Origin: Fistulifera solaris
Taxonomy: Eukaryota
DNA length: 64,000 nt
Direction of reading: 5' to 3'
Assembly: GCA_030295235.1 (NCBI GenBank)
Contig: AP026139.1
Location: forward strand, 62,001 to 126,000
Shown here: piece after piece, positions 1 through 64,000 of the stretch
How the letters are laid out: each line of letters starts with the position of its first letter
How positions within the stretch are numbered: the first letter of the stretch is position 1
Notes under the pieces: generated by a model
Databases searched by the model: none
Seen by the model: the letters and a program-made list of their open reading frames with translations, nothing else
What the model was told of the DNA's origin: nothing
Made by a program: the position numbers and the translations under genes

Positions 1-593
1 TCGTCGGGATGTTTCGAGTGTCTCGGTATCAGTGACAACGGAGATGGAACCGCGATGATTGAATTGGACTTTTCGGATTGCAAGGATGCCGATACGATTG
101 GATGGGCTTGTTGCACTGGCTCGATGGGCCCCGACGATGAGTTCAACTCGGGTGCTTGTGAAGTGCCTCCGTCCGGATGTTTCGGTAAAAGAACCGTTCC
201 CGCGATCCCGATGGTGGAAGTGTCAAATGCGAAGGTGTGAGTACCATGTTCCTTCTCGTTCCTTCGGATGCTACCTCGGTTGTCATCAATACACATGATG
301 GACGTACCGGAAATGATGCTTCGCCAGCGGTGGGAGCGGATCCCATTTGTGCGGGTCGAGAATATCAGGGAGGTCGTTGCGCAGCGCGAGACAATAGTGT
401 TACCGCACACTGCTTGGAGACGATTGATCTGTCGACGTGTCCCACTATGGATTCGTTGCCCATGACGGCGGTCCCTACTCCCAGTCCATCGGTGTCTTCG
501 GAATTCCCTTCGGACGTCCCTTCGAGTATGATGTCGGGAGAGTCGGATCTTCCGTCGGTTGTACCCGTCCCGGATGAGTCAGAAGAGGAGTAG
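1..593 (+). CDS. 5'-truncated Cys-rich domain protein (paralogue 1) with P/S/T-rich and acidic tail; frameshift at A-run 187-190
   Basis: Frame 1 SSGCFECL...WACCTGS...GCFG continues, after adding one A, as KNRSRDPDGGSVKCEGVSTMF...INTHDG...HCLETIDLSTCP; colinear with the 1835 and 7515 proteins. Confidence 0.85.
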
Positions 594-1834
594 AGAGATA
601 TTGGGGAAAGGAGCTGCCTTGACGATTGAGGGGTCAGGACCATACTATCTTTCTTTTTGGAAGATTGAGCATGGTAGTACATTTCGCCTTATCAAACGGT
701 TCAAAACGGATTCGTAAAATACACTAGAAATAAACATTAGACCTAGACGATGGTTAAAAAAAATCAAGCAGGGCAATTCTTCGTTATCCTGGCGGTGCTG
801 TAGATTTACATGATGTTATGACGAATCCTTCCTCCACCGTGTTTTCTCAGTCCGCTAACGAATAATATCGATAAAGATGGTGAAGCACTACTATTTATGA
901 GCTACGCTCCATGTGACGACTGGCTGAAATGAAATTGTGATGACTACCTGGTACGTGAAGCCAAAGTTATCTCGAAATCAGAGACTTCACAGGACTTTCG
1001 AAATTTGATTAAAATAGAATGAGTAATGCCTCCTTATTATAAAAAATACACTATCGAAGCGATTTGCTACGTTCCTGGTAGCAATGAAGCGTTGATACGT
1101 AGTACGCAATAGCCGATAGGCGTGGCGCGGGACCAAACCATCTTCTCCGACACTACTATTGAGCACCACTGCACGTATCCTTTCATCCACAAAATGTCTG
1201 GCTGGAATCTTTGCAACCACGACCATCCGAAAAACTTTGTTCGAACAGTATTTGCAACGAATTGGAATAGAATGTCCGCAGACAAAAGTTCAAACAATGC
1301 TTGTCACTGGTGAGAAAGCTGAATTGCAAAGTACTACGTACTGTAAGAGGCGGACTGGGGCTGGACTTGACGGTTTAATTGTCCAGTGGGACTACCTGGT
1401 AGTAGAGAATATTTCATCGTCGTCCTTTTTAAGGAAAAAGGGCTTAGTCATTAAACCCACCTTCTGTGCTGGTCTCATAGCTCAATAATGACAAGCATAA
1501 TTAATTTTCATTGCTTGAAGCAAAAAGGAATGCATAATGCACGGCGAAAGTTAATTGTCAAGTCACGGGTCGGAGTGAAACACTGCTCGGCATCATAAAA
1601 TTTGATGCCACAAGGAGAGGATGCGCAAAATCACATCGCCTCGCATCTCTCATAATCTTAAGTTTTGCTCATTTGTAAAGGTAAGAACGCTCAACCGCAT
1701 CCTCGAATTCGTTTTCACAAGATGCGAGCTGTTGAGTCTTTTCTTTGACCTGTACCTCACATCATTGAAGCTTTGCTTTTCATCTTTGTTCTTTCGTCAA
1801 CAGACTTTCTCTATCGCGTCAAGGTCAACCGATC

Positions 1835-4171
1835 ATGTTCTTTTCTTCGTTGTTTCGAGCTTGTTGCGTAGGAGCAACCCTCTGGACTGTCTCCGGTCAA
1901 CGCCCTAGTCAAGGCAGCAACACCGCGTGCTGGACGTGTGACCAGTCCCCTGGCTGTTTTGAATGCGTTTCGAAGGCCAACAACGGCAACGGGACGTCCA
2001 CGGTCAAGCTCGACTTCTCGGGATGCAAGGGTGACGACATCAGCTGGGCCTGTTGCACTGGCTCCACCGGTCCCGACAATGAGTTCAATGCAGGTGAATG
2101 CGACGTGCCCGATTTGGGTTGTTTCGGCAAGGATGACCTCGCAACTGATCCCGAAGGTCCGAAATGCGAAACTGTCAGCACAATGTTTGTTCTTGTTCCC
2201 TCCGACGCCGTTTCTGTGACGATCAACACGCATGACGGAGCAATACGTAATAGTGCCGTCCCGCCTATTGGTGCTGATCCTATATGTGCTGGTGAACAAT
2301 ACCAAGGAGGAAGATGCGCTACTCGTAATAACAGAGTTACAGCACACTGCTTGGAAACGATCGATTTGGCCACCTGCCCTGCTGATCATCCTTCAATTTT
2401 TCTTTCCGAAGCGCCCTCAAAGCCCGTCACCAAGTCACCCTCTATCTCGCCTACGAATGTACCGACGACGACACCAAGTGCACAGCCGACTCCGATTCAG
2501 ACCAAGTCGCCCACTCTTTCGCCTTCGAATATCCCAAGTGCAGAGCCGACGTTGAGCCCTACGAAGCCCCCCACCGTCTCGCCTTCGATTGTTCCGAGTG
2601 CAGAGCCGACAGCGGTCCCGACAAAGCCTCCCACCGTCTCGCCTTCGATTGTTCCAAGTGCAGAGCCGACATCGGTCCCGACAAAGTCTCCCAATATCTT
2701 GCCCTCGGATATCCCAAGTACGGATCCTTCTGTCCCGCCTTCGACTGTTCCAAGTGCAGAGCCGACATCGGTCCCGACAAAGTCTCCCAATATCTTGCCC
2801 TCGGATATCCCAAGTACGGATCCTTCTGTCCCGCCTTCGACTGTTCCAAGTGCAGAGCCGACATCGGTCCCGACAAAGTCTCCCAATATCTTGCCCTCGG
2901 ATATCCCAAGTACGGATCCTTCTGTCCCGCCCTCGAACATCCCAAGTGCAGAGCCGACATCGGTCCCGACAAAGCCTCCCACCGTCTCGCCTTCGACTGT
3001 TCCAAGTGCAGAGCCGACATCGGTCCCGACAAAGTCTCCCAATATCTTGCCCTCGGATATCCCAAGTACGGATCCTTCTGTCCCGCCTTCGACTGTTCCA
3101 AGTGCAGAGCCGACATCGGTCCCGACAAAGTCTCCCAATATCTTGCCCTCGGATATCCCAAGTACGGATCCTTCTGTCCCGCCCTCGAACATCCCAAGTG
3201 CAGAGCCGACATCGGTCCCGACAAAGCCTCCCACCGTCTCGCCTTCGACTGTTCCAAGTGCAGAGCCGACATCGGTCCCGACAAAGTCTCCCAATATCTT
3301 GCCCTCGGATATCCCAAGTACGGATCCTTCTGTCCCGCCTTCGACTGTTCCAAGTGCAGAGCCGACATCGGTCCCGACAAAGTCTCCCAATATCTTGCCC
3401 TCGGATATCCCAAGTACGAATCCTACTGTCCCGCCTTCGACTGTTCCAAGTGCAGAGCCGACATCGGTCCCGACAAAGTCTCCCAATATCTTGCCCTCGG
3501 ATATCCCAAGTACGGATCCCACAGGTTCGCTTTCACACGTTCCAAGCGCAGAGCCGACTTTGAACCCCACAAAGCCTCCCACCGTCTCGCCTTCGATTGT
3601 TCCAAGTACGAAACCGACGCCGGCGCCCACCAAATCTTCAACCCCTATTCCATCGAGCAACCCTAGCGAGACACCGACAGCTTCTCCTACCGTTTCCCCC
3701 ACAGGTATCTGCTTCAACAATCTCGGTGACGTGTGCCGCGAGCGCGTTGACGCCTGTGACATCGAAGAACGCTGCATTGAAGGGGATGATTCTTGCCCGG
3801 ACTGCGATCACAAGTTCACGGGAGGCTTTGCTTTGAAATGTGGCAGGAAAGCGTTTCTGTGTGGTATCCCTGATTTCGCATCGCTTGGATGTAACATTGG
3901 CGGACCTGGGGTCTCCACTGTGGTGAATTTGGCATATCCAGAATGTCTTGAGGATGGAACGATTGAAATTGATTCCACTTGTAAGCGCTTCGACAACGGA
4001 CTCGCTAGTGGTGGATTGGGCCTCAGCGGATATGCCGTGGCAATTTGCACAGACGTCGGCGGCTCGCAATTTTGGACGTGCACGGAGACGGATACGCCGA
4101 GTGACAACGCTCTCGTGACCTTGATCGTTGAAACGAATCCCGACGCATGCGATGATGAATCTGGATTCTAA
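1835..4171 (+). CDS. Secreted mucin-like protein: signal peptide, 14-Cys domain, Pro/Thr/Ser repeat stalk, C-terminal Cys-rich region with disintegrin-like motif
   Basis: 778-aa ORF; hydrophobic N-terminus ending TVSG; repeats SAEPTSVPTKSPNILPSDIPSTDPSVPPSTVP; CRERVDACDIEERCIEGDDSCP. Confidence 0.9.
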   Translation: MFFSSLFRACCVGATLWTVSGQRPSQGSNTACWTCDQSPGCFECVSKANNGNGTSTVKLDFSGCKGDDISWACCTGSTGPDNEFNAGECDVPDLGCFGKDDLATDPEGPKCETVSTMFVLVPSDAVSVTINTHDGAIRNSAVPPIGADPICAGEQYQGGRCATRNNRVTAHCLETIDLATCPADHPSIFLSEAPSKPVTKSPSISPTNVPTTTPSAQPTPIQTKSPTLSPSNIPSAEPTLSPTKPPTVSPSIVPSAEPTAVPTKPPTVSPSIVPSAEPTSVPTKSPNILPSDIPSTDPSVPPSTVPSAEPTSVPTKSPNILPSDIPSTDPSVPPSTVPSAEPTSVPTKSPNILPSDIPSTDPSVPPSNIPSAEPTSVPTKPPTVSPSTVPSAEPTSVPTKSPNILPSDIPSTDPSVPPSTVPSAEPTSVPTKSPNILPSDIPSTDPSVPPSNIPSAEPTSVPTKPPTVSPSTVPSAEPTSVPTKSPNILPSDIPSTDPSVPPSTVPSAEPTSVPTKSPNILPSDIPSTNPTVPPSTVPSAEPTSVPTKSPNILPSDIPSTDPTGSLSHVPSAEPTLNPTKPPTVSPSIVPSTKPTPAPTKSSTPIPSSNPSETPTASPTVSPTGICFNNLGDVCRERVDACDIEERCIEGDDSCPDCDHKFTGGFALKCGRKAFLCGIPDFASLGCNIGGPGVSTVVNLAYPECLEDGTIEIDSTCKRFDNGLASGGLGLSGYAVAICTDVGGSQFWTCTETDTPSDNALVTLIVETNPDACDDESGF
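2537..3605 (+). repeat. Coding minisatellite of 96-bp and 60-bp units
   Basis: Units start AGTGCAGAGCCGAC (e.g. 2657 and 2753, 96 bp apart); near-identical copies. Confidence 0.95.
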
Positions 4172-4585
4172 ACATGCATTGTTGCTTGCGGTTCTTGTTC
4201 CGGTAAAGGAGGTCGAGAAGCTTCTATCATGTGTTGTCTTTTGTAGCTTCGATGGCTTTCCATTTCATCTTTTCTTACTTAGTAGTCTGAACGGCTTATT
4301 AGTCTTCACATTGCGTGTACAAATGATTTTGAAGTTAGATCAATAGCAAAGATCAACAATTGCTCGCAATCAATTGCGTTTTATTGCTGCTTCTGTTGGT
4401 GCAAAACAAAGCCGCAAAAATTCAATCTCCGGGTTCTGTTCTTTGGTCGATAAAATTCCCTACGAGGCCTACGTGAAACTCACGTAGTCATTCGCAACAG
4501 AAAATAAGGCAGTTATTTGTTGTTATGATTTTTTTTATTGATGCTTCATCATTTTACTCGAAAGACTCGCTGTGTAATCTAAACA

Positions 4586-5644
4586 ATGGTCACACGCAAC
4601 TCTAATCTCGTCTTATGGTCCTGCTTGGCGGTCCTGGTAGCCGTGTTTCCTGTCACACGGTGGTTTCTGCTACAATGGTTTTGTCCTCTTGCGCTCCGAA
4701 ATCATTATCAGGCTTTCATTTGGGAGGAATGGTCTTCCTCTGCACAAGTCAAAGTCTCCGCAATGATGCGTCTTGATATTCCGACGGTGAATGTGCAGGT
4801 ATTTGAAAGTGCGAACGCATTGTTAGACCATTTAAATGAGAACTACGGCCCTTCTTGGCGACAAAAACCAGTATTATTGAAAGAAATGTGGACGAAAGAT
4901 CAGTTACAACAATCAAATCGTAATTTATCGTTGCAAGGCTTATTGCAAATGAAGGATTTCAAAATCCCTTACTTTAGCGATGCGTCCCAAACACTCTGGA
5001 CCCCCGATGCGTACGGAACGGTTCAGGAGGTTGTGAAGAACATGACACTTGGTGAACCTCACAAAATCGGTTCGCAACTGTTGATGGAACAGCATCCGTC
5101 GTGGATAGCGCAGATTGCCCCCAATGAGCTTGTTACCACTTTGTTTGGAAACTATTTTACACCCGAAGCTGTTCAGAAACGATGGTGGAGACCTGCACTA
5201 ACGACGGTCCCCGTCTTTGTTGCACACACGCAAACATCGTCATTTACCGCCTTGCATTGTGAACCCATCGGGAATGTCGCCGTTCAATTGCATGGACGAA
5301 AACAGTGGACGCTGGTCGAACCCCAATATTGGAAGCATTTGCAGCCCACCGTGGCTCCCGATGGTCGGGCTTATGTCGCCAGCATGGCAAACTCCATCGA
5401 CGCACCCCATTATACCGTTGTGACGCAAGCCGGGGATGCTTTGTGGGTCCCCACGTGGACGTGGCATCGTGTGGATTATACAACAACAGACACTGCTACG
5501 ACTGATGAAGACGAAGGTGGCATCGCCATTGCCGGATCCTTGTTTCATTTTCGATTTAACGATTATGCGACCCAGAACCCACTGTTTGCTGTTTTGCTCT
5601 TTCCGGCCATGCTACTCGAGTTGATCGGATACAATACGCAATAA
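4586..5644 (+). CDS. JmjC / cupin-like 2-oxoglutarate-Fe(II) oxygenase with N-terminal membrane anchor or signal
   Basis: TALHCEP (HxE), QLHGRKQWTL and GDALWVPTWTWHRV are typical JmjC motifs. Confidence 0.85.
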   Translation: MVTRNSNLVLWSCLAVLVAVFPVTRWFLLQWFCPLALRNHYQAFIWEEWSSSAQVKVSAMMRLDIPTVNVQVFESANALLDHLNENYGPSWRQKPVLLKEMWTKDQLQQSNRNLSLQGLLQMKDFKIPYFSDASQTLWTPDAYGTVQEVVKNMTLGEPHKIGSQLLMEQHPSWIAQIAPNELVTTLFGNYFTPEAVQKRWWRPALTTVPVFVAHTQTSSFTALHCEPIGNVAVQLHGRKQWTLVEPQYWKHLQPTVAPDGRAYVASMANSIDAPHYTVVTQAGDALWVPTWTWHRVDYTTTDTATTDEDEGGIAIAGSLFHFRFNDYATQNPLFAVLLFPAMLLELIGYNTQ

Positions 5645-7514
5645 TAGAAAGCAGAAGGCGAAAAGGAAAGTGTCTGGTATAGCGTTACGTTCTATTCATG
5701 TCATGCAGAACTGCAATAGAGAAACGCCAAGCGAAAGTTTGTTCATGTCGATCGGGTACAGTGTGACATCATTTTGAATCCAATACGAACCTCGTTGAAG
5801 CCTAGTTGACACACAAACCAAATTCAGCGATTGTGTTAAAAGAGCCAAGGAGAAACTTTTTGGGGCACACAGCAGCCTCTAAAGAGTAACACTGTCTGAT
5901 ACATTAAGAGGACAAGCTTAATGAATTTAGGCTACGTCAAAGGCCAATCGCCGCATTTCGCTAGCAGTCCAACGCGAAATCCAGCCGTCAACATAATCAG
6001 CGCATGTGATCGATAATCGATGAAGATCCGTCTTGCGTTTCCCAAGAGCGGCTCTCCCTCATGAAAGAAGAAAAGTGAGATCGTTCCATGTAACATGAGG
6101 GCGTAGATGTCTCATTGGTAAATCCGTCATTATTTTCAAGCTCTATACTGTCAAATGGCTAGCTAGGGAGGTAACTGGATCATTTCGCACGCAAGGGGTC
6201 GGGGAGGGGTCGCTACAAACTAGTTAGATTCGTTGATGGCTTGTTGTCGTCTCCTAAGTAAAAGCAACGATGTACCTTAGCGAAGAAGACGAGAGAGCTT
6301 AAAGCCTTCAAGTTGCTACCGTTGCCGCAATCGTGAAGAACATGACGCCCGGTCAACCCCACAAAATTGTCTCGCAAATGTTGGAACGCCATGATAACCA
6401 CATTATTTGTAGATTTCTCCAACGGGGGACCAGTAATGACCACGGTCCCGATCTTTGACACAAACAGTCGTTTGCCTTAGCAAACGCCTTAAGAAGGAGA
6501 CGCAAGTCTAGAATCCGTTGTCCATGCCTTTCTTTCATCGCGTCATAGTGCATTTAAAAGGGTTATCGACGCGCCCAACTGAAGATTATCGTTTTCTGCC
6601 AGCAGAGTTGAAGCAGATGGGATTTCGAAAGAGATATCGATGTAGACTTGGCGTCTCCGAACAACTCTAAATTCTTGGCTATTGGCTATGGGCTATTTTG
6701 TGATTTGGTGATTCCTTTCCTCCGCATATTTTTTTCTTCTGTGACGCGACCGTGCAACTGCTTGATTGTCAAAACTAAAGTTTCAAACTCTGCTTTAAAG
6801 AAACGCTACTCCGCACTTGTGTCCACAGCATGGTAATTGGTAATTGGTAATGGTGTACGTATCAATATCCAATCCTCTAAGCGGAGTATCATAGTCACAG
6901 ACATGATGAATCGGTTACGTTTGAAGAGACACTCATTACAACTGTACTAATCCTGAAATTGAAGCATGCACTTTTGGTGTTTTGTTCACACGACTCCGAT
7001 ACCGTGGTAGGTGGAGTGCAACTAGAAAAAGATTCTGCGAGTTTCGAATCTCAAATGCACACTTATTTATTGCTCGGAGACAACAAGTCGAACTACCAAC
7101 TTAGGGATGTCCATCGGCTTGTCGACTTCGAAAATCCTTCGATGTCGTCTCTTTCTACAGGAATAAACGTTTTTGTGTCATTCCCACTTGTTTGTTGACG
7201 AAGCAAATAGAAAATGGAATGATGATTATGTGCGTAGTGGCTGACGAATGAATCTCGTCCTTAGGAAATCAAATTGTGAAATGGACCCCAAGTTGATCTC
7301 ATAAATTTAGAAAATCCAAAAGCAAAGACACCTTCGTTAGCTCTATTTACCGGTGAGTGAATCTGCCCAGAATGGTTGATGTTATGCCTATTCGTGTCGA
7401 CCTTTACTCACAGCTTAAATTGTCGCGATGTGTCGGTGTTTCTATCGTCAACCAATTTCTCTCCGTATATAATTGCTCAACTCCTTCATCCCAAGGTATC
7501 AAGCAAAACCAACC

Positions 7515-8705
7515 ATGAAGCTTTCTTCTTTGATTCGCATTCTCTTCATTGGAACCACTCTCTTGAGTGTTTCGGGACAGGGTCGAGGCCGAGACCGCGA
7601 AGTCGATGCAGGACAAGGTCGAGGAGAGGGTCAAAACCGTGATCGCGAGGAAAATGGAGGTCGAGGACAGGGCCGTAATCGAGACCGCGAAGAAGAAAAT
7701 GGAGGTCGAGGACAGGGTCAAAACCGTGATCGCGAAGAAGAAAATGGAGGTCGAGGACAGGGCCGTAATCGAGACCGCGAAGAAGAAAATGAAGAACCTG
7801 ATCGAGGACGCGACCAGGTAGAAGACGAAGGACGAGGACAGGGCCGAGACCGCGAAGAAGATGATGAAGGACTCGACGACGACAAGTGCTGGACCTGTGA
7901 ACAGTCATCGGGATGTTTCGAGTGTCTTTCAAAGAGCGACAATGCCGACGGAACCATGACGGTCGAAATCGATTTCTCCGGATGCAAGAACGAGGCGAAC
8001 ATTGGATGGGCCTGCTGTACTGGGTCGAACGGACCCGATGGTGTCTTTCAGGAAGGCGACTGTGATGTACCCGACTCGGGATGCTTTGGAACGAACAACC
8101 GAGGCCGCAACCCGGACGGTAGCAAATGCGAAAATGTCAGCGCCATGTTTGTCGTAGTCCCCTCCGATGCATCCTCGGTAGTCATCAACACTCACGATGG
8201 TCTCACCGGAAACGATGCTGTTCCGGCAGTCGGAGCCGATCCTATGTGTGCCGGTCAAGAATTCCAAGGCGGCCGTTGTGCCAAACGAAACAGCGGCATA
8301 ACATCCCACTGTTTAGAAACCATCGACCTTTCCCGTTGTCCTAGTTCTTTGCCGCTTCCATCGCCCGCTCCGACTCCCAGTCCCTCGGTCGTGAAAGTTT
8401 CTACGGTTGCTCCAACGACGCGTGGAACCGAGACCAATGAAGTGACGCCCATGCCTACTACGCTTATCCCCACAGGCATGCCAGTCGCTACTACTCTTTC
8501 TCCCACGGCAGCGACCGATACTCACACATCCACTCCGAGTTCTGTCACAGTGACCACTAGTTCTCCGACGGAGGCATCCGATATTCCGTCGCTTGTTCCT
8601 AGGTCGGACGCTCCGTCAGATGTTCCTACCTCGTTTCCTACGTCGAACAACAACAATGAAACTCTCGGCGAAGATGAGGAAGATGAAGATGAGGAGGATA
8701 ATTAA
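7515..8705 (+). CDS. Secreted Cys-rich domain protein (paralogue 3) with charged G/R/E/D repeats, Thr/Pro stalk and acidic tail
   Basis: ATG 7515 MKLSSLIRILFIGTTLLSVSG signal peptide; same 14-Cys domain (CWTC..GCFEC..WACC..INTHDG..HCLETIDL). Confidence 0.9.
   Translation: MKLSSLIRILFIGTTLLSVSGQGRGRDREVDAGQGRGEGQNRDREENGGRGQGRNRDREEENGGRGQGQNRDREEENGGRGQGRNRDREEENEEPDRGRDQVEDEGRGQGRDREEDDEGLDDDKCWTCEQSSGCFECLSKSDNADGTMTVEIDFSGCKNEANIGWACCTGSNGPDGVFQEGDCDVPDSGCFGTNNRGRNPDGSKCENVSAMFVVVPSDASSVVINTHDGLTGNDAVPAVGADPMCAGQEFQGGRCAKRNSGITSHCLETIDLSRCPSSLPLPSPAPTPSPSVVKVSTVAPTTRGTETNEVTPMPTTLIPTGMPVATTLSPTAATDTHTSTPSSVTVTTSSPTEASDIPSLVPRSDAPSDVPTSFPTSNNNNETLGEDEEDEDEEDN
7575..7865 (+). repeat. 45-bp coding repeat GRGQG(Q/R)NRDREEENG
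   Basis: GGTCGAGGACAG recurs at 45-bp spacing (7659, 7704, 7749); Q and R variants alternate. Confidence 0.9.
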
Positions 8706-9341
8706 GGGCCAACCGAGTCAGTCATCCTGAAAAAAAGGGTAGATAGATAGAAAACCACAAGAATCCTTTCTGCAGGTTTTTTAGATAATAAAAAATAGAT
8801 GGATAGAACAAGAAATAAACAAAATGATGCGTCCGTAAGGTTTGATGATTCGTTCGCGATCACGTCATTGTTGGAATGATTATTGTCTCTGCAAGGTTCT
8901 TTGAATATCATCGGTTATCGTATAGATTATCCTACAGGTGTTATTGTTGCGTTACGCTGTTCGTGATACTCTCGCGGATGCATTATAGCGAAATTGCAGG
9001 ACTGGTTGGTTGTATAAAAAAAATAACAATGATACGTAGTAGCAGGTGGTGTCAAAGAGTATCTCGCCATACTGGTATCGTCCCTATTATTTTTGGCTTC
9101 CCATAATGCGAGCGTCGCGAGCGACGACGAGATACGGTATTGAAGAGGAGGAGGAGAGAGAATAAGTCGCACTGGGGAATTTCCAGTCATGAGTGCTTGC
9201 CGGCGCGGACCGACGGGCGTGCTCCGACCTGACAGAATGAATAAATGTTTTCAAGTTCAAGTCCATGATGTAGTACTGTACAGAGTATCTGCTGAAAGAG
9301 GTTCCGAATGCAAAACGACACGCTTAGCTAGAAAAAGGTAT

Positions 9342-9371
9342 CCATTTCCATTTCCATTTCCATTTCCATTT
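9342..9371. repeat. (CCATTT)n hexamer microsatellite just upstream of the C2 gene
   Basis: About five tandem copies visible. Confidence 0.9.
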
Positions 9372-9402
9372 TCTTGAAACGTTTTCCTTCTCCCTTCCCG
9401 AC

Positions 9403-10218
9403 ATGCCCCGTTATCAATTACTGGTACGCTGTGAAAATGTGCCTGTCGTAACACGCTTCTGGGAATCGTCGTACGGCACCTATGTTACTTTGATTGACAA
9501 AACAACCCAAACGACGTTGGGTCAAACGGAAATTGTCAGCAATACACAACATCCCGAATACGTAACTGCATTCTTTCTCGAAACCGATTCGACTGTGTAT
9601 CATCCTTTGCAGTTAATTGTTTATCAAGATGCCGGAATCGGACGTGATGCGACCGCCATCTGGCAGGCCCAAATTGAAGCGACCGAAGTCGTACAATCTC
9701 CCGGACACGAACAAATACTCGAACTGTCGAAAACCGGAAAGATCATTGTGCGGATGATCGAAATGACTTCGCCCACAACCAATTGGCAATTCCAACTCCG
9801 GGCCCTCGATGTGCAGAATGTCGAACCGGGATGGTTCGGTTTGGGACGTTCGGATCCTTTCTTAGAGATAGCACAAAAATCCGTCGATCCGGCCGTTGGA
9901 TGGGTGCGATGGCATCTCTTGTATCGTTCCGAAATCATTCATGATCATTTGAATCCGTATTGGGAACCTTTCATGTTGCAACATGTGACAGCGGATCCGA
10001 TTCATACCATTTTGCGCATTCGTGTCTACGATGACAATGGCAAACGCAAAGCTCCAAAATTGATTGGAGAATGTGAAACCACTTTGGATCAGCTCAAAGA
10101 ACAACTCTCACAACGGGGAAATGCGGATCGAGAAAAGGCCATGCCCTTGTATCGGAATGGAAAAACCGAAAAAACAAGGGGGTGGTTAGTGGTGTTGCAA
10201 GCGAATCAAGTAGAGTAG
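9403..10218 (+). CDS. Copine-like tandem C2-domain protein without a vWA domain
   Basis: GQTEIVSNTQHPEY; GRSDPFLEI; YRSEIIHDHLNPYWEPF; IRVYDD; LIGECETTLDQL. Confidence 0.85.
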   Translation: MPRYQLLVRCENVPVVTRFWESSYGTYVTLIDKTTQTTLGQTEIVSNTQHPEYVTAFFLETDSTVYHPLQLIVYQDAGIGRDATAIWQAQIEATEVVQSPGHEQILELSKTGKIIVRMIEMTSPTTNWQFQLRALDVQNVEPGWFGLGRSDPFLEIAQKSVDPAVGWVRWHLLYRSEIIHDHLNPYWEPFMLQHVTADPIHTILRIRVYDDNGKRKAPKLIGECETTLDQLKEQLSQRGNADREKAMPLYRNGKTEKTRGWLVVLQANQVE

Positions 10219-10297
10219 TAGTTACATAGTATGCTCCTCAATTGAAATATAAGCTACTAGTTGTTAACTTTACTGATGATTACTCCTCTTTTTTTGT

Positions 10298-10976
10298 TCA
10301 CTTTTCCGATGCCGACGGTGAAGGGGACGCTGCCGCCGCCGCCTTCGTGCGCATCACCTTTAAATATTGTTGATGCAACAGGGTCAAGAAACGATCATCT
10401 TGCATCAACGATAAAAGTGCCAATTGCATGGCTTTTTTTATCCAAGGCTACTCCTGGGAGAATGGGTGTTGAGGGTGTTGTCGGTGTCGAAACGGTATGA
10501 GTGGTGGCAACGGTAGTAGTCGTATGAGTGGACCCTATCGTATTGTTCATTGTCGCACTTGCATTCATTCTCAATTGCTGCACAACACGCTGCAAACCAT
10601 CAAATACAGCTTGCTGCTCTTCATGAATCGGAAAATAGATTCCCCAAACCCGATCTTCGTGTTTAAACATCAAATAAGGTGCTTGTTGTTGCACTTGAAA
10701 ATCGGGTGTGAGAGGATGTACTTCAAAATTTTCCGTCGAATGACGATTTAATAAAATCAACGATGCGGTACTGTCTTCTTCCTGCACAACAAAGAGTGTT
10801 CCTTCTTGAGTCGTCTTGTGCCAACTGGAACGATATTCGTACAAAACACCGTGTGTGGCAGAAACTGTAATATCATTGATCGTCGGACGACACGTGCGTT
10901 GCAATAATTTTAAATTGGCTTGTTTGCGGTGTGCTTGTAAGGCGGCGTTGTCGTTTGAGGATAGTTCGGAATTCAT
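10298..10976 (-). CDS. DCP1: mRNA decapping factor Dcp1 (EVH1 domain + C-terminal trimerisation helix); frameshift at T-run 10433-10439
   Basis: [46 protein letters not shown]; removing one base gives [28 protein letters not shown], stop at 10298. Confidence 0.88.
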
Positions 10977-11624
10977 ATTTGATTCTAGCAAGCTGTTAAC
11001 TAATGCGTCGATAGATTTAAAAGGCAGGAAGAACTCGACCAAATGGTGGTTCTTCTGCTTTTTAGTTGCGTTTTATACTGGTAATGTTTTGCTGCAACAA
11101 AAACAGCAGAAGCGCGTTTCTTTCGGCCTCATTGGTTCCTTTCCATGTGTATATGCATTTTCCAGTAGTCTTCTCCATCGCACTGGCTTTGAAAAGGAAA
11201 CGACACTCGTGACTGGATTACAAGTCGAGGGAAAGTTCAGACGACACTACCAGCAACTGGTACGGTACCAGGTATTGGGTATCATAGCGCGCTAAACACG
11301 GTTCGCTCCGAAGCGCTTTATAAAATGCCAAAGCTATTCCAGTATTTGTGTTGCAAGTTTATTGAATTGGTTGCTGAGCAGAATAGAAACATTCAATTTG
11401 AAAGTATGAAGTCAAAGCCAGTGCAATGAAATATTGATGATTTTCTTCCAATAGCGATACTCGTGAGTGAAATCCAGTCTGGAGTCGTTCCTCCTATACT
11501 ACAATTTGGTGCTAGTAGTCGAAGGTCGAAGTCGTCGTATTTGCAAATATGATGATTTCTTATATTCATGTCAATAAACATCCGTTTAATAACTACAATC
11601 AGAAACAACATCAGCAAAAGAATC

Positions 11625-13124
11625 ATGAATCAAGCTTCCTCACAAGCATCGTTATCCAACGAGGCAAAAGACGACGACGACGACGACGAAGATCCCTTTG
11701 CAGTATTTGGTGACGACGACGAAGACGACGAAGACGACGAAGACGAAATACCATCCACAACAGCCACAGCGCCGTTGGCTGTTTCTCGTCCTCCAATCAT
11801 AAGCCAACATCAAACTCATGACGAATTCGATGCAATTGAATTTGTTCCGCAACAAATCCTTTTACATGACGCCGAACCACTTCCTTCGATTCCTTCTTGG
11901 CCGGATCCGTTGTATCGAAAGAAGAGTGATTGGGAAATCGTTACTACGCAATCCTACGGACGAGCCGTTCGTGCTACACAACCTATCAAAGCCGGGACGC
12001 TGTTGTTGATAGAGAAGCCATTGTGGGATCTTGTGACGACGTCTAATAAGGATGCTAGGATGCAATCTCCAACCGATGTGTTGTATCAAGGCGTGCAGTG
12101 GCTGTTGGAGCAAGAGCACAACAACCCTTCCCTTTTACAATACGTAGAACACTTGCATCCTACGTTAGAGCAGGTCGAACGAGTCTTAAATAGCAGCACG
12201 AGCGACACTTTAACCCAATCGGAACGAGACCAAATCGCCGATCCTATGGAACAATTACAACACGATACAAGATTGCAACAACTGGCCGCCACTTGGGAGG
12301 ACAGCATCACCGTCCGGCGCTACTATTTACTATTGCAATACAACTTGTTGCGGACGGGACTGTATTTATACGTCGCTCTCTGGAATCATCAACACCAAAC
12401 ACCCAATTGTATCAAATTGGGGAATCAAATATGGACGTGTCGTTCGGTCGAACCCCACGAGATGTTGACCATGGATTATGTTCCCGAAATTTCGTCGCGA
12501 CGGGCCGCCATTGTGTGGGAACATCATAAATTTCGCGTACCGACTCATCCGGGGCCCGCGTGGATTCCTCGTTATGAAGTGGTATTGCAAGAATTTCAGG
12601 AACAATATCAATTGCTCGTTGCTGAACCACATCCTGCGACTCAACATTTGGAATGGGCCATGGTACTGGAGCAGGCTATGTTGGAATTGCTGACCGACAA
12701 CAAAGAATCATCAGTGGACAATGAGACGGATTCCTTCTTGTGGATACCGTGTCGGCTTTTGTACTTACAAGTGGGACAATATTTACTCTCATCATCAACA
12801 ACAACAACATCAACCGCATCGTCATCGTTTCAGCTCACCAACCAAAGCCGTATTGCATTACTGGAACGTCTCTTACAACAAACACAAGTGTTATTGCATC
12901 AACAACAGCACTATTATGGACCCGACCATTTGCATTTGGCGACGACGTACGATGAATTGGCGCAGTTGTGTCACTATTTAGTCCAACAAGATCCTTCGAC
13001 GTTTCATGCAAAAGTCTCGGCCATGGAAAGCATGTACTTGAAACAACATGAACGAATTCGGCTGTTGTATCCCGACATTACTGACGACAACCTTATGGAA
13101 CTTGTTGCATCAAGAAAGGAGTAA
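11625..13124 (+). CDS. Divergent SMYD-like SET-domain protein with acidic N-terminus and helical C-terminus
   Basis: YGRAVRATQPIKAGTLLLIEKP; GLYLYVALWNHQHQTPNC; EMLTMDY correspond to SET motifs. Confidence 0.8.
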   Translation: MNQASSQASLSNEAKDDDDDDEDPFAVFGDDDEDDEDDEDEIPSTTATAPLAVSRPPIISQHQTHDEFDAIEFVPQQILLHDAEPLPSIPSWPDPLYRKKSDWEIVTTQSYGRAVRATQPIKAGTLLLIEKPLWDLVTTSNKDARMQSPTDVLYQGVQWLLEQEHNNPSLLQYVEHLHPTLEQVERVLNSSTSDTLTQSERDQIADPMEQLQHDTRLQQLAATWEDSITVRRYYLLLQYNLLRTGLYLYVALWNHQHQTPNCIKLGNQIWTCRSVEPHEMLTMDYVPEISSRRAAIVWEHHKFRVPTHPGPAWIPRYEVVLQEFQEQYQLLVAEPHPATQHLEWAMVLEQAMLELLTDNKESSVDNETDSFLWIPCRLLYLQVGQYLLSSSTTTTSTASSSFQLTNQSRIALLERLLQQTQVLLHQQQHYYGPDHLHLATTYDELAQLCHYLVQQDPSTFHAKVSAMESMYLKQHERIRLLYPDITDDNLMELVASRKE

Positions 13125-13187
13125 CAATGTTTCCATACTATGCAACATGTATCTCTATAGTCTTGTCTGATTATAACATCTCGGGAG

Positions 13188-14363
13188 TTATTTTTCATCC
13201 GTGGGCATACTATCGACACCAAATTGAAAGACTGGTCCCATCTTGGATGGCGCACTCGTAAAATCCAATTCATCTAAAGCATCCCAATTGTGATCCGCCC
13301 ACGACAAGAATTTCGAAACTTGATTCTTGTGCAAGATTTGCATGAATTGTTCGGCGATTTCCGCGACCCCATTGTTCCACAACCAATGATTGTCTTGCAT
13401 GGCCTGCAACGATTCGACGACAGTTTGCAAGGCTTGATACTCTTCATGCCATCCAGTAGCTTGTGCTTGTAGTGCTTCTTTTTGTTCAGCCGACAATTGT
13501 AACAATTGCGACAATTCTTGCCATTCATTTTGGGTGGGTGCGGCCACTTGATAAAGAATATACTGTTCTTGCATAATTTCTTGTAACATTTGCAAGAACT
13601 CTACTTGTTGTTGCACAATTTCGATTGCCGCTTGGTGTCGTTGTTTTCCACTCAATTCTTGTTGTCCCCGTTCCATACTCAAGGCTTCCAAGAGCGCCCC
13701 ATCACTCTCCGGATGTCCCCAGACATGTTCTTGGAGTTTATGTAAAATGCGTTCGAGTGCTTTGACTTCGGCTTCGTAGGCATCCACCAGATTTTTTCTT
13801 ACGCAATCGCCGCAATCGTGCGGAGGCTCGATTGCGGGCTAGTCGTTTTGACGTTTGAGTTCTTCGTCGTGTGTTTGAGGGGGTTGTGGCGGTTCCGCCG
13901 GCGAAGGATACATTTCCATCAAGGACAAGCTCCGTGGAGGAGGCATGGTTGTGGGGTTCGTCGAAGTCGTCACCATGGGCGTTGCGGTCGGATAGAGAGG
14001 AACGACGGAGGATGATTGTGTCGCGAATTCTGGGCAGGAAGTTGTCGTGTTGATGGTTTGTTGATGCTGTTGTTGTTGCTGCTGCTGCTGCGCTAATGCC
14101 GCAGCTGCTTCGGCGCCTCGCAAATACGCTTCTTGTAAAGCTTTGACGTAATCTTCGGTCGAAGAAGGTAACATTTGTGCTGGTTGTTGTGTAGTGACAG
14201 CAACGGCTGCAGTTAATGATTCGGTTGTAGTCGTTTCGGTAGCACTCGTATTGCTATTCGTAGGAAAGACTGGCAACGGCGGGGTTCTCCATTGCCCAGC
14301 GAATGCGGCACGTTTCGCGACATTGTTTTCCTCTTCCTTCTCCGTATTCTGTTGGAGTTCCAT
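13188..14363 (-). CDS. bZIP transcription factor; frameshift at T-run 13846-13849
   Basis: One added base joins the two ORFs as EELKRQKRLARNRASARLRRLRKKNLVDAYEAEVKALE; Q-rich N-terminus. Confidence 0.9.
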
Positions 14364-15274
14364 TGCAAAGGATAAGTGAGAAAAAACGAATCAACTAGAT
14401 GAGGATGAGATCGTGTAAGAAAAGATAGTGAATCGACTTTATACTTTGTATACTGGTACCGGTAGGTGAAGAAGAATGGAAAAGAGACGCAGCAAACGAA
14501 ACGGAATTGTTTTTTTTTTTTATTTATTTGCGTCGTTGTCGACGGAGTGCAAAACAAGATCGAAAGTCACCCTTACCTACTCTACGCTTGACCGTGTTAA
14601 TACCGGTTGGTAGAGCGGTATAGAAACTCGTAGCTGAATTTTAACAATCTTTCTGAATACGTGACATAACTATGGTCGCAGTACCGCAACGAAAAACGTT
14701 TTTCCGTTGACCTGCCCGCGAAGCCGTTGTGTTTGGCGCAAACGGGAACCAAATGAATCGGCATCAACTTTTCTTCTCTTGGACCTTACAAAACGAAAAC
14801 TTCGTTTCTCTCCACAAACAAACAAGTCGCCACGAAAGTCGCAAAAAAAGTCGCTTCCCGGAGCATTTCTGAAACGTCGTCGTTTACGACCGGACTCGGT
14901 GTCTCTCTGCGAGGAAATTCGGCGCTACTCCGTGAAACAAGATCGCCACGACAGTGTGTCATTCAAATTTACGCTTTCAGGGAGACGGCCGTTCTTGCTA
15001 GAGGCTTCGGAAGCCTATCTGGTAGTGTAGTGGGTCTCTGTGAAGATACCAACTGCTGTGCCCTTCACCCGAAGCGTGTGACATGCAATTGGCGCAGCGT
15101 ATTTGTGAGCATGGTGCGAGAGCCGTGTACATGTATTCGAAACACCGTCGAATCATCGTCGACTCGACAGCACCTCATTGCTGGATTCATCTTCTACTTT
15201 TTCTTTTGACGAAATGAATTACATTCAATGTAGTACATCTACGATTATAATTGTCAGCAGAATCATCTTCATAT

Positions 15275-16854
15275 TTAAGAGGGTGGAGCGCATGTATAAC
15301 ACTGGACTCCGGGCGTGCCGTCCACACCTTTCGGGAAGGATGCTCCTCGATAACCATCCCAATCGGCTTTGAAGAAACCGGGAGGACAAAAGCCGCCCGT
15401 ATTGTCTAATGTATCCATGTTATCAAAATGAATACGACATTGGTTCCAGGATGTAATCGAATAACCCACAGCCAGTGCGTGATTTTCCGCCGCCGCTTGA
15501 CAACTGGCCTTGTTCAGACTCGCGAAGCAAAAATCGTATCCTTGTGGTGTCGACGCGCCATCGACGCAATACCCTTCTTTGGTCGTGACACGCGTACCGC
15601 AACTCCGCGGTTCCAAGGGTGGTATCAATCCGCTGCACGAATAGCAAAATATGTCACCACCACTCGAAGTATCGATTCCTTTGGGTGGGCCCGTCGCCGT
15701 GCTGTCGCTTTTGCCGGGAAAGAGACCCGGTGGACAAATAGAATTGACAGCCGTGCCACTATCTTTGTTATCGAAATAGATTTCACAATAGGAACCGAGG
15801 GCACTGTATCCCCAACCGACTGGAATGGATGGAAGGCCCCGAACTTTGTAAGTGGTTTGCGCCGCCTTTAAACAATCCGCACGCTTCCAGTTGTTTCCGA
15901 AACAAAAGTCGTACTTTTGACCATCCGGATTGTCCAAACAAGCACCACTTTTTAACGAAAGCCGGAATCGACAGTCCCCAACGGGGGGAGTGGTGCGTGG
16001 TGTGCCACACGTGTTGCAGACAACATCGTTGTTCTCTTTGCCTTGTAACGCGCCCGGATACCCTGTCCCTTTGTTGGTGCCAGTACAACCGCAACTCGTG
16101 AAGCCTTTCGGACAAAAACTAGCGAGCTTGGTTCCGACGACTGTGCTATCAAAGTATATTTCACAATATCCCCATGGTGTAAACGAGTAACCAACCGCCT
16201 TGTCCGTTTCTTCCGCTCCCAAGCGACAATATTCTTCCGTGGGGACGTCACCACGACTGCAAAACGGATAAGTGATTCCCTTGGCATCCAAACAAAATCC
16301 GGTCCAATCGGGAAAGGTCGGTTTAGTACAATCCTGTTGCGATGGTTGTCGACACGAATAACACGGAATATCGTTGCTCCCATCCATCAAGGCGGGATAT
16401 CCGGTCCCCGAATTGGCACTGCTTCCTGCTTTCATACCCGGAGGACAGATCGCGGCAACGTTAGTTTTGGAATTGGTATTGTCAAAATACACTTCACAGT
16501 ATCCCCACGGTGTAAATGAAAATCCCATGGCGAGCTTGGTGGATTCGGCAAAATTCCGACACACGTCCATGTTGGTATTTTCGTAAAAACAAAAATCGTA
16601 CTTATTCTCACTGGCATCCAAGCAGTATCCAAACGAATCTTCCGCAAGTGGATCATCGAGACAATTTTGTAGTACAGGCAATGGGGAGGATTTGTCGTAG
16701 GAGGATCCGTGGGTGGTGAAATGCCTCCACCTCCTCCTCCTCCATTGGCGGGTGGAGCACCCGAAAGGCTCAAGACAACTTGAGTGTGACGTGCAAAGAG
16801 ACCTTCTTTACTAGGGTCTTCTCTGTTATCAATGCGAATATTGTTGTTGTTCAT
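15275..16854 (-). CDS. Probably extracellular protein with four ~115-aa Cys-rich repeats; 5' end uncertain, frameshift at G-run 16683-16686
   Basis: Four copies of G.C.D....Y.FC..C..A..G(F/Y)S...C.(I/V).FD..CP.G..G.P..C..C; upstream Gly/Pro linker in another frame; true start may lie near 17010-17045 behind an intron. Confidence 0.75.
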
Positions 16855-17716
16855 GGTGGTATCCCCCCGACACCTCCGCTGTAGGAGAAAGAAGCCTAAG
16901 AAACAAGCAAAAAGGAAATCGGATTGTGATGAGTGCTCATCTTTTTTTTTTAAAGCAACGACGAGCAAGACTGACATTATTGAAACGATCGATGGACGAA
17001 CAACGTACATGAGGATATTAGAAATCGAATGAAGTCTCGTGGCATCTTCTTAGCCCTCTAATGATTTATGAAACAAAGAAATGATAGATTAAAACACAAA
17101 AAAAAGATCAACCGATTGAATATAATTATCATTGATTTGTTTGTTGTGTTTGTTGTGTTTGTTGTGATTTGTCGAAAACGTGTCCGTTGAGGTGGAGCGT
17201 CCAAAAGTCACTTTGTTCGGCTGGCGAGACGAAGTGGTATACAACAAATGAGTACCAGAAGAAGGCCCTACTGGTGAGCAAAGACAATCACTGTCATGTT
17301 TTCGTACAGAAAGTCTTTTCCGTCGTCAGTCGGTTATAGTCGTTATTCCTGTTCGGTCATTTTCGAAAACTCCGTTTCGGATATCCGGAGAATTATTATT
17401 AGCTTTATAGAGAACCAATCAAATAATCCATTCCCCCTGCGCCCCCCCTCTCACTTTGTTCCCGTCACCCAGGATGGCATGATTTCGCCCATCATTTCAT
17501 TCGTCTCTCCTACTCTGGGGACGGAGCTCACCGACACAGCTCTACCGTTTTGGTGTTTAAACGTTGACAATATTGGTTTGTTTTTTTTATCACGGTGGTG
17601 GAATGGAAAAGACACCTCGGAGCAGAGCAAGGAAAGAAAATTATTATTACAAAACATTCCTTTATAACATTAAGAAATAACAAGTTCAATACAAACAAAA
17701 AAACAAAAAAAACAGT

Positions 17717-19550
17717 TCACTGCACAACATCAGACATGGTAACCGATGACGGCGATCGGTATTGTGATAAAGATTGGGTGAGGTCGCCCTCCACGTTTCG
17801 CTTTACAAAGATGCCTAGTAAATTGGCGTCATTTTCTTCCATCTTTTCTGGCGCATCTTCTTCTTTTCGATGAAAGAAGGACCACATCTCAGCAAATCGG
17901 TAATGTTTTCACTCAAGATATCAATGACGGCCCATTTCTGGCGAATCTTTTGAGCTTTTCTGTGTTTTTTTCGGATTGGGGATCAATGGGGAGTCGTTCC
18001 GGCGACAATTCCGTCAATTTGCTCAATAGGCACAAATTCACGTGTCGATTGTGTTGGTAAAGGCTTGTCTTCCACACTATTATCTGCCGAATACGAGTCT
18101 AAAACTAACGGTTTTGCCTCATTGTCGTCACGAAGCAAGGGCAGCTCCATATTGTGATGAGTATTCCAGCAACCAAAGAGCTGAGCAAGTCCACGGGGTG
18201 AATCGAATTCGCGGATGTGGGATGGATGCGATGAGACAACAATGTCAGAATCGGTCTCAAATATCATTTCAATTTCTTGATCATTTTGTTGGTTAACTTC
18301 AACTACATGATCTTGTTTGTCAGTGTCGTCATCCGAAATGATAACGAGATCTGGATCGGGTGCGTCCTGATCAATTAGCATGGGCTTGGTCAGCAGCAAA
18401 GTGTTCCGGTACATTAGATATTCCGACTTGCTCGTCGGCGAGTAGCACCATGTAGATGTAGCATCTTTTCCAAAGGAGTTGGACTGATTGTAAATGGCGC
18501 CGCAACACTTGGGTCTGACCTTCGTGTCGCGTTTTGAGAGTCCTCATCACCGTCAGGTACCGGTACTATCTTAGCAGCGGTAGCGACACCTGTTACAGTC
18601 AGCGACATGATACCAAAGGGATCCCACGGTGATAGCGGGCGTACCGTTGGACTAGACTTTATTTTAATGGGTGTTGCCTCGGTAGTCCTTGTCTGTTCTA
18701 TTGCTTGGCTACTTGACATGATGTCCGATTGAGGAGCTTCGCCGTCTCGGTTCGTGTCATCATTACCGAGATGATATCCATGATTAAGAATCCTTTGGAA
18801 GTGCAGAGACAATCTTCGCCACCTTGTTCGTTTTTGATGAATCTGTTTGTTTTTCTTGTCGCATCGTTCTCGCCAACCTTGCAAAAAATTGAGTCGACCG
18901 AAGCATACTTTCGCGGATTGAGCATTTTTGTGTGTGTGCCGTATGATGGCATACCTATCAACAATTTCCTTCTGTATCGGAGAAAGGTTCGTAGACAGGG
19001 GAAGTGGCCGAGACAGTTCATTGAATGTGGGACGAAAAGATTCCTCGCGATCGATTTCTACGCGGAGCATGGTGCCTCCCTTCCTGTCGACGGAGAAGAC
19101 GGAATGGTTGTGTCGAAATGTACCAACGGGGTTCAACGTAAGATCGATTGTTTTCTTCGTGACAGATGGACTCCATCGACAGCTTCCGATCCATTCGGGT
19201 TGCCTGAGCTGGTCATCGCCTTCCATCAGAAAGACTTGCAGTTTGAAGACACCACAGGTATTTGCGTCTATAACACATCTATTATGCTGTGAATCCGGCC
19301 AAACTGCAACATGCCTACGCCTTACTCGGCGACTCCTTCTCCATTGTTTCTCAGAAGCTGCTAGTTTCAAAGGGTTTGATGGCGATGAGATCCACTCTAT
19401 CTCATCATTCTGTTTGCAGATAAGACCTAAGTAAACTCGGACGTCCTCTCCCTTGCTTTTGGTCGTATCCACTAGCAGTCCAGCAAGCGCCTTTACTTTT
19501 AATTGAACTCTTTTGTTGTTTTCTTGAGGAGGCCGACGCCGAAACATCAT
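17717..19550 (-). CDS. Uncharacterised array family member 1 (conserved N-terminal domain + disordered tail), several frameshifts, 3' end approximate
   Basis: VQLKVKALAGLLVD..VRVYL..SNPLK..RHVAVWP..LQVFL..IGSCRW..DRKGGTMLRV; abutting ORFs 18414-19550 and 17983-18414. Confidence 0.7.
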
Positions 19551-20077
19551 GGTCGAAAGTGTGTGGCTCAGCTAAAATTCTTTGTCGGACGATGAAGTTT
19601 GAATTTTTTAGTTGCTTTTCAATAACGCCTTCATTCGACACTCCGCTTACGATGACACACGACACACGCACAAAGACCCTGAAGTGGTGGAACCTACGTA
19701 GTACTTAAGAGCTGTTAGTTTGGAAACCATGACGTGTCCATCTTGGGTCACTGTCAACCTGAAAGTGCGTTTCTAAATATCCAAGTTAATATTACTAAGT
19801 ACCAACCTTGTGTATCACGAACGGAAAAGGTAATTTCCGTTGACCGCTGACCGACGCTTTTGAAAATCAAATTTTGGCGCAAAATTGTCCTGCGGCCGAG
19901 TCGTCGACGCGTTCAACGGAGAAGTGAATAGAGATGTTTGATTATTCATTGGCTCTGCTGGATCTCCCGCCACCAGACGTATTTGGTTGCCTCATACATG
20001 GAGAAGTATCCACCAAAGCGTGCATCTCTTTGGTGTCAAGACAGAGACACAAAGGATTTCACAAAAGAACAATTCGT

Positions 20078-22738
20078 ATGTCTTCGACCATGAGGTCAAG
20101 ACTCGTGACACTGAAAGTGCAGGCTATTGCGGGCATCTTGGTAGATACTTTCCATGCCGATGAGAACAATGTTCGAGTGTTTGTGCGAGTGATCCACGTG
20201 AGCGGTAACATCTGCGCAGCCTCGTCCTTATCGAATCCTCTGAAAGTCAGCCCTACAGAAAAGGGATCTACCGTTTTTCAAAGACAAGTAGCTGTTTGGC
20301 CCTGTTACGACGACCCGTGTGTCTTTGAAGCAAATGATGGAGAAAGATTCCAGTTCCAAGTGTGCCTTAACATTCCGGGCAGGGGGAATTTTCCAATCGG
20401 GTCAGGGAATTGGGAAGTATCTACAAGAGGTGATTGTGACGTTTCTATAGGTTGCTTTCTTGCCCCGGACAAGAGACGTTCGATAGCCTATTGTATCGAC
20501 TCGTCAGGGGGTGCAATGCTTCGTATTATGGCTAACTGGGAAAAAGATGAGATAGTTCAGGATAATATTCCGAGCGAAATATACACAAAGCCAAGGATTG
20601 CGCCCAAGCCTTTTGCTCTAAACGCTCTTAAACTCCAATATGATTCCCATTATGTCTCTGTCGATGACGAAGGTGCTCTTGCAACTGATTTTATCATTGA
20701 TCCAAAAGAACTTCGCGGTGACATCAAATTCAAACCAAAATCACCTTTTCGCCAGTTTTTTCGAAGATCCAATGCCTCTGACAACAAAGCTAGAGTTGGC
20801 GATTCAGTTGAAAGATTCACAATGACAGGAAACGGCATGCAAATTGAAGCTGCTAGTGCCAGGGTCCCATTCTGGTCATCTCCAAAGCCTGTCAAACGTA
20901 CTGATCCTCCGCGTAGACCATCGCCAACTAAGGCATCTGCCCCGTATAGTTTTCAGCCAGCCCCGAATGACGTAAGCTTCCAATCTGTAATGCGCGACGA
21001 GGTTGGTGAGAGTCCGCTTGGCTCCAAGGGGGTGCGTAATGCTAACAATGAAAGTCCGATGCACGAAATCAAAGTCGTCAAGGAACTTTTTCCACCGGAA
21101 AGTAACGCGTTCGAGTTAAAAGGTCGGCCCTTTCACGAAGCAAGTGACCTACAGCCAATTTTGCTACACCCGGGAAAAGGCAGTGTTATCCCACGACAAT
21201 TCAGCGAAGATTCCGAATCTTTCGCGGACGTATACGAAAGACCTCTCATTAAAAGGCAACTACGTCCAAGCCCTAAATCACCACAAGTGACAAGAATGAC
21301 TCCCACACAGGAATGGTTTGGGCTTTCCGAAAAAGAATCTTATCGCAGACAATCACCAACCGCCGTCTGGGACTCTATATCCAGTAGGACGCCTTCTCCA
21401 GTGGAGACAATTACTTTACAAGCAACAGAATTGAGCATTGTCAACCCGCTTCAATCAGTTCCACGTTCGTCTAAACAATCCAAATATACAGAACTACAGC
21501 ACCGGGCAATACCTGTACACTCGCCGAGCGAAATGAAACACAATATGCATCGATTCCGTCAGGAAGTGAACAACTCTTTAAAGGTGTTGGATACTAAGTC
21601 GTCGGCACCTCCCATGCAAATCTATGACTACGGCAAAGCGGCGTTCGGGGGAAGCTGGCCCGCTGATCACATCAAGCAGTCAAGATCGAACCAAACATAT
21701 TCGAGTGACACTCAACAATGGCGATTGGAGGAAATGAAACACGAAACGGGGCTCGACAGCAGAATGTGCTTGTCGACGACTCCGTCTACTCCCGCAAATG
21801 AAATGCCAACGTTGGAAACAAGAAATAAGAACACCCGGTCCCATCATAATTGTCGCGATGACGAAGTTTCTTTCACGTTCTCAAAAGGTCACGAAAGTAT
21901 GAGCACAACGGACAACGAGACCCGAAGCGCCTCGGATGTTTCTGGAGCAGACAAACACACCGCATCCGAGCCACCGCCGGACTTTTTACTCTGCCAAGGC
22001 GATGGCTCGTATTTTTGCAAGCTGGATGAAGATGCGGTGTTACGACGACGGCGTCTTTGGAGAGAAAAGATGTGTGCTGTCGCACAAAACAGCCCCCATG
22101 ATATTTACGAAAAGCCTAACCTGAATTTCCCGTCGTACGATGAGGCGAAACATTTTGCAAGTGAGCCTTTCAATAATTCAAGAATGAGACACAATGACAT
22201 TTATTGTCAATCAACTTTCCAGCATCTTCGTTCCATTAAAGAAGATGCTCCGATGCAACTTTGCTCCGTAGAAACAGTCGAGCATTTAAGGAGTAGTTCT
22301 GCAAGGGATGATGAGAAGCAAATGGGACTTCCCCCATTGTCCACTCTGGAAGGCTGGTCACCAAATAGCCTACTCGGAGCCAACGCCAAGACCCTGGGTC
22401 AGAGTATTGTGGCCTTGGTGGAGCCTTTTGTATCTTGTGCCACCGTGAGGCCACCCGATCATCCTGTAGCAGTGCCTTCAAAAATTCCTAGTACCATTAA
22501 TGGAGAAGAAGCGAGTGTCGGCGAACTGACTGCAACCACTTACGAGCGTCATATTGATCGATTACGGCGCCAATCCACTATGAATCTACAAGAAACGTTA
22601 CGCTCAGGTCAACAGAATGCTTTGAAATTCTTTGGCTTTCATGAAGATGTCCCAGATAATCGAGACAGTTTGGGCCGGACTTGTTCCGTGAGCACAAAAA
22701 AAGAGGACTACTTTTCTGAGTACAAGGGATTGAAATAA
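20078..22738 (+). CDS. Uncharacterised array family member 2
   Basis: Long intact ORF; LKVQAIAGILVD..VRVFV..SNPLK..RQVAVWP..FQVCL..IGSGNW..DSSGGAMLRI. Confidence 0.85.
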   Translation: MSSTMRSRLVTLKVQAIAGILVDTFHADENNVRVFVRVIHVSGNICAASSLSNPLKVSPTEKGSTVFQRQVAVWPCYDDPCVFEANDGERFQFQVCLNIPGRGNFPIGSGNWEVSTRGDCDVSIGCFLAPDKRRSIAYCIDSSGGAMLRIMANWEKDEIVQDNIPSEIYTKPRIAPKPFALNALKLQYDSHYVSVDDEGALATDFIIDPKELRGDIKFKPKSPFRQFFRRSNASDNKARVGDSVERFTMTGNGMQIEAASARVPFWSSPKPVKRTDPPRRPSPTKASAPYSFQPAPNDVSFQSVMRDEVGESPLGSKGVRNANNESPMHEIKVVKELFPPESNAFELKGRPFHEASDLQPILLHPGKGSVIPRQFSEDSESFADVYERPLIKRQLRPSPKSPQVTRMTPTQEWFGLSEKESYRRQSPTAVWDSISSRTPSPVETITLQATELSIVNPLQSVPRSSKQSKYTELQHRAIPVHSPSEMKHNMHRFRQEVNNSLKVLDTKSSAPPMQIYDYGKAAFGGSWPADHIKQSRSNQTYSSDTQQWRLEEMKHETGLDSRMCLSTTPSTPANEMPTLETRNKNTRSHHNCRDDEVSFTFSKGHESMSTTDNETRSASDVSGADKHTASEPPPDFLLCQGDGSYFCKLDEDAVLRRRRLWREKMCAVAQNSPHDIYEKPNLNFPSYDEAKHFASEPFNNSRMRHNDIYCQSTFQHLRSIKEDAPMQLCSVETVEHLRSSSARDDEKQMGLPPLSTLEGWSPNSLLGANAKTLGQSIVALVEPFVSCATVRPPDHPVAVPSKIPSTINGEEASVGELTATTYERHIDRLRRQSTMNLQETLRSGQQNALKFFGFHEDVPDNRDSLGRTCSVSTKKEDYFSEYKGLK

Positions 22739-23647
22739 AGCGGGCACTACTCACTAATATTCCGATTGGGCAATGCTGCCATCATCGCGAAGCGAGAAGA
22801 AGCTGAACTAGTCATGCATCTTTCATAACATTAATTGAAACTAGCAAAAGCATTTCTTCCGTCTATGTTGACAATGTTGTTTTACAGACGTACGTCATTC
22901 ATCAAAGTCAAAAGTGTCTCAACTCTTCAAAGCTTTAAAATATCCCAGAGTACGATCGATTCTACAATTTAAAGATAAATCAATGATAGAAAGTCTTTGC
23001 TCAAGACACTTAGTGATCTATAATCTCCACTTTGTTCCTTTTTTGTGTTTTGAAGAAACATTTGTCGACCTGGCATTCCAATAAAAATGGCTAGAATATT
23101 ATGCTTAGTCCTTTTGTTAAACGATGGCGAGTACTTCGCATGGAGCAAATTTTCATTTTATTTCTATCAATAAGGGTCTACTAACTATTCTTGTTTCGCG
23201 TGGAAACATTACAAATTACTAAGGGTTTCGGTTATTTTGTAGGCAAAGGACGTTAGCCTAATGCATCCTAGCCATTTTTTGATGTAGGCTATAACCCTTG
23301 CGAGTGGATTGTAGTCACGAGTGCTTTTTGATCAATTGGATTATATTCATTGATTTCTGAGCTAGACTTGCGTTGACTGCAATATAGTCAAAAATAATTT
23401 TAAATGCTTTGAAAATACTAGAACTTTGTGCTTTACGTCGAAACGCTGCTCGGATGTAGGCCTTGATTTGACCATAGTACCTTAGTGTCAACTACCTTTT
23501 GCTCTGACTGGATTTCAGTCACCAGTGCGTCACTTTTCCAAATGCTAACGCAAGAAGGAAAAGCAGCTCATTGCCATCCACCCTGACGATATTTTCATCT
23601 CTCTCAATAGCGATTCACTTGCTTTCGAAAAGCAAACGAGCGTCAAG

Positions 23648-24507
23648 ATGCCCAAGATTATAGGAAAATCACAACGCGTCGTCGACGTGGAAGGTATTCT
23701 TTCGATTGACGAATATGTGGGGAATGTCGGAAGTCATTCGGATGATATTTCCATTGCCGTCGTCCAAGTCCAACAACCCTCCTCTGAGCCGTGGTTGACT
23801 TTTGCAATACGATGAATGGATGGTAGTGCTGAAAGAGCATTTGGAAATTCATTATCAAGCTGACAATGAAATCCAAATCATGACCGTAAGCGAAGGAGAA
23901 ACTGTATTTATCCCGAAAGGCGAGCGCTTTCGGCCCGTCTTTCCCTCAATCAGGAGCCACATACGTACCTGTCTGTATTCCGGCCTTTCGACCCGATCGT
24001 TGTTTTCGAGAAGAAGAGGGCACTTCCGACATTTCCACAAAGCTAGCGGAACGTCATGCGAAAAATGAGCCCACAGTATCGACGACTCCTCCCACAGCAG
24101 TTTATCACATGTGTCCAAAGGCTTTATGGGACGAGGCAGTGTCTTCCGGAAAGGCCTACTTTCCACCAACCTTTGCGGAGGATGGATACTTTACGCACGC
24201 AACAGCTCTTCCCGATCGACTTTTACCAACTGCGAATCATTTCTACGCAGCGACGGAAGGAGAATGGGTTTGTTTGGAACTATCTACGACAGCGCTCTTG
24301 GATGCCGGTATCGTGACAAAGATGGAAGAACCCAAACCGGTGGGAGCGAAGTCGGTGAGTGAGAATTGGGTGATAAGTAAATGGGCTTGCCCTCATATTT
24401 ATGGTGGCATCCCAACTAGAGCACCTGGTGTTGTTCTCCAGACCTACACAGTGGAGCGAGACGAAAAAGGTACTCTTCTTTCGATTTTGGGGCTCATGGA
24501 TAGATAG
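23648..24507 (+). CDS. Cupin (EutQ-like) + DUF952-like two-domain protein; frameshifts near 23800 and 23950
   Basis: Rejoined: MPKIIGKSQRVVD..IDEYVGNV..ISIA..EPWLTLQYDEW..GETVFIPKGERFRP..YVPVCIPAFRPD; then VYHMC..W..YFPPTFAEDGYFTHAT..ANHFY..PHIYGGIP. Confidence 0.75.
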
Positions 24508-24923
24508 AAGCAAATGAGACTTCATTCTATTGTCGATTGGTGCACAAGCCAAAGGAGTGTAACATATACTCCTTTGCACAAGCTGCCTAGTTTTCGCTCT
24601 CGTCTCGTCTGCTCGTCATGCGTGCAGAAGTACTCTTTACTATCGAAAAGCGCCAGCAATTCCGTTCACCTAATCCTTAGAACGGTCGCCAAAAACGTTG
24701 GGAAAGTACTTAATGGAATCATAGCCTAATTAGAAAATTCCGCGAATGCATGACTATGGCGACTTAGCGCGCGAGATTATGTAACGCCAATGATAACGGG
24801 GGCAATTTTTGAAATATAAGACACAACCCATCGAAAAGTGCCGATCCGACCTCTCAAGGACGTCAACAACATTCATTCGTTTCTCATGTCATTAAGAAGA
24901 CAAAGAATAACAACAATAACAGA

Positions 24924-27314
24924 ATGAAATCCACGGAGATGAATGTTTCTTTGAAAGGACTGGCTGGAATTACAGTCGACTCGACCAGGGCAAATAATAG
25001 TAAATTGACCAAAGCGTTTGTTCGAATCGTCCTAGACGGCAAAGTATACGCCACTTCCTCGCTCTCACGGCCACTCCAGACGAGTCCCACCGAAAAGAAC
25101 AACGCCAAAATCAAGCGGCATGTAGCGCTCTGGGACGATAACGAAATGGTCATGACGCGCGATGGGGAACTGCAAATATGGCTGCGATTGCCGAGCGGCA
25201 AGGATCAGCAGATTGGTGCTGGAAGTCTGAAAATGCCAGCAAAGGGTGGTGCCACAGATGTGAAACTTCGGGAAGTACGACGAAATTATGGTTCACCGTA
25301 TCGTCTGGATGCGAGCAGTGATGCAAAATTACGTATGCATATTACTTGGCAAGAAACGGAAGCAGGGAAGGAGTCGCCGGCGTCGAAAATAGCGGCCCCA
25401 TCGTCGAGCGTTGCGATCCATCATTCGGGTTTTGAAATTAGCCCAAAGGAGACGTTACAAAAGTCATTGAACCGTGAATTGAATGTGGAAGCACTCAACG
25501 AGCCGGAAGTATCTCCGACAAGGCCTGATCCACCGAGTATTGAGGTGGATTCATTCGAGCCTTCTGTCGAGCAAGTGTTTGTCCCAAAGACCCCGGATCA
25601 ACCAAAAGATGTAAATGATATGTCCGAACAAAAAAGCAAGAACTTGAAAAGAAGTCACCATTCGCCAAATTGATGGGCTGGGGCCGTTCGAAAAAAGCTT
25701 ATGATAGTTTGCCTCCTGTTCAATCACGCCACAAGACAAAGGGAAGCAATGAAGGCTGCCTCGCCAGTTCCAGCGAAACAGGTAAAAGATGCGATACCGA
25801 AAACGAATTCGTCGGCAGGGAACATAACGACACCGAAAAAGACTGTACCGGAAGCCAAATTGCCGAAACAAGAGGAGTTAGCTACACCGAAAAGAACTGT
25901 ATCAATAATTAAAGTCGACGATGAGCGCTTAATTACAACACCCCAAAAGAAAACTCCATCGGAAGCCCAACTTCACAAGAAAGAAGCATTGACACCGCGG
26001 CCAACAACTCCGCCTTTCCCGATCCAGAACGAGCAATTCTCTACACCGAGAAAAGTCGAAGCGGTGGCCCGAATTCAAAGAGACGAAGAGGCGACACCGA
26101 AAAGGACGGGCGGTGTCGCCCACGCGAGGAAAGATTTTGAAACAGCCTCGCCAAAGATGGAACCTATAGCACAGACAAAGAAGGAGTTGTTCCCATTAAA
26201 GCCGACGGACACGCCGGTGAACACAGAAAAAGTCGAAATCAAAAGAAATAGTCCACGAATGGATCCACCAGATTCTTCGCCGGCATGGTCAACATCTACT
26301 TTTGAAGCAGCGCAGAAAGAGGTTGTTGCCGGCCCCGAACGATCACATTCTTCAATGACAAGAAAGATGGCGAATTCCAATTCCACGCCACCTGTCAGGC
26401 TTTCAGAGTCCATCCAATCGTCGTCGTCGGAACAGTCGCCCCAGCTTTTCATGTTCAGCACGCCCAAGGCAGACTTCCGATTACGTTCCAAATCGAACGA
26501 TAACGATGGATTTGAGCAACTGGACGTTTCCTTTCCGACTCCAGATTTTTCACGGCATACCACACCTCGGATGGGGTCCAAGCAATTGAGCTCGCAACCC
26601 ACGGTAGAAGAAGAGAGATCCACGAATGCCGATCCAAAACCTCTGAGTTCACCGCAGAATGATAAAGTCGTTTCCGCATCACGAATTCGTCCAGCCAAAC
26701 TCCCGCCCAACGATCAGCATAGCAGTCACGCCAGACAACAACAACAACAACAACAACAATATGCCCCCGTCACGAGAACGCCAACGCGGGACATGGACGA
26801 CTACTCCTTGTTCAGTGAAGACGACGACGACGACGACTCAACATTTCTGGCCAAGCCCAAACAAATATTTGGTTTGATCAAGTGCTGTATTATGGGCGAC
26901 GAGGATAGTATCTATGGCTTTGACGAGACGTTAACCTTTGACGAAACGTTGGGAGACGACACCGTGGATGATTCGTACGATGACACAATATCTTCAGACC
27001 TACCAACAATGAACGATTGGTGGTGTCAAGGTGGCTTTGGGGGTAGGTCGCAGACTTCTTCTGTTTTGCGTCGGCGGCAAATATGGAAGGAACGCATGCA
27101 GCAACTGGCCGAACAGAACGGCGATGTAAAAGAACTGTTTGAAAGCGGATCCGAAGCTGGCAGCACACGTGCTGGTGATGATGATGAAGACACTGCTACA
27201 GCTACAAACAATGAACAGCGACAAGAACCGAGATTACAAGCAACGAATACGAAAGAAAAAGTCGAGAACTGCACATTGGATTCGGCCAACAGCGAAGCGT
27301 TTGTGAGTGATTGA
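24924..27314 (+). CDS. Uncharacterised array family member 3; frameshifts near 25630-25740
   Basis: VSLKGLAGITVD..FVRIV..SRPLQ..RHVALWD..LQIWL..IGAG..DASSDAKLRM; overlapping ORFs 24924, 25670 and 25701. Confidence 0.8.
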
Positions 27315-27650
27315 ACCTCCTTCAATGAGCGTCAAAATCACTCCTTGAAGAAATTTGCTACTTGGGCTATCAAAATGCTTTATGGTTTATCGTAAGTGTT
27401 GAGTAGCTACTATGTATTAGCTATGCTGGATTCATGAAATTGGGTTCACATGTAAATAATTGGAAAGACTTGACGTGTTTTTCCCTCGCAAAGCTATAAG
27501 TATCGACGAGTGTCGTCTGGCAGGATTTTTGAATTTTTGCGGAAAAAAGGACCAGCCTGCTTCGATAGCCATAGTCAAATTGTTCCCCACATATTAGCTC
27601 ATAGCAATTTTTGTGGAGACATTTTTCGAGTTTTTCGGGCAAATCAATCA

Positions 27651-27780
27651 GGGAGACTTCCGTTAGGTCTCCAACCAGGGTGAACCTCTTCCGATAGCTC
27701 TCCCGTTAGGAGAGACGTTAACTGACTACATTCAACTTTACAGTAGAGTACGCGCCATTGGATGTGGTACTAATTACTTA
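27651..27780 (+). repeat. Left terminal inverted repeat of the MULE
   Basis: Exact reverse complement of 33380-33509 by base-by-base reading. Confidence 0.97.
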
Positions 27781-27874
27781 GAATCTACTTAGGTTGCTCG
27801 ATAAAGTAACAAAGCCTTATGAATGACAGTCCCGGATGATTCATGAATCACCCCTCTAAGATAACCAAATCCTC

Positions 27875-28028
27875 AATAAACAATAGTCAGCGAGCGCGAC
27901 CGCTCTTGATAAAGAAAAGTCAGCGAGCGCGACCGCTCTCAATTGTCAATAAAGAAAAACCAGCCTACGTGACCCTGATGCAGCGAGCGACCTTCCAATA
28001 AAGAAAAACCCAGCCTACGTGACCTTCC
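27875..28028. repeat. Subterminal direct repeats of the MULE
   Basis: AGTCAGCGAGCGCGACCGCTCT twice; ATAAAGAAAA three times; CCAGCCTACGTGACC twice. Confidence 0.85.
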
Positions 28029-28143
28029 ACCGATCAAGGCTTTCGTCGAAAACTACTTCGTGTAAATAATCAAAACCCAATCTACACAATTTCAGTTTCA
28101 AACTAGACTTGGTTGATTAATATCACACATTACTCTATACGTG

Positions 28144-28693
28144 TCATTCAGCCAATTGAAACATAACATCAAATACAAAAGGTCGGAGATCATCTCCGAC
28201 TCCAATCTCCGAAATAGAGTCAAGGAACCATGTCCTCTCATTGAGGGCACGTCGACCATGTTTCAGAATTGTCGCCGCATAAAAACATACATATGGTCCG
28301 CAACTATGGCCATCATGTTGCAATAGTTTATTGGGAAGACGCATTTCTTGGTATTCCCACGGAGCGAAATCGGGTAATGTTGATTCCTGCTGCTCGCTTG
28401 TTGACGCGCATTCTAATTGCTGCCTCACCGCACGCGAATTTAAATAAACCTGAAAGCCAGACAGCATTAGAGTAGTGATCGTCCGGATCTTCGAGGGAGT
28501 CGAGCGAATAAATAACTCGATTATCGGCATCAACCACCATCAACCACCAGTGCCTCTCCTTGCACATAGGGAATAAATGAATGCCCAAATTGTTCGATTT
28601 TGTCATAGAATTCAATGCCACAAACGCTGAACTAAGCTGCAGTCTACCCTCTCTCTTAATATTTTGGTTGGCGGAATCCCACAGATTACTCAT
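28144..28693 (-). CDS. Ulp1/C48-family cysteine protease domain within the MULE (frameshifted)
   Basis: LFPMCKERHWWLMVVD..IYSLDSL..QHDGHSCGPYV supplies the His, Asp, Gln and Cys of C48 proteases. Confidence 0.85.
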
Positions 28694-30721
28694 GACATAC
28701 GACGGGTGTGCAATAACTCCCTCATCCGTTCACGGTCTTGCTTGTTATGCTTTCAAGGAAACTGTTCACAATCGCGTCATTGAAATAACATTGCGAGTTC
28801 ATAATTTCAAGGCATTCACTGGTTATGGATGCCGTGGCACCACTTAGCACCTTGATATGATGCTTCTTTCCCTCTTCAGGTCGTGGACGACTCGACCTTT
28901 ATCAACGCCCCCTTTGCACTGGATTGCAAAAAGGAGTGACCGAAGAGATCCCCTGGCATCTTCTTTGTTGTAAATCAGATCGTTTCCATTCTTTCTTGTC
29001 CCTACAGTGATAAATGATTCTATTCCACTTCTTTCCTTTTGCTGTCTCTGCAAGAGTATTCCGCGACGTGGATTGCAATATTGTTCTCACTCACAAGTCC
29101 TCGCTGGTTTGCTTCCCTTGCGTTTTCGGGTTGAAGCCCTTCTTTTCATCGTTAAATCATTTGTTTCCGTTTCCGTGAAATGATTCTGGAATATCAAACT
29201 CGTGTTCTTGAACCAAACAATTTAATTGCTCAATGGTTCCCACAAATGGATAAGCTGTGTCGTAAAAATAGGATACGATCTTTGATGGTTCATCAGTAAT
29301 GACTGGGGGTTGCAAAGGGGCTACTCCAATTTGCCTTACTTGTTGTCGACGTAATGAAAATTGATTTTCATTTCTGGGATCTACAATCTTACCGTCTCAG
29401 GTCGAAGGGTGTTCTCAAGAATTGTGATGAGGTCCCACTAGTGGCAGTAGCGGGACTTGTTATAGCTCTCACGAAGTTCTTCTGGTTTTCGGAATACCCA
29501 CTGAAAATGAACTTGAGAGCTTCATTTTGTGCCAAGTTCTTTCTTCGCAGATCTAGCGGCATTTTCAGGAAATGCGACGAATCGTCACTGAGATTACCGG
29601 ATTTGGCGGGACTTGCATTCTTCTTTTGGATGTCTAATCGCCTTTTAAATACATGTGATGAATCGTCACTAGCAGACGTGGGCGGGACTTGCATTAGTGG
29701 GTTCTGTCTTCGGTATCTTTATAATCATATCTTCAGGAATCGTGATACTTCGGTTGTTGGACTGTTTGAATGAGATCTTGGCAGTGCTCTCAGATTACCC
29801 CTCTTCATAGTTGGCATCTCAACTATGGAAGAAACTGCTGTGGCGGGACTTCCTGCTTTTGCTTCTGCAATCGGTGGCGGTTTCAACTTCTTTTTACGGG
29901 CATGAGTCGGGCCTTTGGCTCTGGAATTTGCTGTCAGTTTCGATCTTTTCCTTTTTGTGTTGTATTCTCATTCATTGAAGACTCGATAGTCAAGGCATGA
30001 GCTCTGATATCAGGTGGTGGCTTCAGATTTTGACTCTTCATGGTCGGCCTCTCAAAGATTGACGAATCAGTTGTGGCGGGACTTGTTCCTTCAGCTTTTT
30101 GATTTGGTGGCTGTTTCGGCCGTTTTCCTCTTTCTCGTTGCCATTTTGACTAATGAAAAATCTGTTGTTGCTGGACTGGAAGCACAAGCTGTTGTGGTCG
30201 GCGGTGGTTTCAAATTCGGTCTGGATGCGGTCGCTGTCTTCAATATCGATGACTTTGCGGTAGATGGACTTGCCTTCATGCTTTTAAATTCGTTACTTGT
30301 TTGGATCTCCTCTTTGTTCTAGTTGTTGGCATTTCATTTACTGAATATTCTGTTGTTCGCGGGACTTGAGGCAAAAGCATTATGTGCGGTGCTTGGTTCC
30401 ACATCTTCATCCTCTAGAATTGTCGACAGATGACCCGAGTGTGCACTGTTCAGACGGGAATCGTCATGGATGCCTACCTCGACATCATCAACCATGGTCA
30501 ATTCTTGTTCGTGACTTCTTCTTTCCGTGTAATCCTTGTCACGAATAATTACTACAATATCTCGGTTACTACCTGACGGAGCAAGGTCCATATCCAGAAG
30601 ATAGTTATTTTCGTTGTCGTCTTCAGCGTGAATTTCTGCAGCGTCTTCTCCAGTAAGCTTTAAAATCCGTGACTGGACAATGGCATTGGCTGCATCAGAG
30701 TCTTCTACTAAGCCAATCTTG

Positions 30722-33209
30722 TCAATATTGTGAAGGCCATGTCCTCCCGGAGGTATCATCGTTGTCCAAATCTTCAGAAGTAATTCCTGCATCCATGTCA
30801 ATGACGCATGTTGGGAAATGGTTGACCAGAATTGCGCCAGTTTCAAGTAATGCAGGATCCATGTACCTTCGATCATCTTTGAGGTAGTCCAGACACTGTC
30901 GAATTGTGTGATTCGGTGATCTGCAGTGAAAGCAGTGCCGAGGTAAGGGCTTGCCGTCTCTACGTTTGCGTCCAAGAGTTGATTCTAGCTGTTGCATGTG
31001 TTCCGCCTTTGGTTTGGTCCCAAAATCAAACAGACCATCGGCGGCAATCGCTTCTGCTATTGCATCGTTATTTCGACTGAGCTTGTTCTTTGAACTTGGC
31101 TCATACTCCTTTGTCATTCGTGCTGATTCCAGCGCCGATTGCTTCTTTTTCTTTGACTTACGTGGTCCCGGTTCACCATTACTGATTATTCTGTTCCCCG
31201 AGTTAAGCTTGTCAGTGTAAGTTGGTGATGGATAAATGTTTTCTGATTGATAAGCAAGCTTGATATCCCCAAATCCCGGGACGTCAAGTCAGCGGATAGT
31301 TGTTAAGAAACTCTGTAAGGAAGCTGACGATCACCACTTGTCGGAACTTTTCCAAACTCTTCGTAGAATTGCGAAAACACAGAGGGTGGGATTGAGGGCC
31401 AAGTTGAGGATCTTGTCACGTGAAACAAGGTTGATGTGGCCGCAGTAGATTTCCCGCATCGCTGTTCTACTGCAGGAGCAGTACAGGGACGGAGTGCTCG
31501 TGGGTTCATAAGTAACATACTCCGTCTTCTTGTGCTTTTCAGCGTACAATTTGAATTTCAAACTGCCATCGGGCATCCTTCAGCATCCTCTATTACAAAA
31601 TCTAGATCTTCATTGCCTGTATCTTGCAAGCTTCCGAAAGTATATGGTGAGGAACCTAGCAGATTTGGTTGTTATTTCATCTCGAAATTGTCGAAGAGAT
31701 TCGGCAGCCGCCATCAAAAAAGTTAGAAATGGCTAGTGGAGGGGTATTAGTCCTCACTTCATGATGTAGAAGCCACTGCTGGGCCGATTCGACATGATTT
31801 GTTGAACAGAAACCATATAAAGGGAACTTGTTTCCAACTGGCACGTGATCGTTGAGCAACCACCTCCATTCGTCGACGTCTCCACTTATCTCTGTGAAGC
31901 CATTCACTTCAGCTAGATAGGTAAAATATAGGGGCTCCCACATAGATTCATGTTGACTCGGTGTATTTCCAAACACAGTCCAATGAGTAGGATGAATTGT
32001 CCCAAGAACATAGATAACAATTCGCGCACCGGTACTAAGAGTTTCGTTTTCTTCAATTTGTGGAAGCGCTTTGACAAGCTTCTTCGCAGCATCCAAGAAG
32101 GCGTTAACATCTGGAGGCGCTTTGCATCTCGCGCGCATAAACCAAGCGACCGCTCTGCCCTCTCAGCGATCGTTGATTGATATTGAATAGATGGTAAATG
32201 TTTGAAGAATATGAATCAAGCAATACTTCACGGAAACAACCAGTCCATAATGTTCTGCCAACGCTCGGACAGCGTAGAATGTGTCCTCGGTCAGTGAATA
32301 CTGGAAACTCTTCGAAATTGAACCCAGCTTGATACATCATGAGAAGGATATATATCATCCCTTGCTTGTTTTCCGAGGGAATCAACCCAAAACCAAGTGG
32401 AATGTTACTTCCATTTCCATCGACCCCTATGATCGGGACTCCAATTCCATCGTGTTCGGGTATACGGATGTGTGTTCCGTCTAAAAGATTGCAGGAATGC
32501 AGGCATTTCTAAAGAAGTGCGCGGCATTCTCAATGAACACAGTTGACCGAAAAAAGCATGAGTTCTGGTCAGTTTCTAAATTGACGGAGGCATTTGGATT
32601 TAGCTCGACATATTTCCGAAGATACTGGGCCAACAGCTCATTGTACATCAACAAATCCTTTCGGTAGACCTCACGGAAGTGTTTCTTGAGATTTGAATGC
32701 ATTGTCGGGCCAACTTCGATGTCGAAACCCTCTTTCCTGAGGACGGCGTTGAGATTCTTGCGAGTAGCATGACTGTCGAAGTTTGGTGCCTGGAAGCATG
32801 TTTTGAAGAAGTCTTGAACAGCAGGAATGTTCTGCACTATCATTGATTTTCTGCGGCAGTCCTTTGGGAGGTCGTTTGTTGGAGTGCAAAACAAACTGTG
32901 CCTGAAGTTAGTACTAGGATGGTCGTGTAGCAATCGAAGTTCGCCGTTTTCTTCCTTGAACTTAAGTGAGAACGTTTTGCAGCAAGTGCACACGTAGCAA
33001 GGGCTTTCTCCGTGCTTGCTGACATCTCGTAAGAGCTTTCGATCGTACACAAAAGCGATGCTGCGGAGAAGCTCCTCGTGATCATCCTCAGGGATCGGTT
33101 TGTCATAGAGAAACTTTTCAAAATCATACGGACCGGTTGGAGGAAGTGCCCCATATTTTTGCATAATCGTGACGAATGATCGTCGCTCCTTCGTTTCAAT
33201 GATCGACAT
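30722..33209 (-). CDS. MuDR/MULE DDE transposase with SWIM finger and zinc knuckle (multiple frameshifts)
   Basis: DGTH (~32475, shifted frame), VFTDRG, STNHVESA, CSCSRTAMREIYCGH (SWIM), CFHCRSPNHTIRQC (CCHC). Confidence 0.9.
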
Positions 33210-33379
33210 GTTAATGTTGTAAAAGAGCAACAGTAGGAACGGAAGGGCAACTATGACAATAAGGAATGCAGCGTTCTGATCATCTTGTCGGCAGTCGGAA
33301 CGGAACAAACGCACAACGCGAACGATTGTGCGGTTATTGTGCGTGACCTAAGTAGAACTAATGATGGATGGAAGGCCTT

Positions 33380-33509
33380 TAAGTAATTAGTACCACATCC
33401 AATGGCGCGTACTCTACTGTAAAGTTGAATGTAGTCAGTTAACGTCTCTCCTAACGGGAGAGCTATCGGAAGAGGTTCACCCTGGTTGGAGACCTAACGG
33501 AAGTCTCCC
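33380..33509 (-). repeat. Right terminal inverted repeat of the MULE
   Basis: Exact reverse complement of 27651-27780. Confidence 0.97.
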
Positions 33510-33600
33510 AATCAATCAATCAATCAAGCAAGCAAGCAACAACAACCATGAGATGACATTCATCAACAACAACATTTACCAGTAGAGTCATGGCATCGTG

Positions 33601-35664
33601 ATGAGTTCAACCGCAATAGCATCTTCCAACACTATAATTCACTTAGTCATCAAAGGACTAGCGGGCGTTTTGGTCGACTCATCATCATCATCATCATCAT
33701 TATTATTTGCTTGTAGTGACGACAAAGTGCGTGTCTACGTGCGCGTTTTCTGTGGTGGAGTTTTCCGAGGCGAATCGCCGTGCTCTCATCGCCTAAGACC
33801 AACCGGCAATGTGGTCTATTCGCTGCAGCGGTATGTTGCATCATGGTCACAACGTCATGCAAAGTCAATCCGTCTAGTAGATACAACCACAGGTCAAATA
33901 GTGCAACTACAAATATGGTTGCAATTTCCCAATAAAGAGACTTACATGATAGGGAGCGGGGAATGGGTCTGCCCAAACAATAAGAATGAACATAATATAT
34001 CGGATGTTCAAATCGCTTGCTGCTTATCGGATGATATGAAGGACTCGTTTCCGTATCGTATTGATCCAAGAGGTGATGCGGTGCTGCGTGTAGCAACGAT
34101 CTCGTCGGATACAAAGCAGCGAGATCCGCCTGGGTTGGAAGGGACTTTGGGGCCACTGGAACTAGCCACAGAACCGATACTAGTAGATTCACCTGTCAAG
34201 GCCTCACTTGAACATTTGCTAGCTCCTGTGACGATGGAAGACAATACTCCTTCTCCCAAAAAAAGAGTCTCATTCTCTCCAACAAAGCTTGAAACTCGAA
34301 TCATCATCCCAGCCAACAAAAAGTCGATGCCATTCTTCCCGTCGTTTTTTGGTGGTGCTACAGACATGAAAGAAAATGCGGGCAAAAACAATCGTGGAAA
34401 CAGTAGTGTCGCCACAAAGCCGAGAATTCGTGCGAGAGCGACGACCATTTCGGTGGCTCCGGTCATTTCCCAACAGAAATTCGCCCCTAAAGCTGTCAAG
34501 GAAATAGATGAAATGAGTTCCGTTACAAGCCATGCAGATGAAACTTTCTTTGTCTGGAATGGCTCGCCATTGCACAGAAATGCTGTTTTGGAAGCGATGG
34601 AAAAGCCGTTCTCACCAATCCAACCATTGACGACTCATCGCACCATGGTAGTCTCGCTGGATCCTCCCGAAAGATCGGTCCATTTGTCAATGAACACCGA
34701 CATTGAGGCTTTGTCAAATAATTCAACGGAAGAAGAAGAAGAAGAAGAGGAGGAGGAGGAGGAGGAGGAGGAGGAGGAGGAGGAAACCGAATTCGTCGAT
34801 TTGTTATTGGACGCGTCCGAAGCGAGCGAGGCACCAGAGACGGATGCTGTTCGATCGATCAGCCCCGTCGAGCTCAAAAAGGAAAGTTTGGTGCTTGCGA
34901 TTAAAGCCCCTGCTACGTTATGTCGAGAAACACCGGGATCAGACATTCATGTTTTAGCTTTAACAATATCAGGAATGGGGCCCTATTCAGAAATGGCTCG
35001 AAACGAATTACCAGACGATCTCATCCAATCACATTTATCAGACCACAGTGATCACGACGAGCTTCCATTTCGAGAGAACTCATGGCCAAAAACTACTCCA
35101 AGTTTCGAGGCCTTGTCGATTAGTTCGAAGGAGGCCAGTGAAATCATCATTGTGCCGAATGGAAGTGGATTGCATGGTTTGAGCGAGACATTTGAAACAG
35201 ATGATGTTCGAACAGCTTGTAGTCCAGACCAAGTCACCATTAAGGCGGACAATATAGCTTTGAAAACATTGAGTATGACAACAGTTAGCCCCGATACTCC
35301 AGAGCTCGATCTCGCGCAGTCAAACCCGCAAATGATGAACATCAATCTAGGAATAAAGTCAATATTGCATCAAGAGGTGTGTCGAACGCCTAAAGAAGAC
35401 AGCATCAATCTCGATTGCTTCCCTTCCCAGCGCCATCCAGCGCCGGAGCAACTAAAATGGGATGACAATGTTCTGGGAATCTCACCGGAGACATATGACG
35501 AGTCAGAAGTAACGGTTGAATCGCTCACGACAACGGAAAACGAACCGAATTTCCTATTCTCTTTCGATCACAAAGATGGTAGTGAAGAAAGCAATCACCA
35601 ATCATGGATGTCTGCTAGAGACGATGAATCATTCTATACAGCTGGCTGTATCAGTGGATGTTGA
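33601..35664 (+). CDS. Uncharacterised array family member 4 (poly-Glu tract)
   Basis: LVIKGLAGVLVD..VRVYVRV..SHRLR..RYVASW..LQIWL..IGSGEW..DPRGDAVLRV; intact ORF. Confidence 0.85.
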   Translation: MSSTAIASSNTIIHLVIKGLAGVLVDSSSSSSSLLFACSDDKVRVYVRVFCGGVFRGESPCSHRLRPTGNVVYSLQRYVASWSQRHAKSIRLVDTTTGQIVQLQIWLQFPNKETYMIGSGEWVCPNNKNEHNISDVQIACCLSDDMKDSFPYRIDPRGDAVLRVATISSDTKQRDPPGLEGTLGPLELATEPILVDSPVKASLEHLLAPVTMEDNTPSPKKRVSFSPTKLETRIIIPANKKSMPFFPSFFGGATDMKENAGKNNRGNSSVATKPRIRARATTISVAPVISQQKFAPKAVKEIDEMSSVTSHADETFFVWNGSPLHRNAVLEAMEKPFSPIQPLTTHRTMVVSLDPPERSVHLSMNTDIEALSNNSTEEEEEEEEEEEEEEEEEEETEFVDLLLDASEASEAPETDAVRSISPVELKKESLVLAIKAPATLCRETPGSDIHVLALTISGMGPYSEMARNELPDDLIQSHLSDHSDHDELPFRENSWPKTTPSFEALSISSKEASEIIIVPNGSGLHGLSETFETDDVRTACSPDQVTIKADNIALKTLSMTTVSPDTPELDLAQSNPQMMNINLGIKSILHQEVCRTPKEDSINLDCFPSQRHPAPEQLKWDDNVLGISPETYDESEVTVESLTTTENEPNFLFSFDHKDGSEESNHQSWMSARDDESFYTAGCISGC

Positions 35665-36090
35665 TAATGAAATAGAGACATGAACAAAATGGCGTTTATT
35701 CTTGAGTGGCCCTTAATATATCCGTAAAGAGTGAGGAATGAACTTATAACTAGGAGCTAGAGTATCACGGTTGGGGGATCCAAATGGACATTACTTTCAT
35801 CGCATTTATTTCGGACTTTGTTTTGTCTTTTTTAATTCGATTTTATTGGGACGAGCCGAAAAAGTGAGCCGTTTGGCTGCATTTTTCGACAGCGAAGCTG
35901 AATACCGGATCAAAACACACGTTCTCTTTTGGCATATAGTATCTGGTACCGGATACCTGGTACTGGTACCCGTTATGTGTCCTTTCCTGTCTGCGAGTCT
36001 TGTGAAACACTTTTCGACAGAACAAAAACAAAAATCATCGGCTTTACGTTGCCCATCATTCTTCCATTTGTTATTTTAGGACCCACCAAC

Positions 36091-37211
36091 ATGAGTTCCC
36101 ATGAAGAAAAGTCGAGATACGAGCACGTCCGTCTAGTGTTCCAAGGACTGGTTGGCCTTTTGGTCGATCCTACGCAAATTGATCCAGATCAGTTGCGGAT
36201 ATTTGTTACGGTTATTCCGAGCGATGAAAAAGGTCGAAAATCCCGTTGTTCGCATCCTATTCAACTCTCACAGACCAATTCATCTTTTTCCTCCCATATA
36301 CGACGATACGTAGCAATATGGCAGGGAAATGACCAAGGTATTTTGTTGAATGTGAAAGGCAACGAGATTTTGTGCCTTCAGATCTGTGTTCAGTTTGCTT
36401 CGGGAAGTAGTTTGGCGTTGGGTTACTGCAAGTGGCGATCTGTAAGAAGGGGAAATATAGATCTCATCGTCAAACATTACAAGCAAGATGATGCTGCCAT
36501 CCAAATGGATTCAAAAGGAGACGCGATGTTGCGATTTACCTCGGTCGTTGTTGCAGTCGACGAGTCGGACTCGATTTCATCATTGGGAGAACAACTACCG
36601 GTACCGGTCCTTCCTCCCTTTCCAAAGATACCTTAAAGTCTGTGCGAAATCTGAGGAGGAATGCAAATGGTAGAAAGTTTGAAGAAGAAGACGACGACGA
36701 AGAGGATAGTACTTCTACTGTGTGCGACATAACTGATACAGGGAACTTTCCAACACGCCCCCGACTGAACAGTGACAGCAGTAGTATAACTGTTCGACAC
36801 AAGAATACATCATATCCTGTCGAAACAAATAGGAAAGAGGATCCATCGTCCTTTGTTAGGGATCACTGTGGATGGAATTCCTTTGATACACCTGACTGTT
36901 TTCGAGATCCACAACATAGTCAATCGTGGTTCCGAATGGCCCAGAAGAGCAAGTTCCGAGGTATCGACAACGGCCAGGATGAAAAGGTGCATTTACCGTC
37001 GAGACCACAGCGGAAAGACGGTAGTATTGAACCTATTGTTTTGTTCGATTTTCCGAGTCGGTCCGAGGTAGATGTACTAGGAATGCCAAGATGCGAAGAT
37101 CTTGACAGCACCAGCGTTTCGAGTGACAGCGATGATCATTTAACACGAGACGACTCCTCCTGGAACAAAAGTGCGCGCGGATTTCGAAGCAATCTGTTGA
37201 TCGGAAAATGA
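36091..37211 (+). CDS. Uncharacterised array family member 5; frameshift near 36620-36640
   Basis: LVFQGLVGLLVD..LRIFV..SHPIQ..RYVAIWQ..LQICV..LGYCKW..DSKGDAMLRF. Confidence 0.8.
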
Positions 37212-38075
37212 GATTTTTTGGCTAATTAAGAACGTGGTTGTGGAAAAGCTTCAAGGTCACTCTCATCGAATAATCCCAGACATAAAAACATCGATTTTCT
37301 ATTTTATTGTTCTAGCACATCAAGAACGAACGGAACTTTGGTAGCAAAGCGGCTCGAAAGGTTTTTACGTGATGGCCGAGAACCAAAACTTAGGGCCTAT
37401 AGTAATTAGCACGTCAATGATTCGTCGATTACTAGAGCTATTTATAGGTAAGGTACTCTAATAGAACCATTGTTATTGAACAACTTAGTAGAATGAACGG
37501 ATTTGAGGGTGGAACGTGGGCTCGGGCGACGATTGCTTCATGACTGAAATCCAGTCTTGATCGCTGGTCCAGTCTCTTGTAATCAATAAAATGTCGTACC
37601 GTAAGGAATTGATTGGCTTTCTTGTAAAAAATAGAAGAATCATCATCATCAAGAAAACCGGAGCAAGTGTCATTTCCTCCACAATCCGTATTATTTATGC
37701 TCTACAATGCAGTCCCGGTTTATTTCCGTGTCTCTAAGTAGTCTTTCCTGCGACAGTAAGGCGTTAAGTAATAATTTCAACTCATGTTACAGACTAATCT
37801 TTGTCAGAACCAGTTCCACTATGTCCATACTCCTTGCTCGCCCGCGAATCTTGTATGAATTTAAAAGTAGTTTTTTCTTCCGTTGATTTTGGTTTTTGGA
37901 ATGTGACCAGTACATTTGTGTACTCGACTACGGAAGTTTGCGATCGAACGTCCTCCTATCCAGGATGGATTCTCCCTCCTTTTGTGTTGGTTGCTTTTGA
38001 TTGCATTCGTCGTCGTCGTGGATGTTATCGATGTTGTAATTTTGTTTGCAACGTACGCTCGCATACCCGTCGATC

Positions 38076-41000
38076 ATGAAGACGACGAAAGACGCCAGCA
38101 AAGGCATAACATTTCAATTTCAGGGACTGGCTGGATTGCTTGTCGATCCCTCGCGTACGGAAGCCCGCAAAATCCGTGCGTTGATTCGCATTTTGACCAT
38201 AATGATTTGCTGGCAGTCTCTTCTTGTTCGACGCCTTTGCAAAAATCTCCCACAGAAGACGCTTCTAGCAATTTAGTGCGACACGTCGCTGTTTGGGAAG
38301 AAAATTCCATTACCGTCCGCAGCACCAGTCGATGCTTGCGATTGCACATTTTGTTGAAATTTCCTTCCGGAAGTACTTTGTCGATCGGACAATGTGACTG
38401 GACTCCTTCTTCTTCTTCTTCTTCTTCCTCCGAAAATCTTCAAGTGCACGCCTTTCGTTGGGAAGAAGCGGCCGTACGGATGGATACGGAAGGAGACGCG
38501 GTGTTGCGGGTGCGTGTCACTCATAGTCGAAAGACGAATACACCCGAAACGCCCCGTGCCGATAGTTTGGGCTCTCTCGATTACTCCTTTTCGCAAAGTG
38601 AAACCATGCTGGATACCACCGATTTAATAGGATTTTCTGTCGCAATGGAAGGTAACAAGAAGGTACCGAAGAGTCCCACATTGCGGAAACCCAAGGATCG
38701 TCTTGTCTCAACAATAATAACAAAGGATCGCCTTGTGGTTGTGTCACCTGCCATGGCCATGGATCCATTGGCGATACGGCGGATGTTTCGAGCGCGACCC
38801 GAACCGGTCGTAGTGAATGAGCCACCTTCGCAGAATGAAGTGTCTTCCGTCCAGTCCACAGGAAGCGGTCTTGTGGAACAGGAGACAGAGTCACCGGCTC
38901 CGCCAAAGTCCGCGTCCCTGACGGTCTCTCCAGAACATTTGGACTATTTGGCGAAACAGAAAACCCAAGTCGTGGGACCTTCCGCTTCCGATTCTAGTCA
39001 CGAAGACGATGATCAAGCTCCTTCTCCCGTTCGATCGGTGACACCGACCCCAGTAGTACCTCCGGTGGAGTCCATTGAGTTTGAGAAACAAGAAATGGCG
39101 GTATCAGTCCCTGTGGTAACTCCCGAGAAAGCGGTTCTCAAGCCAGTGACACCACTTATCAAGAAGAAATCGTCGAAGCGTCTGTTTCATTCCAAGAAGA
39201 TGAAGAAGAAGAAGAAGAACGAAAAACGGCTCAAGTCGTTGCTGGCTTTGGAAGATCGAGATGAAATAATCAAACCGCAGGACGTTTCCCCCGTTCCAAA
39301 ACGCTTTGCGAAAATCAAGTCTTTTTTCAAACGACCGTGGACGAGTGAGAAGTTCTATTGCGAAGAGAGCGATGCTGCTCCAGCAGCGAAAGGAAAAGAA
39401 TCCAAAGCAGATACTACGGAAATGAATTATGCTCTACTTAGTGCATCAAGTTGTAAGCCTCCTCCCGAAGACGAATCCACCGATGTTAGTCGCAGCATTG
39501 GGGAGACGCGGAGTGAGTCTCTCCTGCAAGTGAGAGACCAAAACGTTACACCAGTGGATGAGTTTTACAGCTCCGCTTTGATGGAAAATTACTTTTCGGG
39601 CAAGCCCTGTGTCGACGGTGCTGCGCATATAACTCCCGAGACGGTCACTACTGTGGCTACGACTCCCGAACGGGCGGTGAAAGCTCTGTTACACCAGCCC
39701 TTTCTCGGAGAAGAGACACCCGATGCTCCGAATGGGCAAAACTCAAAGGACAATGATGTAGTAACAAACTCTCTTGCCTGTACCGATTGCTCGCCAATAC
39801 AGATAGGAGACGATGGTGAGGGTGATAACCTTTCCGCGATTCCGGAAAAGAGTAGCCCGACTAGCTCGTCCAGTAACAACTGGTCGAACGGTACACCCGT
39901 ACATGCAGCCCCCCGCAAGGAAAAATGAAGAATTTACAACTACAGCTAATTGTCGCACGATAGGTGCATCCACATCGTTCGACGCCGAAATCCACGGCAC
40001 ACCTGTCTCCAACGATCTTGCGTCACAAGGAAATCAGCAAGATAATGGGACTGCAACTTCACCGCTGTGCACTGGGAAAAACGAATGGGAAACTTTTGAT
40101 GGAAATTTCGCAGCTGAACAACCATGGGTTGCTTCTACCTTTAACAGCTCCGATTCAGCGTTCAGTGAAATTTCTCTGCGTTGGCGGCAGAAACAAGACA
40201 ACAGCGAGCCTCAACAGCCGATGTGGGAAAGCCTCCTTATACCTCCGGTGAAAGATACTATGAATGGACACGTACATGGAGAGAGGATACAGATTCAACT
40301 GAAGTCACCCCCGCAAGACACGTCTCAATCTTATGATTCACAACCTACATCGACCGAGCCTGTCGTTCCGTGTTCAGTAGAATCCATCATTAGCGACAAA
40401 ATGAATTTGCAAACAGCAAGCGACGAAAACAATGTGTTGTTTTTCTCACGTTCTGGCGATGAAGCAATTAAAAACAAGCAATCAGAAGAAGGAGATCATT
40501 GGATTGTTTTTGACGGCGAAGCGAGACTGGGAGGGACACGTGCTTCCCATTTAGTGAATGAAGATGAAGAAGAAGAAGTCGACCTTCTTCATGAAGATAC
40601 AGATGTTCATGGAATAGGGTTGCTGGTCGATTGGAATGTTGGGGAAGTCTTTGATCCAACGGAAGCGTTCGAAGATGCCGTTCAGGACTTGGACACAGTC
40701 TCGGACAAGGAGAATGACGTGATCGTCACAACTACGGAAATGAATTTAGATTACTCAATACTAAGTGAAGAGCTCATGATGGACTTGCTGCCATCAAGGA
40801 ATGCGACTCCGGAGCGTACCGTCGACGCGTCACCTGGACGCATGGCTTTTTGCTTTCCAAATCGCCCAAGACGCCATTCCCTCTTGCGACTCGTCCGGCA
40901 GAATCCATCGACACTGATAAGGAAATAACCAAAGTGAAGTCGTGGCAAAAAAACAAATCACAGAACAAGACATTTGCTCGACGACTAAAGGACGGCCTTT

Positions 41001-41389
41001 TCGGGATACTGGTATGCGGATCACATGTCAAAGTGTTGTCTACAGACGATGACGATGGTGAGTGTGAAAGCGATGATGACAGTCACTCGTATGCAGACTC
41101 GTATCCTATATGGTTGCAGACGCATAATCGGAATAGCGCACAAATAGCGGGAAGAAAAAAAGGACTACACGCCTCGAAAAAACGAAGATTTGTGCATAAC
41201 AAACCTAGCAACAACAAGAAGGTTTCGATCCCACCATCTCATCTAGGCAAGCAACGAGATTACCGAATGCACAAGACGTTCAGTGACGGTGGCTCTCCTC
41301 CAATCCATGACCGGGTTCTGTCCCCCGCTTTGTCGGATGCAGAAGATCTCGCTTGGGCGAAAGCGAGCGCATCGCGGCACTGGGTTTAA
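38076..41389 (+). CDS. Uncharacterised array family member 6; frameshifts near 38193, 39900 and 40850
   Basis: ATG 38076 FQFQGLAGLLVD..IRALIRI joins STPLQ..RHVAVWE..LHILL..IGQCDW..DTEGDAVLRV; overlapping downstream ORFs 39813 and 40850. Confidence 0.75.
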
Positions 41390-41687
41390 CCATTCGACGT
41401 CCCTGTGCTGCTGATGGCCTAAGAATCCGTATCTATTAATGTAACACTTGTTTCTTGACTCTTCCAAGGGATGAAGGCCGAAACCCTTCCCTCCTAGCTC
41501 GTGTTGTTTCGTTCCTTACTTGCTAGTGACGACCGCAGGACAGACGGCTCAGTTTCACCACGCCTTTTTTTGAATTTTGGTTTTTGAACTTTGCAGAAAG
41601 AAAAATAGAATGCTTTAGCAAAAATAAAGATTGCTAGAAACCACTACAGATTGTTCTTTTTTCTTTATTAATTCGGATTTCCCTATA

Positions 41688-42464
41688 ATGTCACACGATA
41701 TATCCTTGTCGGAATGTCAAGATCCTAGCTGCCAAGCGGCTGCTATTTATCAGTGTCCTCGATGTCAATTCCGTTCCTGTTCGTTACGTTGCTGTCAAGC
41801 GCACAAGCAAAGCAGCAAGTGCAATGGCAAACGAGATCGTACGCAGTTTCTACCCATGAATCAAATGAGTGATGCGACTTTGACCAGCGACTATTTTTTC
41901 TTAGAAGATGTCATGCGACAAGTCAAAAAACCGCGTTTTGCGCCCGCAATGCACAACAAGACCGAGCCCGCGACGCATCCTTTATTACAACAAGTCGATC
42001 ACATGGATCGGTTTCAACGACTGCCGCAACATTACCCTCAAAAAGTCCGAAAATTAGTACAGGCGGCAGGATCACGAGGGACTCGTATTATGATTCAACC
42101 CTCCGGCCTTTCGAGGCATCAAGAAAATCGATCGTACTTGAACAAAGAAGGAATTATTCATTGGAGTGTGGAGATAATAACCATCATGGAGGACTCTGAT
42201 GGGAGTCATTGTTGCGAAAAGAAGGAACGGATCTTGGCAGGTCCTCTCGCAGAAACATCTCGTGTCGGCGATGTTGTGCCGATCACCATACCAACTGGCT
42301 TTGCATGTTATCTTCGTCGCTTTCCTTCTGTCGTGCACCAGCCTGTAAATATCGATAGCACGTGGAAAGAAGCTCTTCAAGATATGACCATTATTGAGTT
42401 TCCGACCCTCTATATCGGTCCCAAATCGACATTTTCTCAAGCAATTACGGAAATGGAATCGTGA
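41688..42464 (+). CDS. BCD1: Box C/D snoRNP assembly factor Bcd1/ZNHIT6 (HIT zinc finger)
   Basis: C..C....YQCPRC..RSCSLRCCQAHK....CNGKRDRT.F....L.SDYFFLED; SRHQENRS..IHWSVE; IIEFPTLYI. Confidence 0.9.
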   Translation: MSHDISLSECQDPSCQAAAIYQCPRCQFRSCSLRCCQAHKQSSKCNGKRDRTQFLPMNQMSDATLTSDYFFLEDVMRQVKKPRFAPAMHNKTEPATHPLLQQVDHMDRFQRLPQHYPQKVRKLVQAAGSRGTRIMIQPSGLSRHQENRSYLNKEGIIHWSVEIITIMEDSDGSHCCEKKERILAGPLAETSRVGDVVPITIPTGFACYLRRFPSVVHQPVNIDSTWKEALQDMTIIEFPTLYIGPKSTFSQAITEMES

Positions 42465-42566
42465 AAATGCTGGGGCACTTTTGCCAATCGTGTTTGAATG
42501 CTACAACCGCATTGAGAAAATAAAGCTTTAGATTTAAATTTACAACTGCTGCCTTGCACCTCTAGC

Positions 42567-44287
42567 CTATTTAATCGGTATTGTGAAAATATCCGTATGC
42601 ACTATTGAATCCAGAGAAGGGAAGAACTGTCTCCCTCTCTGCCCCGATTGTGCTTGCAGCACAGGGAAATTCACCCACGATGCTGGCGTGTGCCCCTGTA
42701 TTTGTACTGGTTGGGCAGTCACAAAATCGATTTGACCACCCGTGGTGTCGGCTTCTTGGCAACCGACCGTCACAATCGATTGGCCCATTGATCGAGCCAT
42801 GGTTACCGCAGCCGCAACTGCGGTGCAGCAGTTGTTGGTACTGTAGACAGCATTGGCTTCCTCTTCCACCAATATGTTGAAAAGCTCTTCGACGGGGGAA
42901 TCTTCTGCACAAGATACTCCGATGATGGGCCGAACGGAATCTTCGCCCAGCTCGGAGTAGTAGGCAACGCACCGTTCTCCAATAAACTCCAAATCTGTGC
43001 GACCATTAAAGCATAGAGGTTTAATTTCTTTGCCGTCCAACGCGTCCTTAGTAAACTTGGCAGCCATGACTCCAAAGTCGGCATCATTGGTCACGCCCAC
43101 GTAGGGAATCAGTAGCTCACCGGATACAAGTGACTCGGTCACAATGTTGTTGTAACCGGCGTTGAACACACCGATGGATGGCAAGGCGGGATCCTTCGTT
43201 ATGAAGCGAATTTCGTTTATCAGCTGCTGCTCGCTTGTGGGGTCGCTCACCATCATGGCGACAACGTCCTGAAGACTGCTTGCCAATACGGTAACGTCGG
43301 TAAGGATGTCTGACGGCGAACGAGCACTCGGTTCGTATCCCGTCATGACAAAGCACGCGTCACTTTGTTCGCTGGTTGTTGCAATCTGCGTATAAATGGC
43401 ATCCCAGAAAGGTTCTAAACCGCTGGTGGTATCATTGCTTGGAAGAGCATGTGTGACATAAACTCCAATGGGACCCTCATAGTTGCAACACGCAGGTGGA
43501 TTCACTGTGATAACTTCGGGGACAATGTCGAGTATCGCGTTTGCAACGGCACTTCGACAGCCAGGCTCAGAGGTGACTTCGTCATCGTTCACGAGATCAT
43601 CATCCTCCAAAACATCATCATCGTCGCGGTTGCCTCCGCCACCTCCACCGCCTCCGTCATTTCCCTTGCCTTTTCCTTTCCCCTTTCCGTCACTCGAACC
43701 ACTACTTTTGCTTCTCTTAGAAAGCTTCTCCATCTGCTTCTTACTTTGCTTTGTTCGATGTTTCTTTCTCGCAGAATGATTATTTTTAGCGGATGGTCTT
43801 TTTGTATCTTTGGAATCATCTCCGCTCTCAGCTCGCTTTGCTGAATTGCTACTTTGGGGTCGCTTGCTCCCTTTTGGTTCGACAGGGGTGCTTGGACTAC
43901 CAGAATCTTTGTTGGATTTGTTAGCGCTTGGGCTACCCGTGTCATTGTTGGGTTTACTAGCAGGAGAAGTGGAGCTACCATCTTTTTCGGATTTGTTAGC
44001 AGGAGAGCTCGGCCTCCCGTTACTTTTGCTCGGTTCCTTCACCGGGACTTTTTCGCTAGTGGTTGATCCTTTTCACGTTTGCTATCTTTCTCCCTCTCTC
44101 TCTTCTTGTTTCTCTCACCTCTATCATTATCTCTGTCTACGTTCTCGCTATCTCTCTTCCCCGAGAATCCACGAAATCTCCACCTAAGTTCTCTTTGATG
44201 ACTTAGGTCCCTGTATCCCAGCTGCGCGTCTACGCTATTTTCTACTGCCACCACGGCAACTAGAAAGAGAACGAACAGTCTCCTCAT
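42567..44287 (-). CDS. Secreted protein with K/S-rich N-terminus and type I periplasmic sugar-binding-protein-like domain (copy 1); frameshift at T-run ~44049-44053
   Basis: MRRLFVLFLVAVVAVENSVDA signal; VYVTHA..PFWD..IGVFNAG..YVG..D.G..AA..LCFN....GERC matches sugar ABC substrate-binding protein motifs. Confidence 0.75.
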
Positions 44288-44706
44288 GTCTGTCGTGGCC
44301 TTTCTTTTTAAGTACAAGCTGCTGTGCCGTCTTGGTTGGTTTGACGGCAACTGAGAGGCAGGATGGTCTTTTGCAACTTTGCAATTCGTCAAATGAAATT
44401 GTGGCGAGTTGCGACGGAAAATTTTGCGTTTGTCGGGAAAGTTCAAAGAACTCGTGCATTTAGTACCATAGTGATGTCGCAGACACAAAGTCACTATGGA
44501 TTCAATGTCCGTTGACGAAGTTAGCGCGCAAAAATTCCAGTACTAAACGAAATTGTGGAACTGATCGACGGAATGCGAAACGAGTACCTCTACGATACGT
44601 TGCATGTGAAAAATCGCTAAGGCAGCACCTTGATGAGGCAGAAGCCATCAAAAACTTCAAACACTCACCGAAACCAGACTAATGATACATTTAACAAGTA
44701 ATTGCT

Positions 44707-45943
44707 TTACAGCAAGGTAACAAGCACGTCTGTACGCACCACCGACTTTGGTGATGGAAAAATGCTTCGATTATGTCGTAATCCTCACGAACGAGCGCCT
44801 GTAGCGGAAGATTTATTTGACTCATAACGTGAAATGCCTGTAATGCCAAAGACGGTCCGATCATAAATGCCGCATCACCAATCCGCTCATCCATGCATCC
44901 GACTGTTACAGGCCACTCGGTCATTTGTCTTGCCGCTTTCACCGCCAAGGAACAGCACTCACCGTGCGCATACACTGCTGTGATACCGTTGACTTCGTAC
45001 AACTCCGCTAGTCTTAATGAACTGGACTTGCTAGAGCATTCCAAACCAGTGGGCGGCCACAAAGGAGCTTTTTGCCTAATCCATCGTAGTACATTTTACA
45101 CCGCTCCCCAACAAATGGTAGATCCGTTCGCGCATTCAAACATAGTGCCACTACATCGTTTTCCTCCTTTCCTTGCTTGACAAGTTGCAGCGTTATTTCG
45201 GCTGCCCGCGAGCCGTAAACATCCTCAGTGGTGCTGCCGATGTATGGCAAGGGTGACTGACCCGACACAAGTGCCTCCGCCAAAACCGTCTCGTAGCCTC
45301 GATTGAAAATAGCCACCAACGGACCGAATGTGAGATTATCAATCTTTCTCAGGGTTTGAATCAACGTCAGATCGTTTTTGCTATCATTCGGGTTTGTCGT
45401 AAAAAGAATAGGAACCTGATCATTGGTCGCAGCAACCGTATTCACGTCGACTAGAATCGTTGTAACCGATCTTGAGGTCTGGTCCACATCAATCCCCGTC
45501 ATGATGAAGCACACATTCTTGGCGGCTGCCTTATGCAACTGCCGATAAAATTCTTCCCAGTATGATTCCATCTTGCCATCTTCATATAAGCCATGTGTCA
45601 CAATGACTGCTGTTGGTCCGAAATAGGAGCAACAACGACGTGGAGTATAGGTCACGACATCTGGGACACGTCGCCGGATTTGATCGGCAATGAGACTGCT
45701 GCAACTGTTGGCTGGGTTGTCGTCTTCGTCTTCGTCATCATCATCCTTATCTCTATCATTGTGTTTATTCTCGTTTCTGCCTTTGGCACTTTTTCTACTG
45801 CCATCGTACGATCTATCATACGAATTCGTCTTGTACTTCTTCAAACTCCGATGCGCCGTTGAATTCGTTTGGTCGTGCGAAAGTGTTGCTGCAACAACGA
45901 AAAACAGGAGCAACAGGAGCTGTTGTGACGGCATATTTCTCAT
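44707..45943 (-). CDS. Secreted periplasmic sugar-binding-protein-like protein (copy 2); frameshifts near 45070 and 44760
   Basis: VIVTHG..YWE..VAIFNRG..YIG..G..AA..LCLNARTDLPFVGERC; shifted end FPSPKSVVRTDVLVTLL matches copy 1 FPSLDSIVHTDIFTIPIK. Confidence 0.75.
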
Positions 45944-46338
45944 GGTGAACTTTCTCAATGGGGCTAATAGCGGGGGACTTGGTACTTCGATTGCCATCAT
46001 CTATTTTTTTCCATTTTGTGAGAGACGAAGGCCTTTTCTCCCTGTTTTCGGTGAAAAAGATTCAAATTTGTCGTCTTAAGCGGTATCCGTTGCTAATTGT
46101 TGGTGTACGCATTGAACCGTTGGAGTATTTATTTGTCATCGTTGAGGAAGCTGAACGGTTTCTCAATCGTACCATTCAACAACAGTTCACGACTCCTCAC
46201 GACTAAAGACTTCGCGTTTATCTCGGGAGACACGGGAACGCACCTCTGCTTGGTACATTTCTCTACGGGGGCCTACGTTAGTGTACACTTTTTCCCGCAC
46301 CTTCACAGTACAGGTACAGGTACAAGGTAGGGAAGGGA

Positions 46339-46410
46339 CGTTAAAATTCTGCCTCCCAGTACCTGGTACAAGATTCTTCCTAGCGTCCACGACGAGGCAG
46401 AATTTTAACG
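46339..46410. repeat. Perfect 17-bp inverted repeat with 38-bp spacer in a divergent intergenic region
   Basis: CGTTAAAATTCTGCCTC (46339-46355) and GAGGCAGAATTTTAACG (46394-46410). Confidence 0.9.
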
Positions 46411-46917
46411 CCGTGCCTGTACCGGTACCGTACCGTACCAGGTACTTGTACCGGTACTTTGTATTATCATCTGTCATCGTTCGTCGTTCGCGAAGAAAAT
46501 GGCAAGTTTTGAATTTTGAATTCAACACTCAACACTTACTTAATGATTAGCGTTCGCAGTTGTCGTTTCGCAGTGTGAGAAGATGAAACAGAACACGTTC
46601 CTTGACTTCATATGCTTCATCGGTTTTCCGTCAGTACATTTTGTAGCATGCACTCAGTGTTTGTTTACTTGGATTTTCCGAAATACAGTCAGTAAGAGTT
46701 GGCGATTATAGCGAGGCCGTGTTTTTATCTTGTATACTACGTACTTGTATACAAACAGTGCTTGCTTGTTTTTTCACGACCCAGACGTTGTGCAATTCGC
46801 CCCACGGCCGTTGGCGATTTTAATTTTGAAGAATGGGAAAAAATTGTCAGGGAATAAAACCTGCATCATATATCAGACATTCATTTGTTTGTTTGTTAAC
46901 TTATCTTAATTGGAAAA

Positions 46918-48429
46918 ATGAGCGTCAAGCAACTGCTGGTACGGCTTATCTTTTTGACATGGGGTATCTCGTTGTGCCTCTCCCAAAGTGCGTTGTCTTC
47001 GGATCAAGCTTCTCCAAGGATCTTGCGAAACCACAACCGAGGAGGAAACAATAATGATAATGATTCAGGTGAAGATACTTCGCATCGCGACCACCGTTCA
47101 AAACCAAGAAGTCATGAAGCGAAACCCAACACGCGATCGGGTCGCAACACGTCTCGTGGCCATTCCGCAACGCGGCCTTCGACGACAAGAACGGATTCAC
47201 GTCGATCCAACAACAGACCAGCGGAAAATCATCATCGTCCGAATGATGACGATGACGATGATGACGATGATTCTTCCAAGCCATCCAAGGCCGGTGGACA
47301 TCATTCTGGATCTCGAAAAACTTCCCGACCAACGCCAAGTCCAGAAACGAATCCGCCGACAGCATCCCGCGTCGAGGAAGGTGATTTGAACATTCGATTT
47401 AATAAAATCACTTACCCCGACGGCGAACCGGCATCATTGCAACTCCCTTTGACCATGGAAGACTATCCGATCACTGCCGAAACGGGTGCCATACTACGGA
47501 CACAATCTCTGGCGGACGCGGTCGTGCTCGAAGATGACTTTGACATGCTTGGAAAGGATCCCTCCCGCTACGTCAACGCGTTGGGTGGGCCTCCGACCTT
47601 TCCCAATGAAGATCCCAATCATCCCTTTTGGGATGACTTGGAAGAAGTTGTCGATTATCAAATCATTCGACGAGAAAACGGTACCACTCCATTCACACTC
47701 CCCATGATCTGGGATGGCTACGATATCAACGATGTGGCCGACGCCGTTCACAACAAATATCCGGGAGGTCACCAAGCGACACTTTTGGGATGGCTGTACA
47801 AGGATGGTCTGGAAGTGGACTATGACGTGATGCCGTTCCGTTCCAATCGCGACATTGTCAGTTTGCAATTCCGTTTTGCCCACTTGAACACGTGGGCCAT
47901 CGAATGCGTGGGAGCGGTCAATTTCTGCATCAAATGGACGTACGGACGTCCCCGTCCCGAAGAAGTGGCGTACCAGATTGCCACGGGACAAATCACGCAA
48001 GGTGTCTCGGAGGAATTGCAAAGCAAGATTGCGTCGATGAATTTGGAAAATGCCACGAGTTTCACCGCGTACCCCGAAGGTTCGCCCTCTCATCCCGCGT
48101 GGCCGGCCATGCATTCGGCCGCCAGTGCGGCTTCTTTGTGGATTTCGGTCGTGGCCAACTTGACTCCTGAACAATACTGTGAAGCACTGCGGGTGGATTA
48201 CGCGGTGGCGTATGCCCGAACGGTCGCCGGGGTCCATTATCCAACCGACAACATTATGGGATTGAATTTAGGTCAAATGATTGTGGCCGAGCGTATGCCC
48301 GATCACTTTGCCGAAAATTTTGGTACAGATCGAGCCAAAATACAAGCGAAGATTGACCGCATGCGATTTGATTGGAATGATTTCAATGTCGATGATTGTT
48401 CCATTGCCGGAGTTCCCATTGTGGGTTAG
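46918..48429 (+). CDS. Secreted vanadium-dependent haloperoxidase-like / PAP2 superfamily protein
   Basis: KWTYGRPRPEE, SPSHPAWPAMHS and ARTVAGVHYPTD are the three PAP2/VHPO motifs; signal peptide. Confidence 0.85.
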   Translation: MSVKQLLVRLIFLTWGISLCLSQSALSSDQASPRILRNHNRGGNNNDNDSGEDTSHRDHRSKPRSHEAKPNTRSGRNTSRGHSATRPSTTRTDSRRSNNRPAENHHRPNDDDDDDDDDSSKPSKAGGHHSGSRKTSRPTPSPETNPPTASRVEEGDLNIRFNKITYPDGEPASLQLPLTMEDYPITAETGAILRTQSLADAVVLEDDFDMLGKDPSRYVNALGGPPTFPNEDPNHPFWDDLEEVVDYQIIRRENGTTPFTLPMIWDGYDINDVADAVHNKYPGGHQATLLGWLYKDGLEVDYDVMPFRSNRDIVSLQFRFAHLNTWAIECVGAVNFCIKWTYGRPRPEEVAYQIATGQITQGVSEELQSKIASMNLENATSFTAYPEGSPSHPAWPAMHSAASAASLWISVVANLTPEQYCEALRVDYAVAYARTVAGVHYPTDNIMGLNLGQMIVAERMPDHFAENFGTDRAKIQAKIDRMRFDWNDFNVDDCSIAGVPIVG

Positions 48430-48586
48430 TAGTAGAACGATAAATGGAACTGTGTCGTAGTATTTTAAAACGTCAAAAGACGTTTTGAAGAGGATATATC
48501 TATAATTTAAAAGGAGAATAATATATATTGATGTATAACTATTATTCAAGCGCCAATTCTGGTTGTTTTGAATTCTTGGCATTTCC

Positions 48587-49249
48587 TTATTCCTCCTTCA
48601 TGGAAGAACTCATTTTTGGTGGTGGTAGTAGGTAGTCCTCATTGAATTCATTGCTTTTTTTCTTCATATGCTCGATAGTCAATTGACTAAATGCTTTGAA
48701 TTGTGGATGATCGGCCGTTTGCATCAACATAAAGGCCGCCGACTGTGCCGTCGTGACCAAGGCTCCCGCCTGTTGCATTCTCTGTAAAGCGATTTCTCGA
48801 TCGTACGGTTGTTGTGACGAAATACCATCGGCAATCAAATGGACTTGTTTCTTCTGGAGGGTCAATAAATCGAGACACGTTTGTTGCACACAAACGTGGG
48901 CTTCAATTCCTACCAATAGGTAAGTATCACGCTCCGGATACTGCCGCAATTGCTCTAACACGGGCGGTGTCAACATACTGAATTGTTTCTTTTCGAATAC
49001 ATGAGTTGTTGGCGGTCGTTCATCATGTGCAAAGCATTCGGTAATGGTAGAACCAAAGGCTTTCTTGTATTGCTCCGTTACGACGACGGGAATCTCCAAG
49101 AGAGCCGCTAGACGTGTCATGTATTGTGTCGTTTGTACGACCGTCTCGCCACGCCAAATCAAGGAACGGAAACGTTCTTGGATGTCACACACCAACAGGA
49201 CCGTTTGGGCGGGATGCAGTTTGTTTCCGAGGATGCGCGGAGCGGACAT
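48587..49249 (-). CDS. Isochorismatase-family hydrolase (ISOC-like)
   Basis: LLVCDIQERFR, VTEQY..FGST, KKQFSM, GIEAHVCVQQT. Confidence 0.92.
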   Translation of the reverse strand: MSAPRILGNKLHPAQTVLLVCDIQERFRSLIWRGETVVQTTQYMTRLAALLEIPVVVTEQYKKAFGSTITECFAHDERPPTTHVFEKKQFSMLTPPVLEQLRQYPERDTYLLVGIEAHVCVQQTCLDLLTLQKKQVHLIADGISSQQPYDREIALQRMQQAGALVTTAQSAAFMLMQTADHPQFKAFSQLTIEHMKKKSNEFNEDYLLPPPKMSSSMKEE

Positions 49250-49885
49250 GTTGTTGTTGTTGTTGTTTGTTGTTGTTGTTGTTGTTGTGTGGAATAATCA
49301 ATAATGATACTGTTGGAACTGGAAATAGAAGAAGAAAAAGTAGTTGAAGTAGAAGAAGAAATAAGTGATAAGTGATTGCGCAGTAGAGTTTAGATTGTGG
49401 CTCACGCCTGGGAGGCGGAAAAGTTACGCTGCACGGTACGGAGCAAGAAGTACAAGTACAACGCACTACCAGGTACAGTACCTGGTAGCAGCAGACGGAG
49501 ATAGTCTTACCAGTACTTTGTAGGCTACTTACTAGAGGAGTGATGAGTGTAACGTAAGAAATCCAGCAAACTGTCATACCGGTAGCGCCTGACAATAACT
49601 AGAGAAATAGTATGGTAACCATGTGAATGTGAGGAAAAAATAACGGAACCTGGTGTGTTGCGGCACATCAGCTACATTAGGCAGGCAGCAGGCAGCACAA
49701 CCACTTGCACTTGCACGCAATCGAATATCAAAGTCAACTGTGTATTCATCGATAGATATTGCGTGGTCATGGCAGCCAATGATTTTGTCGTTGATTTAGA
49801 CCTGTTTAAAAATCTCGATCAAGTATTGTTAGCGAACATGTTTTTCCAGAGAAATACAGCGCACGTCACAAAAATGATTGAATAG

Positions 49886-50860
49886 TTTAATTGATTGATG
49901 AGATCCAGCAAAGATTTGAAAGATGTTTCCTGAGACCGTCCTATACTGAGTAAAGCAAGCTCGACGTCATTTAGATACTCCATTACTGAGGGAGTATGGC
50001 CAATCGGAAGGTCAACAATGGAACACTTTGGTCGGTCCTTGGCATTCTTGCATCGCTTGCAGATAGAGAGGGTGCCAACTCCTTTGGGTTTTGTGACTAC
50101 GCTTCTTGGCGATATAGTAAGCTTTGCAATAGCCTTTCTGTCCTTTGAAGAGAGCTTAAACACTCGTTGCGGAGGAACCGAATACTCTTCGTGAAAAAAT
50201 GTCTTGAAGCACCAGGAATATTGGTCTTCTTTTGCCATTCCCTTGATAAAAAAGAATCCTTAGAAATTACGTCGGAGTTGGCTTCGTGGAGAAGAACGTC
50301 GCACACCATAACACGCTTTTATCATTGCGCTTTGCAAATATCCGTCGCTCTCTGTGTGCAACCGTAATGAGGTTCGTACTTTGCACTCCTCTTTGATATC
50401 ATTTAGTCTTCTCTGAGATACCATGATAGGCATTCAATATTACGACGTCAATTTGAATACTTATTGTTTTAGCCTTACAGTGTGCCGCAATGGCGGTGAC
50501 AACTCGTGTCGGGATTTCGTCCTTTGTTGACGTGTGTCGTGCGTCGCAACGTAATAGGCGTCGAGATTAAGTGCAACGGTCCTACAATTTGGCCCTACAA
50601 AGAATACAAGAATAAAAAATTGGCGACCACATCGAGCGACTCTGTATATCAAATACGTGCTCCAGGAGAAGATAATAAAACACATGGGAATTAACGGAAA
50701 CATAATTTGTACTGTTAAAAACTCTATACCTCCTTTGTGTAGACATTTTTATCAATTCATTTTCTCGTCGGTAGTATACTGTGCTATTTTTTAATTTTGA
50801 AATTTTGACTGTGGCATAACCAGAAGCTGGGATGCCTGTAGCGAGGTCATTAGCATACAT
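49886..50860 (-). mobile_element. Degenerate Helitron-like remnant (DUF6570-like N-terminal region); boundaries approximate
   Basis: ICKRCK..PKCSIV..IGHTP..LNDVELALLS..R, then shifted NIFQIFAGSHQSIK; upstream VCDVLL; stops and frameshifts; recognised from memory of Helitron proteins. Confidence 0.6.
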
Positions 50861-51443
50861 TGCGCCAGAGGGTAAGTCCTTAAGTCCTAATTTTTGGCGA
50901 GAAATGGCCCCCCCTCAGACTCCCCCCCAATGTCAAAGCGAAAAGTGGAACTTTTCGGATAGATGAGTGACAAGGTGACAAGGTGACAATTGACAACAGG
51001 AGGATCGCGTTGCAGGCCGGGACTCAATTTGGATCGAGTCGAGTAAAAAGGGCGCCTACTTTGTACTTGTATAGGTTTCAGGAGATATAGTAAATAGAAC
51101 AGTATAGTATCGCGTGGGAAGTCCGTCAGTCGCTCCGCTTACCAGTTCAAGGCTCACGGCGCTTCGTTTTTGTTGATTGTTGTTAGTTGTTTGTTGATTG
51201 TTGATTGTTGATTATTTAATCGTCTTGGATGATTGATCATTCATCAATATCATCAGTATCAATATCATCAACAAAATCCTTCTTTCGACTGCATTCCTTC
51301 CTTCCTTCTCTCTCTGATTTCTCTGAGATCTCTGAGAGAACCAATAGTCAAGAAAGATTGATCTTTTGTCAACTTTTCCTCTTCTTCTTCTCCTCCTCCT
51401 CCTTCTTCTTCTTTATCGTTCGTTCTACAAACTCTTTCACGTC

Positions 51444-51704
51444 ATGACTAATATTCCTCTTCTTACGGTCCACAGCATTTCGTGTCACGATTTGCAAAAA
51501 CCCGCTGGTCCTTTACAAACGGGGATTGGATTTCTCGATCATATGCTCGATCAAATCAACAGTCATGCGCAAATGGGAATTTCTCTCGTGTTGGAAGGTG
51601 ACTTTCACAACAAAAATCGTCACGCGTCTCACGATCCGGTCAAATTCTTGTCGTTGGTGGGCAAGACTGTCGGGACAGCCTTGTTACCCTATGTGACGAA
51701 CCAC

Positions 51705-51737
<33 letters not shown>

Positions 51738-52706
51738 CCAGTTGTCGTCGTTATTACCTCCTTTTCGTGTCCCCTCGATGAAGCCTTGGTGGAATGTCAA
51801 TTATCGTGTGTCGCGCCCGAACAGGCGGGTTGTGAGTATATTCACTTTACACCTCTCGGAAAATATTCACGTACACATTTAGGACAATTAAATGTTGCCC
51901 AATTGGATGTATTTTGGGAAGCACTGGCCCAAGCGGCGCAATTGAAACTCGTTTTTACCAAAGTACGAGGCGACAATGCACATCATATTATTGAAAGTTC
52001 TTTCAAGGCCTTTTCGAGGGCATTGCGCAATTCTATTGATGCCACGGATTTGTACACTGCCGAAAGTCGGAATGCTCAAGCATCTATAGCCTTGCAACGA
52101 CAGGCATCATTGCAACGAAGTACGAAAGAAACGAGTATTGCCGTAGAATTGCAGTTGGATGGAGGTCGTCCGGCCGGCAGTCAGATTTCGACCGGCCTGC
52201 CGACGTTGGATCGATTTTGGACGCGCGTGGCCGATGCGGCACAATTGACATTAAACATTGCCGCGACTGGTGATTTGTGGATTGATGAACATCATACGGC
52301 CGAAGATGTGGCCATTGCGGTAGGACAATGCTTCGATCAAGCGTTGGGTAGTAAAGCTGGATTGAATCGTATGTGGAGTTGTTCAACGAGTGATGACCTC
52401 CTCCAAGTCATTATGGATTTATCGAATCGACCGTGTTTGGTGCACAATCTGCACTGGGAAACGGAATTTGTGGACCCCGCGGGCGACTTGTCTTGTGAAA
52501 TGATGGAACATGTTTTGGAAAGTTGGGTCGTCAATGCCCGCTGGACGGTGCACATTGTGCAAAACAATCCTACTTCTAGTCGTCGTCGTGCGGTGACAGT
52601 GGATGATTTGGCGATGGCTTTGGGTACTGCCGTACGTTATTGTTGCAGTGTCGATGTCCGACGAGCGGGAGCAACCGCATCAAGTAAGGGAACGCTGTCG
52701 GTGTAA
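51444..52706 (+). CDS. HIS3: Imidazoleglycerol-phosphate dehydratase with an internally duplicated IGPD unit
   Basis: TGIGFLDHML, CPLDEAL, GDNAHHIIESSFKAFSRALR; then RSTKETSI, GDLWIDEHHTAEDVAIAVG, MDLSNRP, ASSKGTL. Confidence 0.93.
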
Positions 52707-53243
52707 AGTATAATAAGAAAGGTCACGATGATTTGCAAAGAAAAGGAAGCAGAGAGAGGCTTAAATGAGGAAGGTTGGTTAAAGAATAATCATCAAAGCT
52801 AGCTCGAACGAACGACTTGTTGACGGTCGACGGGGGAAAGAGGACGACAAAGACGAAAACATGAGAATTCGTTTTCATGACACTGCCATAGATATTTATT
52901 TTACTCCTAATTTCCGTAAAGGCATGACTGACTGACTGACTGACTGACTGCTGGTCGCATACTCCTTTGGCTGTCGTGTCGAAAAGATTTTACGGAGTAC
53001 ATTTTTAGCTGTAGCCAATGAATCCCTGTACGACTCCAATTTTGTGAAAGTGCAGGTCTCACAGAATCCGGTGGTGTCAAAAAAACAGGACGGCCAGTAC
53101 AAATATACAAATATACCTGGTAACTCCAGTGGGGCCACAATACAAAGTATATTAAGCGATGAGAAAACATTCCCGAGGAACCAGGTAAACAACAAACAAA
53201 CAAACGACAATAACTCTATTATTACTATTATTATTATCATCGT

Positions 53244-54302
53244 ATGACGCGATTAAAGCATAACATGACAATCCGGCTGTTACTACGGGCCATTTTTGGT
53301 CTTCTTTTCACGATCGCTCAAGGCAACCAGATGGTTCTTCCTACGACTCCTCGTCACAAATTCTCGCGTTCATTGTTACGACAATGGCGACAACGTCGGA
53401 TTACTACACGACGGCGTTTGTCTTCCAAACAGCAACAACAACAATCTCCTTCTCTCAGTCCTATGCTTTCGTTTCGTCGTCCTACGACACAATCCTTGTT
53501 GCAACAGTTGGGCCATCGGATTCCTCTGTCATCAAAATTCAATCATCCAACAGTAGGTATGACGCATCCTTATTTACAAACCGATCTTAAAACCAGTGTC
53601 GTAGCTTCACGAAGTGACTCTTCCTCGTCTTCTTCTTCTTCTGACGACGACGACGACGACGACGACGACAAGGAATGGTGGCCACCAGTATTGGCATCAC
53701 CGCATCATTGGAGAATTTTGCGGTATCGACAAACGGTTGGGCACGGATGGGAGTGTTATACCCAAGTACGGGATGCGGCCTTACAGTGGGACTTTGCGAC
53801 ATTGCATCAAGGTATTTGTACGTTAGTATCATCACCTTCCTCCCACGATTCGACATTGTTGCCCCGACGACGTGCCGAAATTTTCGATCCCTTGCCCGCG
53901 GCATCGTCGTCCGTTCATCAAATCAGTCACGGTCCAGGACGGCGGCTCGTCACGTATTCGCGAATTCCCTTCTTGCGATTTCTGTTTACCATCAATCCAG
54001 TCCAAGTCATTTATGATATTGTTGATCAAAGAGAATATCCGGTCGTGTATTCGGCGACCGCGTACGCGACAGGAGATCGCCATTTCTTGCAGGGAGAAGA
54101 ACGCGTGACAGTCGCGTATCACGAACGTTCGGGTGCGGTGCAAGTGGAAGTTTTGTCGTGTTCCCGACCGCACGGATGGAAGGGACAATGTGTGTGGCCG
54201 TTCTTGACCAAAATACAAGATCAATTCTTTCGACAACAAATGGAAGCTCTTGCGGCAGAGAGTGCCACGGGTCAAGGAGTGAAAAAATCATCATCATTAT
54301 GA
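53244..54302 (+). CDS. DUF1990 (UPF0548)-like protein with signal peptide and long presequence
   Basis: VGHG..Y..VRDAALQW, INPVQVIY, AYATGDRHFLQGEERVTV, EVLSCSRP. Confidence 0.8.
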   Translation: MTRLKHNMTIRLLLRAIFGLLFTIAQGNQMVLPTTPRHKFSRSLLRQWRQRRITTRRRLSSKQQQQQSPSLSPMLSFRRPTTQSLLQQLGHRIPLSSKFNHPTVGMTHPYLQTDLKTSVVASRSDSSSSSSSSDDDDDDDDDKEWWPPVLASPHHWRILRYRQTVGHGWECYTQVRDAALQWDFATLHQGICTLVSSPSSHDSTLLPRRRAEIFDPLPAASSSVHQISHGPGRRLVTYSRIPFLRFLFTINPVQVIYDIVDQREYPVVYSATAYATGDRHFLQGEERVTVAYHERSGAVQVEVLSCSRPHGWKGQCVWPFLTKIQDQFFRQQMEALAAESATGQGVKKSSSL

Positions 54303-54936
54303 GAAAAAAACGAATTCATGAAAGAAGGAGTACCGGACCGGCAACTAAAGAATAATCGACTATGCGCTACTGTGGATTTCTCAACACATCAACACCAAGA
54401 GACGGATCGTAGCCATATGTTACAACTACCTAGAGCAATTCACAAAACAACAGTTGCTGCACACAACAATTCACAGAAACAAAAGCGCTGTCAAAATATG
54501 ATCGGCAACCTAGCCGAACGTGTATTGCTATAAAATCAACATGATAACATAGAACTACAATGGAGCATCAAAAGTATTCCCTTCGTCGGTAGGGCGGAGC
54601 CTTTTGGCTGGTGGCTGTTTTTATTGATAGAGTAGCATGGAGCGTGAAAATTAACCGTTTCCATCCGTCTCAGGTATCACTTGTGGTGTCCGCGGTGGCA
54701 TTTTCGACAAGAATAGCGTTGCTAACTGTTGTTCTACTGTTCTGGTGCATCTCTAAATGAGAAGTCGAATCATCATCTCTTTCAATAGGTGTAGTGTCAT
54801 TCATTCTGCGAAACGCTTTGTAGAACCTGGTCATTGTGGTTGTCACCTTTCAATGTGCTATTAGCATATATTTGAACCAATTCGATGATAGGCACAGACT
54901 CGTCTTCCTTTCTAACGTTTCCGCCATCGGTTTTTG

Positions 54937-56157
54937 TCAGATCACCTTTTTCAATTGATCCATCCTATCAGCGTCATCGAAATGATTCTCCTTCTTTACT
55001 CTTGCCTGTGTTGTCGGGTCGTCTAGTACTATTCTATCCATAACAGAACTGTTGTTCTCAACTTCAATGATGTTACTCTTCGAATCATCCGACACCTTGT
55101 ACAGTTCATGTCGATTTGATTGAAGGCGTTGTTCCAGAATTACTGGATCGCTTGCCGTGGTTGTTGCTTCCGTGATGAACTGGTTTCCATGCAGAGTGTT
55201 ATTTGTTGTGTTGCTCACAGCTTCGATGATCGTGCGACTGTACTCTTCGACTGCGAGGTTATGAGCTTTAACTCCTTTCTTCTCCTGATTGTTGTTACTC
55301 TCCTTGTTTTCAGATACATCTTCTCCTATCACCATGGAAGTCGATGGATTGGATTCCTGCTCTGCATCACTCGTTTCGTTCCTTCCAACAAATGATGCTT
55401 CCACAATGGTATTGCCTGAACTATCCCCCTGCGTGTCCTTATTAATGTTTTCATTGCGGTCCACGAAAGACGTCGTGTTGGTGGCATCCGTAGCGTTCGT
55501 CAGGTCCAGCAGTTCCCCCATCTCTGTAGTTTTGTCGTTGCTCGCGGTCGTGCTGTTATTTGTCGAGTGAATGACAGAATACTGTAATAAAGTACTAGGA
55601 CCATCCTTTTCTGTTTCAGCCGTATGGACATCTCCTCCTCTTTCTTCTATATCGTTGGGTGATAGTGTCGAAGGTAAATGTCGATCCCCGGTGGCTTCGT
55701 CCTTTGCTCGAGACCAAAGAGGAAGGGTGGGTTTTTTGAATGTCAAAGTGAATTGCTTCGTCGGTGCCGATGTAAGAGATAGTGTCTTTGTGGGTGCCGG
55801 TGTGGGCTGTATTGGTTGTCGCAAGAACGAATAGTGTCGCTCATTCTCTTCTTCTTCTTCTTCTTGAGCAGAATCGTGTCGTTGCGTAGGAATCACCGAC
55901 GACTCGGATAATTCTTCCATCACGCGATCGTCTGGCTGTATGGATGTTTGCCAGATTCCGACGCCGAGCAACCAATAACTGATACATAGGCACAATCCTC
56001 CGAAGGCGACTTTGCAAAGTCGACTGCCTCCTCCTCCTCCTCCTCGTTTAGGATGAGTCGAACGACTATCGCGATAAGTCAACGAGGTTGTCGTGTGACG
56101 CGAGCGGGCGATAAAGGGATTGAAAGGACGTCGGTGTTGTTTCTGTGAAGGAGACAT
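54937..56157 (-). CDS. Low-complexity type II membrane protein of unknown function; may extend 3' across a frameshift at ~54950
   Basis: 406-aa ORF, one hydrophobic segment (VAFGGLCLCISYWLLGVGIW), acidic S/T/N-rich region with several NxT/S sequons. Confidence 0.65.
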   Translation of the reverse strand: MSPSQKQHRRPFNPFIARSRHTTTSLTYRDSRSTHPKRGGGGGGSRLCKVAFGGLCLCISYWLLGVGIWQTSIQPDDRVMEELSESSVIPTQRHDSAQEEEEEENERHYSFLRQPIQPTPAPTKTLSLTSAPTKQFTLTFKKPTLPLWSRAKDEATGDRHLPSTLSPNDIEERGGDVHTAETEKDGPSTLLQYSVIHSTNNSTTASNDKTTEMGELLDLTNATDATNTTSFVDRNENINKDTQGDSSGNTIVEASFVGRNETSDAEQESNPSTSMVIGEDVSENKESNNNQEKKGVKAHNLAVEEYSRTIIEAVSNTTNNTLHGNQFITEATTTASDPVILEQRLQSNRHELYKVSDDSKSNIIEVENNSSVMDRIVLDDPTTQARVKKENHFDDADRMDQLKKVI

Positions 56158-56550
56158 TTTGTTGTTTCAATTTGATGGGCAATCGAAGAGCAGAGTAGAC
56201 GATGAGCAGTGAAGAAAATATAAGACAATCAAAACCAACGGCAAAAAACAACGGCAAAAAAAAAAAAAAAAAACTCCCAAATTTTGCGTCATTGCGAAGC
56301 AAGACTTGATGTTCGTGAATCCAACCAAGGTTGTTCAAAAGCCTTTGCGACATCGTCCGGTACTGTGTGAACGATCGGCGGCAAGACCGCTAAAATCAAA
56401 GCCCGCCCGAGAGCCGAAAGATGCAGGAAACAGAATGATGACGAGTTCAGGATATATTATTATAATGGAAGGTTTATACGCCATGAGATCCATTTGTTTT
56501 CGACTAGACTATAATTACCTCCATATCTTGATTCATTTTAATTGTTGAAA

Positions 56551-59500
56551 ATGTCAAATAACGCAACTCGCAAACGCAAAGCCACGCGCAGTGGATTGAA
56601 GCGATTGATGGAATTGGATCATGTAACGGTGCAAGAAACCTTTCAGTTTGCTTCCGCAAATAATGATGATGATGATGATGAAGCCATCGGTCATGGGGCC
56701 TATATTACCGCCGTCGTACACAACAAACGTTATTACGGAGCCATCATGGATCAAACGACCTTACAAGTCGTGGCGCAACAACAAATGCAAGAGGAACACG
56801 ACAGTTTGGCCTTGAATGAACGCATGAAACAGGCGCAAACCTCTCCAACAGCAGACTATGACGATGCCATGCCCCCGAAACCGATTCAAAAGTTTCGCTA
56901 CAAAGATGGATTGCGGTATTTGCTGGCAACGTATACAAATGCGGCCGCTTTGGATGTAAATCGCGAAGAGATTGTCGCAGTTTGTGACAAAGGGGGTGGG
57001 ATGGTGGGGCCGTTCTATTATCATTATGAAGTACGTGTTGGCTCGATTGGCTCTTTCGTACTTTCTTTTTGATTTTTGTATATGATATACTTACACATGC
57101 CTTCATCTCCTCACCTTCTCGTCCTCAGACACCCCTCCATCCTTAAAAGCCTCCAATGGAACTCCCGATACCCTTTATCATCCTTCCGCGGCCTTTCATA
57201 CGTTCTTGCAATCCACTTTATTGCCACCGTGGTTTCCTTTAGCTTCACAAAGAGTGACATTGCCGGGTCTATTGGCTCCCACTATAACCACGAAATCGAC
57301 GGCCGCTCCTTCCGTCCCTCCCGATCTTTCCTTGCGTCCCATGCAACCACGTTCGCACTACAAAATTGTCATTGTGGGAGGAGGCTTGGCGGGATTGTCG
57401 TGTGCGAAACGATTGTTGATTCAAGCCAAGGAACGGGGGATTCCGGTACACGTCACCGTACTGGAAGCACGAGATCGGTGGGGCGGACGGGTGCACACTC
57501 TGCACAGTACAACGAATCATCATGACGAACCTTCGATTCCACTGGATTTGGGTGCGGCATGGATTCATGGTGTCGATCACAATCCATTGACGCATTTGGC
57601 TTCCACATTCAACTTGGAAGTGTGTCGTCCCGTGTCGGAAACGGTACAAATGCTGAATGCCAATGGACAACCGGTCGATAAGACACTCGATGAACACGTC
57701 AATCGACTGTTTGATCAATTGTTGGATGCAGCTGCCGATGATTGTTGGGGAAATCCGGAAGAATCAGAATCAGCCTTTTCATCCAAGCCGTGGCATCCAA
57801 CCGCCGTCCGTTGGTATGCACAAACGTTGCGGCAGTCTACCAATAAGTTGGATATTCCTTTGGTTCCCGTTCCACCGCATCGAGAGTCGAGTGATATTTC
57901 CTTGGATTGGAGTATCGGACGAGCTTTGGTGCAAAAGAAATTGCGGGCGTTTGAAAATTTGTCCGCCGAGGGCCGTTCCTTGTTGCTGTGGCATGTCAAA
58001 AACTTGGAGTACGCACTGGGCGCTAACGTCAGTGACTTGTCTATGCAGTACTGGGATATTGATGATCGAAACGCGTTTGAGGGAGATCATGTCCTTTTGA
58101 AACGTGGATTCGGATCATTGGTGGATGCATTGTTGCACGATCTACAGACGTTGGCTCCCACTCAATTCGAAGGGCGTTTGTCGTGTCCGGTTCAAAAGAT
58201 CGAATACGGACGAAAAACTTCGACGGCACCCATTGTTGCGGTCGCGACGTCCCTGCAACAACATGAACAACCACCGTTGGTGCCCTTGTCGGATACATGT
58301 AGTGTCACTTTGGTCAATGGCGAGACAATGGATTGTGACTTTGTAATTTCGGCCATGCCATTGGGTGTTCTGGAAACAAGCAGTGAAAGCACAGACGGTG
58401 ACAGAGCCCATGATTGATAGTGGCGAAGAGAATACCATTGCGTTCGATCCGCCGTTGCCATTTTCTAAAGAGGACGCTATTTCGAACATGGGATTTGGCT
58501 TGCTGAATAAGTTATACATGCATTTTGATCGGGCTTTTTGGCGTAAATCCTCCACCAAAGATGTTGCCATGTTTGGAAATACCTCTTTGGTCCATCCGCA
58601 GCATTACATGTTCACTGATGTCGGGCACATCTTGTCTCCGACGAGCAACAAGGAGGATGCCCCCGCTGTTCTAGTGTCGCTCATATCCGGACGGGATGCT
58701 GCGTTGTCGGAGATACTTTCTGAAGCTGAAGTAGTAGAGCAAGCCATGGAAGTATTGCGCACTATTTTTGTTACAGATGAGGTACCAAATCCCGCTCACT
58801 TCAAGCTAACTCATTGGGGAAGAGATCCTTATTCAAGAGGTAGCTACACATTCCTGCCACCCGGCACCACGGATCAAGACTTTACAGTGTTGCAATCTCC
58901 TTTGAATCAGAATGGTGATTCTGTCACGCTTTCTAGCGTAGGAGAAACGATGCGCTTATTTTTCTGCGGAGAGCATACTACAGCATTACACCCCAGTCTG
59001 GCACACGGTGCATGGCTGTCAGGTGTGCGAGCTGCCGAGCAAGTCGTGCAAACCATGACAATGGAGTTCGGAAATACTAGCAATTCAACGAATACAGACC
59101 GCTGGATCCCTCTGTCTTTGTATCGACATCACAATCCACAGACAGATTTGAGTTGTCATCTGTGCCACCATAGTGGCACCACTGTAAGGGAAGGAACCCT
59201 GTTAGCCTTCGCACGCGGGACGCGACAAGTGGTTGTCCACAACGCTTGTGCGGAATGGAGTCCGGAAGTAGAAGTAATGGAAGAACAATGGAAGAATGTT
59301 GTGTCCTGTGTTAATCGTGCACAGCGCTTTTTGTGTTCTTTGTGCGAACGTACAGGGGCGAGTATAGGATGCTCGAATGGAACTTGCCATGCTCAATATC
59401 ATTTTCGGTGTGCAGAAGATACCGGATGGCGATTCGAAACGCAGGGTAAAGAATTTATGTGCGGTAGACACCGGAGTGGCAATGACTGTGTACGAGTATC

Positions 59501-60514
59501 TCTTTCTTATTACAAACAGCAGAACCCCTGGGTATCCGATGAGCTTGTTTGCTGTTTGTGCAAGAAAATCCGGGGTGAGATGCTAGCGTTTCAACTCAGC
59601 ACACCATCATGGTCTGCACCGCAATACGCTGTTGCCCATACTACCTGCGTACAACACAGCAATCTGGTGGATTTGGAACTGGATCGCAGTAGTCGATTGG
59701 AGTTCGACTATCGTAAGATTGGTACCTTGCTCGAATCGGCCAGGCCTTGCAGCTTGTGTAAAAATACAGGGGCGACGATTCGATGTCGCCATTGCAATCA
59801 ATGCTATCATTATGAGTGTGCTGTTTCAACCAAATGGAAGTTTAACAAAAACGTTCGTTCTGTTGCCCGGATCATCGAACGAATCGATTTAATATCACCA
59901 ACCCGACCGCCGCCCGTGTTGCCGTTACTTCAGATTCAGAAACACCGGCCTCGTTCTTTCAACACGCTCTCTTCTCTATGAATGACAGCTCACATGCTCA
60001 AGAAGATATCCCGGGGAATCTTGACATTACTAATACACGCTTGGAAGACATTTATGACGATAAAGAAGACGAGGATACGGAAAGTTCTTGGACGAGTGAT
60101 AGCGAAAGCGAATCCGATAAAAGCGAAGGACAGGAAGAAGTTGGAGAGGAGTTGCAAAGGATTGCTGAAGATTCAAACGGCGGCGGGACTCCCGCGCAAA
60201 ACTTGGAATGCAGTGATATTTTGACAGTGCCAGAAGAGGAGGGACAAAGTCACTTGTGTCGTCTACACCGCCAGTCGATTGGCGCTTTGTGGAACGTCGA
60301 CTTTATTGTCACACGCCGCACGGGTTGTGCTTCCTTACTGCAGATTGCTGCTGCGCGCACGGATCCTTTCGACAATTTGCGCGACGGCGACACGGTCTTG
60401 GCCATCAATGGTCTGCGCATTGGCGAGGCAGGATTCGATACGCTCGACCAGATTCTAGCGCGTCTAAGACAGGAAGTGGATACACTGATGGAGGTGCAGC
60501 GAAAGGCATGGTAG
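56551..60514 (+). CDS. LSD1/KDM1-like FAD amine oxidase with two PHD-like fingers and a PDZ-like C-terminus; intron ~57031-57128, frameshifts ~58370 and ~59850
   Basis: IVGGGLAGL..LEARDRWGGRV, DLGAAWIHG, NLEYA, GFGLLNKL, WGRDPYSRGSY, FCGEHT..HGAWLSG; CSLC...GASIGC..YHFRCA; LRDGDTVLAING; intron GTACGT..CTCAG (junction phase off by one). Confidence 0.82.
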
Positions 60515-61047
60515 ACAGTTTTTCAGAGGCATGGGGTGAACAATTTGTGATGTTCAAAAAGTGGCACCGATAGCACTCTGTAGTTTTAGACTGGGTCACC
60601 ATAGTTTTGTGGATTGCTACTCCGCGTTTATTACCACTCGGTAGTCGTTTAAACTGAGGCAGTTCACAATGACGGTTCTTCGTCGTGGAAACGCACCGAA
60701 CAATCATCCGGAATGTACTTCTACCTTCTACCTGGTACAGCGAGCCTTCTACACACTTTGTCAAGTTCCGTGTGTTCGCCTCGAACATTGGAGATTCCTT
60801 CATGTCCATTCCTGTGCCGAATGCGAAACCGACCCATCAAATAATATAGAGTAGAGAGTAGAACGGTTGACGAAAGAGAACGCACGAGAAGAAAGGCAAG
60901 GTTTTGAATCCGAACCCATCGTAGGAATATACAGGCCACAACGATCAGCATCCAATCACCATTCTCACGGATCACAAAAACCAATCAACGATTTTTAAGA
61001 AGACAAGAAAAGGAGAAGAAAAAAAGAACGCAATCCAAAAAGACACC

Positions 61048-64000
61048 ATGTTCAAGCCCAAGACTGTCTTGTCGCACAAAGTCCGACTATCCTACTCAGA
61101 CTCCAATCGTCTCGACAAGAAAAGTGCACCTTGGCGCAAGAATTTCGGATCCTTTCCGTCTCTACGATCGGATGAAGACTTGGAGCAATTGGGGGATGAA
61201 TGGATCATCGGCGACGCCTCAAAATTGCCAAGACTGGACGCTCCGGAAGCCTTTCCGGGCGATTGCAACGTGAAAGAATACGTTTTGGAGCACGTGACGC
61301 CCTACGACGGCGATGCGTCCTTCCTCGCGCCCGCGACGGAACGAACCAAGAAAACCTGGGCCCGCTGTGAAGAACTCATGGAATTAGAACGGCAACGAGG
61401 AATTTTGGACGTAGATACCAAGACACCTTCGACTATCACGAGCCACGGACCTGGTTATGTACTGAGCAAGGAAGAAGATGTCATTTACGGTTTGCAAACG
61501 GAAGAGCCACTGAAACGGGCCTGCAAGCCTTTGGGTGGCTTTAAAGTGGTGCAAGGAGCTTTGGAAAGTTATGGATACAAGGCAGATCCGGAAATGGCCA
61601 AGATTTACACAACGCAAGTTCCAACACACAACGATACGGTCTTTAGCATGTACACCAAGGAAATGCGCGCGGCTCGTCACAGTCATTTGTTGACCGGATT
61701 ACCCGATGCCTACGGACGTGGACGTATCATTGGTGACTATCGCCGACTCGCTCTCTATGGAACCGATGATTTGATTCGTCGTAAGAAGCTTGACTACGAT
61801 GCGCTCAAAGGTACCGCCACGGAAACGATGCACCTCCGGTCCGAAATCACGCAACAAGTTAAAGGTTTGAAAGAGCTTACCGTCATGTCCGATGCGTACG
61901 GTGTGGATGTCCGAAAGCCCGCGAAAACGTTCAAGGAAGCCGTTCAGTTTATGTGGTTAGGTCATACCGCGGCATTGAAGCAGCAAGATGGAGCTGCTAT
62001 GTCCATCGGACGTTGGGATGCCTTTTGGATATTTATGCGGAGAAGGATCTAGCGGAGGGAACCGTGACGGAGCAAGAAATACAAGAAATTATTGACGATG
62101 TGGTGATCAAGATGCGACTGGTCCGCCACTTGCGCCCTCCTGCATACAATGAGCTGTTCTCCGGCGATCCGACTTGGCTGACGATTGCTTTGGGCGGCTG
62201 CAAAGAAGACGGCACGAGTCTCGTCACTAAGACTTCCTATCGCTTCTTGCACACTCTTACCAATTTAGGGCCTGCACCCGAGCCAAACTTGACAGTGCTT
62301 TGGTCTCAAAACTTGCCCAACAACTTCAAGGAATACTGCGCTCAGCAATCCATCGACACGTCATCCATTCAGTACGAGAACGACGATATGATGCGACAAG
62401 TATTCGGCTGTGATTACGGCATCGCGTGTTGCGTATCAGGTATGCGTCTTGGAGTTGACATGCAATTCTTCGGTGCAAGAACCAACATGGTGAAGCTTTT
62501 GCTCATGTGCTTGAACGGCGGTAGAGACGAAATGCACGGTGATAAATTGTGTCCCGAACTCGAAGCCGAATGCGCAAAGCTGGGAATTGGAAAAGGTGAC
62601 GAAGACAGACCCATCAGCTTCGAGCAGATTGAACGACTGTACTTTGATATTGCCATGCCGTGGATGGCCAAGCTGTACGCTGAGACGATGAATACAATCC
62701 ACTATTCGCATGATCGCGCTTGCTATGAAAACTTGCAAATGGCACTGCATAACTCCAATGTGAACCGCTTGATGGCTTTTGGGTGCGCTGGACTCTCGGT
62801 TGTCGCTGACTCCCTGGCCGCAATCAAGTATGATGATGTCTTCCCCGTTCGTAACGATGCGGATCTTACAGTCGGCTTCCGCCGTGCACACCCCAATCGA
62901 GAGATTCCTCAGTTCGGCAACGATGACGACCGTGTGGATTCGTTAGCGGTCCGCGTTTGCTCTCGATTCTACGATGAATTGAACAAGCAACCGTTGTACC
63001 GCAATGCAAAAGCCACTCTTTCCATTTTGACCATTACGTCCAACTTGGTGTACGGAAAGGCAACTGGGGCGAGTCCAGATGGACGGGCGTCAGGAGAATC
63101 CTTCGCGCCTGGTTGCAATCCCATGCACGGCCGTGATAAGAACGGAGCTTTGGCGTCTCTCAGTTCGGTGACAAAAATTCCGTATGCCAAGTGTATGGAT
63201 GGAGTTTCCAATACATTCTGTCTGTTGCCGAACGCATTGGGACAGCCAAAGAACCGTAAATCCAACTTGGCTACCCTGTTAGACGGCTACTTCGCGCACA
63301 ATGGTCATCACATCAATATCAACGTTCTAAGCCGAGACATACTGAGGGACGCTCATCTTCACCCCGAGAAATACCCCAATTTGACCATTCGCGTTAGTGG
63401 TTACGCAGTTCGCTTCTGCCGTCTTACTCCCGAGCAGCGTGAGGAAGTGATGGCGCGCACGATGCACTCCTCCAGTGTCGTCACCATGGCCCATGCCGAC
63501 AAAAATCACGAATTGTACGGTTCCGATATGGAAGAAAAGAAACAAGAAGAAGTCCAAATTGAGGAGATAGAAGGTGTAGTTGAAGGCAATGCAGTATTGG
63601 GTAGCGTTTACTCGTTCGAAACGTTTTCGACAACGGATGGACCTGGAATTCGAACGAACGTGTTTTTGCAAGGTTGTCCCAAGAAGTGTACTTTCTGCTG
63701 CAACCCAGAGACACAAGCTCTGGCCAACCCCAAGGATCATCCGGAATTCGCCATGTCTTCGGCAGAAGTGGCTTCGTTGGTCAGCAAATACTCTGAATGG
63801 CTCAAACCCCGCGGTGGCGGAATCACCGTTTCGGGAGGAGAAGCTTTGGTGCAGTCTGATTTCGTAAGCGACTTATTCCAGAAGATTCACGAGGAAGGCT
63901 TGACAACTTGTTTGGACACAGCCTGCTTTGGCAACAAGGCCCGCTGGGACAAGGTTCTACCTCACACCGATAACGTCTTGTTGTGTATGAAAGGCATGAA
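61048..64000 (+). CDS. PFL: Pyruvate formate-lyase fused in frame to PFL-activating enzyme (3'-truncated by window); frameshift at T-run 62023-62026
   Basis: [26 protein letters not shown] (62427-62432); [11 protein letters not shown] (Gly 63399-63401); no stop before [27 protein letters not shown] (63675-63698) and [10 protein letters not shown]. Confidence 0.95.

Follow-up and report, generated by a model that had tools for sequence, protein, structure and literature searches.

The 3′ end of the window, by which we mean the whole 64,000-nt stretch of DNA analysed here, carries a plus-strand gene in which a pyruvate formate-lyase (PFL) is followed, across a short linker, by its radical-SAM activating enzyme (PflA). 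The start at 61048 was placed correctly in a preliminary description of the sequence. The features of the locus are as follows.

61048 to beyond the window end, plus strand: whole gene from its ATG, intronless
61048..62025, plus strand: 5′ part of the gene, frame A, codons 1-326, ending ...GRWDAF; PFL-like profile positions 8-285 of 647
62023..62026, plus strand: frame break at a T4 homopolymer in the sequence; run contigs have T5
62025..63473, plus strand: rest of the PFL domain, frame B; PFL-like profile positions 285-647 of 647 and Gly_radical positions 1-106 of 106
62424-62432, plus strand: catalytic ACC (Cys-Cys pair 62427-62432), aligned to E. coli A417-C419
63390-63404, plus strand: glycyl-radical motif RVSGY (Gly at 63399-63401), aligned to E. 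coli R731-Y735
63474..63593, plus strand: acidic linker SVVTM...VEGNA, ~40 aa, with boundaries set by homology
63594..63998, plus strand: PflA domain, first 135 residues of ~258, cut by the window end
63636-63653, plus strand: DGPGIR in the PflA domain
63675-63698, plus strand: CPKKCTFC (CxxxCxxC) in the PflA domain, aligned to E. coli C29/C33/C36
63831-63842, plus strand: SGGE in the PflA domain

Frame A consists of a hydrophilic N-terminal extension of ~70 codons and the first PFL-like part, and the PFL part in frame B ends with a C-terminal ...ARTMHS tail. An open reading frame scan gives a plus-strand frame without a stop from 61863 to 63998, up to the window end, and outside the T run no stop or other indel interrupts the ~2950 nt. 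PFL and activase thus share one frame to the window end, with every motif and the exact linker string given in the preliminary description, an agreement well outside what chance would give; its uninterrupted frame from ~62028 also stands, the break at 62023-62026 having gone unmentioned. The last ~120 codons lie outside the window, and completeness is judged from a second copy and from a 69-nt contig overhang, the contigs of all four sequencing runs compared (X1-X4) extending 69 letters beyond 63998; these runs are public. The second copy is the 1109-aa database protein P0002, 95% identical and with the complete PFL-linker-PflA architecture. Both frames are colinear with P0002 at ~95% identity and without gaps, which leaves no space for introns, and no spliced joints were seen among the run contigs. 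Residues 1-328 of P0002 map by tblastn to 61048-62025 at 94.8% identity, and the two portions of the PFL part are identical to it at 246/255 and 476/484 positions. An Rfam search of the whole window returned zero RNA family matches. The neighbouring gene (amine oxidase/PHD, 57086-59981) shifts frame without an intron near 58368-58376.

The three Pfam profiles that the preliminary description proposed for a search (PFL-like, Gly_radical and Radical_SAM) all match the window. For the PFL part, PFL-like scores E=1.2e-108 (1.1e-59 for frame A alone) and Gly_radical 1.3e-34, so that the PFL-like barrel and the C-terminal glycine-radical domain (PF02901, PF01228) are both present. The NCBIfam profile TIGR01255 matches at 1.5e-191, and the frame B portion aligns with residues 284-757 of PDB 1h16_A (E=2.6e-159), including C418/C419 and G734. 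Adjacent cysteines of this kind distinguish PFL from single-Cys glycyl radical enzymes. On P0002, TIGR01255 reaches 956.6 bits, against 226.9 for the next family and a curated bacterial cut-off of 994.2. By sequence, the best-matching family is true PFL (TIGR01255).

In the activase part, the window matches Fer4_12 (1.4e-11) and Radical_SAM (1.9e-08, cut by the window end) as its only Pfam domains, with no Fer4 domain. TIGR02493 (PFLA) is hit at 1.9e-36 over profile positions 2-127 of 235, and residues 2-132 of PDB 3c8f_A align at E=2.4e-23. Residues 857-1095 of P0002 cover positions 2-231 of 235 of TIGR02493 contiguously and without a ferredoxin insert, scoring 196.9 bits against a curated bacterial cut-off of 231.75; TIGR02494-type activases match P0002 at a lower score and in two stretches. 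The best-matching family, judged from these profiles, is true PFLA (TIGR02493) of the short type. The three motifs are those characteristic of PflA: DGxGxR lies at its N-terminus, CX3CX2C ligates the [4Fe-4S] cluster and GGE binds SAM. The catalytic residues of PFL and PflA are invariant in all 39 full-length fusions.

The linker, probable expression and proposed mode of action

The linker was described earlier as acidic, free of stops and ~45 aa long; the first two properties hold, and by homology the length is nearer ~40 aa. In a 38-residue stretch defined by fixed offsets from the radical glycine and the first cluster cysteine, 11 D/E residues stand against 3 K/R, and the linker matches neither E. 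coli PFL nor E. coli PflA. It is identical to that of P0002 at 33 of 39 positions, the PflA part at 135 of 136. A stop or indel in reads over the linker had been named as a sign against the fusion; a 3-nt GAT insertion lies behind 63524 in the other copy and keeps the frame. The glycine and the first cysteine are 92 residues apart, within the 74-188 residues seen in 115 relatives. An AlphaFold2 model of P0002 (mean pLDDT 80.1, pTM 0.83) folds both domains, with low confidence at residues 666-701 inside the PFL domain and pLDDT <50 at residues 808-838, a region that takes in the last part of the PFL tail and the greater part of the linker.

Coverage by contigs would fit a gene in use. The depth of X2-X4 is zero at 60600-60941 and present over the whole gene including the linker, whereas that of X1 is flat at ~19. 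This is an expression-like pattern, the label 'RNA' for these runs being a guess, and among the listed contigs none spans the entire junction.

We consider it highly probable that the locus is a nuclear gene from a diatom-type alga, intact, free of introns and expressed, encoding a single polypeptide of ~1107 aa that comprises the N-terminal extension, a complete PFL, a disordered acidic linker and a complete PflA (P0002 has a mass of ~124 kDa). The N-terminus has no signal-peptide-like hydrophobic stretch (maximum Kyte-Doolittle value 0.34), and the fusion protein is therefore probably cytosolic. By analogy with the bacterial enzymes, the PflA domain would, under anoxia, take an electron from a low-potential donor, cleave SAM and abstract the hydrogen atom of the RVSGY glycine ~65 residues upstream, either within its own chain or across to the other subunit of the PFL dimer. 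The glycyl radical would then act through the Cys-Cys pair to convert pyruvate and CoA to acetyl-CoA and formate. The tether may impose a 1:1 stoichiometry and co-localisation on the two partners.

Oxygen attack on such a radical would be expected to cut the chain at the glycine into pieces of ~88 kDa and ~36 kDa, the smaller carrying the activase, and self-activation followed by oxygen-driven release of this 36-kDa fragment is plausible by analogy. It seems unlikely, if worth stating, that the fusion works as a functional device on this basis, the tethered activase radicalising its own chain or dimer partner and oxygen cleavage shedding a reusable ~36-kDa fragment. Cleavage at G787 (P0002 numbering) would then free the radical-domain tail together with the linker and PflA, and the released piece could switch intact molecules back on or serve as a GrcA-type spare part. 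Were this so, sediment diatoms would gain a built-in reset for anoxic-oxic cycles.

Equally doubtful is a polyprotein or dual-product gene, in which linker proteolysis or internal initiation at a linker methionine would yield two proteins, PFL and a sub-stoichiometric free activase working as in bacteria. The predicted disorder of the linker and its variability across 116 sequences (20-134 aa, with variable sequence) are compatible with such a scheme, as are two Met codons in the window linker (VTMAH, SDMEEKK) and a short DIEDL-like acidic motif, conceivably a recognition site, which turns up in 17 of these linkers where shuffled sequences give 1.15 on average. However, no Met or motif is kept throughout the 116 linkers, and the strict DIEDL pattern is absent from the diatom relatives nearest the window. 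The linker likewise shows no recurrent transcript boundary, the loose ends being single contigs scattered along the gene, and there is no positive sign of cleavage.

The frame break at the T run

The Pfam PFL-like profile is divided between frames A and B exactly at position 285, and at 62023-62026 the window reads T4, one T short of the T5 that an unbroken gene requires. An extra T behind 62022 is carried by all of the X1 depth (53.1/53.1, from two contigs and hence both variants) and by most of the depth in X2 (84047.7/104810.2), X3 (33016.2/53522) and X4 (27233.3/30759.8). The T5 form restores a continuous frame in which F326 is followed by L. Because the contigs of X1-X4 add this one T, the shift of frame stems from an error of assembly, and the gene itself is unbroken. 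The read evidence consists of Logan contigs from one study, possibly including the sample behind the window assembly; runs X1-X4 were used for the comparison, and X5-X8 contained 0.05-0.14 of the sampled words.

That the missing T is real, the gene a pseudogene and the P0002-like copy the only functional one is very improbable. The T4 of the window is itself in its favour, and the frame change in the neighbouring amine oxidase/PHD gene could stem from indel errors throughout the assembly or from genuine decay. These points are countered by the distribution of the extra T among the runs, by the absence of other disruptions across the gene and by the pattern of differences between the copies. 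Allele differences number 196 in total; of the 40 listed, 37 affect the third position of a codon and the synonymous ones also number 37, and purifying selection is seen on both sides of the frame break.

Relatives and proposed origin of the fusion

We find the same PFL-PflA junction in 120 of the 120 best database relatives. In 115 of these, RVSGY is followed downstream by CxxxCxxC, and the remaining five show this junction in truncated copies. For several fused relatives, the complete ORF comes from a transcriptome assembly (MMETSP, Trinity, Euglena). The named algal fusions, whose junction regions are 39-73% identical to that of the window, include the following.

Diatoms: Epithemia clementina ACA910_011136 (P0027); Cyclostephanos tholiformis ACHAXA_010545 (P0035)
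Diatoms: Seminavis robusta Sro702_g189870 (P0039); Thalassiosira profunda (P0093)
Other algae: Chromera velia A0A0G4FZB3 (P0087); Polarella glacialis (P0108)
Other algae: Pycnococcus provasolii (P0116); Euglena transcripts (P0120, P0121)

These proteins share with the window the domain order PF02901-PF01228-PF04055, the invariant catalytic residues and an RTMH(S/G/T) tail before the linker. They differ in the length and sequence of the linker, and many non-diatom members are without the N-terminal extension. An artefact, in which adjacent genes were read through by chance or mis-assembled and no fusion protein exists, is close to refuted: a 40-codon spacer would be free of stops by chance in an estimated 15% or so of cases ((61/64)^40) and prokaryote-style ORF callers read through eukaryotic features, but the junction is open in all 120 relatives despite differing linker lengths and recurs in transcript-derived complete ORFs, the linker keeps its frame despite the 3-nt indel between the copies, and, at the point where homology to PflA begins, the domain lacks a separate start codon.

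The fusion is real but not new, since all 120 best relatives share the junction and it is already in public databases, in keeping with the earlier suspicion that it might be known from another diatom. With the same architecture in >100 database clusters and several algal lineages, it is ordinary as a sequence feature. Database names for the algal fusions are just 'formate C-acetyltransferase' or 'hypothetical protein'. The literature searched, in which coverage of the most relevant papers was incomplete, yielded no account of a naturally fused PFL and PFLA. An earlier paper, with Stairs et al. 2011 among the candidates, may mention the fusion.

Of the 80 best prokaryotic loci, 68 have pflA immediately downstream of pflB and on the same strand, with a median spacer of 32 nt (range -14 to 374), and none of these 68 adjacent loci is fused. 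Two loci come from viral contigs, and in the one with both genes (L082) a stop codon separates the two. Because pflA adjoins pflB in prokaryotes and is unfused there, the algal gene looks like a collapsed operon. A eukaryote may have acquired the bacterial pflB-pflA operon and subsequently lost the pflB stop codon, the short intergenic spacer becoming the linker. A monocistronic eukaryotic mRNA would thereby yield both partners. On this account the fusion would be a clean case of two bacterial operon genes becoming a single eukaryotic ORF in unchanged order, with a linker about the size of the bacterial spacer.

Comparison with known systems

E. coli PflB (PDB 1H16) and the window protein have in common the barrel, Cys418/Cys419, the RVSGY Gly734 loop and the C-terminal radical domain, and E. 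coli PflA (PDB 3C8F/3CB8) shares the DGxGxR, CX3CX2C and GGE motifs. The order of pflB and pflA in the E. coli genome is the order of domains in the window. That PFL and PflA bind each other is textbook knowledge. Bacteria, however, use two polypeptides from adjacent genes, whereas the window encodes one chain with a ~40-aa linker and a ~70-aa N-terminal extension, in which the activase, unlike its bacterial counterpart, is held at 1:1 stoichiometry. In PFL the glycine loop is buried and its activation needs large conformational changes, and a model for the entire PFL/PFL-AE complex is described as not yet accessible (PMC9326890). A natural covalent 1:1 pair could help to trap the activation complex for structural work.

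Among algae, the PFL system of Chlamydomonas reinhardtii serves dark anoxic fermentation (PMC3660698, PMC8003979). Its PFL1 and PFLA are reported as two proteins, with PFL1 in chloroplast and mitochondria and a PFLA of ~20 kDa (PMC8003979). In contrast to this dually targeted PFL1, the protein of the window shows nothing resembling a signal peptide at its N-terminus. In a preprint on the anoxia proteomics of T. pseudonana, PFL was detected and the word 'activating' appears nowhere in the available portion of the text (10.64898/2026.07.20.739533); a fused activase would account for no separate activase being named there.

Fusion of a glycyl radical enzyme to a radical-SAM activase has a second form in P0222 (1095 aa), which came from a 50%-identity representative search that otherwise gave little extra. 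P0222 likewise holds both activities in one chain, but its activase is N-terminal, with ferredoxin-like Fer4 inserts, and its identity to the window protein is 36%. It is a different class of glycyl radical enzyme and an independent fusion in reverse order. Fused anaerobic enzymes are also known from algae in HydEF, PNO (PFO with a flavoprotein domain) and ADHE, each uniting in one eukaryotic chain partners that other organisms make as separate proteins (PMC8003979, PMC6732389, PMC3660698). These belong to families unrelated to the fusion in the window, and the likeness lies only in their evolutionary logic.

Gene structure and the frame break

The locus is a real, intact and conserved gene for an enzyme fused to its activase. 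A stop-to-stop scan returns two overlapping forward frames, the first with its earliest ATG at 61048. Translation from 62028 yields every motif string quoted in the preliminary description, which had claimed pyruvate formate-lyase (PFL) fused to its radical-SAM activase (PflA) in a frame from about 62028 to the window end.

60925-62052, +, first frame, 375 aa (stop-to-stop scan)
61863-63998, +, second frame, 712 aa, open at the window end (stop-to-stop scan)
62424-62432, +, ACC (translation from 62028, as for all below)
63390-63404, +, RVSGY
63474-63593, +, acidic linker
63636-63653, +, DGPGIR
63675-63698, +, CPKKCTFC
63831-63842, +, SGGE

The gene start assigned earlier, 61048, is correct; the change of frame within the gene had gone unmentioned. 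The Pfam PFL-like profile is divided between the two frames, with positions 8-285 in the first (E=1.1e-59) and 285-647 in the second (E=1.2e-108), followed by a complete Gly_radical domain (1.3e-34) and the start of a radical-SAM domain (Fer4_12, 1.4e-11; Radical_SAM, 1.9e-08, profile 3-87 of 166, interrupted by the window end). PFL-like, Gly_radical and Radical_SAM, the families named earlier for an HMM search, are all matched.

The PFL part aligns with E. coli PflB (1h16_A residues 284-757, E=2.6e-159), its cysteine pair with C418/C419 and its glycine with G734, and the last 135 residues align with E. coli PflA (3c8f_A residues 2-132, E=2.4e-23), the three cysteines with C29/C33/C36. Because PFL homology stops two residues short of the E. 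coli C-terminus and PflA homology begins at E. coli residue 2, two proteins are joined by about 40 residues resembling neither. Motifs, Pfam domains and these alignments bear out the claimed fusion; the linker string is present as quoted, its length by homology being about 40 residues against the roughly 45 claimed. For P0002, a 1109-aa database protein representing a second copy with the complete fusion, the top NCBIfam models are the equivalogs TIGR01255 for PFL (956.6 bits, slightly under the curated bacterial cut-off of 994.2; next family, 226.9) and TIGR02493 for PFLA (196.9 bits, contiguous over profile 2-231 of 235 and slightly under the curated bacterial cut-off of 231.75). The defining motifs of both families are all present, and the protein is classed, putatively and by sequence, as PFL plus PflA.

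The frames join at ...GRWDAF / LDIYAEKDL..., and an intron at this junction is excluded because the E. coli sequence is contiguous there. At 62023-62026 the window reads four T, one fewer than an intact frame requires. A search of public runs identified four (X1-X4, one organism and one study) holding 0.65-0.92 of the sampled words of the stretch, and their contigs, placed on 60600-64000, carry one T inserted behind 62022 (depth 53.1 of 53.1 in X1, 84047.7 of 104810.2 in X2, 33016.2 of 53522 in X3 and 27233.3 of 30759.8 in X4); this evidence comes from contigs, not raw reads, and the best-matching run may be the window's own source sample. Since the extra T occurs in the contigs of all four runs, the break is a homopolymer assembly indel and the gene is intact. 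Short loose contig ends at 62023/62026 appear to be the same insertion in clipped form, and the P0002 sequence spanning the break is [15 protein letters not shown].

An LSD1-like gene (amine oxidase and PHD-type zinc fingers; 57086-59981, +) is likewise split between two overlapping frames. Its Amino_oxidase profile (Pfam) breaks at 260/261 near 58368-58376, with no room for an intron, and one surplus base in or beside an A-run would account for the split. A second assembly indel is the probable cause, in line with a general indel error in the assembly. Five further neighbouring ORFs are ordinary eukaryotic genes, none tied to fermentation, and 12 of the 19 long ORFs scanned in the window lack a Pfam match.

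1769-4171, PT-repeat protein
4583-5644, JmjC/cupin protein
46900-48429, PAP2 phosphatase
51348-52706, imidazoleglycerol-phosphate dehydratase
53214-54302, DUF1990 protein

Two copies and their probable expression

X1-X4 also hold a second variant, about 7-9% divergent in nucleotides (for example, a 226-nt contig with 18 differences). In X1, the DNA-like run, both variants are about equally deep (21.8 vs 25.9), pointing to a diatom that is highly heterozygous or has two subgenomes. P0002 is colinear with the window, residues 1-328 mapping onto 61048-62025 (94.8% identity) and 319-987 onto 61971-63998 (95.4%); it resembles the second variant, yet at least one listed difference disagrees with it. 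Of the 196 variant differences, 40 are listed; 37 of these fall on the third base of a codon and 37 are synonymous, both before and after the break.

Identity between window and P0002 is 65/73 in the N-terminal extension, 246/255 and 476/484 in the PFL domain, 33/39 in the linker and 135/136 in the PflA part. An in-frame GAT behind 63524 (17.8 of 34.7 depth in X1) adds one Asp in the second variant, so the linker accepts a change of length while the frame is kept. Both catalytic domains are therefore conserved; the linker drifts, with its frame intact. As judged from this pattern, there are two copies, each under selection.

Depth in X2-X4 is zero over 60600-60941 and present in each bin from about 61056 to 64000, while X1 shows a flat depth of about 19 that includes the upstream region; X2-X4 thus look RNA-like and X1 DNA-like, the RNA label being a guess. 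No spliced joints are reported in X1-X4 contigs over 60600-64000, and therefore no intron is spliced out. Contigs of all four runs extend 69 letters beyond 63998 and are short, probably because two variants fragment the assembly. Across the linker, depth in X2-X4 is continuous, but no contig listed for X1-X4 bridges the whole PFL-PflA junction. One transcript across the fusion in F. solaris is consistent with, though not proven by, these contigs. For other species, transcriptome assemblies (MMETSP, Trinity and Euglena entries) supply complete fused ORFs.

Activation, structure model and location

In E. coli PFL, oxygen breaks the chain at G734. A cut at the radical glycine of P0002 is predicted to give fragments of 88.0 kDa and 36.3 kDa, and it follows logically that the smaller would carry the activase. 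Passages of PMC8003979 describe PFLA as a radical-SAM enzyme whose CX3CX2C-bound [4Fe-4S] cluster serves to activate PFL by taking an H atom from its glycine, and the radical form of PFL as irreversibly inactivated by oxygen; catalysis then moves the radical from G734 to the C418/C419 pair (abstract of PMC12338860). In the fusion, the glycine to be activated lies about 65 residues ahead of the point where the tethered PflA domain begins; the domain would act either within the same chain or across the dimer, and the linker would give more than enough reach for both. A mechanism of self-activation and oxygen release is plausible. According to passages of PMC9326890, the Gly loop is buried, its exposure needs a large conformational change, and a full model of the PFL/PFL-AE complex is still lacking; the residual interest of the fusion lies in biochemistry and structural work on the activation complex.

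The AlphaFold2 model of P0002 has both domains folded (mean pLDDT 80.1, pTM 0.83), with pLDDT below 50 at residues 1-49 and 808-838, the latter covering the end of the PFL tail and most of the linker. Residues 666-701 (window about 63030-63140), the conserved [11 protein letters not shown]...NPMHGRD region inside the PFL domain, also have pLDDT below 50 and align well to the ordered E. coli structure. No hydrophobic stretch resembling a signal peptide occurs at the N-terminus (11-residue Kyte-Doolittle mean at most 0.34), and many non-diatom homologues begin right at the PFL domain, so a cytosolic location is most likely.

Distribution and origin of the fusion

Residues 440-657 of the window fragment, searched as a junction query against 5.8 billion proteins, gave 7415 matches among 7994 scored candidates; the best 120 are described here. 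Gly_radical and Radical_SAM occur together in 115/120; in these, CxxxCxxC lies 74-188 residues downstream of RVSGY (92 in the window). The other five have the same junction, shortened: four (P0114, P0117, P0118, P0119) run into an apparent intron just after GCPKKC, and in one the sequence opens with the PFL tail, ...MHSGSV. Each of the best 120 is thus a fusion. It looks as if an intron splits CxxxCxxC in the source species of those four; unlike their genes, the window gene has no intron there. The four are diatom-like metagenome proteins whose gene calls end in unrelated sequence.

Named fusions among the best 120 include the diatoms Epithemia clementina, Cyclostephanos tholiformis, Seminavis robusta, Thalassiosira profunda and Thalassiosira sp., as well as Chromera velia, the dinoflagellate Polarella glacialis, the green alga Pycnococcus provasolii and Euglena transcripts. 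The closest named relatives among the best 120 of 7415 are diatoms, with junction-region identities of 73% and 69% (76% and 71% to P0002 over full length), in keeping with a diatom-like alga as the source. Across 39 aligned full-length fusions (P0002 numbering), C463, C464, R784, V785, G787 and Y788 are invariant, as are D867, G868, P869, R872, C880, C884, C887, S932, G933 and G934 in the PflA part. By fixed offsets in 116 fusions, linkers span 20-134 aa (median 34), and 88/116 are net negative. A DIEDL-like motif occurs in 17/116 (shuffled linkers: mean 1.15, maximum 5), mainly outside the window's clade; the window linker, in contrast, has only the looser QIEEIEG. The variants DIEDL, DIEDF and DVEDL appear across dinoflagellate, euglenid, green-algal and further sequences, with carriers including P0060, P0104, P0108, P0111, P0116, P0120 and P0121.

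Public databases already contain this architecture from many algae, mostly under no more specific a name than 'formate C-acetyltransferase' or 'hypothetical protein', and the earlier caution that it may not be new is upheld by the same junction in all best 120 relatives. The fusion has reportedly been mentioned before. No description of a natural PFL-PFLA fusion was found in the literature searched; that search was incomplete, so the fusion is not claimable as unpublished. Among four diatom genomes surveyed, only T. pseudonana encoded PFL (Atteia et al. 2013, cited in a passage of PMC10407231). PFL protein is reported in T. pseudonana under anoxia in passages of a preprint (10.64898/2026.07.20.739533) from which the word 'activating' is absent.

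Scanning the fusion alignment against one genome per prokaryotic species gave 599 related stretches. In 68 of the best 80 loci, a PflA start follows the PFL end in the same orientation, at -14 to 374 nt (median 32 nt) from the pflB stop codon to the PflA-domain-start equivalent, and 0/68 are fused; of the other 12, 10 lack a PflA match within the available DNA and 2 end before the PFL end. A locus from a viral-contig collection (L082:4110-4300) has adjacent pflB and pflA as separate genes, kept apart by a stop codon and some 30 nt of spacer. The simplest reading of the fusion's origin is operon collapse, in which a laterally acquired pflB-pflA operon would have lost the pflB stop codon, allowing both partners to be made from one monocistronic eukaryotic mRNA.

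P0222 (1095 aa) differs in having the reverse order: its N-terminal part is an activase bearing ferredoxin-like Fer4 inserts, and its C-terminal part a PFL-like glycyl radical enzyme (GRE). It is an independent GRE-activase fusion of another class, so the joining of such an enzyme to its activase has occurred more than once. The algal fusion, by comparison, keeps the gene order of the bacterial operon, with a linker of about the size of the spacer.
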